A stretch of 52,496 nucleotides of DNA, from positions 96,561 to 149,056 of the forward strand of contig BLSG01000149.1 of assembly GCA_012862495.1 (NCBI GenBank), read 5' to 3'. Made by a program: the position numbers and the translations under genes. This DNA is from Thraustochytrium aureum. Taxonomy: Eukaryota. The notes beneath the pieces are model-generated. The model did not search any database, had not been told where the DNA came from, and saw only the letters and a list, made by a program, of their open reading frames with translations. Positions 1 through 52,496 of the stretch are shown here, piece after piece; position 1 is the first letter of the stretch; each line of letters opens with the position of its first letter.

Positions 1-66
1 GCACGTTCTCCTTGACCTACCTATCCTAGCCCGACTCGCATCTCGCTTGTTGATTTCGTTTTCAGG

Positions 67-1104
67 ATGGCTGGGGTTGCCGCCTGTGTCCAAGACCAGC
101 AAATGTGTAGTTCCCAATCTCAGACAAACAAACACAACACAGCTGCCCACGTACCGGTACAGACGAAAGCGAGAATGGCGCTCCAGCACAACGCAAGCGT
201 AGTGGTCAAGGACTGGGATTACGCGGGAAACGGACCTGGCGCGTGGGCACGGCTCAACCCGGACTGGGCGGTCGCAGCCCACGGGCGCCAGCAGTCGCCG
301 ATCGACTTGCCATGCAAGCGCCTCCCAGAGCATGGTAACAGCGACAATAAAGCGGAAGATGAAGGAAGAGGGCCCGAGCAAGATGGGAGCGATAGCGATT
401 CCGGGGTAAGTGCCACGTCGGCCAACGATCAACTCCGTCTCCAGATCACCTCGCTGCCAGCCCCGGCAACCTCAGTAAACACCGGACAGACCATCATGGT
501 TGAAAGCCCCGGCGCAAGCATGGTGAGCCTCGCGGGTCGCAAGTACCGCCTCCTCCAGTTCCACTTCCATGGCCCCTCCGAGCACACCTTTGACGGGGTC
601 CGTCACAAGCTCGAGCTCCACCTCGTTCACACGGCACTGGAAGGCCAAGGGCCAGGCCCCGCCCTTGCGGTTATTGGTGTCCTCTTTGAGATCGGCGAGC
701 CAAGCGAGTTTCTCCAGTACGCTTTTAGCGCGGTCCCAACCAAGCCTGGTGCGGTCGTCGCCCTCCCAGGCCTCATGCGGGTCGACCAGCTCAACTTGAG
801 CGGGCCGATCTTTCACTACGCTGGATCTCTTACCACGCCCCCGTGCTCGGAGGGCGTTGCCTGGTGCGTATTGCGCAAAACGCAGACGCTCTCGCGAAAG
901 CAGCTCGAAGCTTACAAGGCCGTCGTGCCGTTCGACAACTATCGTCCGGTTCAGCCGCTGAACGGCCGCACAGTCCACACATGCTCGTGCGATCAGGTCT
1001 CAAAGCCAAACCAAAGCCGCCCTTCCCAGGACAAGAGCCAGGCATCGCGCACCAAGCCGGCGACGCGGCGCCGTGTGCTCCCTAAGCAGCCGCTGAGCAT
1101 GTAG
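67..1104 (+). CDS. alpha-class carbonic anhydrase
   Basis: Motifs WDY..GP..W, QSPIDL, QFHFH..SEH, ELHLVH (three Zn-binding His), YAGSLTTPPCSEGVAW and NYRPVQPLNGR. The true start may be the ATG at 175. Confidence 0.95.
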   Translation: MAGVAACVQDQQMCSSQSQTNKHNTAAHVPVQTKARMALQHNASVVVKDWDYAGNGPGAWARLNPDWAVAAHGRQQSPIDLPCKRLPEHGNSDNKAEDEGRGPEQDGSDSDSGVSATSANDQLRLQITSLPAPATSVNTGQTIMVESPGASMVSLAGRKYRLLQFHFHGPSEHTFDGVRHKLELHLVHTALEGQGPGPALAVIGVLFEIGEPSEFLQYAFSAVPTKPGAVVALPGLMRVDQLNLSGPIFHYAGSLTTPPCSEGVAWCVLRKTQTLSRKQLEAYKAVVPFDNYRPVQPLNGRTVHTCSCDQVSKPNQSRPSQDKSQASRTKPATRRRVLPKQPLSM

Positions 1105-1422
1105 CTTTGTGCGGGCATCTGCCATTACGCGGTCGTCCCCGCGGAAGGGCGCGCCACTTGTTCATACACCATCTTCCTCCTCTTTCTCAACGATGAGCGC
1201 CGCCGAGCGCTCTGCAGCGGCCCGACAAACCTACTTCGCTAGCTGTGTCACGCTGCATCAATTAAATCAAAGCTCAGTCCAGTACAGTCATCCGCTCGAA
1301 CGATGTCTCTCGCGTGGCAGCGCCGCGCGCAACTCGTACTCGTCTTCGCCGCGCTGGCAGAGCGGACTTGTGGGCCGAGAGAAAGTGTGCGGTAAGGATC
1401 CAGCCAGCACCGTCCGAGCTGC

Positions 1423-1467
1423 GCCAGAGTGTCCGAGTACGCCAGAGTGTCCAAGTACGCCAGAGTG
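1423..1467. repeat. 18-bp tandem repeat (gccagagtgtccRagtac) x2.5
   Basis: Read directly from the sequence. Confidence 0.85.
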
Positions 1468-1769
1468 GCGGCGCCGACATGTGCGCATGCGGCTTCGTGC
1501 CAGCAGAACGTCCAACTCCATAAGCGCATGCGAGGAGGGACCGAGCGGGTGCTCCAACGGTCATAAGACCTACTGGCAGTCTCCGAGTTGTTCTGGGCCA
1601 GTGGCGCAAGTCTCCAGGCCTCCTTCCTCTCGTGCCTGTCGTCAGCCGACACGCAGAGCCAGCAGCAGAGCTACCAGCCAGCCAGCCAGCCTGCCAGCCA
1701 GGCGCGGCGACTGGCGCGCACTTGAGGCAGAGGAACGGCGCGGGGTCGCGCTACCTAGACGCAGCATAC

Positions 1770-2645
1770 ATGTACACCACCAGTAGCGCAAGCGCCTATG
1801 GCGGGGCGCAGCGCGAGCAAGCCATGCCATACGGCGCTGGTGCAGGAAACGGTGCGCCAGAGCGAATGCCGTTCGATGATGTCTACGGCAACAAGTTCAA
1901 CGGGTACGACACCAAGTCTAGCCTGACAGCGTCCAACTTTGGCGGCGACCCTCGCGTGGAGCAGCATCGGCACCAAACGAGCGCGAGAGGGTACAACTCG
2001 CCCCTCTCCGCTGCAGGCGGCTCGATCGGAGGCGGCTTTGCTGGCAATTCAACACGGTCACAGCTAACGTCGGCCAACTTTGGCGGAGCCGCTGCTGGCG
2101 GGATGTCGCAACAAGGCAGCGCTCCTGGCTACGGTCGCTTCGCAGGCCAGAGCACAAGGTCCAGCATCTCTGTCGCCAACTTTGGCGGGGATCCCAACGC
2201 CGGGTTCTTGGGAGCTCCAGCCGCAAGACAGCCTCTCGGCGCCCCGTACGCACAGAGCCCTCTACAAAGTGCAAGGAGTCCGCAGATGGGGCAGACAGCG
2301 CTTGGGCCGAGCCAGCCTTCCGGCCTGTCCTATCAGCAGAGCGGCCACCAAAGCCCACTGCAGCAGCACCTGCTGCACGACCAGCACGACCAGCATGGCG
2401 TGGGGGCAATGCAGAACCAGTTTGGTGTGGCCCAGCTGGGCCCTGCAGCGTCGCTCATGAGCAGCGGCGGCATCTCGCCGGCGCGGGCGGACCCCGCGCT
2501 GTCAACCGTTTCGCCAGAGCAGGTGGATCGCATGATCCGCGAGATCGCGGAGCTGCGCGTGCGCAACCAAGAGCTCGAGAGCTACGTGCTCCACCTCGAG
2601 CGCAAACTTTCGTTCGCACAGAGCGCCGGGGGCGGCGGTGGGTGA
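1770..2645 (+). CDS. Gly/Ser/Gln-rich low-complexity protein with three ..S..xNFGG repeats and a C-terminal coiled coil, function unknown
   Basis: First ATG of ORF 1632-2645 is at 1770. The peptide repeat is conserved at protein level, and VDRMIREIAELRVRNQELESYVLHLERKL shows a heptad pattern. Upstream exons are possible. Confidence 0.7.
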   Translation: MYTTSSASAYGGAQREQAMPYGAGAGNGAPERMPFDDVYGNKFNGYDTKSSLTASNFGGDPRVEQHRHQTSARGYNSPLSAAGGSIGGGFAGNSTRSQLTSANFGGAAAGGMSQQGSAPGYGRFAGQSTRSSISVANFGGDPNAGFLGAPAARQPLGAPYAQSPLQSARSPQMGQTALGPSQPSGLSYQQSGHQSPLQQHLLHDQHDQHGVGAMQNQFGVAQLGPAASLMSSGGISPARADPALSTVSPEQVDRMIREIAELRVRNQELESYVLHLERKLSFAQSAGGGGG

Positions 2646-3205
2646 GCGCACCGCAGCCACCCCGTGTCGAGAAAAGCAGAACAGTAGCTGAACCCCCAAC
2701 AAACCACCCACGCCGACTTGCTCCACGTCCACTTTCCCAGCGCGCTGCCGGTCATCGTGCTGACGCCAGCCTGGCCTGGAAAAGCAACCCGAGAAGAGCT
2801 CGGTCTCGCTCGAGGGGCCTCAAAGAGCGAGCCTGCATCTCTCTAGAGCTAGCGTGGCGTCTTGGCGCAGTGGAGCACCGGCGCCCAGGACATCGAGCGT
2901 CCTGGACCCGAGGGGCCGCCCTTCCACGATCATCAGAGCCCCTGTGAATATGGACACGGAGTCCTCTGCCGGTGCTGGCCAGAACAGAGCGGTACGAGAA
3001 CGGCCGTGGCGAGTTGGTACCAAATGGTCTTCCGCTCGAGTGCATGAACGTTCTCGCCGGTAGAGCACTCAAAAGCTCAAAACCGGTCTTCTACCTGTCG
3101 CGGCAGAGCCCCAGCCCGTGGAGAGCGCCAGCCGAGCAGAGCGGACACGGCTCTCGCGAGGTCGGGCGGGCGGGCGGGCAGCAGCAGGCCGGCCGGCCGG
3201 CCGGA

Positions 3206-3240
<35 letters not shown>

Positions 3241-3242
3241 CT
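3206..3242. repeat. (GGCA)n microsatellite upstream of the polycystin gene
   Basis: Read directly from the sequence. Confidence 0.9.
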
Positions 3243-3305
3243 GCAACGGAGGCGGCTAGGGGGGATCTGCCGGTCTCTTCGTTCGGTTGGGGTCCGCCTG
3301 GGGCG

Positions 3306-6266
3306 ATGGCGCAGCACGGGCGGTCTGCGCTCGATGAGCTCGAGGCAAGAGTCGAGGGCGATACCGCGGTAGGGCAAACTCGCGAAGAGCTTGCTAGGGT
3401 CCAAGAGCAGATCCGCGCGGCGAGGGCTGAGCTCCTCTTTCGCACGGATGAACTCAGCGAGCTGCAGCGGACGAAGGACGCGCAGCTGGCGATGATGAAC
3501 AGCGCTGCACCAATGCATTCAACTGAAAAGGCCAAGGAAGCACGGCTGGCGGTGGTGAATAGCGCGACTGAAAGCGAGGCGGTCGCAGGCACGGTGCGAG
3601 AGCCGACCGCTGGCGTTGACGCCCAACGGGCGCTCGAGGCTGACCAGCTTGAAGCGCAGGTCACAGCTCGCCTCCGGCAGTTTCTCGAAGAGCAGCTGAT
3701 CCCGGCCTGCAAACAGAGCGCAGCTGCGGGGGCAGCAGTCTCGCTGGCGGACGCCGGCGAAGATTTTTTCCAGGTGGACGTGCACGCTGACAAGCAGGTC
3801 TGCTCCCTCAAAGTGAGCTCGGCGTGCACGTTTCGCGAGCTACTCATGCACGCCGGAACGTACTGGCACATTGACCGCAAGACCTTGCAGCGCCTCGTGC
3901 TGGTCGACCACGAAGGTGTCGCGTTTCTGAGCCACATGAAAGTCAAGCAAACAATGCTGCAATTCTCTGGGACGCGGGGCCGCATCGTCCTACGCCATCG
4001 CCCCGTTATCTCGCCAGACTTGTTCAAGCTCTTCAATCCGGCCAAGGTGGCCGAGCGCGTTGCTCGAGCACAAAAAATTCGTGAAAAAATCGCGCGGGAA
4101 AGCATGACCGTGGCTGGGCAGCTCGGCGATGCTCCGGGCAGCGACGCGTTGGAGACCCAAGCCGACCAAGAACTGGCCGACGACGGCTACGAGGGGATCG
4201 ACGGTGAGGGCCTCGAACTGGTCCAAGTTGGTGGCAGAGCTGGCCGTGGCACTTCCGACGAGGCAAGCACTGGGGCCAGAGACCTTGAGAACGGACCGGC
4301 TAGCCCGCGCGCCCCCCTCTCGGCGATCGCAGAGGTGGCGCAGCCGCAGACCAACGCGGCTGGCCTTCGCGACGAAGCCTCGAGCGGGTCAAGCACGGGA
4401 TTCAGCACAACAGACATTGACGACCTCATTGAAGAGGCTTTTGAGGAGGCATACGAGGCGGAGACCGAGGGCAAGGATGCGCAGGCCACCGACCTCGTGC
4501 GAAGCCAGTACACCTACTTCCTGGTCCTGGACTGCGTTGTGTTTGCTCCGGTGCTTGTCGCGTTTGTGGTGGCCGCTCTCGTCGGGTTGCGGTCCGACCT
4601 GTTTTTCGCAGATATCCAGGAGGCGCAGGTGCAGTTCAGAGACATTTTTGAGCGGTTCCAGCCCGCTACCGCCTTCGACGTGGTTGTTAACCAAAACCTG
4701 ACGGGGAGCGGGGTGAACTTGACCAACCTTGTCGGCGCAAACGATTTGGTCTCCTTTCCGCTCATCTCGAACGACCTGCGCCTGTACTCGTTCCTGGGGA
4801 CGACTCTTCCAGCACTGCTATTCAATGAAAGAACATGCCGTGACGGCGAGGAGATCGACGCTTGCGTCTTGAGCCAGTACAACGCCATTTCGAGCCAAGT
4901 AAGGCTTCGACAGCTGCGCGTGGACGGAACAGAGACCACATTCGCCGGCACCGACGGCTTGCGCTTTGGTCCGTACTCGGCCTCGAGGCGGGCAGAGACT
5001 TGGGCCGCCGGGCCGCTCTCGGCCGAGGCGGCGGCTCGCACGAGAGGCGACCCCTTCGCGTTTGTCGCAAGTAGCGATACCGGGCCGGGCGACTGGCGAT
5101 CCACGCGCGCCATCACCGCTCTGCAGGACCTTGACATCCTCGCGTTCTACGACCCTTCAGGATTCAACCTGCTTTCGTTGGAGCCCGAGGAGTTTGACCC
5201 AGCGAATCGCACACTCCCTCTTGTGATCAACGCGCTACGAGCAGAGTCCTGGCTTGGCGAGGGCACTCGTGCGGTGGTGGTCGACTTTACGACAATCAAC
5301 ATCAACACGGGCATGTCGCTGATCCACACAATCATCGCGCAAAAGTTGCAAGAAGGCTCATACGCGCCCGTGTACCTCTTGGGGATAGTGCCGCCCACCG
5401 TGTTTCTGGGCTTTGGCAGCAGCGCGCAAGGCCTCGCGTGGGGCATCACATTTGGAATCTGCATTCTTTACATCGTCGCTGCGTATGCTCTTCTGCTTTG
5501 GAAGCAACGTGACGCGCTCGACTATGAACGAGCGGGCTCCAAAGCGAGCCCGCCTGGGCGCATGTCGAGTTTCCGCAAGTGCCTGTGCACCTTTAATCCC
5601 CGCGTGCTGAGCTGGTGGTCTGTTCTGGACTTGATGGTGGTCGTTCTCGGGCTGAGCTTGTTCGCGATGGAGGTTGCAGTGATGTTCCTCCCAGCCTCAG
5701 AGCGCGCGCGCAGCATGTTCGCCGAGTCGTTTGCCTCGTTTTACAACCTGAGCCCCTTGGCAGCGATTACACGGGCGCAACAGGACTTGCTTGCGCTGGC
5801 GTTGGCCGTGGCTTTGGTTCGGCTGTGTCGGCTTTTGCTTCTGGCGCCAAGCGGCGAGGTCCTCGCGAACGCGTTCGTGATTTCCCTTGCGCGGGCGCTG
5901 CGCGTGATCCTGCTTCTCTACGTGCCTCTCTGGTTGGCGATTTCTGTTGCAGCGTACGTGCGCTTCGCGCCAGCATCCATGGCGTTTAGCGAGTTTGGCG
6001 GGGTCTTGATCTCCATCACGCGGCTCGGGATGGGGTATCCTTTGACGAAGGTTTTGTCGGAGGCGGTGTGGCCGGTCTTGATCGGGTTGGCGGTGCTCTT
6101 TTCCATCACCTACTTTGCCTCAATGCTGCTGTATCTTGTCCTCATTGACGCGTACTCGTTCGCAGCGCGCGCGCCGGCGATGACGACCACCAGGTCGGTC
6201 GGCCAGTGGTTCGAGGTCGTGCGCTCGCTTCCGCAGGGGGCCCCGGCGTACCGCAAGTCGACATGA
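3306..6266 (+). CDS. polycystin-2/TRPP-like cation channel
   Basis: 986-aa ORF. S1 is followed by a large extracellular TOP-like loop containing VRLRQLRV and WLGEGTRAVVVDFT..N.N (PKD2-type W.D..TRAVF.DF..YN.N), then five further hydrophobic segments with a pore-like loop. Confidence 0.85.
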   Translation: MAQHGRSALDELEARVEGDTAVGQTREELARVQEQIRAARAELLFRTDELSELQRTKDAQLAMMNSAAPMHSTEKAKEARLAVVNSATESEAVAGTVREPTAGVDAQRALEADQLEAQVTARLRQFLEEQLIPACKQSAAAGAAVSLADAGEDFFQVDVHADKQVCSLKVSSACTFRELLMHAGTYWHIDRKTLQRLVLVDHEGVAFLSHMKVKQTMLQFSGTRGRIVLRHRPVISPDLFKLFNPAKVAERVARAQKIREKIARESMTVAGQLGDAPGSDALETQADQELADDGYEGIDGEGLELVQVGGRAGRGTSDEASTGARDLENGPASPRAPLSAIAEVAQPQTNAAGLRDEASSGSSTGFSTTDIDDLIEEAFEEAYEAETEGKDAQATDLVRSQYTYFLVLDCVVFAPVLVAFVVAALVGLRSDLFFADIQEAQVQFRDIFERFQPATAFDVVVNQNLTGSGVNLTNLVGANDLVSFPLISNDLRLYSFLGTTLPALLFNERTCRDGEEIDACVLSQYNAISSQVRLRQLRVDGTETTFAGTDGLRFGPYSASRRAETWAAGPLSAEAAARTRGDPFAFVASSDTGPGDWRSTRAITALQDLDILAFYDPSGFNLLSLEPEEFDPANRTLPLVINALRAESWLGEGTRAVVVDFTTININTGMSLIHTIIAQKLQEGSYAPVYLLGIVPPTVFLGFGSSAQGLAWGITFGICILYIVAAYALLLWKQRDALDYERAGSKASPPGRMSSFRKCLCTFNPRVLSWWSVLDLMVVVLGLSLFAMEVAVMFLPASERARSMFAESFASFYNLSPLAAITRAQQDLLALALAVALVRLCRLLLLAPSGEVLANAFVISLARALRVILLLYVPLWLAISVAAYVRFAPASMAFSEFGGVLISITRLGMGYPLTKVLSEAVWPVLIGLAVLFSITYFASMLLYLVLIDAYSFAARAPAMTTTRSVGQWFEVVRSLPQGAPAYRKST

Positions 6267-6465
6267 GCGATGAAGCGCTCTGTGTGGGGCGTGCGGGCGC
6301 AGCGACGTTTCTGCGGGCGCATTGGCCAAATACTTTGCGCTCGCACGGGTGTTCTGTCTTTTTTAATTAAAAGTGATGCATTGTAGAGATCTGGCGAGCG
6401 GGCCAAGTACATAGGTAAAATCATGATTTTGTAACAAAATCCAATTGACAGCACACGCAGCGAGA

Positions 6466-7678
6466 CTACCACTTTTGCTGGAGCGTGTCCTCTAGGCCGC
6501 CTTGGTTTGCGTTTGGGTTGTCGTAGCAAAGCTGCGGCTCTTTTGCCCAAAGTGGCGCTCTGTGCGGATCTTGAGCAGCGCAATGTCCTCGGGTTGGCCC
6601 TCGAGCTGCGGAAGCGCGAGGCGCTCCGCCATTCGCGCAGCATACGATTGCTTGACAGCAAAGGCAACGGGGCCTCCGACGGCGAGGTTCTGGTTCGGCC
6701 ACTGCGGGAACACTCGCTTTCCTCTCGTGTTGAGCACGCCAAAGTCCACCTCCGGGTTGAAGTGGAAGAGCCGCTTGTTATTCTTGTACGCGCGGCCCCA
6801 GGTGTACCCGGGACACATGTGCAGGACTTGCCAGTTGGGGGCATCTCCTCGATAGTCTTTGCGAGCTCGATAGCGAGCTCCGGGTGCAAGATTGCAGAGT
6901 CTTGCATGATGACGCACTTCTCTGTGTTGAGCGCTGCGCACACATTGAGCGCGTGGATCAGGGTGCGCCGCCGCTGCTCTTGGAGGCGCAGGGCGGGGTC
7001 TGTGTTTTGCGGGATGTTGACGACGTGGAGTCCTTGTGTGGCCAGTTGTCTTGCCACCTGCGCGGTGCGAGCGATGATCTCAGGCGTCTGCTTGCTCGGA
7101 TCGGTCATGAGGGTTGGGAGGATCACCAGCTCGCTCCGGGCCACGAAGTGCCCTACTGCCCCGCGCAGCGACTCGCTTGTGCGGGCACCGAGAGCTCCCA
7201 GTGCCGACCCCGCGGCTGAGCTCGACGAGAGCTCCGTGAGGAGCCCAATCGAGACCAGGAACACGACAAACATCATGAGCGCAAGGTCGCGCGGCATCAC
7301 CTGAACGGCAGCTTTCGGTTGTTCACCTTNNNNNNNNNNNNNNNNNNNNNNNNNNNNNNNNNNNNNNNNNNNNNNNNNNNNNNNNNNNNNNNNNNNNNNN
7401 NNNNNNNNNNNNNNNNNNNNNNNNNNNNNNNNNNNNNNNNNNNNNNNNNNNNNNNNNNNNNNNNNNNNNNNNNNNNNNNNNNNNNNNNNNNNNNNNNNNN
7501 NNNNNNNNNNNNNNNNNNNNNNNNNNNNNNNNNNNNNNNNNNNNNNNNNNNNNNNNNNNNNNNNNNNNNNNNNNNNNNNNNNNNNNNNNNNNNNNNNNNN
7601 NNNNNNNNNNNNNNNNNNNNNNNNNNNNNNNNNNNNNNNNNNNNGGTTGTTCACCTTCTCCATGACGTGCCTGTTCAT
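6466..7678 (-). CDS. type II membrane glycosyltransferase-like protein (GT25-like), frameshifted in this assembly
   Basis: N-terminal TM (LALMMFVVFLVSIGLL), then CVIMQDSAIL...EEMPP/NWQVLHMC, GGPVAFAVKQSYAARM and PEDIAL, resembling GT25 ILEDD...LP.DWD.LYL, .Y.IS..GA..L and P.D. Joining needs one extra base at 6837-6841 (G5), probably at 6546-6548 (C3) and about 7303, plus closure of the gap 7330-7644. Both ends are inferred. Confidence 0.6.
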
Positions 7679-8322
7679 CCTGTCGTCGCACCGCAGGCCC
7701 CGCTGGAGCGCGCCCCACATCTGCCTGTCTCCCTGCCTCCCTGCCTGCCTGGCTTGCGTCCTGCACGAGCGTCGCCCTTGCGACTCGCGACTCGAGTCGC
7801 GAGAGCAGTGGCTGGCGTTCGGATGGGTGTCTGTCTGCCATGTCTGCCATGTCTGCTAAGCGCGCGCACGCCAATGCAAGCAAATGCACTCATCAATCTT
7901 GGAGTTGTACACGCGCGCGAGTGGCACACGCCACAATCGCAAATTCATCCGAAAAGGAGGGACAGCAGCTGGTGTGCAAAGGAAGAGGAACGCAAGCTCA
8001 CCCGTAGTGCACAGAGGGAGGAACACGTGCGCACCCTGTAGCGGAGTTTCACTTTTGGTCAGTCATCGAGAAGGAAGGTGAAACTCTTCATTCCAGCATG
8101 GATTCAGCGTGCCACTGGCAGTGCGAGTGGCTGGCTCGATGCTGCCAGCAAGGAGGCTGCCAGAGTGCTTGTGTGGCAAGCTTGTGGCTTCACATGTGAG
8201 TTGAGCATTCACCAGTTCAGGTTGCACATTGCAACAGTCCCGCAACGCCTTTGCTGCACGCACACATCTGCAACGCTCGAAACAGCAAACAGGCACCAAC
8301 GAACAACCGCCAAAAGCACGAG

Positions 8323-8916
8323 ATGTGGGTTCGAGGCGCCCTGGAGGGCGCGCTGGTCGCCGGCGCTCTCGCGACGGGCGGGAGCGGAACGGCGAGCACG
8401 ACCACGGGGGTCTCCAGCTTCGACATTTTTTTGACGTCGACAGACTCGACTGTGAAACTGCAGGGCGATTCGGTCAGCCAAGATTTCAAGGGGGCTGTTG
8501 AGGTATATAAGTTCGACCTGGGCGCGGCATCGCGCGTCTCGGCTAAGAACACGGTAGGCAAGCCGTCGATCGAGCCGATCTGCTTCGCTCACGGGGCTGA
8601 CTCGCCTGCTGCGGCGACGATTTACGAGCTGCTCTTGCTGGGCATGCCCATCAAGGATCTCCACTTCTCGTTCATCAAAGCTGGAGCATCAGGGGGCAAA
8701 TCGGGGAGCGCCTTCTGGCGAGTCGAGTTCACCGATGTCCTCTTCACCAAGGCCGACCTCGTCGCATCCGCGGACGACGGAACCTTCAGACAAGATGTGT
8801 GTTTCAGCCCGATCGCCGTCAAATACTATCGGCCAGAGATCAGCTCGCAGACTGGAGTTCGTCCTCCTTTGACCAACTATGTCGAGTACGACATTTCGAC
8901 GAACACAGTGCACTGA
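8323..8916 (+). CDS. hcp: Hcp/TssD-like (type VI secretion tube) protein with hydrophobic N-terminal leader
   Basis: Colinear Hcp1-type motifs: FDIFL...LQGDS...FKGAVEV..F..G, GKPSIEPICFAHGAD..A..IY...LLG..I, FIKAG, FWRVEFTDVLFTK, RQDVCFS...V and YDISTN. The domain is about 165 aa, the usual Hcp size. ATG 8323 follows an A/C-rich leader. Confidence 0.8.
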   Translation: MWVRGALEGALVAGALATGGSGTASTTTGVSSFDIFLTSTDSTVKLQGDSVSQDFKGAVEVYKFDLGAASRVSAKNTVGKPSIEPICFAHGADSPAAATIYELLLLGMPIKDLHFSFIKAGASGGKSGSAFWRVEFTDVLFTKADLVASADDGTFRQDVCFSPIAVKYYRPEISSQTGVRPPLTNYVEYDISTNTVH

Positions 8917-9145
8917 AGAGTTTTTGTGCATGGTGGCAGGCAGGCGGTTTGCAGAGACGCTCGGTCGAGTATAGCGGGACCTTGCGACTGAGAAAACCAC
9001 GAAACGTCCATTTTGCGCCCATCCATCTTGGCTTTCCTCTCCCTTGATCGAAACCCTGACCGTCGAACGACCCGCTGCCAAATCTACGCACGCAAGTCGC
9101 TCGCAAAGCTGAAGCTTCTGTTCTTCAACCAAAAAAAACCAAAAA

Positions 9146-10522
9146 ATGACTGCGAGCAAGTGCCGAGCGCTCCTGCTGCTGGGCGACGGCACGGCGTCTG
9201 GGCGCGCGCAGTGCCACGCGCTGGGGAGCGCCGCCGCGCGGGCGCTAGGGCGGGGCGCTGCGCCGCACGTGCAGCTGCTCGAGCACGTCGCGCCATGGCC
9301 AAAGCGCGGCTCGCTTGCAGCAGCCATGCCTGCCTGGGCGCTTGCTGCGTACGGCGCTCTGGCTGCCCGCCTCGGGAGGCTGCCGCGCGGCATCGGGGCT
9401 GAGGCGCGCCACGAGGTTGAGCAGCTTGTCGCCCAGGCGGTTGAAGCGCGCGTGGAGGGCGTGATCGGCTGCGGGAGACGGTCAGCAGGCGCAACTGCCG
9501 CGCTGCGCGAAGCAGTGCAGAGGGCGCGCCAGAGTCCCGTGTGGAACGCACAGATCCTCGAGCCGAGGTGCGGAGTCCTCNNNNNNNNNNNNNNNNNNNN
9601 NNNNNNNNNNNNNNNNNNNNNNNNNNNNNNNNNNNNNNNNNNNNNNNNNNNNNNNNNNNNNNNNNNNNNNNNNNNNNNNNNNNNNNNNNNNNNNNNNNNN
9701 NNNNNNNNNNNNNNNNNNNNNNNNNNNNNNNNNNNNNNNNNNNNNNNNNNNNNNNNNNNNCGGAGTCCTCGGCCCCGCCCTTTTTGACGCCGTTCTGACG
9801 CCCAAGCACGACAGGTCGAGCGGGGAGCACGTTTTTTCAACCTATGGCGCGCTGACGTGGGTGAGCCCTGCCTCGCTTCGTCAAGAGCGGCTCAGCCAGC
9901 GACAAGCCCACGGGCTGAGCCACCCGCTCCTCGGCGATCTTGACGCTCCTAGAAGTCTGCTTGTCGCACTGCTCGGAGGGGACACTTCCCGCAGCAAGAT
10001 GGATGCCTACCTCGTGCGCGCGGAGGTGCTGCGGATTTCCGCGCAGGCAGGCGCCGCCCGTTGCGTGGCGGTCGGCTCGCGACGCACGCCGTCGCTTCTT
10101 TTGGACATGCTCGAGGCAGACGGCCTTAGCGTTTGGCGGCCGCCTCTGACTTGGGCGCCAGAACAGGGCAGTGGGCTCTCGGATGCCCTGGGAGGCCCGA
10201 AACAGCAGGTCGAAAACCCTTACCGGATGGCTCTTGCTTTCGCCAGTGCATTCATTGTACGGGGGATTCTGTCTCGATGGTTTCGGACGCCTGCTCGTCT
10301 GGGCGGCCTGTTGCTGTCATTCGCGCTGGAGTAGACGGTGGAAAGGGCTCGAAGATCGGCCGGTTTCTTGATGGGCTCGAAGGAGCAGGGCTTGTCGCGG
10401 GCTCGCTGCAACCTGTGTCGCTCACATTACCGGATGGGCCCCACTTGGCGGACGCTGACTCCGCCGCCGATTTCGTATTGCAGCGCGGGGCCAGGCGAAC
10501 CAGTCGCCGCTCCCCTCCATAG
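9146..10522 (+). CDS. mitochondrial fission ELM1-family protein
   Basis: Motifs GDG..SG..Q..ALG, VIGCGRR, QILEPR, FDAVLTPKHD, TYGAL, ALLGG, SRRTP, ENPY...LA.A..FIV and TGDSVSMVSDACSSGRPV. It spans a false gap (9581-9760) and a 1-bp frameshift near 10258. Confidence 0.9.
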
Positions 10523-10628
10523 ATTACGGCGCGGTCTTCGAGTTGCGCAAGTGCAGAGATGTAAGCTGTTGAAGACTTTTTTCTCACCTAGCTTCACCGA
10601 CATGTCCAGCAGATCGGGCGGACCACGC

Positions 10629-12494
10629 TCAGGCCCCGTCCAAATTCAACGATGACGCAAATGCGTCAATGTCGAAGCCGTCATCGCTATCCTCCCCGTC
10701 GCCATCAGAGTCGTGACCATCCGCGCTCGTTGACGATATAGCCTTGGCGAGTAGAGCTTCCTCGTCCGCCGTGTCCGCTTCCACGTCCGCGTCGTTGCTT
10801 CCATAGAGCGCGAGCTCGCGCTCCAGCTCTGCGTCTAGATTGCTGAGAAAGTCGTCCTCTTCCTCCTCCTCCTCCTCCCCCGCATCGCTCCCAGAGTCGT
10901 TCGCGGCGGCCTCACCACCAACACGAGCCTTCGCTTCAGCGTTGTGCGCCCGGGTCGTGGTCTTCATCAGTACTTGAAGGGTGGAGTCGACGTCAACGTC
11001 GGAATCTTGCCCATCACCCTCGCAGGCCGCCGCCAGCTGGGCGTTGTTGTCATCGCCCGTGCTGAGGTCTAGCTCGCACAGTCTGCCCGATGCGCCATCC
11101 TCGGGGTTGGAACCGGAGCTGACTGTTGCGGTGCGGAAGCTATGTGACGCGCGCTCGGGCGAGCCAGCGCCTCGCGCAAGTCCCTTGGGGTTTGGCCAGT
11201 TTTCCCGGCCCCTTGGGAGAGCGCCGTAGTCGGATCGTGTGGCGTTCTCGCGCTCAGCCAAGTCAGCGAGACTCGCCCCTTCGCATTCCTCGCCACATGC
11301 GAAGATTAGGTCAATGAAGAAAGAGCGTGGGAACCGCCCGTTGTCCACGGCGCCATCAATCCCCTCTGCCTTGACGCGGAGCACGCCGTTCCGAACAAAC
11401 CCGCAGTGAAAAGCAACCGCAAACATCGGGATCGTCCGCTGGGACTCGTCTTGGTGATAGCACCGCAGTAAGACGTCGCCTTGAAGCGAGACATGCTGCT
11501 GATTCTGGTGCTGTGGCGTCGGCCGTGCCGTTGGCGTCTCGTGCAGAGCGCCGCGCGAGGCCGGCTCGGGCACTAAGGAAAAGCACCAGTCTTCAGGCGT
11601 GTAGGCGGGCCCAGGCCTGGAGACGGCCGCCACTGTGGCGTCCTGGAAAACCTTCATGAAAGGCTTGCACGTCACAGGTCGCATTGCTGCGGTCTCGGCC
11701 CTACTCTCGTTGACAAAGTCTGGCACACCATTGACTATCACGCGCTGAAACACGAGCTGGCGCTGTAGGTCAACGCCGCCAAGCGCGGCATAGTACTCTA
11801 CGTATCTTGTTTGGGATGGCACAAGCGCTCGGCCTGGCGTGCCCATGGCCTGTGCGACGCGCTCGAGCGCCACTCGCACCTGCCCTTGAGCGACCGAGTC
11901 AGCGGCGCGGACGGGGCTTGCGCCCAACTCTTCCCGCTCCAGCTTGATAAGACAGCACGCGGCGACGACGGCAGAGCGCCGCCCACTGAGGTCGTGCAGG
12001 ACTGCGACGTGGCCGTCGCCCTCTTGGAGCCAGGCCACGATGTCGTCCACGAGCTGGATAAGCAGTTCAAGAGGTGGTGCGGGCAACACGCCAAGGTCGT
12101 GCTCCACGACTTGGTCGTCGAGCGGGGCGTACGAATACCGTTCGCCAGAGAGGTTCCACACCATAAGCGTTGCGGACGGCCCGAACTCGCCTTGAACGTG
12201 TCGCGCAAGTACTTTTGCACCGACGCATGGCAGAGACTTGGCGCTGTTTGGAATTCGCGTCTTGCTTGCGTCCCCAAGGAACCCACTCACGACCAGCCGG
12301 CGGTCGTTCGTGATTGGACATATTCCTGGCGTGGCCTTGCGGTCACCTGCGCCGCTGTGTGCTGCGTCTGCTGGGCCAGCCACGACCCTGGTCGCCTTCG
12401 CCTTCGTCTCGACGGCGGGCGCTGCCGCGCCGCCGAGCTCATCCTCGAGCGAGTGCGCTGCCTCCTTGACGCGCTCCGACAAGTAGCGCAGCAT
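10629..12494 (-). CDS. PTEN/tensin-type phosphatase domain plus C2 domain protein with acidic tail, catalytic Cys absent
   Basis: Motifs VWNLS...Y, P.PPLELL..LV..I..WL...DGHVAVLH, PSQTRYVEY, CKPF.KVF, LQGDVLLRCYH, MF.VAFHCGF and F..FFIDLIF. The start is placed at MLRYL because the upstream ORF part is a translated minisatellite. Confidence 0.88.
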   Translation of the reverse strand: MLRYLSERVKEAAHSLEDELGGAAAPAVETKAKATRVVAGPADAAHSGAGDRKATPGICPITNDRRLVVSGFLGDASKTRIPNSAKSLPCVGAKVLARHVQGEFGPSATLMVWNLSGERYSYAPLDDQVVEHDLGVLPAPPLELLIQLVDDIVAWLQEGDGHVAVLHDLSGRRSAVVAACCLIKLEREELGASPVRAADSVAQGQVRVALERVAQAMGTPGRALVPSQTRYVEYYAALGGVDLQRQLVFQRVIVNGVPDFVNESRAETAAMRPVTCKPFMKVFQDATVAAVSRPGPAYTPEDWCFSLVPEPASRGALHETPTARPTPQHQNQQHVSLQGDVLLRCYHQDESQRTIPMFAVAFHCGFVRNGVLRVKAEGIDGAVDNGRFPRSFFIDLIFACGEECEGASLADLAERENATRSDYGALPRGRENWPNPKGLARGAGSPERASHSFRTATVSSGSNPEDGASGRLCELDLSTGDDNNAQLAAACEGDGQDSDVDVDSTLQVLMKTTTRAHNAEAKARVGGEAAANDSGSDAGEEEEEEEDDFLSNLDAELERELALYGSNDADVEADTADEEALLAKAISSTSADGHDSDGDGEDSDDGFDIDAFASSLNLDGA

Positions 12495-12544
12495 CCTCCT
12501 CGCGCTGCCTCGTTGTACTGGCGCAGCTGGCCGTGGTCCTGGCC

Positions 12545-12897
12545 TGGTGCTGTCAGTGAGTGCTCCTGTTGCTGTCGGTGAGTGCTTTCGTTGCTGTCGG
12601 TGAGTGCTGCCGTGGGTGCTGGTGCTGTCGGTGAGTGCTGGTGCTGCCGTGGGTGCTGGTGCTGCCGCAGCTGTTCTGGCGCTGTCGGTGAGACCTCCCT
12701 GGTGCGCTGGCGCTGTCGGTGAGTGCTGCCGTGGGTGCTGGTGCTGCCGCAGCTGTTCTGGCACTGTCGATGAGAGCTCCTGTCGCTGTCGCAGCTGTTC
12801 TGGCACTGTCGATGAGAGCTCCTGTCGCTGTCGCAGCTGTTCTGGCGCTGCCGCAGCTGTTCTGGCGCTGTCGATGAGTGCTGGGCTGTTCTGGCGC
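12545..12897. repeat. compound minisatellite (units built from gctgtcggtgagtgct / gccgtgggtgctggt / gcagctgttctggc)
   Basis: Multiple near-identical units, including exact 42-bp copies around 12749-12846. It lies between divergent genes. Confidence 0.9.
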
Positions 12898-13100
12898 TCG
12901 TTGGGCCTCTGGCGCTGGTCTCTTCAATCAATCAACACACTGGCAGAGCGGGTCGTCTGCTGCGCTGTCTCCTTGCTGATTCCATGCCAGCATGCTGATT
13001 CTGACTGAACGTGCCCGAGGATCAACGAGCAGCTCGTGGGACGGGCGAGCGGCCGCTTCGCGTGGTGGCAGAGTGCGTGCGTTGGGCTGCGCGAAGGGGC

Positions 13101-15295
13101 ATGGCCGGGCGCGAGGCGCAGTGGCCGCGGTGGGAAGCGCTCGTGCAGCACCGCGCAGCAGTGGCAGCAGCTCCGGCGGCTGGCCTTGGCAAACCGCCCG
13201 CCCTGCCCGTGATTCGAGGCGACGGCGCCTTGGTAGGCCCCGAGACACTCGTTGACGAGGATGAGTCCAGCAGCGAGGAGGAGGAAGAGGAGGACGGCCT
13301 GGACCGCGAAGGGCGCGGGGAGTTGGTAGCCGCCTCCGAAACACTGGACCGCAGTCAGCCGCTGCAGCAAGAGCAAACTGGCAACCACCCCAAGCAAACC
13401 AAAGTGAGCCGCCTCAAGCTACGCGCGCTCGAGTTTCTCTCNNNNNNNNNNNNNNNNNNNNNNNNNNNNNNNNNNNNNNNNNNNNNNNNNNNNNNNNNNN
13501 NNNNNNNNNNNNNNNNNNNNNNNNNNNNNNNNNNNNNNNNNNNNNNNNNNNNNNNNCCAACATCTCAATGGAGGCTGAACGGGAAGAGGCGCAACGGCAA
13601 GCCCAACGCGCTTTGGCCATCGGCGACCCCGGGGCTGCCCAAGGGACACCGGGTTCTGGTGGCCAAACCGGCGAGAACGCGGGGATGTCCAGTGGAGCGC
13701 ATGCCAAGTCGCCCGACGCAGGGCCAAATGGGACCGCTTCCAGCGCAGACCCAGGATCGCAGGCGGCCGGCGGCGAGGGAGCGGCCGCGGGAGCGTTCAG
13801 CGCTGGGCTGGACGCACTCGTCATGAAGACTGCAGTGGACGACACGCCAATCGGCATCCGCTTGCGCGGGAGCTCCAACTTTACATACGTGAGCAGGCGC
13901 GGCGGGTTGGTCCCCGGGCTGACGGCCTCTGGTCCTGGCGTCGCCAGTACTGGTGGAAGCGGCACGACCAGTGGCCAGGGTCCCGGCGCTCAGGGGAGCA
14001 AGCCAGCTGTGGCCGTGGGGGCTGCACGGCGAGGGCGCAAAGCGGGGCTTGCAGGCCCCATGGCTGCCGGCGCGAGCGGCAAGGCCCAATTCGAGCAAAG
14101 CCTGGTCAATGCGGGAGCACACGACCGCGCCAGAGTGCTGCTTTCCTGGGACAAAGGATATCCCGCAATGGTGTTTAGTGTGATCAAGTATGACGAAGGC
14201 TTGGAGAGCAAGCGGCGCAAGCGCAAGCTCTTGTCCACGGTGATCATGGAGATGCCGCGACGGCGAAACGAAGTGCCTGTCATCCTCTCAGACGCCGCGT
14301 GGCTCAAAAAGCGATACGGGACCTCTTACGCTCGGTACCTGAACACAAGATGGGCCGAAGCGAGTGGCGACAAGGTAGATCCCGCCACGGCGGAGAAGGA
14401 CGAGTGGTGGGACCGCAAGTACCGGCCGGAGGCGCTGGACGACCCACGGATCCGACAGGGCAAGCACCGCACAGTCCAGTCTCTCGACGGCTACTATATG
14501 TCAATCTTGCCGTACACCAAGAAGAAAGACCTCAAGGCCGAACTAAACGAGGTATTTCGCGAGCAACACCCTGAGCTCCCGGCCAACCTGACGCTCAGCA
14601 AGATCCGCAACCTGAAGCGCGAGGTCCTCGAGCACGTGCGCAACGTGAAGCTCGAGCTCTCAACGGCCGCGCTCGCCATCATTTACTTTGAAAAGCTAGT
14701 GTTCAAGGGCGTGGTCGACAAGGCCAACCGCAAGCTGGTCATGTCAGTCTGTCTCGTGCTTGCCTTCAAGTTCAACGAGCCGAAGCGGCCCGGGATGGCC
14801 ACGCTTAACGACCTCCTCGTCGACATCGACCGCGTGCAGGCACTGTCTCCAAAGCAGGTTCTCGCGGCGGAGTTTCCGGTCTTCGGCCACCTGCTGTTTC
14901 ACTTGAACGTGGACAAGGAGGACATTTTGAAGCACTTTTCGCGCCTGCTCAAGCAGATCGAGTCGACGCCGACAGAGTACCTAGGCGATGAACTGGCGCA
15001 GTTTTACTTTCCGGAGGAGGGTCCGCGGCCCGGGGCTGATGGGACTGTGCTTGCGAGCCCCGCGCACGCTCACAATGGCATGTTCTACTACCCCCAAGTT
15101 CCGGCTGCGCGGCCGCGGCGGAGGGAGCGGCGGCGCCCTGCCGATGCGTCTGCCCATGCGCGAAAGGGTTCAAAGACTGTGTCCAAGCCGCGCACAAAGC
15201 GCGACAAGCGGGCCAAGGGGAAGGGTCGCGCCAAAGAGCACCGGCAGCAGCTCGACGAGAACGGCGAGGCCGAGCTGGGCCGCACTGGGGATTAG
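13101..15295 (+). CDS. CABLES-like cyclin-box protein
   Basis: Motifs LDDP.I.QGKHRTV, LK.ELNE.FRE.HP, LTLSKIR.LKRE and T.ALA..YFEKLV......K.NRKL....CL.LA.KFN. The N-terminal ALEFL/SNISM motif is split by gap 13442-13556. The start is uncertain. Confidence 0.88.
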
Positions 15296-15428
15296 CAGTA
15301 ATCTGTAGCACGGGCTTTCGGCGCCTTTCTTCGAGCACGGTGGCAGGTTAGCCAACTTGTGGAAGATGCTGAAACAAACCAAACCAAAACAAAACAAAAC
15401 AATGTGTGCTTGTAAACAGCAAAGCTCT

Positions 15429-16623
15429 TCAAGTGTCCCTCGCAGCGGCCCCCCGCCGCTGCTCGCAGAGGAGGGACAGCTCTTCGATGGGGGAGAACCT
15501 ACCCAGCTCCATAGCATCTGGGTCACCGGGGTCCGCCTCGCTGGCAGCACAAATGGCCGCGCTCGTGCGCCACAAAATGGCGATAGATGGGGGCTCGCCA
15601 GGCAGGACCGTCGGGTCGAGCTGCACGACGTGCGCGAACCAGAGGCGACACCGCGCGACCAGGTCTTTCATGCGAGGTGCTGATCCCGTCACCGATATTG
15701 CGCACGTTGTCTTCAGCCCAGACTTGTTCGCCAGGCCTCTGCAGCCGTCGCGCAAGACGGCCATCGCGTGCGACTGCGCAGANNNNNNNNNNNNNNNNNN
15801 NNNNNNNNNNNNNNNNNNNNNNNNNNNNNNNNNNNNNNNNNNNNNNNNNNNNNNNNNNNNNNNNNNNNNNNNNNNNNNNNNNNNNNNNNNNNNNNNNNNN
15901 NNNNNNNNNNNNNNNNNNNNNNNNNNNNNNNNNNNNNNNNNNNNNNNNNNNNNNNNNNNNNNNNNNNNNNNNNNNNNNNNNNNNNNNNNNNNNNNNNNNN
16001 NNNNNNNNNNNNNNNNNNNNNNNNNNNNNNNNNNNNNNNNNNNNNNNNNNNNNNNNNNNNNNNNNNNNNNNNNNNNNNNNNNNNNNNNNNNNNNNNNNNN
16101 NNNNNNNNNNNNNNNNNNNNNNNNNNNNNNNNNNNNNNNNNNNNNNNNNNNNNNNNNNNNNNNNNNNNNNNNNNNNNNNNNNNNNNNNNNNNNNNNNNNN
16201 NNNNNNNNNNNNNNNNNNNNNNNNNNNNNNNNNNNNNNNNNNNNNNNNNNNNNNNNNNNNNNNNNNNNNNNNNNNNNNNNNNNNNNNNNNNNNNNNNNNN
16301 NNNNNNNNNNNNNNNNNNNNNNNNNNNNNNNNNNNNNNNNNNNNNNNNNNNNNNNNNNNNNNNNNNNNNNNNNNNNNNNNNNNNNNNNNNNNNNNNNNNN
16401 NNNNNNNNNNNNNNNNNNNNNNNNNNGCGCCGCCGCGCCCTCGGCCGCGCAGGAGGCCGCAGCGACCAGGGCCGGCTGACTCCACGGGTTCCTGCGTTCG
16501 CGTTCCGCGCGACTGTGCTGGCGCCACCTTGCCCGCCACCGTGGCCAGGTCGCTCCAGCTGCGCTGCGCCTGCGCAACCGCGCGCCCCTTCGCCGGCAGT
16601 AGCCTTGGCGGCGCGGCAGCCAT
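15429..16623 (-). CDS. hypothetical protein, mostly hidden in gap 15783-16426
   Basis: Open frames on both sides of the gap (MAAAPPRLL... and ...LVARCRLWFAHVVQLDP...DT*). No recognisable domain. Confidence 0.35.
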
Positions 16624-16719
16624 CCTGCCCTGGTCCTCTCGCGCGTCCACCTCGACGAGGCGCCCGCGCTGCTGAGGGTTCCGAGTCGTTGCTTGATTGA
16701 TCTTCAATTTCACTTGATT

Positions 16720-17222
16720 GATTTCACGAACAAAACGAAGGAAGGAACAAAAGAACAACAGAACAAAAGAAAGAAGGGAGGAAGGAAGGAAGGCATGAAT
16801 GAGCGCAGGGGGGCAGAGGGAGCAGCGGGCGATCACCCCCGGAGGCCTCCCTCCCGCCTTCCCTCCCTCCTTCTTCCTCCTTCCTTCCTTGCTGCCTGCC
16901 TTGCTGCCTTCAAGTTGCCTCCCGAGTCTTTCCTCGGTTGTTTGTTTGTGCGTTTGCTGGTCACTCCTCAGTGAATGAATGATTTCGGTTTTTCTCAACA
17001 ACAATCGAGATAGTTGCAAGCTCGGCGTGTTCCTGTTGTTTCCGTTGTTGTATTTTTTTCTTTTTTTCTTTTTCTTTTTTCCTTCCTTCCTTCCTTCCTA
17101 ATTCCGAGGCCTTCCTCTTTGTGTTTGTTTGGGGTTTGTGTTTGTATTTATGTTTTTTTCATAACATGTTTTCTGTTTCTTTTCCTTTTTCCTGTTTTTG
17201 TTTGCTGTTTGTTTGCTTCTCG
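16720..17222. repeat. low-complexity purine-rich and T/pyrimidine-rich tracts in a divergent intergenic region
   Basis: (GGAA)-, (CCTT)- and (TTTG/TTTC)-rich runs read directly from the sequence. Confidence 0.8.
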
Positions 17223-17320
17223 ACGCGGCGCTGAAGCAGTAGAGTAACAGGACTTGCAGACTCCCATCGCGCAACGGAGAGCAGGACGGGCAGCAGACTG
17301 CGCCGCGGTGCGCGCCCGCG

Positions 17321-19874
17321 ATGTCGACGCTGGACGACTGCCTGGACCTCGTGCAGCAGGGGTCCGTCGCGTTCGCGGTCGGGTCGGCGGGATTCTTCTA
17401 CCTGTCGGACCAGGCCAAGCTCGTGCACCGCTGGATCCAGTACGTGCGTGAACACGGGCGCGCGGAAGCCGCGGACAACGAACCTGCTGCTGCGGCCGGA
17501 GCCCACTCGAGCGATCGCCGCGTGACCCGCGTTGTCGTCAGGTCCGGCGCGCTCGTGGACGGTGTGACCTTCTTCTTCCACGGCCAGCCGAGCGGTGTCA
17601 ACTTTGGCGGGAACGGTGGCACCCCTCACCCGGCCTTCGAGCTCGGCGAGGGCGAGTGGATCGCGTCAGTGAACGGCCGACGTGGCGCCTACATTGACCA
17701 AATCCAATTTGTGACCAACCTGGGGCGGCAGTCGCCCTTGTACGGGGGTTCGGGCGGCGAGGAGTTTTCCTTCAGGCTTCCCGGCGGCGCGCCAATCGGC
17801 GGCCTGGATGTTGCTGTTTCGATCAACGGCTGGCTCAGGTCGATCCGCGGCGTAGTGGAAGCGTCCAAGGTCAATCTGGCGCCTCCCGAGACCCCGCTGT
17901 ACGTTCGAGAACAGGGCATCGTCCGGGCGCACCAGAAACGGGTCCGCAAGCGGCTGCGATTCCTCCACCTCACGGTGATCATCTACACGTCGTTCCTGAT
18001 TTTTGCAATGAGCGGCTTTGTGCTCGACATCCTGCGCGGCCCCAGCGCCCTGAGTCTTGCTCTGGACGGCTCAGAGCCCGCGCGGGCTTTCGTGAGCCTC
18101 CCCCAGCACGTCGAGCCCATCGCCGACAGCGTCAGCTTCGCAGACGGCCAGGAGATGGTGCGCTGGGTCATCTTGGATATGAAGTCCGCTCAGGGCATGG
18201 GGTCTGGGCTGAGGCCCTCCACTTCGCAGGACGGCAGTGGCGTCGAAATGGTCGGCATACTCGTCAAGGAAGTCGTCGAACGAGCAAAGGAGCGAAAAGC
18301 GCTGGGCCGCTCGCCGAACGGGCCTGTACGCACGGGGATTGTCCGGCGCCTGGACTTTAACACGCACGGCCTGGTCTTCGACAAGTACATCGACTCGCCG
18401 CAATTCAAGTGGTTCTGGTCGGGAACTGTTCCAGGCCCTGCGCCTTCGATCAGCGGCGGCGCGGGCTCCGCTGCCGAGGACGCTTCGAATCGCGCGAGCG
18501 AGGAGCTGCGCACACAGGCGGGGCGGCCAGCCAGTGGCGTCGAGCCACCCGCGCCGCCTCCCGCCCGCACCGAGCTTGGACCGGCGTGGGCCCGGCCGCA
18601 TCCAGACCAGGTACCCAAAGTACTTTGTGGACGAGTCGTTCTCTCCTGTGATTATCTACGTCTGCTCTGCTGTCGTCCTTTGCATCTTCCTCTACACGCT
18701 CAAGACCGAGTGGCGCCAGACCACTGGAGCCGAAGACCCTGTCGTGCACCGGTTCGTGATGGACCAGGTCCCGCCGGATCTAAGCGGAGAGGAGGTTGCC
18801 CGGCAAGTCGACCTGGAGGTTCTCGAGGAGGGCACGCTTGTGCTCCCCTGGAGCTCGAGCCTTGTGGCAGTCACGCGAAACTGGCTCATCAAGACCAACT
18901 ATTTGGGCCTGGATGCGATCGCCATAAATGACGCGCGCCTGGTCGACCTGCGCGTCTCTGGGAGGTGGATTATGGGCGAGCTTGTGGAGATCGTGACGCT
19001 GCGCATCGAGAGCCGTCGCTCCGTGACCCGCACCGGGCACCACCGGGGGCGCGCGACCTACTTTTTCGATGTCGCTTTGCCTCGGATGCAATTCGAGTCT
19101 CTGCAGGCCTCGTTCATCGACCGCGTCAACAAGCGACAAGAGGAGCAGGTGCGGCAGCGCGAGCTGGCTTTCGTGAGCCTGTACCATGACATGCTCTGCC
19201 GCCGCGCGAGCGACGGCGTTTCTTTCCCGACGGATGGGCCAAACGCGCGAGGCGGCCAGATTGGCGAGTGCCTAGGGGCCTGCGGGCTGCCGGCCACTGT
19301 GCTCGTCAACAAACGATGCGACTCGTGCGAAGAGCGAAACTCTTGCTCTTGCGAGCCTTCGTGGTGCCACGACTGCCTCTTGCGTTGGTGGTTCACCAAG
19401 AATAGGACGAGAATTGAGCTGGCTAGTGCAGAGGAGGGTCTGGACCCGACTTGGCAAGCCCGATGCCCAACGTGCCGCGTCTACTTCTGCTTGAACGACA
19501 TTGTCCCAAGAGGGGACATTGCGGCATTTCTTGCCGCGGGAGGCGGTAGCGAGCAAGACTGGTCCGGAGCCCCCGTTGCTTTCGCGCACGCACCGTTCGG
19601 GGAAGATACCGCGGTTGCGCCCGTCGAAGAATCTGCGCCGCTCCTCGAGCAACCTGTCGCATCGCCAGAAGAAGAAGAGTTTGCACTGGCAAGCGCTGGT
19701 GAAGAATTTGCAAACGCCGGCGAAGGCGACGAACACACCACAAGTTTTGTGACGGCGGACCGCGAGCAAGGATTTGTCTCTGATGCGACGCCGGCTCAGC
19801 GGATCGAACTGGGCGAACGGCGCGCGCGAGCGGCGGCAGCCGCCGAACAACGGCGCCTTCGTGAAAGCAGCTGA
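17321..19874 (+). CDS. TMEM129-like membrane RING E3 ubiquitin ligase with inserted jacalin lectin domain
   Basis: Jacalin about 17519-17850 (VRSGALVDGV, FGG.GG, FEL..GE.I..V.GR.GAYIDQIQF.TN.GR.S..YGG.GG). TMEM129 features are VAVTRNWLIK and the RING C..C...A.V.V.K.C..C....C.C.P.WC..CL.RW...CPTCR..FC..DI (19269-19503). There is a frame switch (indel or short intron) between about 18430 and 18610. Confidence 0.8.
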
Positions 19875-19877
19875 CGC

Positions 19878-19940
19878 TAGCTCCAGAGCTCGCTCCAGAG
19901 CTCGCTCCAGAGCTCGCTCCAGAGCTCTCTCCAGAGCTAG
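19878..19940. repeat. 12-bp tandem repeat (ctccagagctcg) x~5 immediately after the stop codon
   Basis: Read directly from the sequence. Confidence 0.9.
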
Positions 19941-20731
19941 AGCGTGCATTCTGCTTAGGCGAGGCGCTCGAACCTGAGGCCCAGGGACATGTTCTTTCTA
20001 TTGACTTGACGGTGCGGTGCACCTTGGACTTGTCCTCTTCATTCTTTGAAGGAGCGCACGAGGCCTATGCCAGGCGAACTGTGCCCGGCACGGCGCGCTC
20101 GTATCTCAAGCNNNNNNNNNNNNNNNNNNNNNNNNNNNNNNNNNNNNNNNNNNNNNNNNNNNNNNNNNNNNNNNNNNNNNNNNNNNNNNNNNNNNNNNNN
20201 NNNNNNNNNNNNNNNNNNNNNNNNNNNNNNNNNNNNNNNNNNNNNNNNNNNNNNNNNNNNNNNNNNNNNNNNNNNNNNNNNNNNNNNNNNNNNNNNNNNN
20301 NNNNNNNNNNNNNNNNNNNNNNNNNNNNNNNNNNNNNNNNNNNNNNNNNNNNNNNNNNNNNNNNNNNNNNNNNNNNNNNNNNNNNNNNNNNNNNNNNNNN
20401 NNNNNNNNNNNNNNNNNNNNNNNNNNNNNNNNNNNNNNNNNNNNNNNNNNNNNNNNNNNNNNNNNNNNNNNNNNNNNNNNNNNNNNNNNNNNNNNNNNNN
20501 NNNNNNNNNNNNNNNNNNNNNNNNNNNNNNNNNNNNNNNNNNNNNNNNNNNNNNNNNNNNNNNNNNNNNNNNNNNNNNNNNNNNNNNNNNNNNNNNNNNN
20601 NNNNNNNNNNNNNNNNNNNNNNNNNNNNNNNNNNNNNNNNNNNNNNNNNNNNNNNNNNNNNNNNNNNNNNNNNNNNNNNNNNNNNNNNNNNNNNNNNNNN
20701 NNNNNNNNNNNNNNNNNNNNNNNNNNNNNNN

Positions 20732-21797
20732 CCCGAGCCGCGCGTTGCACCGTTGCGTTGAGAAGCGGCGAGACTATCGAGCCCACAGCCAGAGTCGGGC
20801 CGCCCCCCATTGCAATGTCAGGGAACTGCTTGGACCCAACGCCAGGGGCCGCTTTGTAGTCGTGGTTGACGTCTACCGCAAAGAGTACGTCGGGCCGAAA
20901 TTGGGCGGCGAGCACACGGCTGCCAAAGCGGCCGATCTCTTCGTGCGAGGAGAAGGCGAAGAGGACGCGGGCGTCCCGCGTCAAGGTGGATGAGCCCGCC
21001 CCGGCCGCCGCCGCCACCATCTGGGCCACCTTGGCCGTGATGTAGCACCCCAAGCCGTTGTCCAGGTACGCTCCCTGAAAAGTATTTGCCCCGACTCCGC
21101 GCTGGATGGGTCGGTCCATCAGAATGCTGTCCCCAGGCCGCAGCCCGAGACCCTCGACAACCTGGTCTTTGGCCCGCTCACCGTGAATTTGGAGTTCAAC
21201 GTACAGTTGTTCCGGTTTGATGCCCTTTGCCCCGGAGCGCACTGACGGGTCCGCAAAGTGGATTGCGCCGAGCGCCTCGACGGTGCCACCCCGGATGGCA
21301 CGGTATTGTCCGGGCGAATCTGCGAGCTCAGAGAAGATAACAACTGGGTTGCCCAGGAGCGTCAGCGGAAGGTGGCTGTCGCAATCGATGTACACCTTGC
21401 CGTCGCTCGCCACCTTTTTGACTTGCATGCGGATTTTGTCAGCATGCCCCATGACCATCAAGGTGAGCGTTCCTGGCGGCGCCTCTGGCGCGGTGTCGAG
21501 TACGGCCCCCGCATGGCCTCGAAACCGGTGAAGTTTCCACGACGACGGTACGCTGCCCTGAAGCAACTCGCGCTTCACGGCCTCCACCAACGCGCTCTCG
21601 AGGCCAACGGGTGATGGGGCCTCCAGCACGCGTCTCAGCCGCCCAAACTCGTCGTCGTCGAGCTCGCGCGTCCACGGCGTCGCGCTTGCGCCGCCAGTGC
21701 CACAGAGCCCTCGCCTGGAGCCGCACCTCCTCGCCACGAGCGGCGCTGCTCTGTGGCCCCAGCGCCGCCCTGCCTCGGCCAGGTGCCGCAAGCCCAT
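20732..21797 (-). CDS. M42-family (TET/glutamyl aminopeptidase-like) metallopeptidase, 3' end lost in gap
   Basis: Motifs PSPVGLE, MGHADKI, GLRPGD, AYLDNGLG, HEEIGRFG and AVDVNHD. Arg-rich N-terminus with a single acidic residue (MGLRHLAEAGRRWGHRAAPLVARRCGSRRGLC). Confidence 0.9.
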
Positions 21798-22148
21798 GGC
21801 ACCGCCGCCAGCTGCGCGTCCTCGCCCCCTGAATCTCGCGCAGAGAGGTGGGTGCCGGTACGCACGCCCTCCCGTCAATCAGCCGGTACTAGCTCGAGGC
21901 TCTGCCTGCCTGCCTGCCTGCCTCGGCAAGCTGGAGTGGCTGGTCCGTCGTCAGCTTCGCTCGTGTGGCCGTCGGTCGGTGGGTCGCGCGCGAACTCTCG
22001 AGAGGGAGCTTCACAGCTCGGGCGAGCTCCAGGCGCGGCCAAGGCAGGCTGGACACGGGCCGCTCTCGCAACAGGTTGCTCCTTGCGACGCGCGAGACAT
22101 TGGGCCTTGCTGTTGCCGCTGTGCCGAAGCCGGGAATGTGCGAGAGAG

Positions 22149-22192
22149 TCCATCCATCCATCCATCCATCCATCCATCCATCCATCCATCCA
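22149..22192. repeat. (CCAT)n microsatellite
   Basis: Read directly from the sequence. Confidence 0.95.
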
Positions 22193-22596
22193 CGCATGCC
22201 AGGTTGGCCATCTTTCGAGAACATGACATGCATGCTGCCGGAGAACGCTGATGAGCAAACGCTGGTGCTGCTGGAGAACGCTAATGAGCGAACCCTGCTG
22301 AGCGAACCCCGATGAGCGAGAAACCGACTGCTGGACGCACAGGCGCGGGCAGATGCAACTTCGAGTCGCTGCGCTGCAATTTACCTCGTTCGTTCGCTGA
22401 ATGCCCGCGTCGCACGCGTCACAGCTCTTGCAGCGCGCTCGTTGACTGGCTGACGGGCTTGCTGGCTGACGGGCTGGCTCTGGCTGATGGGCTGGCTGAC
22501 GGGCTGACGGGAGTTGTTGCCCAAACGATAGTGCGTTCGTAACGGTAATCTCGCGGCCCGCCGCAGGCTGGATGCATCAGTGACGCAATTGAGGCA

Positions 22597-24875
22597 ATGG
22601 CGGAAGAGCCTGGCCAAGGCCGCGTTGGCCTAGTGCCTGGGAGCGGGCAGGACACGAAGGCCGCAGGGCTGAACGACGCGCCGGAAGCGCACGCTGCTGT
22701 TGGCAAACACCGCCAACCTCATGTCCCAACGGAAGAAGCCAGTTCCGCAGAAAACAAATGCGGCACCGCATCTGCCAGCGACGGCACTGCCGGTGAGCAA
22801 GTATCACAGAACAGCTGCGCTGGCGGTGCGCGGGCCACCGCAAAAGCAGAGCAGGAAATGGAGTCGTCCGCAACAGCCAAGCCCACCAGCATCACGACGC
22901 CACAGACGACGGAAGATGCGGAGGATTCCACGCGGCTCGGACACGAGCTTGACAATCGAGAAAACAGCGCACGCAGCACAAAACGCGAAGGCGGGATCGC
23001 GTCGTCGCCAGCACGCACTTGCGAGATCGGGAGCGAAGGGTTGCCCTACGGTCCTGAGAAGGATGCTCGAAAGGGCGAAAGCGGAATCGGCAGCGCCTCT
23101 GACGCGCTAGCCCTAGGCGCGGAGAGCCACTCGGTTGAATTTGTCGTCGAAAGCGTCGGAATCATGCAGGGCCACAGCAGCGAAGTGGTGCAACACCGAC
23201 CAGACGACGTCAACGGGGCCGAGCCGCTCCACGCACCTGACGGTGGCGGCTGCTCCGAAGAATCTTTTGAGCACTGCTTGGAAGACGCTGTCGGAGAGCT
23301 TGCTGGGGGGGGAGACGACGACCGTGACTATGGCGACGTGACAGACGAAAAGGACAGCGAGGATGAGAGCGAGGGGGCCGGTTCTGGCGCCTCGGACGGC
23401 AGCCAACAGGATTTCCCAGAGCTCGACCCAGAAGAGCAAGCCATAGCCTCATGGGAATATCTTGGTGCTGCCGCGCACAAGATATTCGAAGAGATTGACA
23501 AGTTGGCAGAGGAGTACGTTTTTGGTCCGAAAGGTGAGTGCGAGTTGGCTGCAGGCCTGAAGGCCTAGCGTTCGCTCACCAAAGAAACTCCGGATCGCTT
23601 GACACGCGGAGCGAAGGCATCGGGCTCCGCCACGCCAACATCCGCAAAGCGTGGAATAGATCAATCAAGCTCAAGAGCGCGGTTGGTTCCCGCGACGTTG
23701 CGAAGTCCCTGGCAGAGGTGCGAGCACTGGAGGAGCGGCTGTTGGAGCCGGACATCCTCGAACCAGATGAGCAAGTCAAGGTGCAACTTGCTGCAGTGCT
23801 ACAGGGGGTGCGATACGTGCATAGAGAGATGAACAAGTTTGCGCTCGAGCTGGCTGAACTAGCGCCAGAGGAGCGCCGCCGGGCCTGTGCGCTGTCGGCG
23901 CAAGAGCCAGACCCTGGTGAGCGCGATGTCGTGCCAAGGAAGCAAACCGTGCAGAACCTTGCGCTCGTGCCGATGGTGCTTTTGAAGGTCAAAAATCGTA
24001 TGCTGCTCGATTTGATGCTGGCCCGACGTCTCGCCATGCAGCGCTTGCAGCGATATGTCTGTCTTGCGCCCAAGTTGGGCCCTGGCCAGACGTTCGACAT
24101 GAAAGGGCCGGAGTCTGGTACCGCATTCGACGAGGAGTTTCAGGACGACATGGAGCAGGTCCTGCGCGCGCTACGGCCCGTTACGCCAGCGTGCGCGTAC
24201 CCCGCTCCACGCGAAGTGCGAGCTGACGCTGAGGGGCTACTTCGGACAGCTTGGGAGAGCCAACAAACAGCAAAAGCCGGTGCTCTGGAGCGACTCTCGG
24301 CCACGGCGGCTGGGTTACAAGCAGCGCGCGAGAAAGCGAGAGCGGCGAGCATCAACTTTGCAACGCGGTTGGAGAGCTTGCAACTGGGCAACAAAGAGCA
24401 AGGCACGGCCGACAGCCGCACCATTTTTGGCCCGTCTGCGGCCATGTTCAACCTAGGTGTGCTGCAGGAAGCTTTGGGCGAGTTGGAAGCCGCAGCCGAA
24501 TGGTACAGGAGGTGTTTAGCTTTCGAGCTGAACGAAGACATCAGGCGAGCTGCGGAGTATCGATTGGCGCGGTGTTTGGAGCGTGGCCCCGCCCAAGACG
24601 CTGACATCCAAGACGTTGTCGAGGCCAACTACGCAAATGCGGCCGGGTACTCCAGCCACGCCGCAGCCGCGTACCTGTCGTTTAGTGCGTTGAAAGATGG
24701 TCGGGCGGGACTTGACACGGGTTCTCTGTTCGAGGTCTTGGCGCGATTCGTCCACCAGATGGATGACCTTCATCCCGAGCAACGCTGTCAGATGCAGTGT
24801 GAGGTGGTTGCGCTGACGGAGCTGTTGTCGGCCTTGCCCGCCAGCGGCGATCGCATTCGAGTTGACCTCTCATGA
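22597..24875 (+). CDS. two-exon protein with acidic disordered N-half and helical TPR/Sel1-like C-half
   Basis: ORFs 22597-23568 and 23538-24875 join in frame via a predicted intron 23534-23616 (gtgagt...ttgac...aag). AMFNLGVLQEALGELEAAAEWYRRC is TPR/Sel1-like. Confidence 0.7.
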
Positions 24876-25414
24876 GTCCGTGCTCTTTCTTTGTACTACT
24901 GGTGCGAGTGCTCGACAATCCTTCGAACTCGTTCAGAGTCGTTCAGACTCGTTCAGAGTCGTTCTGCTTATTGACGAATGCATTTTGTTCGCTAACAGGC
25001 CGGCTTGTTTTTTCGGGTGCACTCACCACAAGCGCCGGCCGCCCTTGTTGAAAGCAAGACAAGTACTGAGCACTTGCTTGCCGGCGGCCTCGCAGGCCTC
25101 TTCGTTGTCTGGCCGCTCGGACCCGCCGGCGCCGCCCCCTCGAGCGCGACGAGAGGCGAGGGCGCACTCAGGGCGCACAGCCCAGGCCAAGAAAGACCCG
25201 GAACCCGTACTTACCAAGAAGCCGCGTTTTCTTTTGTGACCCGCTGGAACGAGTCCCGGCTCGCCGCCAACCTGACAAGAAGCAAACTCGGGCGTCCCTA
25301 GGGGGTCGGCTTCCACGAGCAGGCGTTCGACCCCACGCGTCTGTCGGCAGTGCGTGGGGCGACAGCGAGCGCGCCGCAAAGCCCCAACAGCCGCCGAACG
25401 CAAGGGGCAAAGAA

Positions 25415-27121
25415 ATGGCCGCAACTCGACCACAGCACGAACTGCGCGTTTCGCTGCTGGAGGAGGCGCGCGGTGGTGGAGATCGAGGGAGCTTGAACGA
25501 GCGCCGCCAGGTAAGCTTTGAAGACAGCGATGGGAGCTCGAACGAGGGTGCAGCACATCGGGACGAACACGAGCATGATTGGCGGCCCTGGGTCGCTGCG
25601 CCGTCGACGCTGTGGTTGATGCCCGTCCCGATGATTTTCATGATGCAAAGCATGCTACTCTCCACCCTGTTGCCCGAGATTCAAGCCAACTGGTTCACCA
25701 AGTGCGACCTGAAGGCAGTTGACGCTGCTTGCAAACCCGACTACGAGTCTGCGCAGGCCGTGGGAGGCGTCGTCCACTCTATTCAAAACCTCTTCGCGTT
25801 CTTTTCTGCAGCGCTCATTGGACGCCTGAGCGATGTGTGGGGCCGCCGACGCGTGCTTATGTTTGGCGTCGCCATCGCGTGCTTGCCTACCGCAGCGCTG
25901 CTTGTGACAAACACCGGATCGGCCTCGATCTTTTTCGGGACGACAATTCTATCGGGCCTCTTAGGCGTGGGGTCGACGCCAACGTTCCTCACGTCGGTGT
26001 CGAATGCGTACGTCGCCGACGTGTACGCTCCAGAGGCGCGGTCCTCGCAGTTTGGCTTGATCATGGCGGCGAGCACCGGCTCGATGATACTCAACCCCCT
26101 GTTTGGCATCCTCACGAACAATCTCAGTCTCCAGATGGTCTATACCGTCTGCTTGTCGCTATCTGCCGGGCTGTTGTTGTACATCTGGCTCGTGCTCCCC
26201 GAGTCACTGCCGCCGTCCAGGCGCAACCGCTTCAGCTGCGGGCGGACAATGAACCCTCTAAGCCCTCTTCGACTCTTGGGCCAGTCGCAGGTTCTTCGCT
26301 GGATATCTTTCGTCTATTTTCTNNNNNNNNNNNNNNNNNNNNNNNNNNNNNNNNNNNNNNNNNNNNNNNNNNNNNNNNNNNNNNNNNNNNNNNNNNNNNN
26401 NNNNNNNNNNNNNNNNNNNNNNNNNNNNNNNNNNNNNNNNNNNNNNNNNNNNNNNNNNNNNNNNNNNNNNNNNNNNNNNNNNNNNNNNNNNNNNNNNNNN
26501 NNNNNNNNNNNNNNNNNNCAAGGCGCCGCTGCGCGGGATTTCAACAGGTTGCTGTTTTGCGTGATTGGCGGGACGATGATGATCAGCGCGGTCGTCGTGT
26601 TGCGAGCTCTCCTGTACATAAAGTTGCGACCGTCCACGCTCTTCGCCATCGGCCAGGCCAACAACGCGGTGCACATTGGCGTGTATATCTTGCTTGGCTA
26701 CTTGCCGCACAAATGGGTGATCCTCTCGAACGCGGTGCCAACTGGGTTTATTGTTGTTTCCAGCGTGGCTGCCACTTCGCTCATCTCGTCCAACATGGGT
26801 CCGCAGGAGCAGGGTTTTGCTTTTGGCACACTCAGTGCCGTGGGAGGCATCGCGGATATTCTCAGCCCACTGCTGTACTCGGAACTCTTTTCGTATTTTG
26901 GCAAGCGATACGGCCTCCCGGAGGTTCCCTTTGGTCTGGGCGTGCTTTTTGCGCTGGCCTCTGCTGTAGTGACTGTCGCCGGACCGCTTCGTTCACTCGA
27001 CCGTCGCGCAAAGCGCATGCTCGCGCCTTCGCACTCGGTGTTGTATAATGGCGAAGAGGAGGGCGAGCAAGACCGCGTTGAGGCTGAGGATTCTTCGCAG
27101 CTTGCTGTGGACGGTGCGTGA
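25415..27121 (+). CDS. MFS transporter (TetA/HIAT1-MFSD14-like)
   Basis: Motif A GRLSDVWGRR, AYVADV, LPESL, EQG.AFG.LS and multiple TM segments. It spans gap 26323-26518. Confidence 0.92.
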   Translation: MAATRPQHELRVSLLEEARGGGDRGSLNERRQVSFEDSDGSSNEGAAHRDEHEHDWRPWVAAPSTLWLMPVPMIFMMQSMLLSTLLPEIQANWFTKCDLKAVDAACKPDYESAQAVGGVVHSIQNLFAFFSAALIGRLSDVWGRRRVLMFGVAIACLPTAALLVTNTGSASIFFGTTILSGLLGVGSTPTFLTSVSNAYVADVYAPEARSSQFGLIMAASTGSMILNPLFGILTNNLSLQMVYTVCLSLSAGLLLYIWLVLPESLPPSRRNRFSCGRTMNPLSPLRLLGQSQVLRWISFVYFXXXXXXXXXXXXXXXXXXXXXXXXXXXXXXXXXXXXXXXXXXXXXXXXXXXXXXXXXXXXXXXXXXQGAAARDFNRLLFCVIGGTMMISAVVVLRALLYIKLRPSTLFAIGQANNAVHIGVYILLGYLPHKWVILSNAVPTGFIVVSSVAATSLISSNMGPQEQGFAFGTLSAVGGIADILSPLLYSELFSYFGKRYGLPEVPFGLGVLFALASAVVTVAGPLRSLDRRAKRMLAPSHSVLYNGEEEGEQDRVEAEDSSQLAVDGA

Positions 27122-27209
27122 TTGGCGAAGGCGTGCCCAATGGCGTGGCGTTCAGAGTCTGCTGATGACTCCTGAATGATGAGTCGTGAGGCATTCCTCG
27201 TTCCCATCC

Positions 27210-27251
27210 GAACCGATCAATCAAAACGTGAACCGATCAATCAAAACGTGA
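27210..27251. repeat. 20-bp exact tandem duplication (aaccgatcaatcaaaacgtg) x2
   Basis: Read directly from the sequence. Confidence 0.9.
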
Positions 27252-27506
27252 CTAAGTACTCTACTGTTGGGTAGTACTCATGATCAAAGGTATTTCCGAT
27301 TGCACATTTTCTTCGAAAGCCTACCTACTCGAGTACCAAGCTCGCCCTCGTGGTCGTCGTCCTTGCCGAGCTCGGACTTGATGCGCTCAAAGACAGCGTT
27401 TTGTCGGCGGGTGTCCATCGTGAAACCCTAGTTCTTGTATCTGTGAATCCGGATTCGTTTGTTCACAAGTGAAATGTGAGGCTGTCAGGCGATCATCGTC
27501 ATCAAG

Positions 27507-28365
27507 ATGAACGCTACTTCACGCCAAACGACCAGCAGTTCGGCAAGCGGACGCACTATGCACCGCCCATGGCAGGCAACGAGGGTCGCGGCAGCGCGCG
27601 TTGGCGCGATGCGCACGGCATCGGCGACGACTAGACCGAGGTGGCTGCACGAGGATGCAATCTCGAGGCCCGAGTATGCAGAGGAACTCCAGCGCAAACA
27701 GATCAAACCCCCCACGTTCTACGAGTCTATGGCGGAGGAGCGCAAGTACTTTTACCACGTCGATCTGCAAGGCCGTCTTTTCCTTGAAGATGTGGTGAGT
27801 TGACCTTCGAGTCAATTCTGCGAGGGAGGGCGTGGAACAGGGCTGACCGGCTCGCCGCGCGCAGATGCCGAAAAACGTGGCAACGTGCCTCAAGTCGCCG
27901 AAATTTCTCGACTTTTTCTGGCACATGCTGCGCCCGAACAAGCTTGGCGAGTTTGAAGAGTACCCATTTGTGTCGCCATGTGGAAGCGAGATGAACTTCA
28001 TCAGGCCAGCCGACACCCCGATTGTGTTTGACAGGCTCGAAGTCAACGGCGGAGGCCAAACCCCCGAAGGCGATCACTCGCTCTTCTTTGCCGCAACGCA
28101 CGCCGAAGTTTTCGATGCCTCTGCTCTTGTTTGGAACACAGAGACGGACCGGCTATACCACCCTGTCAGTGCGCACAAACGGCTCAAGGGTTCCCTTGGC
28201 CTGATCAAGAGCCAGCTCGCTGTGCAGCTGTCTCAAACATTCACCTTGGACGACGATGGCGGCGTGCGGTTCACCTGGGGTGGCAGCGACTATCCAATCA
28301 CGTACGTTTCTTTGCTTTTGAGCGCAGTGTTGCCGGCACGGGTTGAGGGCGCCACGTGTTTGTGA
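27507..28365 (+). CDS. UPF0598/C8orf82-like (DUF4505) protein
   Basis: RKYFYHVDLQGRLFLED / PKN..TCLK..KFLDFF...LRPN...YPFVSPCG.E.NFIR..DTPIVF and RLYHP. Intron 27795-27864 (gtgagt..ctgac..cag). The exact start and last exon are uncertain. Confidence 0.88.
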
Positions 28366-28711
28366 CAGCGATCTTGGTGATGAGATATATCAACCATACT
28401 ACTTCCGAGTATATTCTACAGTGACGCCAAGAATCACTCCACTCTGAAAGACGCTGTTGCACACGCGAGCTGGGCCACGGAGTTTGGGCAAGCGTGGGTG
28501 GCTCACTGACGCAGAGGCGAAAGCGCATGTCATCTCGCAGGGTCAAGTGCGGCGCGGATCCGGCCGGCTGATTCTAGCTCTAGAGCTTGATCTTTTCTCG
28601 CCTTCTACTTCTACTTGATTCGTAGCTCACCCTGAGGAGAGAGGAGGTGCGTTGGCGCCCGCAGCCAAGAGAACTCGAGCCACAAAGCCCGCCCGACCAC
28701 AGCAACCCAAC

Positions 28712-30015
28712 CTATCCAGAGCCGGAGGGGGACGCCATCGCGACCGCCTTGGCCGCCTTTTCTGCCTGGTCCTCGTCGTTGAGCTCTTTGAGAAAGGTGG
28801 CACGAATCAGCTTGGAAGTTCGCGGGTACGACTCGCAGCCTCGCTCGAGGATGCCCAAAAGTTTCGCAGCAACCTCGAGCTGCTCCTCCTTCTTGATTGG
28901 GCTGCTCTCGAAGACGACGTCCTTGACAGAGTGAAACTGGGTCTCACGCCAGCGGACCAAATACTCCTCGAACATTGGTGCAGCTTCTGCAACACTAACC
29001 ACAAAGCTGAGCAACTTGCGCCACTCCTTTAGCGATAGCAATCGGTCTATCGCCGATGCCAGGCGCGCTGTTGCCACCTTGCCCTGGATGTCGCCAGACT
29101 CCACAAGGTCGTGGATAGCCTTGACAATTTGCTGGACGCGCTTGATCGCACCTTCGTCTTGCGCGTCTGCCACCTCGTCGTCAGTCATTTCTTCCTGCTC
29201 AAGGGCAGGAATCGAGCCCTGGTGCTCTACCATCTGCTTGAGCACGTCCTCGGAAACGTCCTCGACTCCGCCGAAATCTTCGCTGAGGAGCTCTTCGATT
29301 GCCGCGACAGCGCGCTGGCTCAGGATTATGTCCTTGGGCCAGTGTTCGGCAACGGCATGAAACCAAATCGCGAGCTGGACAAGCCACTCGTCAGCGCGCT
29401 CCATTTCGACTTTCTTGATGAGGAGAGTGATGATGTTGAGGTCTTCGTCGCGGAGGTTGGCCTCCTCGTCCTGCGACCTTGTAAACATGATGAGTTCGTC
29501 GTCGGTGTGGTGGTACAAGAAGTCCCTGAGCAGGTGCGAACCGGATTTTAAATCAAGGCGTTGGGTTTGCGGCCGTGCCGACACGTTCGTCTGTCAGCGC
29601 CGTTTATCGTTGCACTCGATCGCAGAAAGCGGCAGACTTACCACACAGATTCGGTGTTGCTCAAGTCCTTGGGGTCTGGAATGTCTGCAACGTTGTTGCT
29701 GCCAGCTTCGGGCTCCGCGGGTGGGCCCCGGACGCGGCGGCGGCGGCGGCGGCGGCGCTTTGTCTCGCTGGTCTCCTTTTCAGTATGCATGTCGTGCAGG
29801 CCCTTGATAACGGGCCCCATTCTTTCCTCAATGGAGTGCACATTATCGACGACGGCGCTGTCGTAGTAGCGCTGGTACTCGGTCATGTCGGCGCTACGCT
29901 GGCTGATCCCGAGCAAGATGATGACGGAGAACAGGCCAAGAGTGCAAATTGCAGACAAGCGCAGGCTGGAGCTGCGCTGCGCGCCCGTTTCGATTGCGGT
30001 GTAAGCGGTCGTCAT
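28712..30015 (-). CDS. two-exon single-pass (type II) membrane protein with helical C-domain, function unknown
   Basis: ORF 29638-30015 joins ORF 28712-29584 in frame through intron 29526-29641 (gtaagt...ctcag), giving ESVW-DFLYHH. It has an N-terminal TM and a poly-Arg tract. Confidence 0.72.
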
Positions 30016-30338
30016 TGTGGCGCGAGGTGCGGAGCGCCGAGCGTCGTGAGGCTTCGCGGTCTGGCCTGCCCACCGGTTCTGACGCTTGCTTGCCTGGTGG
30101 CTTGGCTGGCTCCAGTTCTATCTTTCTTCTTCCGCTTGCCGCCAGGGCATTTTTGGTGAAGTTTGGAGCTCGGAATGGGTTGGCCATCCGCGCCGGAGAC
30201 GCAGGACTGGGATTCACTGCGAATGGTTCCGAAGACGAACAAGGGAGCCGACTCTCCTGCGGCAAACGAACAAAACGAGCGAATCGACCACATGCGAATC
30301 ATGATGCGATGATCGATGCCTGCCGAGGGGATGGATGG

Positions 30339-30717
30339 GCTTGGGCGACAAGTTGGGTCCAGGTGTCTCACGTTGGGTTTGTGGCGGTACCAACAAGCAG
30401 CAACCGCAGAGCACAGACCGCGACCAGGTCGCGACACGCACACAACGTCAAATCTGTTGTCGGCAAGTCACGACATGAGTGCATCAGGCTACTACTACGT
30501 CTAAGGCGCGGTAGAGTTCAAGTTGGAGCTTGGGCGACAAGTTGGGTCCAGGTGTCTCACGTTGGGTTTGTGGCGGTACCAACAAGCAGCAACCGCAGAG
30601 CACAGACCGCGAGCAGGTCGCGACACGCACACAACGTCAAATCTGTTGTCGGCAAGTCACGACATGAGTGCATCAGGCTACTACTACGTCTAAGGCGCGG
30701 TAAAGTTCAAGTTGGAG
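30339..30717. repeat. 189-bp tandem duplication covering the last codons and 3' flank of the 7TM gene
   Basis: Copies at 30339-30527 and 30528-30717, with two substitutions seen. Confidence 0.93.
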
Positions 30718-32069
30718 ACGGACCCCGTAGTTGGCGCCCCCGGCGCCGACGAAACAAACTCGTCCCTGACGTGGTTGTGGCGCTTGCGGGCGCGACGCTC
30801 TTGGGCCAGCACATTGCGGCTGCTTCGGTGCACATAGTGCAGGATGGCGGCGTAGATGAGGCCAATGCATCCCGAGAAGAGCTCGTTTGCAACAGTCATC
30901 TGGTCAACCTTGCCTGGGCGCGCGTGCTCTTTCCAGTTTCCGATGAAAAGAAGGGCAAAGTAGACCCCAGAGCCCAAGGTAAGGAGGATGGCCACCATAA
31001 CATTGCGCGAACAATCCTTGACGAGGAGGACCGCACCCCTGTAGGTCCCCAAATCGTTCGCCCGGCGACACAGCAGGCGGTCCCCAAACGCAAGCACAGC
31101 GTCAGCACAGCTGCTCGGCTCCATCTCGTCGTCGGTCTCAAGACCGTCGAGATCGTCCGAGTCGAACACGGGGGCCTCCTCAGGCTGCGGGGCGGGGAGC
31201 GAGGAAGCCGACTTGGAGCCAAGCTTGGCCTTGTCGGAAAGCGAACTCTGCGAAGCCTTGGACTTGAGAGACTTTTTCGAGGTGGCCTTGCGCAGGTTGG
31301 AGGAGGAGCCTGACGTGAACGAGGAGACCATCACGTTGACGAGACGGTGCCTCCCAATCAGGAACGTGACAAGCAAGATGGCGAGGTACGGCACCGCGAG
31401 AAAGACGCCGTATCCCCAAAGCCCCTTGACGGCGATGACCACCATGAGCACCAAAAACGAAAACTCGAACGCCTGGACGCTGCGACGGTACTTGGTCACG
31501 GATTCGACGCGCGCCCCGTTGCGCATCGCACTGGCCACGTCTGCGATTTCGATCCACATCACGCTCACGTGCGCGGCCGCCACGATCAGGAAAAAGGTAG
31601 TGACGAGCACCACGGGCCGCCACGCCACGGAAAACTGGCTCCTCTTCTCGGTGTCAAAAACGGGGCCAACGTCTGACGGGACCGCTGCGCCAGCGGGCAA
31701 CAGAGTGGTGGCAAGCGTCATTGCGCGCCAGGCGCAGTAAAAGGTGAGACCGATCGTGACCGAGCTGAGGGTGACGAGCGTGGTGTTTAGTCGTCGCTGC
31801 GCGCGTTTGCGCACTGCCCAAACTGCCGCGAGGTCAAACCAACTGAACACGGCCAGCAAGCCAGAGACGAGAACCTGTGTCCCTGTTGAGGCAAAGATTA
31901 CGTACGAGGCCGGCCCGAACGCGGTGCAGTCACCGTTGCTGTCCTCGCCCCAGCCGTACCATCCGCTGCAAGCGCAAAACGAGGCTTCGCTGCTCCATGA
32001 TACGTTCACGTAGCAGATTTTGCCCGGGCCGTCGCAGTCCCAGTCCGAGACGCAGGTAGTGGCGTTCAT
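30690..32069 (-). CDS. seven-transmembrane (GPCR-like) protein with N-terminal EGF-like Cys-rich domain
   Basis: Six Cys in C....DC......C...CAC...YGW......C, followed by seven hydrophobic segments and a long charged loop between TM5 and TM6. Confidence 0.75.
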   Translation of the reverse strand: MNATTCVSDWDCDGPGKICYVNVSWSSEASFCACSGWYGWGEDSNGDCTAFGPASYVIFASTGTQVLVSGLLAVFSWFDLAAVWAVRKRAQRRLNTTLVTLSSVTIGLTFYCAWRAMTLATTLLPAGAAVPSDVGPVFDTEKRSQFSVAWRPVVLVTTFFLIVAAAHVSVMWIEIADVASAMRNGARVESVTKYRRSVQAFEFSFLVLMVVIAVKGLWGYGVFLAVPYLAILLVTFLIGRHRLVNVMVSSFTSGSSSNLRKATSKKSLKSKASQSSLSDKAKLGSKSASSLPAPQPEEAPVFDSDDLDGLETDDEMEPSSCADAVLAFGDRLLCRRANDLGTYRGAVLLVKDCSRNVMVAILLTLGSGVYFALLFIGNWKEHARPGKVDQMTVANELFSGCIGLIYAAILHYVHRSSRNVLAQERRARKRHNHVRDEFVSSAPGAPTTGSVSNLNFTAP

Positions 32070-33178
32070 CGGCTGAAGGACGCCCAGCCGTCGCGGATCG
32101 GCTTGTCGCGCAGCGGTCGAGCCTTGCCACCGTGGATCACCGAAATGGTATGGAGTCTGGCGAACTGGCAGCCGCCGAGCAAAAAGGCCGACACGGATCC
32201 ACGCTCTTCACCAGCGCACACCGCCTTGGTCTGTCATCAGGTCATCATCATACTTTGGCAAGGGGGAGGGATTGGAAACAGCCTCGCCGTGCCGACGCGG
32301 ACGGGAGGAAGTACAACTCTATCTACTCTGCTCGTACTCACTTTACCCACCTACTACTCCTTGTCTACTCGTTTGGAAACCGACTTGCAGCGCTCCTTGC
32401 TTGCAGTGCCGAAGGATTTTTTTTGGCGGGGAGGAGGGGGGAGGAGCACGCGCGACAAGGTTGTTCGAAGGTTCATACCAACTCAGACGCCAACAAAACA
32501 GTGTGCTCCATCCAACACGGCGAGTTCTCACAAAAAGAGGAACCTACTTGCCCAGCTTGCTGTAGGTACGGAGCAGCCAGCGCTTTGTCCTGCCGCCGCC
32601 AGCGCGGCTCGCCACGTGGCTTGCCGACAACCGCGAGACGCGATTCGTGAAAGCAAGAGCCTCCTACTTGCTCAGGCTACTCTTGCGGTGGAGTAGGGTG
32701 AAACTCGTGCCCTGTTGGTGATCAAGGAGGACGGATCCTCCTTGGTCGGATGGGCACGAGCCGCTGCTCCAGAAATCGGCTCATCGCCTGATGAGGTCAG
32801 TCGTCGCAGTCGTCACGGTCGACCGTGCAAAACGGATCGCCGTCCACCGTCACCGTGAGACCAACTGCGGTCTGAGCGCAAACCATCGTTCCCAGTCGAG
32901 AGTGCACCCCCCACTCATCAGAACTGGTAGGACTCGAGCAGTGGTACCAGGAGTCGAAAACCAGACCGTGTTTTGCCCGCTAATTCTGCAATCCCGCAAT
33001 GTGAAGAGATGTTACCGGCAAGCAACGACTTGATTGGCTTCGCAAGCTGCAAATCATGAGCTCATGAGTCACGAGTTACAAGAACCAACCACGCGAGACG
33101 CCAGTTCGTGGCAAGGCCGCGCAAAAGCAAAGTACTCTAGCGCACTAGTAGCGTCGAACAATAAATTTTTAAAAAGAT

Positions 33179-33741
33179 TTACGCCATCTTCTGGAGGTCG
33201 CCAAGCTTCATGACGAGGCCCATGTTGCCCTTGAACTTGATCTTGCCGGACATGAACATTTGCTGGCCGTTGGCCTTGCCGCTCATGAGGGCGATGAAGT
33301 CAGAGTCCTTCATGGTAAGGGTGACATCAGCCTTGCCGGCCTTGCCCTGCTCGACCTTGCCAGACTTGAGGTCGAGGACCCACTCGGAGTTCGGGCCGGT
33401 GAGGTTGAACTGGAAGACGCCGTTGATCTTCTTAACCTGGTCCTTGCTGCGCAACTCAATTGGATTTTTTGGACGTGGCGCGTTTCTTTGTTAGCAATAG
33501 GCGCATGGAGCGACTCGAACGGGACTGGCCAACGCAAGCCCGGCCAACGCAAGCCCGGCCAACAACGCAAGCCCGGCCAACGCAAGCCCGGCGCAGCCCA
33601 GCCTTGCTGGAATCGACGCAGCTTCGCGAGCGGGCGGTGTCTCGCGCGTTTGGTCGCACTTGATTGAAGCCAAAAACAACAGACTTACTTGGCGGGGTCG
33701 GCGACGGCCTTGGCGAGCTGGTCAAAGATCTGCTGCGACAT
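33179..33741 (-). CDS. SCP2 sterol-carrier domain protein (106 aa, two exons)
   Basis: Exons 33689-33741 and 33179-33446, intron gtaagt...gcag. Motifs W.LDLK.G, ADVTLTM.DSDF..L.SGK.N.Q..FM.GK.K.KGNM.L.MKL. Confidence 0.93.
33527..33591. repeat. 15-bp tandem repeat (ggccaacgcaagccc) x4 within the SCP2 intron
   Basis: Read directly from the sequence. Confidence 0.9.
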
Positions 33742-34592
33742 GGTGGTGCTGCGAGTGGGACTGGCTCGGGATATCTCTGCTTTGCTAGCTTGCTGCGCTG
33801 TAGGCGTGATCTTCGTTTGGGGTCTGCTCGGCTTCCTCGCTCGTCGTGTCTGCCGCGTCTGTCGCCCTCCTCATTGTCGATGAGACCCACCTTGCATGCA
33901 AGGGCACGGCACTCCGTGGAGCCACTGAGAGGCGTATCTTATCTGCGGCAAGCTTGCGGCCCGCGCGGCTCGCTCGAGTGCTTGGCGGCCAGGGGCGGAC
34001 TGGCGCGGACATCCCTGCACTGAAATCGCTGACACGATGGCCTCCACAGCCTGCGCACCGCACGATACCAGCGAGTAGACGTCGCTGCAGGGAGCCAACA
34101 AGCACTCCCTCGCCGCTCGCGTTCTCTCGCGCAACCCAAAGGGCGACTTGATGAAAGCCCAGGCGCAAGCCCTCGCGTGACGCCAGCGCGCCGTGGTGGG
34201 GAGCACAGAAGCCGCAGGTGACGTCACGGCCAGTGCTGCGCAACCAAACTCTGCAGGAAAATGAATTCGCCAATTCCCAGCTCACATTCTTCTGGACACG
34301 AGAGGAAGTGCTCGCTCTGTTCCGGCGCTGTAGCGAACAAAAAGAATCAACAATCTCCAATTGATTGTTGTTCATGAACTTTTGAAATCAAAGAAAACAA
34401 AAAGATACTCCTCAGACCTGGCGGCCGAGATCGAGCAGCGCGGCGACGGCGCTCTCGAGCAGGAGAGACAAGCAAGCTGCCAGCTGCGGTCTTACCGGTT
34501 CGCGGGAAAGGGATCTGGAGAGCTCCATCGCGGCCGCGCTCTCGGACAAGCAGCAGGAGGAGGGGCTGAAGAGTTGAAGAGTTTTGAAGAGA

Positions 34593-35590
34593 ATGCAAGA
34601 CGATGCCAAGGCCACGGAAGCAAACGAGCACAGGCTCGTGCGCCACCTGTCGCGCAAGCACCTCGCGACTGACGGGTTCCAAGACTCCCTCGAGGGCCGA
34701 AAGCCCGCGGAGCGAAAAAGGCCGCCGTTGCGACCAAGCTTGCCGGCTGGAAGCACTTTGTCGCTGGCGGAGTCGCTGGCGCCTGCGAAGTTGTTGGGAC
34801 GATGCCACTCGACGTCGCAAAGACGCAGATGCAAATTAATCCGGGCAAGTTTTCGGGCCCCATAGACGCCCTCGTCAAGATCGGTCAGCACGGCGGCGCT
34901 CGGGCGCTCTACTACGGGATGCCGGCGTTCCTAACGCAGACCTCGGCCAAGGCGGCGATCAGGTTCTATGGCTTTTCGCAGTGCAAGGACCTGACGACCA
35001 TGGCGATTGGGCCCGAAGCGGCCAAGCGGAACGATTCTCTTGTTAACCTCGTGTCAGGCCTCGGCGCTGGGGCCATGGAAGCGGCCATCTGGACCACACC
35101 CACCGAGCGCCTCAAGGTCCTCCGCCAGGCCGAAGCCAACTCGGAGGGTCCGAAACGTTTCAACTCGATGCTCGGCACAACCCGCATCATCCTTGCAGAG
35201 GAGGGCGTCGCAGGCCTCTTTGTCGGGCTTGTCCCTTGCGTGCTTCGCCAGGCTTCGAGCGTGGGCTTTCGCTTCATGACCTACCAACCTACCAAGGACC
35301 TCCTCGTCAAGGCGAGCGGACAGCAAGAGAACGTGGCCATTTTCATGCTCGCTGGTGGTACCGTCGGAGGCCTATCGGTGGCTTTTAACAACCCGGTTGA
35401 CGTCATCAAAAACGTGCAACAGGCTGGCAACAAGGGCGGCACTATACAAGTTACGAAAGAGATCTTTGCCGCCAGCGGGCTCTCGGGTTTCTACCGTGGC
35501 CTCAGCGCGCGTGTGCCGCGCGTTTTTGCGGGCCAGGCGATAACCTTTGCAGCGTATGAAACAGTGGCAGGATACTTGCTCAATCTCTAA
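34593..35590 (+). CDS. mitochondrial carrier (SLC25), citrate/tricarboxylate or succinate-fumarate type
   Basis: Three P.[DE]..K motifs (PLDVAKTQMQ, PTERLKV, PVDVIKN), plus KAAIRF, LRQ...G.RF and R.PR. KHFVAGGVAGACEV lies upstream of 34802, and the ATG at 34593 joins it if one A is added at 34715-34719. Confidence 0.92.
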
Positions 35591-36570
35591 TTATATAGGC
35601 TGGGCTGTGACGGGGCGTCTCTGCGCTCGACGGAGCTGCGTGCTGAAGAGGCCCCAGACTGGTCCCGAAAGGATCCGGAATCACAACCAAAGTTTTAATT
35701 AAAAGAAGCGTGCCGAGATTTTGGTGTTTCACTCTCGCCCGGTCGGCCATCCTCTCTACCTGCTCTTTGGTAGCCTCCCCAGCTAGAGGTTACACTCCGT
35801 ACACTTTCAACTCGGAGTCACATTGGATCCGCTTGCGACTCGTTCATGTTCGACGTTTCTGGTGATGCGGGTGATCAGTCGATGCTGCCGAAAGCCGCGC
35901 CTTGTTTTGCTTTCGGTTTCCGGCGTGCCTTTCTCCATTTTCCGTTTTCGTCGAGTACCTCTTACTCGCGCAGCTCCCATCAACGAGCTCGAGTCAGACC
36001 TGGCATGCCATCATCGGTCCAGCGCAACGTCTTTGGTTTACTTGCCAATTTATTATAAATGCATTCAGTTCCGTATCCTGGAGGACCTCTAGCACATGGC
36101 AGCCGCCTGAAGGGCTGTCTGGCCCTAGCTGCCTCTCTCTCTATACTAGCGCGAGAGAGAGACATCTACTCTAGCTAGAGCTCTTTTAAAATGCGGAAGG
36201 CCCAGTCGCCGTCGCCCGCTTGTGACAAGATTCAAGCGTAGCCGGTCTCGATGAAAAGAGTAGCCGCCAAACAGTAGCAGGATGGGGAAAAGAAAAGTAG
36301 GGAATGGAAAGCGAGTCGTTTATCTGCTGCTGCTGCTGCTGCTGCTGCCTATATGTTGCGTGCATGCATCCAAAGAGAGCAGTAGTCTAAGAGTGAGGGT
36401 GTTGGTCCCATGGCACCGCCTTCATTACTCGCACGGTCTTGGCATTGAGCGATCACGCACCAGAGCGTGCTTGGTCCCACATCCGCGTCCAGCGGCGCAT
36501 TGAATCATCGACGCAAGTTACCTAGCGCGACCATGCCTACAGTACACATTGCCGACCAGGGCTCTGCCTC

Positions 36571-37977
36571 TCACAATAACTGTCCAGACTCGGAACCGAC
36601 GAGAGCTTGCAAAACGAGACGGACCATGTGCGTGCGAGTCTTGCCGCTCGTGTCGCCAGAGCACATCGGAGTGCTTGCGCAGTACAAGCCAGCTTCAAAG
36701 GCAACCTGCGCCGAGAGGTCTTCCAAGGCATCTGCCGCCACGCCATCAAGTTTGGCCAGAGCCAAGTCATCCAACGCAGCTACGACATTGACGAGAATGG
36801 ACCGGTTGCGCGACGAACCGTGCATGGACCGCAAGAGGTCCAGCGCGCGAAGCTGGCGTTGCGAAGGTCGAGCAGACTCCACGTTCAACACGCGACGAAG
36901 GCCATCAAAGCAGTCCAGGTAGCCAGCGAGCTCGCCGGCAGCAATGACAGCAGCGCCGCCGTCCACCGAAGCGGAGCGCAGAACGGGCTCGGGCGCCCGC
37001 TGCAAGAGGCACATTCGCGCTTGACGAAGCCGCGTCGAGTCACCATTGCCTCCCGGCTGCAGCGGCCCCGACAAGGCAGGACCGGCGTCCAAGTGCTCGG
37101 CTCCCTCGAGCACATTCACGTAGCCCTCCTCCCAGACAAAATTCCCTGCCGCGTTCTCCATCGAGCAGGTGTAAGTGCCACTGTGCGAAAGCTCGGCCTT
37201 ATGCACGACCAGACGACTGTTGGTAGCCCCGGGAATGTCGACGCCGTTCAGCCTCCATTGCAGCTTCGGCTCGGGCAAGCCAGCGACCTCGATTGCAAAC
37301 GAGAAGGGGGATCCGCGCGCAACCGTGTGGAAGAACGCCTTGGAGCTCGAGCTTGGTGAGGCCACCTTGTGAAGCTTAACGACGCCGACGGCGACCGCGC
37401 ACGCTATGCCAACGACGACCGCTACTGCGACCCAAATTCGCAAACCCAAGAGCGCTTGCGGCGCTGGCGCTTTGCTTGCCATCGCGCCTGGCGAGACTGG
37501 AGCAGACTTTGCCGGTCGCGCCTCCAGCTCTGCATTTGCCGGCGCCACCACATGGCACGCCAGGTTGGCCCTACTCCGCTTGGCAAGACCAAAGGAGGGG
37601 TGCGCGTTTTTTTCCTCTTGCAAGTCCGCGTGTTCGACCTGGATCTCTTTGCGGCGAGCCGCGTCCTCGAGCCGAGATTGCCGTGCTCGCGCCTCCGCGC
37701 CATCACGTGTGGGCGCGACCGCAACATCGCGTCGCGCCTTCAGAGGGCTGCGCGAAAAGCCACTCGGAGCTTTGCCACCGCGCACAGCGCGTCGAGCAGT
37801 CGCCTTGCGGATATTGCCATTCTCGGCGCGGATGTTTTCGCGGTTGATGTTTTCAGAGTCGTCGATCTCGGCGGCGTGCGCACGCTGGCTCTTGCCATCT
37901 TGCTTGCTGCCGCTCCTGCTCCTGCTCCTGCTTGCATTCAGCGATTGGCCGAGCGGGGTGGCGGCGCGCGAGCTCAT
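36571..37977 (-). CDS. single-pass membrane protein with one immunoglobulin (I-set-like) domain
   Basis: Basic disordered N-terminus, TM (IWVAVAVVVGIACAVAVGVV), then G.P.P.LQW..NGVDIPGAT...L.V......SGTYTC..EN.AG at about 37110-37340. Confidence 0.8.
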   Translation of the reverse strand: MSSRAATPLGQSLNASRSRSRSGSKQDGKSQRAHAAEIDDSENINRENIRAENGNIRKATARRAVRGGKAPSGFSRSPLKARRDVAVAPTRDGAEARARQSRLEDAARRKEIQVEHADLQEEKNAHPSFGLAKRSRANLACHVVAPANAELEARPAKSAPVSPGAMASKAPAPQALLGLRIWVAVAVVVGIACAVAVGVVKLHKVASPSSSSKAFFHTVARGSPFSFAIEVAGLPEPKLQWRLNGVDIPGATNSRLVVHKAELSHSGTYTCSMENAAGNFVWEEGYVNVLEGAEHLDAGPALSGPLQPGGNGDSTRLRQARMCLLQRAPEPVLRSASVDGGAAVIAAGELAGYLDCFDGLRRVLNVESARPSQRQLRALDLLRSMHGSSRNRSILVNVVAALDDLALAKLDGVAADALEDLSAQVAFEAGLYCASTPMCSGDTSGKTRTHMVRLVLQALVGSESGQLL

Positions 37978-38950
37978 CCCTGTGCTGTTTGGACCGCTCT
38001 CCACTTTTTGTTTTATCAAGCCGCAGCCTGCCTCGCGGTCCGCTGGCTCGCGTCTACGACGGCGGCACCGGCCGCCGGTGGGGACTCGGTCTCTCTTCGC
38101 CCGTCCTCGCGAAGCACTTGGAACGATCGGTGCACAGCGATACCTCTTGCCGTTGTCCACAGCGTCCTCTGCGGCTCGCGTTTCGAGCGTCCCTTGCCGC
38201 GAAGGCTAGCTGCGCGCTGAGCGCCGTTTCTGCGGTGTGACAGCAGGTGTTGGCGCTGGCGGTCTGCTCGCGTTGGCCTGCTGCTGGTGCTGCTGGTGCT
38301 GCTGGCGGACTGCTGGCGGGCTGCTCGTTCTGTTGGTGATCGTGGTGGCGACGGTGGTCTGCTGTGCTCTGCCGTGGTCTGCCGTGCTGGTTGTCAGCCA
38401 GCTCCTTGCAGCTCTGCTGGAATCGAACAATCGTCCCAGTCCCTTCCTCTCGCTCCCTCTTGGCGGCGCTCTTCAGCGCACAAAGTTTCAAGCTATCTTT
38501 GGATTCTCTCCGTTGCCTCTTCTGTTGTTTTGCTTTTTAGACTCGCGGCGTCGCGCCTCCCGCGGCGGCCCGTGCTCTGTGGAAGGAAGGAAGGAAGGAA
38601 AAAGGAGGCGAAGGAGGCGAAGGAGGGGAGTTGCCTCTCACACGAGCTGTCCATCCGTCTTGGCCGAACTCGCCTCCAAATCCGTCCGAGTCCATCCAAT
38701 CTCTGGCAATCTCTGGCAATCGCTGGCAATCGCTGGCAGGCGTCCGAATTTCCCAAGCCCAACTCTGTGCTTCCTTCGCAAGGCAGACGGGCCTCATGCC
38801 TTTCTGAAACTCGTTCTCTCCCTCCCGGCGACCTGCTCGCGTCCGTTAGTGCGCGTCCGACCCCTGCGCGACCAGTTCAGGAACGCAGTGGCCGACGGAG
38901 CCCGACGGAGGGGCGGCGCTGCGTGGCTGGCGCCCGCAGACGAGCCGGAA

Positions 38951-40027
38951 ATGGCAGAGACGGTCGCGCGGGCGGCGCTTTCACTGTTGCAGGCGGACGA
39001 GGCCAGGCCAAAGCGACCCCGAGTCGATGACGCCGAAGCCACGGCCGCGCCGCCCAGCGAGTGGTGGCTTGCTGCGCTGCGGGACGACGCCGTCTCGGTG
39101 GTCCGAGTCGACGACGCGCGTGCGCTGGGCGTTCTTGCTACAGAGCTAGCACGAAGTGACATGGACGCGGCGGCCCTCAAGGCCACGCTCTCGGACCCCC
39201 AAAAGACTGTGCAAGCCTTCATTGACCACATCGCGCTGCCGAGGCTTGCCGCCGGGCGTGGCCGCAGATTCAGCGAGCTCGGGGCTGTCGTTGGCTCTGC
39301 TGTTTTGGCCAGTGCTGGCAGTCAGGCCGCCTCCGAAACAGTTCCATTAGACAGGGCCAGCCTGGATGACAACGAGGGAGGTCCTGCGAGGCGCAACGGC
39401 GAGGCGACGCGCAACGGCGAGGCGACGCGCAACGGCGAGCCGCAGGGGCCGGAGGCACAGACGGCGCAACATCAAGTCGAGTTCCTCCGCCTCGCGCTGC
39501 AGCTGAAAAAGGAAAAGAGAACAGGCTGGGTGTTGCGTGAGATTGAGGAAGCGGAGAGCGTGGCTGACCACAGCTTTGGCGTTGGTCTGTGCGCGATGCT
39601 TGTGCGTTCGGACGGTCTGGACTGGCAAAAAGCATGTCTGATGGGGTTGGTGCACGACCTTGCCGAGGCGATCGTGGGTGACCTTGTACCTGGGCAAGTC
39701 TCTGCTGCAGACAAGCACCAGCAAGAGACGCAGGCGATGGAGAGGCTTATCCATGGCAAGCTTGCGGGCAGCCCTGCTGCCCGCTCTATAGAGGCGCTCT
39801 GGCAGGAGTATGAAGCGCGCGCATCGCCCGAGGCTCGCCTCGTCAAAGATCTAGACCGCTTCGAGATGATCTTGCAAGCAGACACTTATGAGCGCGCGGA
39901 TTCGAGCCGCGACCTGACCGAGTTTTTCACAGGCGTTCGCGGCAAGCTTGAGAACCCGCAAGTCGCCGCCTGGCAGCGCGCCCTTGAGCGCGACAGGGAC
40001 GCCCGTCGCGCAGCCGCCTCGAGTTAG
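38951..40027 (+). CDS. HD-domain 5'-deoxynucleotidase (HDDC2/YfbR-like) with N-terminal extension
   Basis: Motifs LK...RTGW, ESVADHS, LVHDLAEAIVGD, LW.EYE...SPEARLVKDLD.FEMILQA..YE and L.EFF. Confidence 0.93.
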   Translation: MAETVARAALSLLQADEARPKRPRVDDAEATAAPPSEWWLAALRDDAVSVVRVDDARALGVLATELARSDMDAAALKATLSDPQKTVQAFIDHIALPRLAAGRGRRFSELGAVVGSAVLASAGSQAASETVPLDRASLDDNEGGPARRNGEATRNGEATRNGEPQGPEAQTAQHQVEFLRLALQLKKEKRTGWVLREIEEAESVADHSFGVGLCAMLVRSDGLDWQKACLMGLVHDLAEAIVGDLVPGQVSAADKHQQETQAMERLIHGKLAGSPAARSIEALWQEYEARASPEARLVKDLDRFEMILQADTYERADSSRDLTEFFTGVRGKLENPQVAAWQRALERDRDARRAAASS

Positions 40028-40632
40028 ATACCCATGCAATGATTTCGCATCACAAAGCGGCTCTCGCAAGCACTTGCCTCCACGGGGGCCGTTTCGGCAG
40101 AAAGCACGAAAACCCGGGAGCACTGCCCGGCTCTCCGCGACTCTACCAACCCTGAAACGTGTCAGCCAACCACGGCCATGCAAAAGTGCCGTTGGCAGCT
40201 CACGCTGGGGCAAGAGGTGGACGACTGGGTTGCCTTGGTTACTCAATCAATGCGCTTGGTGCGGGACCCGCGCGGTCTCCAAGAGTTGAACGTTGCCAAA
40301 CCATCTGCTGAAGGCGGCAGCGACCGGGGGCTCTCGCTGCGCCGAGGAGGCTTGACGCTGGAGACACGTGGCTGGAGAGCAGCCAAACCAGCCTCGTGGG
40401 AGAGATCTGGGAGTCTGTCTGCACCACCGTGTCACAGTTGACGCAGAGTATGACGAATGCCATGCCAGCGTACTGAGTACTTGCATTCCAGTCCTCGAGA
40501 GCGTGTGCCTACGTGCCGTCAGTACCGCATCCAGTTGAGCAGCACGGCGACCAATGGTAGGGAGATCGGCCACGAGTAGCCAGCCCGATCGTAAGTGCTG
40601 TGACCTCGTGTATCTCGATCAACTTGCAAGAA

Positions 40633-40634
<2 letters not shown>

Positions 40635-40666
<32 letters not shown>
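40635..40666. repeat. (GACA)n microsatellite
   Basis: Read directly from the sequence. Confidence 0.9.
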
Positions 40667-40775
40667 CCGCAGCAGAGCAGAGCGGCAGCTCGAACGGCAT
40701 AGTCGGTCCGCAGCGCGGGGCGCCCGGGCGCGACAGACCGTGTCGCGGTCTCTGCGCTCCCAAGGTGGAGGCCAG

Positions 40776-41841
40776 ATGGCGAGTGGCGTGCTGGCCCCGC
40801 TCCTCGTCGGCGGGGAGAATGGTCTGCTCGAGATTTGGGCTGTTGCAAAGCGAGCGGTGGCAGACGCCCTTTCGTTTGAGCTCGTCGCGCGGTTGGAGGG
40901 CCACTCTGGAACGGTGATGTGCACCGCCGTCTCCCCGGACGCCAACCTCGCCGCCTCGGGGTCATACGACAACTCNNNNNNNNNNNNNNNNNNNNNNNNN
41001 NNNNNNNNNNNNNNNNNNNNNNNNNNNNNNNNNNNNNNNNNNNNNNNNNNNNNNNNNNNNNNNNNNNNNNNNNNNNNNNNNNNNNNNNNNNNNNNNNNNN
41101 NNNNNNNNNNNNNNNNNNNNNNNNNNNNNNNNNNNNNNNNNNNNNNNNNNNNNNNNNNNNNNNNNNNNNNNNNNNNNNNNNNNNNNNNNNNNNAGCGTCA
41201 CAACTCGAGCACTTGGTCTAGTGTGCCTCCTCGACGACCCCGACGGGTGCGTGCACAGCGTTGTGTTCACCAATGACGGCGCAGGCCTGTTGGCAGCAGA
41301 CGAAAGCGCCAGGCTGCACCGCTGGGCTTGGGACGCGGAGAAATCCGAGTTCAGGAAAACCGCGGAACCACTAGTGCTGGACGCCCCGGTCTTTGGCGGT
41401 CTAGTCTGGTCTGAGAACGATGACAAAGGTGGACTTGTTGTCTCTGCTCATCGTGATAGTTCGGTACGAACTTGGAGCGGCCAGTCCATGGAGCTAGCAC
41501 ACCGAGCCATGGCCAGCAGACGGCTCGTTGAATGCGTCGCTGCTGGCAGCGGAGAGACGCGCGACTTGGCAGCGACGGGCTCCGACGACGGCACAGTGTC
41601 GCTCTGGGAAATTTCGACGATGAGGCGGGTCAAAAAGCTCGCTGGTCATGACAAGTGGGTCCTGGGCGTCTGCTTCGGCCCGGGAAGGGTTTTGGCCTCT
41701 GTTTCAGCTGACGGGACACTGCAAGTTTGGGATGCGGTCCTCGGCGAGAGTCTGGGCGGATGCAGCATTGGGCGCGGACAAAAGCTGCATGCCGTGAACT
41801 TTATCCTCGCGTCAACGACGGCACCTCGGGTGGCGGGATGA
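40776..41841 (+). CDS. WD40-repeat protein
   Basis: LEGHSGTV..TAVSPD...AASGSYDN, ATGSDDGTV.LWE and LAGHDKWV..V.F.....LASVSADGTLQVWD. It spans gap 40976-41193. Confidence 0.9.
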
Positions 41842-43307
41842 ATCGCGTTTTCTCTCCGTCGTGGAGAGCCGTGCCTCCTGCAGTGCCTGCTTGACTCGCA
41901 CCACGAGGTTTTTTAAATGCCTTTACCGGTACCAAGCTCTAGCTAGAGAGAGGTTATTGCTCTTGTGAACGTGCTGAATGTCTCGTCACTGATGAGTCGT
42001 CAGCCAAGCAACTTGAAGCAAGCCAATCCAAGCCAAGTACTCTACTCCCTACTCGTGCTCTGCAGCGTGCAAGGGGAGCAGAAAAGGCTGAAGTGGACAA
42101 TTCCAGACAGCGTGAAACATGGACGTCCGAGTCTTCCGTCCGCATCTGAAAGGCGATGTCACCAGAATCAACACGAGGTTTGACGAGTACTCTGCCAAGT
42201 TGCTCTGGGTAGCTTCGTTGGCGCGACGCTCCAGTTGTCGCTACACGTTTCGTCAAAGTAACGTGGCGAAGAGTACATCGTGTGACGCGGCCTGCGAAGA
42301 GTATGTTGATTTTGAAACCCCGCCGAACTCATGTCATGATCAGTCGCCGCGTCCTCTTCTTTTGCTTCTTTGGCTCACCGTCATGAACGAACCACAGCAA
42401 GTAAAAATGGCCACCTCCTGGCGAACGAATGCCGAGCGCGACTTTTGCGCTACTTTCGGAATATCTATTTCAAAATGCATTGCTTACTCTCAAAGCTGTA
42501 CTCCCAGAAAAAATATTAAACTGTCGAATTACCCTCACATGTAGGGTATGCAGTTCCTTTTCTTTGCGCGAACGTCTGCCTTCCAGTGCCTGCCTGCCTG
42601 CCTGCCGGCCTGCCTGCCTTCAGGTGAGTCAAATCACCCCAAACGCCGGCTTGCCATGCTGCTCACACCATCAGCCCAGCGTCGGCCAAGGTTTTAGCTG
42701 CCATTCAGGCAACGACGAGAAAGGTTTGGCCTGGTAGAGTGTATTCCTTTGCGGACTGACAGGCAAGGAGGCAGGCATCCGAGGCAGTCAAAAACGAAAG
42801 AATCCGATCGACGCCGAGAGCAGCAAGAGGAACGATAGCAAACTGAATAGGCACGCACAGGCAGACGGGCAGGGCAGGCGGATTGGCAGGCAGGCAGGCA
42901 GCCAATCAACACACTCCACTTCGTGTCCCTACCCTGCTAGTTTCTTGAACAAAAGGGCACCAGCCGACTCTATCCACCCTCCGGTGCGAACTGTGCTCAC
43001 CAGGAACCAAGCAGGGCATTCGAATTGAAATCCCTTTTGATTGCGGGCCCTTTTATCCGCCGGCCAGCACGAACACAATTTCGAGCGGCAGTCCCATATC
43101 ACTCGAACGGTGACGGATCACAACTTTGCAGAAGCAGGCGAGACGACCTGGATCCTTCTCTGTGGGCAGCGAGCGCATCATCATCGCTCAAGGGGGTTGC
43201 AGCCACTTGACTCAACACGACGAACTCCTCCAAGTTCCAAGCCCGCCAAAGCTGTGAACGAGGCCACAACGAAGCTCAGTAAAGTTCGCAAGCTGCGCAA
43301 GAGGACA

Positions 43308-44741
43308 ATGGGATGCTACTCGTCGCGCCCAGTCCTCGCCCTGCCCGAAGAGGGCGGAGACTTTTGCACCAACAGCGCAGCACCCAAATCCCTGGCTCAG
43401 GCTGGATGGCAAACGCAAGCCGTCAATCTGGCCGCTACGGACGCTCAAGCTTGCCTGCAAGACAAGCTTGCCCCACCACAGGAGCGCTTCGAACCGAGCT
43501 CGACGGCCAACGAGAGGCAAACGAATCAAGGAGACGGAGGCGCACAAAAGCCAGTTCGCCGCTCAAGCTATGGCGCGGCCAAAGCCGAAGGGCGCGGCAG
43601 CCTCGAACGCCCCAATCCATCACAAGAAAGCATCGAGGTCGATGGCGCAGTTACGTCAAGCGGGCACCGGATGCGGCGCGACAGCGGATCTGCCGACAGC
43701 AACCGGTCCTCTTCTTCGCGTGGAGTGTCAGGCTCGGGGTCACAGAGCAGCGAGGAAGAATTTTTCGGCCTTGACATGAACTACAACGAGATCGAGCTTC
43801 GGGAGAGTATCGGAAGCGGCACGTACGGACAAGTCTTCAAATGCCGGTACAAGGGCAAGCTGTTCGCTCTTAAAAAGGTCTTTCTTCCCGAAAGCCCCAT
43901 GGAGCGAGCCGAGATGCTCGAAGACTTTGCCAAAGAGGTCGGGATTCTCTCTGTGCTACGGCACGACCGAATTGTCTCGTTCAAGGGAGCAGTTCGTAAG
44001 CATCCGACGTATGCGTTGCTCTTTGAGCTTTGCGAGGGCTGCGTTGGCACCTTGTTGCGCATGGTCCGACGCCGCAAGGTCCAAGTCACGTGGTCGATCT
44101 GCATCACGATCGCGAAGGATTGCGCCGAGGCAGTTGCATACCTTCACTCGCTCCGGCCGCGGATCATTCACCGTGACCTTAAGGCTGAAAACCTGCTCTT
44201 GACGTCGCGGTTCCGCTGCAAACTCACCGACTTTGGGCTGTCCCGCGTCTATGAGGGACGAAAGCGCACTATGACGGTGTGTGGTACCCCGTGCTGGGTT
44301 GCGCCAGAAATTTTCCGCGGGGAGCCGTACAATGAGAAGATTGATGTATATTCGTTCGGGGTGGTGCTCTGGGAGCTTTTCGCTGGCAAGAAGCCGTACA
44401 CCGAGTACGAATCTGTCGAACTTCCGTATCGCGTTGGAAAGAAAGGGCTGCGCCCACCGCTGCTTCGTCATTGCCCTCCCTCGATCAACCGGCTTATGAA
44501 AGACTGCTGGAACGAGAGTGCTGCGATGCGGCCCACGTTTCCGGAGATTCAAAAGCGGCTCGCGCTCATTGAAGGGGAGCTTGAGAACGCGTCAGTAATC
44601 AACTCTCCGGCACATCAAACCAAGGTTTCGTGGGGGCAGCAGGTTGCCATGTCTCGAGCGTCCAGCGAAGGGTTGGCGCCGGGCAACAACAACCTTAGCA
44701 GCACCGCCCGAACCAACGCTCGCACAAGCACGGTGGCCTAG
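43308..44741 (+). CDS. TKL-group protein kinase with N-terminal MGC acylation motif
   Basis: Motifs IGSGTYGQV, ALK, F.KEV.ILS.LRH, IHRDLKAEN, DFG, GTPCWVAPE, DVYSFGVVLWE and CW...RP.F. The MGCYSS start is at 43308. Confidence 0.96.
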   Translation: MGCYSSRPVLALPEEGGDFCTNSAAPKSLAQAGWQTQAVNLAATDAQACLQDKLAPPQERFEPSSTANERQTNQGDGGAQKPVRRSSYGAAKAEGRGSLERPNPSQESIEVDGAVTSSGHRMRRDSGSADSNRSSSSRGVSGSGSQSSEEEFFGLDMNYNEIELRESIGSGTYGQVFKCRYKGKLFALKKVFLPESPMERAEMLEDFAKEVGILSVLRHDRIVSFKGAVRKHPTYALLFELCEGCVGTLLRMVRRRKVQVTWSICITIAKDCAEAVAYLHSLRPRIIHRDLKAENLLLTSRFRCKLTDFGLSRVYEGRKRTMTVCGTPCWVAPEIFRGEPYNEKIDVYSFGVVLWELFAGKKPYTEYESVELPYRVGKKGLRPPLLRHCPPSINRLMKDCWNESAAMRPTFPEIQKRLALIEGELENASVINSPAHQTKVSWGQQVAMSRASSEGLAPGNNNLSSTARTNARTSTVA

Positions 44742-45812
44742 GGGAGAGTGACTCCCGGGACTTGTTAGCTAGCTAGCTCAACTTTCTTTGACTCAACCGA
44801 GCGCTCCTTGATTTGGCTCTGGCTCTACTAGAGATCACCGCCAAGCCACTCGCGAAGGAAAGCTGCCAAAAACGAATCTCCAGTGGGGTTCTGAACGGCT
44901 CGGAGTCGAGCCATCGCGGCCCCCAACTGTCTGAACTACTTACCTCGCACCCGTACCAGTTGCGCCACCACCTGGGCTGTGTCATTGAAGAGGCTCCACG
45001 CTGGTAGAGGACTCAGACCAGCCCATTGGGGCTGGGGAGCCTGCGGGGAAGCAAAGGTACTTGAGGTTCCCTACATGCGACGAGTGACGCAACATTTGCC
45101 AGAATACAGCTGCTGTAGAGGCTGACACGGGCAAGACTTTGGTGACAATCTTGTCGATAATCAATCACTCACCTGCGGGCCCTTGTTGAAACGCTGCTAC
45201 AGGGACGGCATCCAGCTGGTCGGAAAGCACCGCCTGTCAGAGCGGATGGCGCGAAATGGCGCATGTCGGATTGCTACCGCCCGAGCCACCGTCCCGGGAG
45301 GACCTTCGAGCAGCTCCCCGCACGATCTCGGCATCGGCCCGGTCTGCTTTGTTCGGATTGACGGGCTGCCGCGCGCGCGGAGAAGCGGAAGGCGATCCTC
45401 GGCACAGATTCGCCGATGACGAGTGGGCGTGCAACCTGGGCATTTCTCCTCTTCAAGGCGGCCCCGACGAGGACTTGCCAGCACTGTCCCCGTACCGACC
45501 CTATTGGTTCGTGCCTTCCCCCCCTCCCCCTTCTTCCCCTGTGGAGGAGGGCTGGCATGCCCTGCCTTGCATTTGCGTTGGCCGTTTCTCGGGGCTGCTA
45601 ACCGCGCCGAGACGGAGACTATGCTGGTGTGGCGGTCCAGAGCGAGCGCCTGGCATGCATCAGACGCTCACACCCTGAGGCGGAAAAGGCTTCGCGAAAG
45701 CGTGGCGAGCTAGCACGGGTGAGCAGTAGGCCTAGTGCTGCATGAGTGGCGTTATTGGGTCTCGTGGAAACAAATGTAATTCTTTCGGTTCTTCTTGCTG
45801 TCACTGTCGCTC

Positions 45813-46712
45813 CTACTGTTGAGCGCAGCCTTCGCCAAGCTGTGATGGGTCGAGGCCGGGCGGGAGGGGAGGCGGCCCGCCCGCTCCCCCGCCCATCGTT
45901 GGCATGATCGGGACGCCATCTTCCCCAATCTCAAGACCGGGGGCGAGCTCTTTCAAGATCTCCACAGGCGGCTGACCAAACTCTTGCACCTCTTGCAAAA
46001 GCTCACTCAGCCTACCAAAGTTGTCAGGCTCTGTGTCGTACGTTGCAAGGATGCGCTGATAGTACTGGTACTGCTTGCCAAAGCGCTCGTACTCGGCATC
46101 GTCCAGCTTGCCCTTGTTGTCAGCGAGCCACTCGGGAAACTTTTCGCAGACTTGCTTGATTGGCTCGTACATCACCTCGCGGCTCAACAGTTGCTGCATC
46201 ATACCGTCAATCATAGACTGAAAGTCCTCCTTGTCGCCCATCTTGGAGAACGACTTCATCATTTCGTTCATGATCTGCTCGCCCATGGCCTCAGCCTGCC
46301 CCGCGTCCGCACCCTCGAGACCTTGCGCAGCCTCAGAGAGGGACTTTAACGTCCTGGCCAGGTTTTCGTCGTCTCCACTGCTGCCAAACCCGTCTAGGCC
46401 CTGGCCACCGCCCAGGCCCTTGATCGTCTCCTCAAGTGTTTTCGCAAACTCGGGATCCTCCAGCTGCTTGAGGAGGTCGGTGGCGTCAGCTTCACTGAAA
46501 CCGGCACCGTCGAGGCCGCCTCCTGCGGCAGCTGCTCTGGCTGCATTTTCCTCGGCCTCCTTGGCTGCTTGAGCAGAGGACTCTGCGGCTTGCTTGACCG
46601 CGTTGGACAGGTCTGCTCTCTGGAGGTCTGCTGTCTCGTCGTCCTCGCCTGAGTCGACCTCGTCCAGCGCGCTGTTCAGCAGGTCGTCCAGGTCGTCGTC
46701 CTGGCCCGCCAT
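45813..46712 (-). CDS. PEX19: peroxisomal biogenesis factor 19
   Basis: N-terminal DDLDDLL.SALD, MQQLLSREVMYEP, FPEWL, Q..GQPP.EI and C-terminal CaaX (CAQQ). Confidence 0.95.
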   Translation of the reverse strand: MAGQDDDLDDLLNSALDEVDSGEDDETADLQRADLSNAVKQAAESSAQAAKEAEENAARAAAAGGGLDGAGFSEADATDLLKQLEDPEFAKTLEETIKGLGGGQGLDGFGSSGDDENLARTLKSLSEAAQGLEGADAGQAEAMGEQIMNEMMKSFSKMGDKEDFQSMIDGMMQQLLSREVMYEPIKQVCEKFPEWLADNKGKLDDAEYERFGKQYQYYQRILATYDTEPDNFGRLSELLQEVQEFGQPPVEILKELAPGLEIGEDGVPIMPTMGGGAGGPPPLPPGLDPSQLGEGCAQQ

Positions 46713-47443
46713 GGCGTCCACGGCAGCTGCTTGAACCGCGTCGGCCTGCACCTTGGTCGCGCTGTTTTTCGCTGCTCACGGGGGCGCGGCGGGCTCTGGG
46801 TCTGGTGCTCGGCTCGTTGGCTGCGACAGGGCGGAGAGCGCGCGCGTGCTGCGGGCCTGTGCAAGCAGAGCGTCCGCTGTCCGCTCTCGAGGGTCAAAAC
46901 GAAATTCCCACCTAGAGTAAGTAAGGGTACTTGCCCGCTGTGTAGGCTAGTCGTGGTCGTCACAGGGGCCGTCGCAAAACGCGCGTCTGCCGTTCGGTGT
47001 TCGCTGGCGCACCCGCGTCTGCAAGAACAAGCCACACAGACCACGAGCGGCCTTCGTCACACGAGGAACACCTGTGACGATCGGGAGGAGTGCCGCTTCA
47101 TACGCTGTCACAAGTGCGGCACGGGCGGCTGTCGCTCAGCGAAAGCAAGCACCGGTCGAACTGCCTGCACACAGCTGGCCGCACGCGTGCTACGAGACAG
47201 GCAAGAGGGGCGGGCCCTAAAAGAAACAACAGGCTGAGCTGCGAGCCAGTTCGTCTGGCTGGACCGGACTCGCGCTGCACAGAAAGGCTCAAACGAGGAG
47301 CGTTCAAGTACGTCGGCAGAGATTCGGAAATAGGGGGCACGAGGAGGCGCCGCAGGGCGAGAACACAGCCCGGGACGCGTGTACCCGCTCATCGCGATTC
47401 TCTTACCTGCTCCGTCTTCGCTCGAGGACTGGACGCAACCGAG

Positions 47444-48285
47444 ATGCTTGCAACACGAATTTCAGTTTTCTCTGCGGGCAAGCGCTGCCTCGTGGGGCCG
47501 CTTAGACCAGGTGCTGCAGGGCCACGCTGCGCAGCCAACGCTCGCCTACAAAGTTCTGGTAGTAGACCAGCAGCGTGCGGACCGGGCTCGACCATGCGCA
47601 CAGGCGTCATATCTCCAGGAAAATTTCGCGGCACAGGCGGTTGGTGCGAACAAAGGATGCACAGCACGGCACCGGCTGCAAAACCGAAGACGGTAAGCTT
47701 TTAGGGCTGCTCGGATCACAGCGAAAGCCAATGTATTGGTTTCTAATGGGCTGGTCGACTCGTGCAGAACAAGTATCTGGAAATGGTGCACAAGTACGGC
47801 CTCCTCGCCGTCGTCTTCCACACCGGCGTCTGGACCCTCGCTCTAGGCGGCATCTTTGTGGCCCTGCACCACGACGACTTTCAGGTGGACGTCGTTCTCG
47901 ACTGGGTCCTGCCAGAGGTACGTGCCGCATGCCACACAAGCCGAAGCTTCCGCGGCGCCCAGGGCTGGCCAGCGTTAGCGTTGCCCGTCGAACTTGGTTG
48001 GCTAACTCTCGCAAGTTGCAGTCCATGGAAGAACGGAAGAATAACCTTCTTGAGGCGGCGCATTCGGAGTATGGCAAGTTTGTCATCGCATACGCACTAA
48101 CAGCGGCGACATCCCCAGTCCGGCTCGCCGTCACCGTGGCTGCTGCACCGGCTCTTGCCAAGGGCATCTTGCGCCTAAACAACCCATACTTGAACAAGCT
48201 CGCGCTGCACAACGAACTCGTTGAGCGGCTCTTCACCAACCCCTTGTCTATCTTCAGAAGACGCCGCCCGCCACCGAATACTTGA
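47444..48285 (+). CDS. DUF1279/FAM210-like mitochondrial membrane protein (three exons)
   Basis: Exons 47444-47692, 47768-47917 and 48022-48285 with GT-AG introns and ctaa[t/c] branch sites. Motifs KYG..AV.FH..VW and G.FVIAYAL.....PVRLA.TV...P, with an Arg-rich presequence. Confidence 0.85.
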
Positions 48286-49066
48286 AGAAATGGGCTAGCT
48301 AGCTAGCTTTGTCAACACGATAGACGAACAAAATGAAAACGGCAACAACCAACCCCATTTGGGAAATTGGGATCGATCGATAGATAGGCCTAATCCAATC
48401 CATGTGGTTGGTGGTGTTGTTACTTACTGCTCTACGTAGCGCGAAAAGACGGGACGCCCGGTGCGACCTCAAAAGCAAAGTGAAATGCCCAACCAAGGTC
48501 AGGCAGCACCAACTCGCCGCGCCACGCTGGAGAGGGCCGGCCCAGCCCGGCCCCATGATCGATCCGATCGATCGGTACGGATCCATCCCCCAATTTGCCT
48601 TGGCAAGGAACTATGAGTTGAATGGACCAGGAAGGATCGATCGATCGATCTTCAGGCTCCTCAGGAGATCGGGACGCTCCTTGAGAATAAAATAAAATAA
48701 AAATGCTCCTTTGCAACCAACTCCTTTGCTTGCTTGGCCACAACGAAAGCAAGCACATTGCTGGTTGCAATGAATGTCGTGACACGTCACAGACGTGAGT
48801 TCGACTCGAGTTCGAGATAAAAAAATTAGAACGGCATCGTTTCTCTCCCAGCTAGGCTAGCTCTAGAGCTAGGTCTAGCTCTACTAGTAGAGCACCATCG
48901 GCGATAGAGCGGTCACCGAAGCTCGACGTCGAACAGGACCAAGGCGTGCGTGATGTCATCACTCTAGAAGCAACAATTATTGGCGTCGTTCGCCGAAACG
49001 TTTTCAGTAATTATTGGTACTGTTCGTTGAGCGCCAACCCGCGCCCCTTCGCCATGGATTCTAAAG

Positions 49067-49500
49067 CTACTCGTAAATCGCTTGTTTTGCCTCACAGTTG
49101 ACGTGTCCATGGACGTCAGCGACTAACCGCCCTTCCGTGGCAGACGCGAGAGCTAACCGTTTACCTTCCGTGGCAATCACTTTTAAAACAGAAGCTTGGC
49201 TTGACCTGGAGTCGGGATACTGCAGGACTCGTAGCGACCAGCAAGCCGGTGTTTCTGCAGTTGTCACGGTGGTGTCCGTCGGTGAGATCGATGGGGAGAG
49301 TTGGAAGGGCTGGCTGATAGACGGGCTTTTCGAGGGGCTCACTGTCGGGCTCATCGAAGGGCTGGCTGCCCAGGCGTGGGGCTCACCGATGGGGGCTATT
49401 CGAGGGGCTGGGCTCACTCACTGTCAGGCTGAATGAGGGGCTCAATGACGGGGACTGGCTGGAAAAGGGGGACGGACGTGCTTCGGTCGGGGCGGCCTTT
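49067..49500 (-). pseudogene. possible decayed Ser/Pro/Thr-repeat (mucin-like stalk) coding relic
   Basis: SPSxSP/SPT peptide repeats appear in two different frames (ORFs 49067-49417 and 49383-49745) with no clean start. Confidence 0.35.
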
Positions 49501-49741
49501 TCCCGGCCTTGCGCGGAGCTTCCTCGCGAACGGGTGCTCCATGATGGCCTGCCTACACATGCATCAAGGAGCGCCTTTCCGAGGCGCAAGCGGGCAGGCG
49601 TACTAGTAGTCGGGGCAACGCGCAAGTATCGAGCTTGGAAACAAAAACGATTCCTTAGTGCACGTTTTGGTAAACCTCTGGTCGGCAAATATTGCCACAA
49701 GCGGCCCCCTCGAAGCGCGTCAGCGCGCGCCAAGGCTCTCC

Positions 49742-50880
49742 TCACGCCGTACCGGCTTGAGGGGCTCGCAACAGCCCGAGACGCGTGGAGAGCAAATCAA
49801 GCACAGCTGGGTGCGAGACGCGGTAAACCGTGCAGTCCTCGTCGTCTGGCGTGTAGAAATGGGCATAGATATCGTCGAGCGGGACGCCGACCACCTCTGC
49901 CGTGTCGCGCTTGAGTCCATCAGAGAGCGCCAGGTTAAGCAAGGGGAGCAGCACACGGTCCAGCGAGAGCATCGAGCAAAATGTGTCTATGTACGGCACA
50001 AAGAGTTGCCGGATGAGCTCACCCCCCGGTGAAAGCATCGCGTTTGCCACCCCAAAAGCCGTCCCGAAGCCGTTCAGCGCGGGTATTTCGCAGGCCTCCC
50101 CCCTGCAGTACAGAGCTGGCCACGCGAACGGTTGCCCCTGAAACTGGGCGTCCCAAAACGCCAGAACGTGCTTTTGGAAGCACGGCGCAGAGTGAAAGAG
50201 CGCCGCCGCCTTTGCGTCGTCAAAAAACATCGCCTCGGGGTCCCCAATAGCGCCAATAGCCGCCAACAGCAGCGCCCTAAACACGTTCCGCCCGTGCACG
50301 CGCATATCGCCGTACTCGGTCTCGCGAAATATGTGGGACCTGTAGAACGCCTCGCACGGCACCACAAAGGTGAGCAAAAACGCGCGCTCCTTGAGCAACC
50401 CCAACTTGGCAGCAAGAGCCTCGTGCAAGCGCTCGGCAGGCGTCACCGGCGCAGTGCCTTTGGCCTTGGCAGCCTCACAGGCCGCCTCGGCCACGGCATG
50501 AAAGCAGTCGAGCTTTTGCGCGCCGCACATTCGCATCGACTTTTGGATGAGGTCGCCCAGCGAATAGAGCTGGCTGTCGTCGGAGCTCCGTGCAGCGAGG
50601 ATCGCGAGCGCGGGCACAACAAGTTCGCAGTGCTGGCCGAGCTCCTCGTCCCGAGAGAATGAGACCAGCAGAGACGCGGGGCATTGGGCTCGCCGCGCAA
50701 AATTCTGCAAGCCATTAGCGGCGTCGAATCCTGCCGCGGCGGCTGCTTGCTCCAGCACGCGCCGAGCCTGGCCGAACGGGTCCAACGCGAGGCCGGCGGG
50801 CGACAAGCCGCATTTTGCCGCCGCCGGGGCGAATTCCACGGGGAGTCTGCGCGTGGGGGCCGTCCAAGCGCGCATGATTA
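49742..50880 (-). CDS. helical protein/domain of unknown function, 5' part in gap, may be the 3' end of the gene to its right
   Basis: About 378 uninterrupted codons with globular-protein composition. Confidence 0.65.
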
Positions 50881-51007
50881 NNNNNNNNNNNNNNNNNNNN
50901 NNNNNNNNNNNNNNNNNNNNNNNNNNNNNNNNNNNNNNNNNNNNNNNNNNNNNNNNNNNNNNNNNNNNNNNNNNNNNNNNNNNNNNNNNNNNNNNNNNNN
51001 NNNNNNN

Positions 51008-52496
51008 AGCGGCGCAGGCTCGCGATCCCTTCCTCGGAGCCGTCAAAGTCGGCTATCCGCGCGCGTGCCCAGTCGGACCCAAAGAGGTGCTGGCTTTGAG
51101 CGGCGCTCGGGGCCTCGGGCAATGGCCGCAGCAGGCGGCAAGCGATGGAGGTGCCGGCTGGGAGTGGCGAGGAGTCCAACATGCTGATTGCGTACGCCTT
51201 GCGGGTCGCTCGGTCTACAAATGCGATGATTCCCAACTGCGAGCCTTGCGCCTTGCAGTATAGCTCCGTAGTCTCAAGGGCATCCTCGTGGACGTCAAAC
51301 TGGAGGTCGATCAGGGAATTCGTGCCGCCAGCGGGACAAACGTGCCACTCGCGTTCCAGCACGCGCCGCTGGACCACGTCGTCTTGGAACGCGCTGCCTT
51401 GGCGCTCAGGGGCGCTGACGAGCTCCACCACGAGGTCTTGGCCCCAGCCGGAAGGGCTGTCGGTGCGGCGCGTCAGCAGTAACGCTGCGCAACCCCTCCG
51501 CTTGTCGGGGAGTTCCAGAAGCGTAATCGCAAACCGGTCAGGATACCACTTGGCGTACTCTGCGACCAGGACGGGGACCCCTTCAACGCCTCGAAGCGCA
51601 GCGGCAGAGACCTTGGTCTCCACAACCGGACCAGCACCAGCTGCACTGCTGTGGACCGATCCGACACGGACAGTCGTCCTCGTTTCCTTCGCAAAGCGAG
51701 CCGTGCCCCGCGCGCTGCTCTTTCTGTTCCCCATCGGGCGGCTCGTGTTACGCGTCTGTACACCGCGTGTCACCGTGGAATTCCTGCTCCTCGGTATTCT
51801 ACTCACCACGGCTCTCCCCGGGGAATTCTCCTGCACTAGTACGGAACTGCTCTCTCGCGTCTGTGCACTCACCTTCTCCAGCGCGCGAACGGCCATCCTC
51901 GACCGTGCCCGTGCCCTCGCGACGCAGGAGCCTGCGCAGGAGTTCAGCACGAACGCTTCGTCCGGCCTCAGCCTCATTGAAAGCCGAGAAATTCGCTTGG
52001 CCGCTGCGCTCGCCATGGCCGCCGCAGACTTTCTCCAGCTCTTTCTGTCCCGCAGCATGCTCTCTTTCGCAAGCATCTCCGCCAGAGCCTTGCTTTCGCC
52101 TGGGGGCAGCTTGGCTTAGTCCTCGGCCGTCGTGTGACGTGCAGCTCGCACCCGATCGTCGACTCGTGCGTCGCAACAGGTCGAGCTCTTGCCCGCCGCG
52201 CCTTTGCCGACGTTCATCAGCTTGGCGCGGCCCCAAGGAACCGCCTTATCGTCGCGAATGGCGTCCGCGCCGGCCTTGCCGAAGTCGTCCGCTTGCTGCT
52301 TGGCCACAGAGACGCAGGCTTCGATCCGTGCAACGATGTCATCTCAGATTCCGCCAGGGAGACTGTAGAACAGGAACTTATTGGTCAGCGCGCTGCGAGT
52401 GTACAGGACTGTCCGTGAGTGACTTACCCGATGGTCTGCAACGCGAGGCGGTCCTCCCGCAGCAGCTTCTCCAGAACGTCAGCAAATATGCAACAG
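51008..52496 (-). pseudogene. disrupted gene with Roc (Roco) GTPase P-loop remnant followed by an unrelated open frame, extends beyond the window
   Basis: PWGRAKLMNVGKGAAGKSST, then ATHESTIGCEL in another frame, an in-frame TAA at 52116-52118, then ORF 52076 to 51008. A gtaagt donor lies near 52427. Confidence 0.55.

Follow-up and report, generated by a model that had tools for sequence, protein, structure and literature searches.

An Hcp gene among host genes

Within the 52,496-nucleotide stretch of DNA analysed here (the window), positions 8323 to 8916 of the forward strand hold an intronless open reading frame (ORF) of 197 codons, which carries the Hcp motifs ascribed to it in a preliminary description made from the sequence alone. 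An in-frame stop lies upstream of 8323, with no ATG between the two. The first 32 residues (8323 to 8418) form a leader, a weak signal-peptide candidate composed of Arg4, a short Ala/Leu/Val h-region containing Glu8, and a Gly/Ser/Thr linker, and residues 33 to 197 (8419 to 8913) form the beta-barrel core of an Hcp/TssD-family protein. The gene lies on a contig (7645 to 9580) that is tied to both adjoining contigs. On the same contig, 229 bp downstream of the Hcp stop codon, begins a host gene of the ELM1 family (9146 to 10331, forward strand; PF06258, E 3e-16).

The 197-residue protein is a true Hcp. The Pfam profile T6SS_HCP (PF05638) matches residues 39 to 147 at 33.7 bits against a gathering threshold of 23.5 (E 5.1e-8), and the sequence also matches the solved Hcp PDB 3V4H (E 1.9e-9); a search of the protein against NCBIfam profiles gave no match. 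A fold model from the single sequence was weak (pLDDT 44) and was replaced by one built on an 8-row alignment, with a mean pLDDT of 76.6. In this model, residues 1 to 31 are unstructured (pLDDT below 50) and the remainder forms a complete Hcp barrel with one helix, C-terminal strands included. Foldseek matched the model to Hcp chains (best E 3.3e-12), and VIA-align against 48,161 chains placed Hcp chains at ranks 1 to 12, led by EvpC (Z 19.1, rmsd 2.9, 156 residues aligned), with phage and CIS tubes behind all Hcps at a Z of 10 or less. The Atlas returned Hcp clusters at 0.90 to 0.91, the recognition value being below its threshold, and nothing for the leader. The Hcp identity that had been read from motif order is thereby confirmed at the level of both profile and fold.

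The gene is host DNA, integrated among host genes. The exact overlaps of 13 bp and 10 bp that had been claimed at the gaps on either side of the Hcp contig (7330 to 7644 and 9581 to 9760) are real, and the other six of the eight gaps in the window have no overlap. Both gaps are bridged by run contigs: on the left, contigs of runs X1 and X5 pass directly from position 7329 to the letters at 7658; on the right, runs X1 and X2 contain the joint 9570>9761, with 23 and 40 letters on its shorter side. These runs belong to three studies, and the window itself may stem from one of them. A single 1435-nt contig of X1 covers the Hcp gene and both flanks and carries strain variants, and ELM1, which begins on the Hcp contig, reads in frame across the right gap, with 332 open codons leading over the joint into its Pfam domain. 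Composition is also host-like, the Hcp ORF having a GC3 of 0.74 and a CAI of 0.705, compared with 0.64 to 0.78 and 0.65 to 0.74 in 17 other ORFs of the window. The (CTGC)n repeats described earlier as host-type occur at 7740 to 7751 and elsewhere in the window, and the A/C-rich stretch before the start codon (8283 to 8322, forward strand) was likewise correctly described: A and C make up 80% of these 40 nt, a richness found in 0.16% of the 40-mers of the window, and the stretch before the ELM1 start is similar (70%, found in 1.9%). Pfam families elsewhere in the window include Pex19, mitochondrial carrier, cyclin, polycystin, PTEN-C2 and protein kinase. One relative of the PTEN-C2 protein comes from MMETSP0961, a sample of Aurantiochytrium limacinum whose header carries a fungal taxon id, seemingly an error for 87102; the host is therefore probably thraustochytrid-like. 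Bacterial contamination or a chimeric scaffold might be suspected from the shortness of the Hcp contig (1.9 kb, with a gap on each side) and from the lack of an intron, yet the in-frame passage of ELM1, the bridging of both gaps and the spanning X1 contig make it very unlikely, and we give it almost no weight, in line with the argument against a contaminant in the preliminary description.

Several neighbouring features deserve mention in their own right. Run contigs aligned to the window add one base at 6547 and 6833 (in four runs), at 7301 and 10258 (in two) and at 10619 (in one), so the window probably contains single-base assembly errors, which would put ELM1 and the left neighbour out of frame. 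The left neighbour, at about 6100 to 7300 on the reverse strand, is divergent from the Hcp gene, has a hydrophobic anchor at its N-terminus and matches no Pfam family; a transcript-like X5 contig from it reaches some 100 nt into the Hcp contig. Farther away, an M42 aminopeptidase gene (PF05343; 20733 to 21878, reverse strand), belonging to a mainly prokaryotic family, is a possible second transferred gene. The window also encodes a jacalin-like lectin domain protein (17321 to 18931, forward strand) and an immunoglobulin-domain membrane protein (36571 to 37977, reverse strand).

Evidence for expression and selection is suggestive. Contigs from runs X3 to X5, which belong to one study and were guessed to be RNA, cover 8442 to 9019, 8363 to 9004 and 8477 to 8628, with no cover over about 7100 to 8360 in X3 and X4 or between about 7760 and 8470 in X5; among the runs listed with a match to the window, none is on record as RNA, and run X9 gave no contig on the window. 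No run covering the ORF has an indel or a stop inside it, and the flanks carry several indels. In X1 the two substitutions in the ORF are both synonymous, compared with 12 substitutions and several indels in the flanks, a deficit in the ORF with a p of 0.03 that becomes 0.09 to 0.13 if a clustered A-run is merged or dropped. Among the rows listed, X3 and X4 carry at least four non-synonymous versus at least two synonymous changes, and the pooled pN/pS of 0.33 (p 0.11) is not significant.

It could be argued from such figures that the gene is a fading relic, transferred and still open, yet under weak or no selection and without a function that matters. In addition to the non-synonymous variants of X3 and X4, this argument can draw on the long branch of the protein, on the retention of only 17 of 40 conserved Hcp columns, and on a 2-residue deletion near residues 161 to 163, which leaves 12 residues in a strand that has 14 in all 86 other rows. 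It can also draw on the fact that no eukaryotic orthologue was identified, while the PTEN-C2 neighbour has orthologues at 45 to 53% identity. We nevertheless consider a relic rather unlikely: that GC3 and codon use have become host-like implies that the frame stayed open over a long residence, the ORF is free of the indels that its flanks have accumulated, and the product has a confident fold and a predicted interface.

Leader-bearing relatives and the origin of the gene

The Hcp gene is the only T6SS gene recognised in the window, as had been claimed: among 113 frames of at least 150 aa, a length above that of short frames such as those of PAAR, the Hcp ORF was the only one to match a T6SS family of Pfam, and no sheath, VgrG or baseplate family was present. 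Full HMMER searching of 1.84 billion representatives, with no length limit, identified no eukaryotic homologue. Close relatives were likewise absent from a word-based search of proteins of 108 to 345 residues (0 of 1136 candidates), from viral contigs, plasmids and phages, and from the metagenome contigs (0 of 101 pattern matches), and none of five window proteins was found in the collection by exact look-up. A metagenome scan with P0006, one of the HMMER matches, retrieved five plain cytoplasmic-type Hcps. In the open-access literature we found neither eukaryotic Hcps nor Hcps with signal peptides described.

Five of the six HMMER matches are Hcps: P0004, P0005 and P0006 are single-domain proteins with signal-like leaders, P0002 is a tandem protein and one is plain. 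Three of the four closest single-domain relatives are therefore leader-bearing; P0005 and P0006 are bacterial by inference only. P0003, a TPR protein, was a spurious match and was discarded as an Hcp relative. Sampling of genomes from four phyla (151, 201, 151 and 301 genomes), together with one genome scan, gave 121 usable rows, 12 of 133 having been dropped before the trees were built as broken, partial or near-duplicate. A hydrophobicity rule, supplemented by four assignments made by eye, gave leaders to 31 of the 121 rows, and leader-bearing Hcps were found in Verrucomicrobiota, Myxococcota and Bacteroidota. The earlier statement that an Hcp normally has no signal peptide consequently holds for the Hcps of T6SS loci, but not for the family at large, in which leaders are widespread and extend to the nearest relatives of the protist protein.

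These leader-bearing Hcps are located away from T6SS loci. TssC gave no match in eight of ten genomes that carry them, the negatives being MAGs and possibly incomplete, and in the remaining two it is present at a separate place. Four Verrucomicrobiota genomes contain leader-bearing Hcps paired in tandem, at five loci (L001:8001-9535, L015:428-2061, L023:5962-7328, L024:5845-7473 and L051:271-2061), where the second member has a C-terminal surface-type extension; in three of these four genomes TssC gave no match. It would seem from these sequences that needle-independent exported Hcps exist in several bacterial phyla, and we found no description of them in the open-access literature.

Two further architectures were observed. 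P0002, a metagenome protein of 1486 aa from ENA, contains six Hcp domains in tandem and, after them, Calx-beta and dockerin domains. Its repeats fall into two alternating groups (support 96 and 99 in the 121-row quick tree), the pattern expected of a single-chain ABABAB ring, and P0002 is likely to be a single-chain, surface-tethered Hcp ring. A Polyangiaceae protein (L036:5410-6462) combines a leader and a collagen-like Gly-X-Y repeat with an Hcp domain at its C-terminus, and its genome is without a TssC match.

The preceding results also bear on whether the protist gene could belong to a contractile injection apparatus of the eukaryote's own, with its remaining genes dispersed over other parts of the genome. 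Only 52 kb of that genome have been read, which gives the idea some room, yet its probability appears very slight, given that the leader-bearing relatives mostly lack a sheath gene and that a leader would be expected to part the tube from a cytosolic sheath.

Phylogeny places the protist protein close to the leader-bearing bacterial proteins. The careful tree (LG+G4) was built on 62 chosen rows with the leaders excluded from the alignment; it left out eight long-branch leader rows, four of the six P0002 repeats and 47 of 83 cytoplasmic rows, and P0005 and P0006 were chosen for it as top search matches. There, the protist protein groups with P0005 (99/87), P0006 (99/88) and the Polyangiaceae protein of L048 (94/83). 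The same four proteins are grouped under a mixture model in the 121-row quick tree (SH-aLRT 92), and the row nearest to the protist protein is leader-bearing in all four trees. Upon removal of P0005 the nearest row is still P0006 (mixture model), and upon removal of both the protist protein joins P0004 (90), not L048. The three mixture-model quick trees gave no starred set for its placement, and the protein has a long branch and at most 30% identity to its relatives. Horizontal acquisition from a leader-bearing bacterial Hcp lineage is likely, and the horizontal origin suggested earlier is supported.

The leader probably came along with the gene from an exported bacterial Hcp and was not added on domestication. 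This is the best reading and not a settled one, as the trees give moderate and unstable support; leaders require at least seven to eight changes on the 62-row tree, so the protist could have gained a leader of its own. With regard to the leader itself, the signal-like character noted earlier holds in part. A 32-residue leader is present, but it is weakly hydrophobic and has a Glu at position 8. Its best 12-residue hydrophobicity, 1.69, is the third lowest of 32 leaders compared, a value that the range of the 31 bacterial-type leaders covers, and its score of 1.75 falls just under the threshold of 1.8 that we set in the hydrophobicity rule.

Ring, stacking loop and lumen

Modelling of three copies of residues 32 to 197 gave a score of 0.58, compared with 0.00 for the best control, a result that may reflect likeness to solved Hcp rings. 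The mark that the model passed was attained by 21 of 30 solved pairs, compared with 0 of 23 single chains; at least 92% of its contacts are shared between runs, with a partner pLDDT of at least 78. In the predicted interface, the edge strand at residues 63 to 68 pairs with residues 144 to 150 of the next subunit.

How such rings might associate with one another is a separate matter. In Burkholderia pseudomallei Hcp1, the L2-3 loop is described as required for ring stacking (PMC4650826). In the protist protein this loop (residues 67 to 80) has 14 residues, fewer than in any of the 63 cytoplasmic Hcps compared, which have 15 to 21; loops of 14 or fewer residues occur in five of 23 leader-bearing rows. 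In line with the earlier suggestion of a nanotube, the protist rings could stack into a tube or filament serving as a structural part of the cell, for example in the ectoplasmic net. The barrel is complete up to its C-terminal strands, and bacterial Hcp rings do stack into tubes (PMC4650826). The idea is weakened because the ring-stacking loop is so short, and we regard it as improbable; native Hcp stacking is also reported to be weak, with no spontaneous formation of tubes in vitro (PMC4650826), and the window holds no sheath, VgrG or baseplate gene in the frames scanned. The protein is a member of the Hcp family and yet, as far as the window shows, does not pass as the tube of a working T6SS machine: such a tube is cytoplasmic, without a leader and with a full L2-3 loop, and here we find a leader of 32 residues and a loop of 14.

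The lumen of the predicted ring offers additional insight. The protein has only two cysteines, Cys87 (8581 to 8583, forward strand) and Cys160 (8800 to 8802, forward strand), equivalent to the lumen residues S57 and T126 of Pseudomonas aeruginosa Hcp1. In a post hoc comparison, none of the 86 other rows has a cysteine in either column. The top covarying pair of the alignment is 90-157 (z 5.8), a register that places residue 87 opposite residue 160, and Cys160 is accordingly a putative cross-strand partner of Cys87. Fifteen lumen residues of Hcp1 that touch its cargo Tse2 (10.64898/2026.06.15.732508) were used to define the lumen. At their equivalents the protist protein has eight charged residues and one Ser/Thr, compared with averages of 2.6 charged and 5.8 Ser/Thr residues in cytoplasmic rows, which, counted post hoc in a long-branch sequence, makes its lumen the most charged of 87 Hcp rows.

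The same positions speak to the earlier suggestion of an effector decoy or carrier, in which the protein would act as a sponge for bacterial T6SS effectors injected into the protist or released at its surface. The surfaces of Hcp lumens are permissive and bind a diversity of cargo (10.64898/2026.06.15.732508). T59 of Hcp1 is required for all tested cargoes (PMC8262886), and its equivalent here is Ala; the equivalents of T122, S111 and N124 are Arg, Asp and Asp. Among the Ser/Thr residues with which Hcp1 binds cargo (T59, S115, T122 and others), only the S115 equivalent stays Ser/Thr, which is no more than indicative, given that lumen positions vary among natural Hcps (10.64898/2026.06.15.732508). 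Because the small polar residues that bind cargo are largely replaced, the suggestion is weakened and we see little chance that the protein acts in this manner.

Finally, the leader and the cysteines together bear on the compartment in which a ring would reside. It is conceivable that the leader descends from a bacterial signal peptide that has since decayed, and that the protein forms a cytosolic (or organellar) ring, a scaffold or chaperone whose free lumen cysteines bind metal or sense redox state. The weak h-region with its glutamate, the absence of any N-glycosylation sequon from the protein and the fact that self-association is predicted for the core without the leader would all fit such a location. 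On the other side, the 32-residue leader has been kept in frame with a basic n-region, a hydrophobic stretch and a small-residue c-region, the nearest relatives bear leaders, and a facing cysteine pair would suit an oxidising compartment. We judge a cytosolic ring unlikely on balance, though it deserves serious attention.

Proposed role and comparison with known systems

The explanation that we tentatively prefer, and to which we assign slightly less than an even chance, is that the gene derives from an exported, needle-independent lineage of bacterial Hcps and encodes a secreted, single hexameric ring that serves as an extracellular scaffold or binder, with no injector involved. A gene of that lineage would have been integrated between two host genes and then ameliorated, an origin for which the trees give moderate support. 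The leader would take the product into the ER, from which it may be released to the cell surface or the ectoplasmic net. Six subunits are predicted to join by the edge-strand pairing described above, and because the L2-3 loop is short, little stacking of ring on ring would be expected. The lumen would no longer chaperone cargo of the T6SS type, being charged instead, and the facing Cys87/Cys160 pairs, 12 cysteines per ring, could become disulfide-bonded in the secretory pathway or coordinate a metal. A more specific version of this secreted-ring explanation, possible but more speculative, is that the protein is the first eukaryotic Hcp to be recognised, a secreted hexameric ring whose re-engineered, charged, twelve-cysteine lumen captures a ligand or metal at the cell surface or ectoplasmic net, and that it represents an outlier of a needle-independent bacterial exported-Hcp system.

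Hcp is commonly taken to be diagnostic of type VI secretion in bacteria. Its presence in a eukaryotic chromosome extends the transfer of T6SS genes to eukaryotes from enzymes (dae) to a structural tube subunit, and a second, needle-independent task for Hcp rings outside the cytoplasm is indicated, seemingly common to many bacteria. Neither the presence of a T6SS nor contamination should be scored from an Hcp match alone. Related thraustochytrid species are cultured and genetically tractable, so if the host is a thraustochytrid, localisation and knockout in such a relative could test the function of exported Hcp rings.

A thraustochytrid protein with a similar label has been described. A142921 of Aurantiochytrium limacinum is labelled 'type VI secretion protein?' and proposed for the ectoplasmic net in PMC12221091, where it is given as 279 aa with a 65% Phyre2 match and low-confidence, sheath-type (VipA) matches. 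By eye it is without Hcp motifs; it was rejected as an orthologue of the protist Hcp and appears unrelated.

Comparison with better characterised systems helps to define what is shared and what is distinct. With the Hcp/TssD tube protein (P. aeruginosa Hcp1, 1Y12; Edwardsiella tarda EvpC, 3EAA; 3V4H), the protist protein shares the profile, the barrel-plus-helix fold and the predicted edge-strand self-association. It differs in its eukaryotic host, in having no other T6SS family in the window, in its leader, in the short stacking loop and shortened strand, and in the charged lumen with a cysteine pair. The bacterial exported Hcps come closer: like the protist gene they have a leader before the Hcp core and a position apart from T6SS loci, and they provide the nearest rows in all four trees. 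They are often paired with a surface-domain Hcp, or joined in a six-repeat chain as in P0002, whereas the protist gene is single, with no partner or anchor domain evident, a weaker leader and the cysteine pair. Among published cases, the nearest parallel is dae2 of ticks and mites, which 10.1101/2020.04.10.036376 presents as a T6SS-derived gene moved to a eukaryote, equipped with a signal peptide and secreted without an injection machine. Dae2 is a cell-wall-degrading enzyme whose antibacterial role has been tested, whereas the protist Hcp belongs to a family of structural tube and chaperone subunits with no known catalytic activity.
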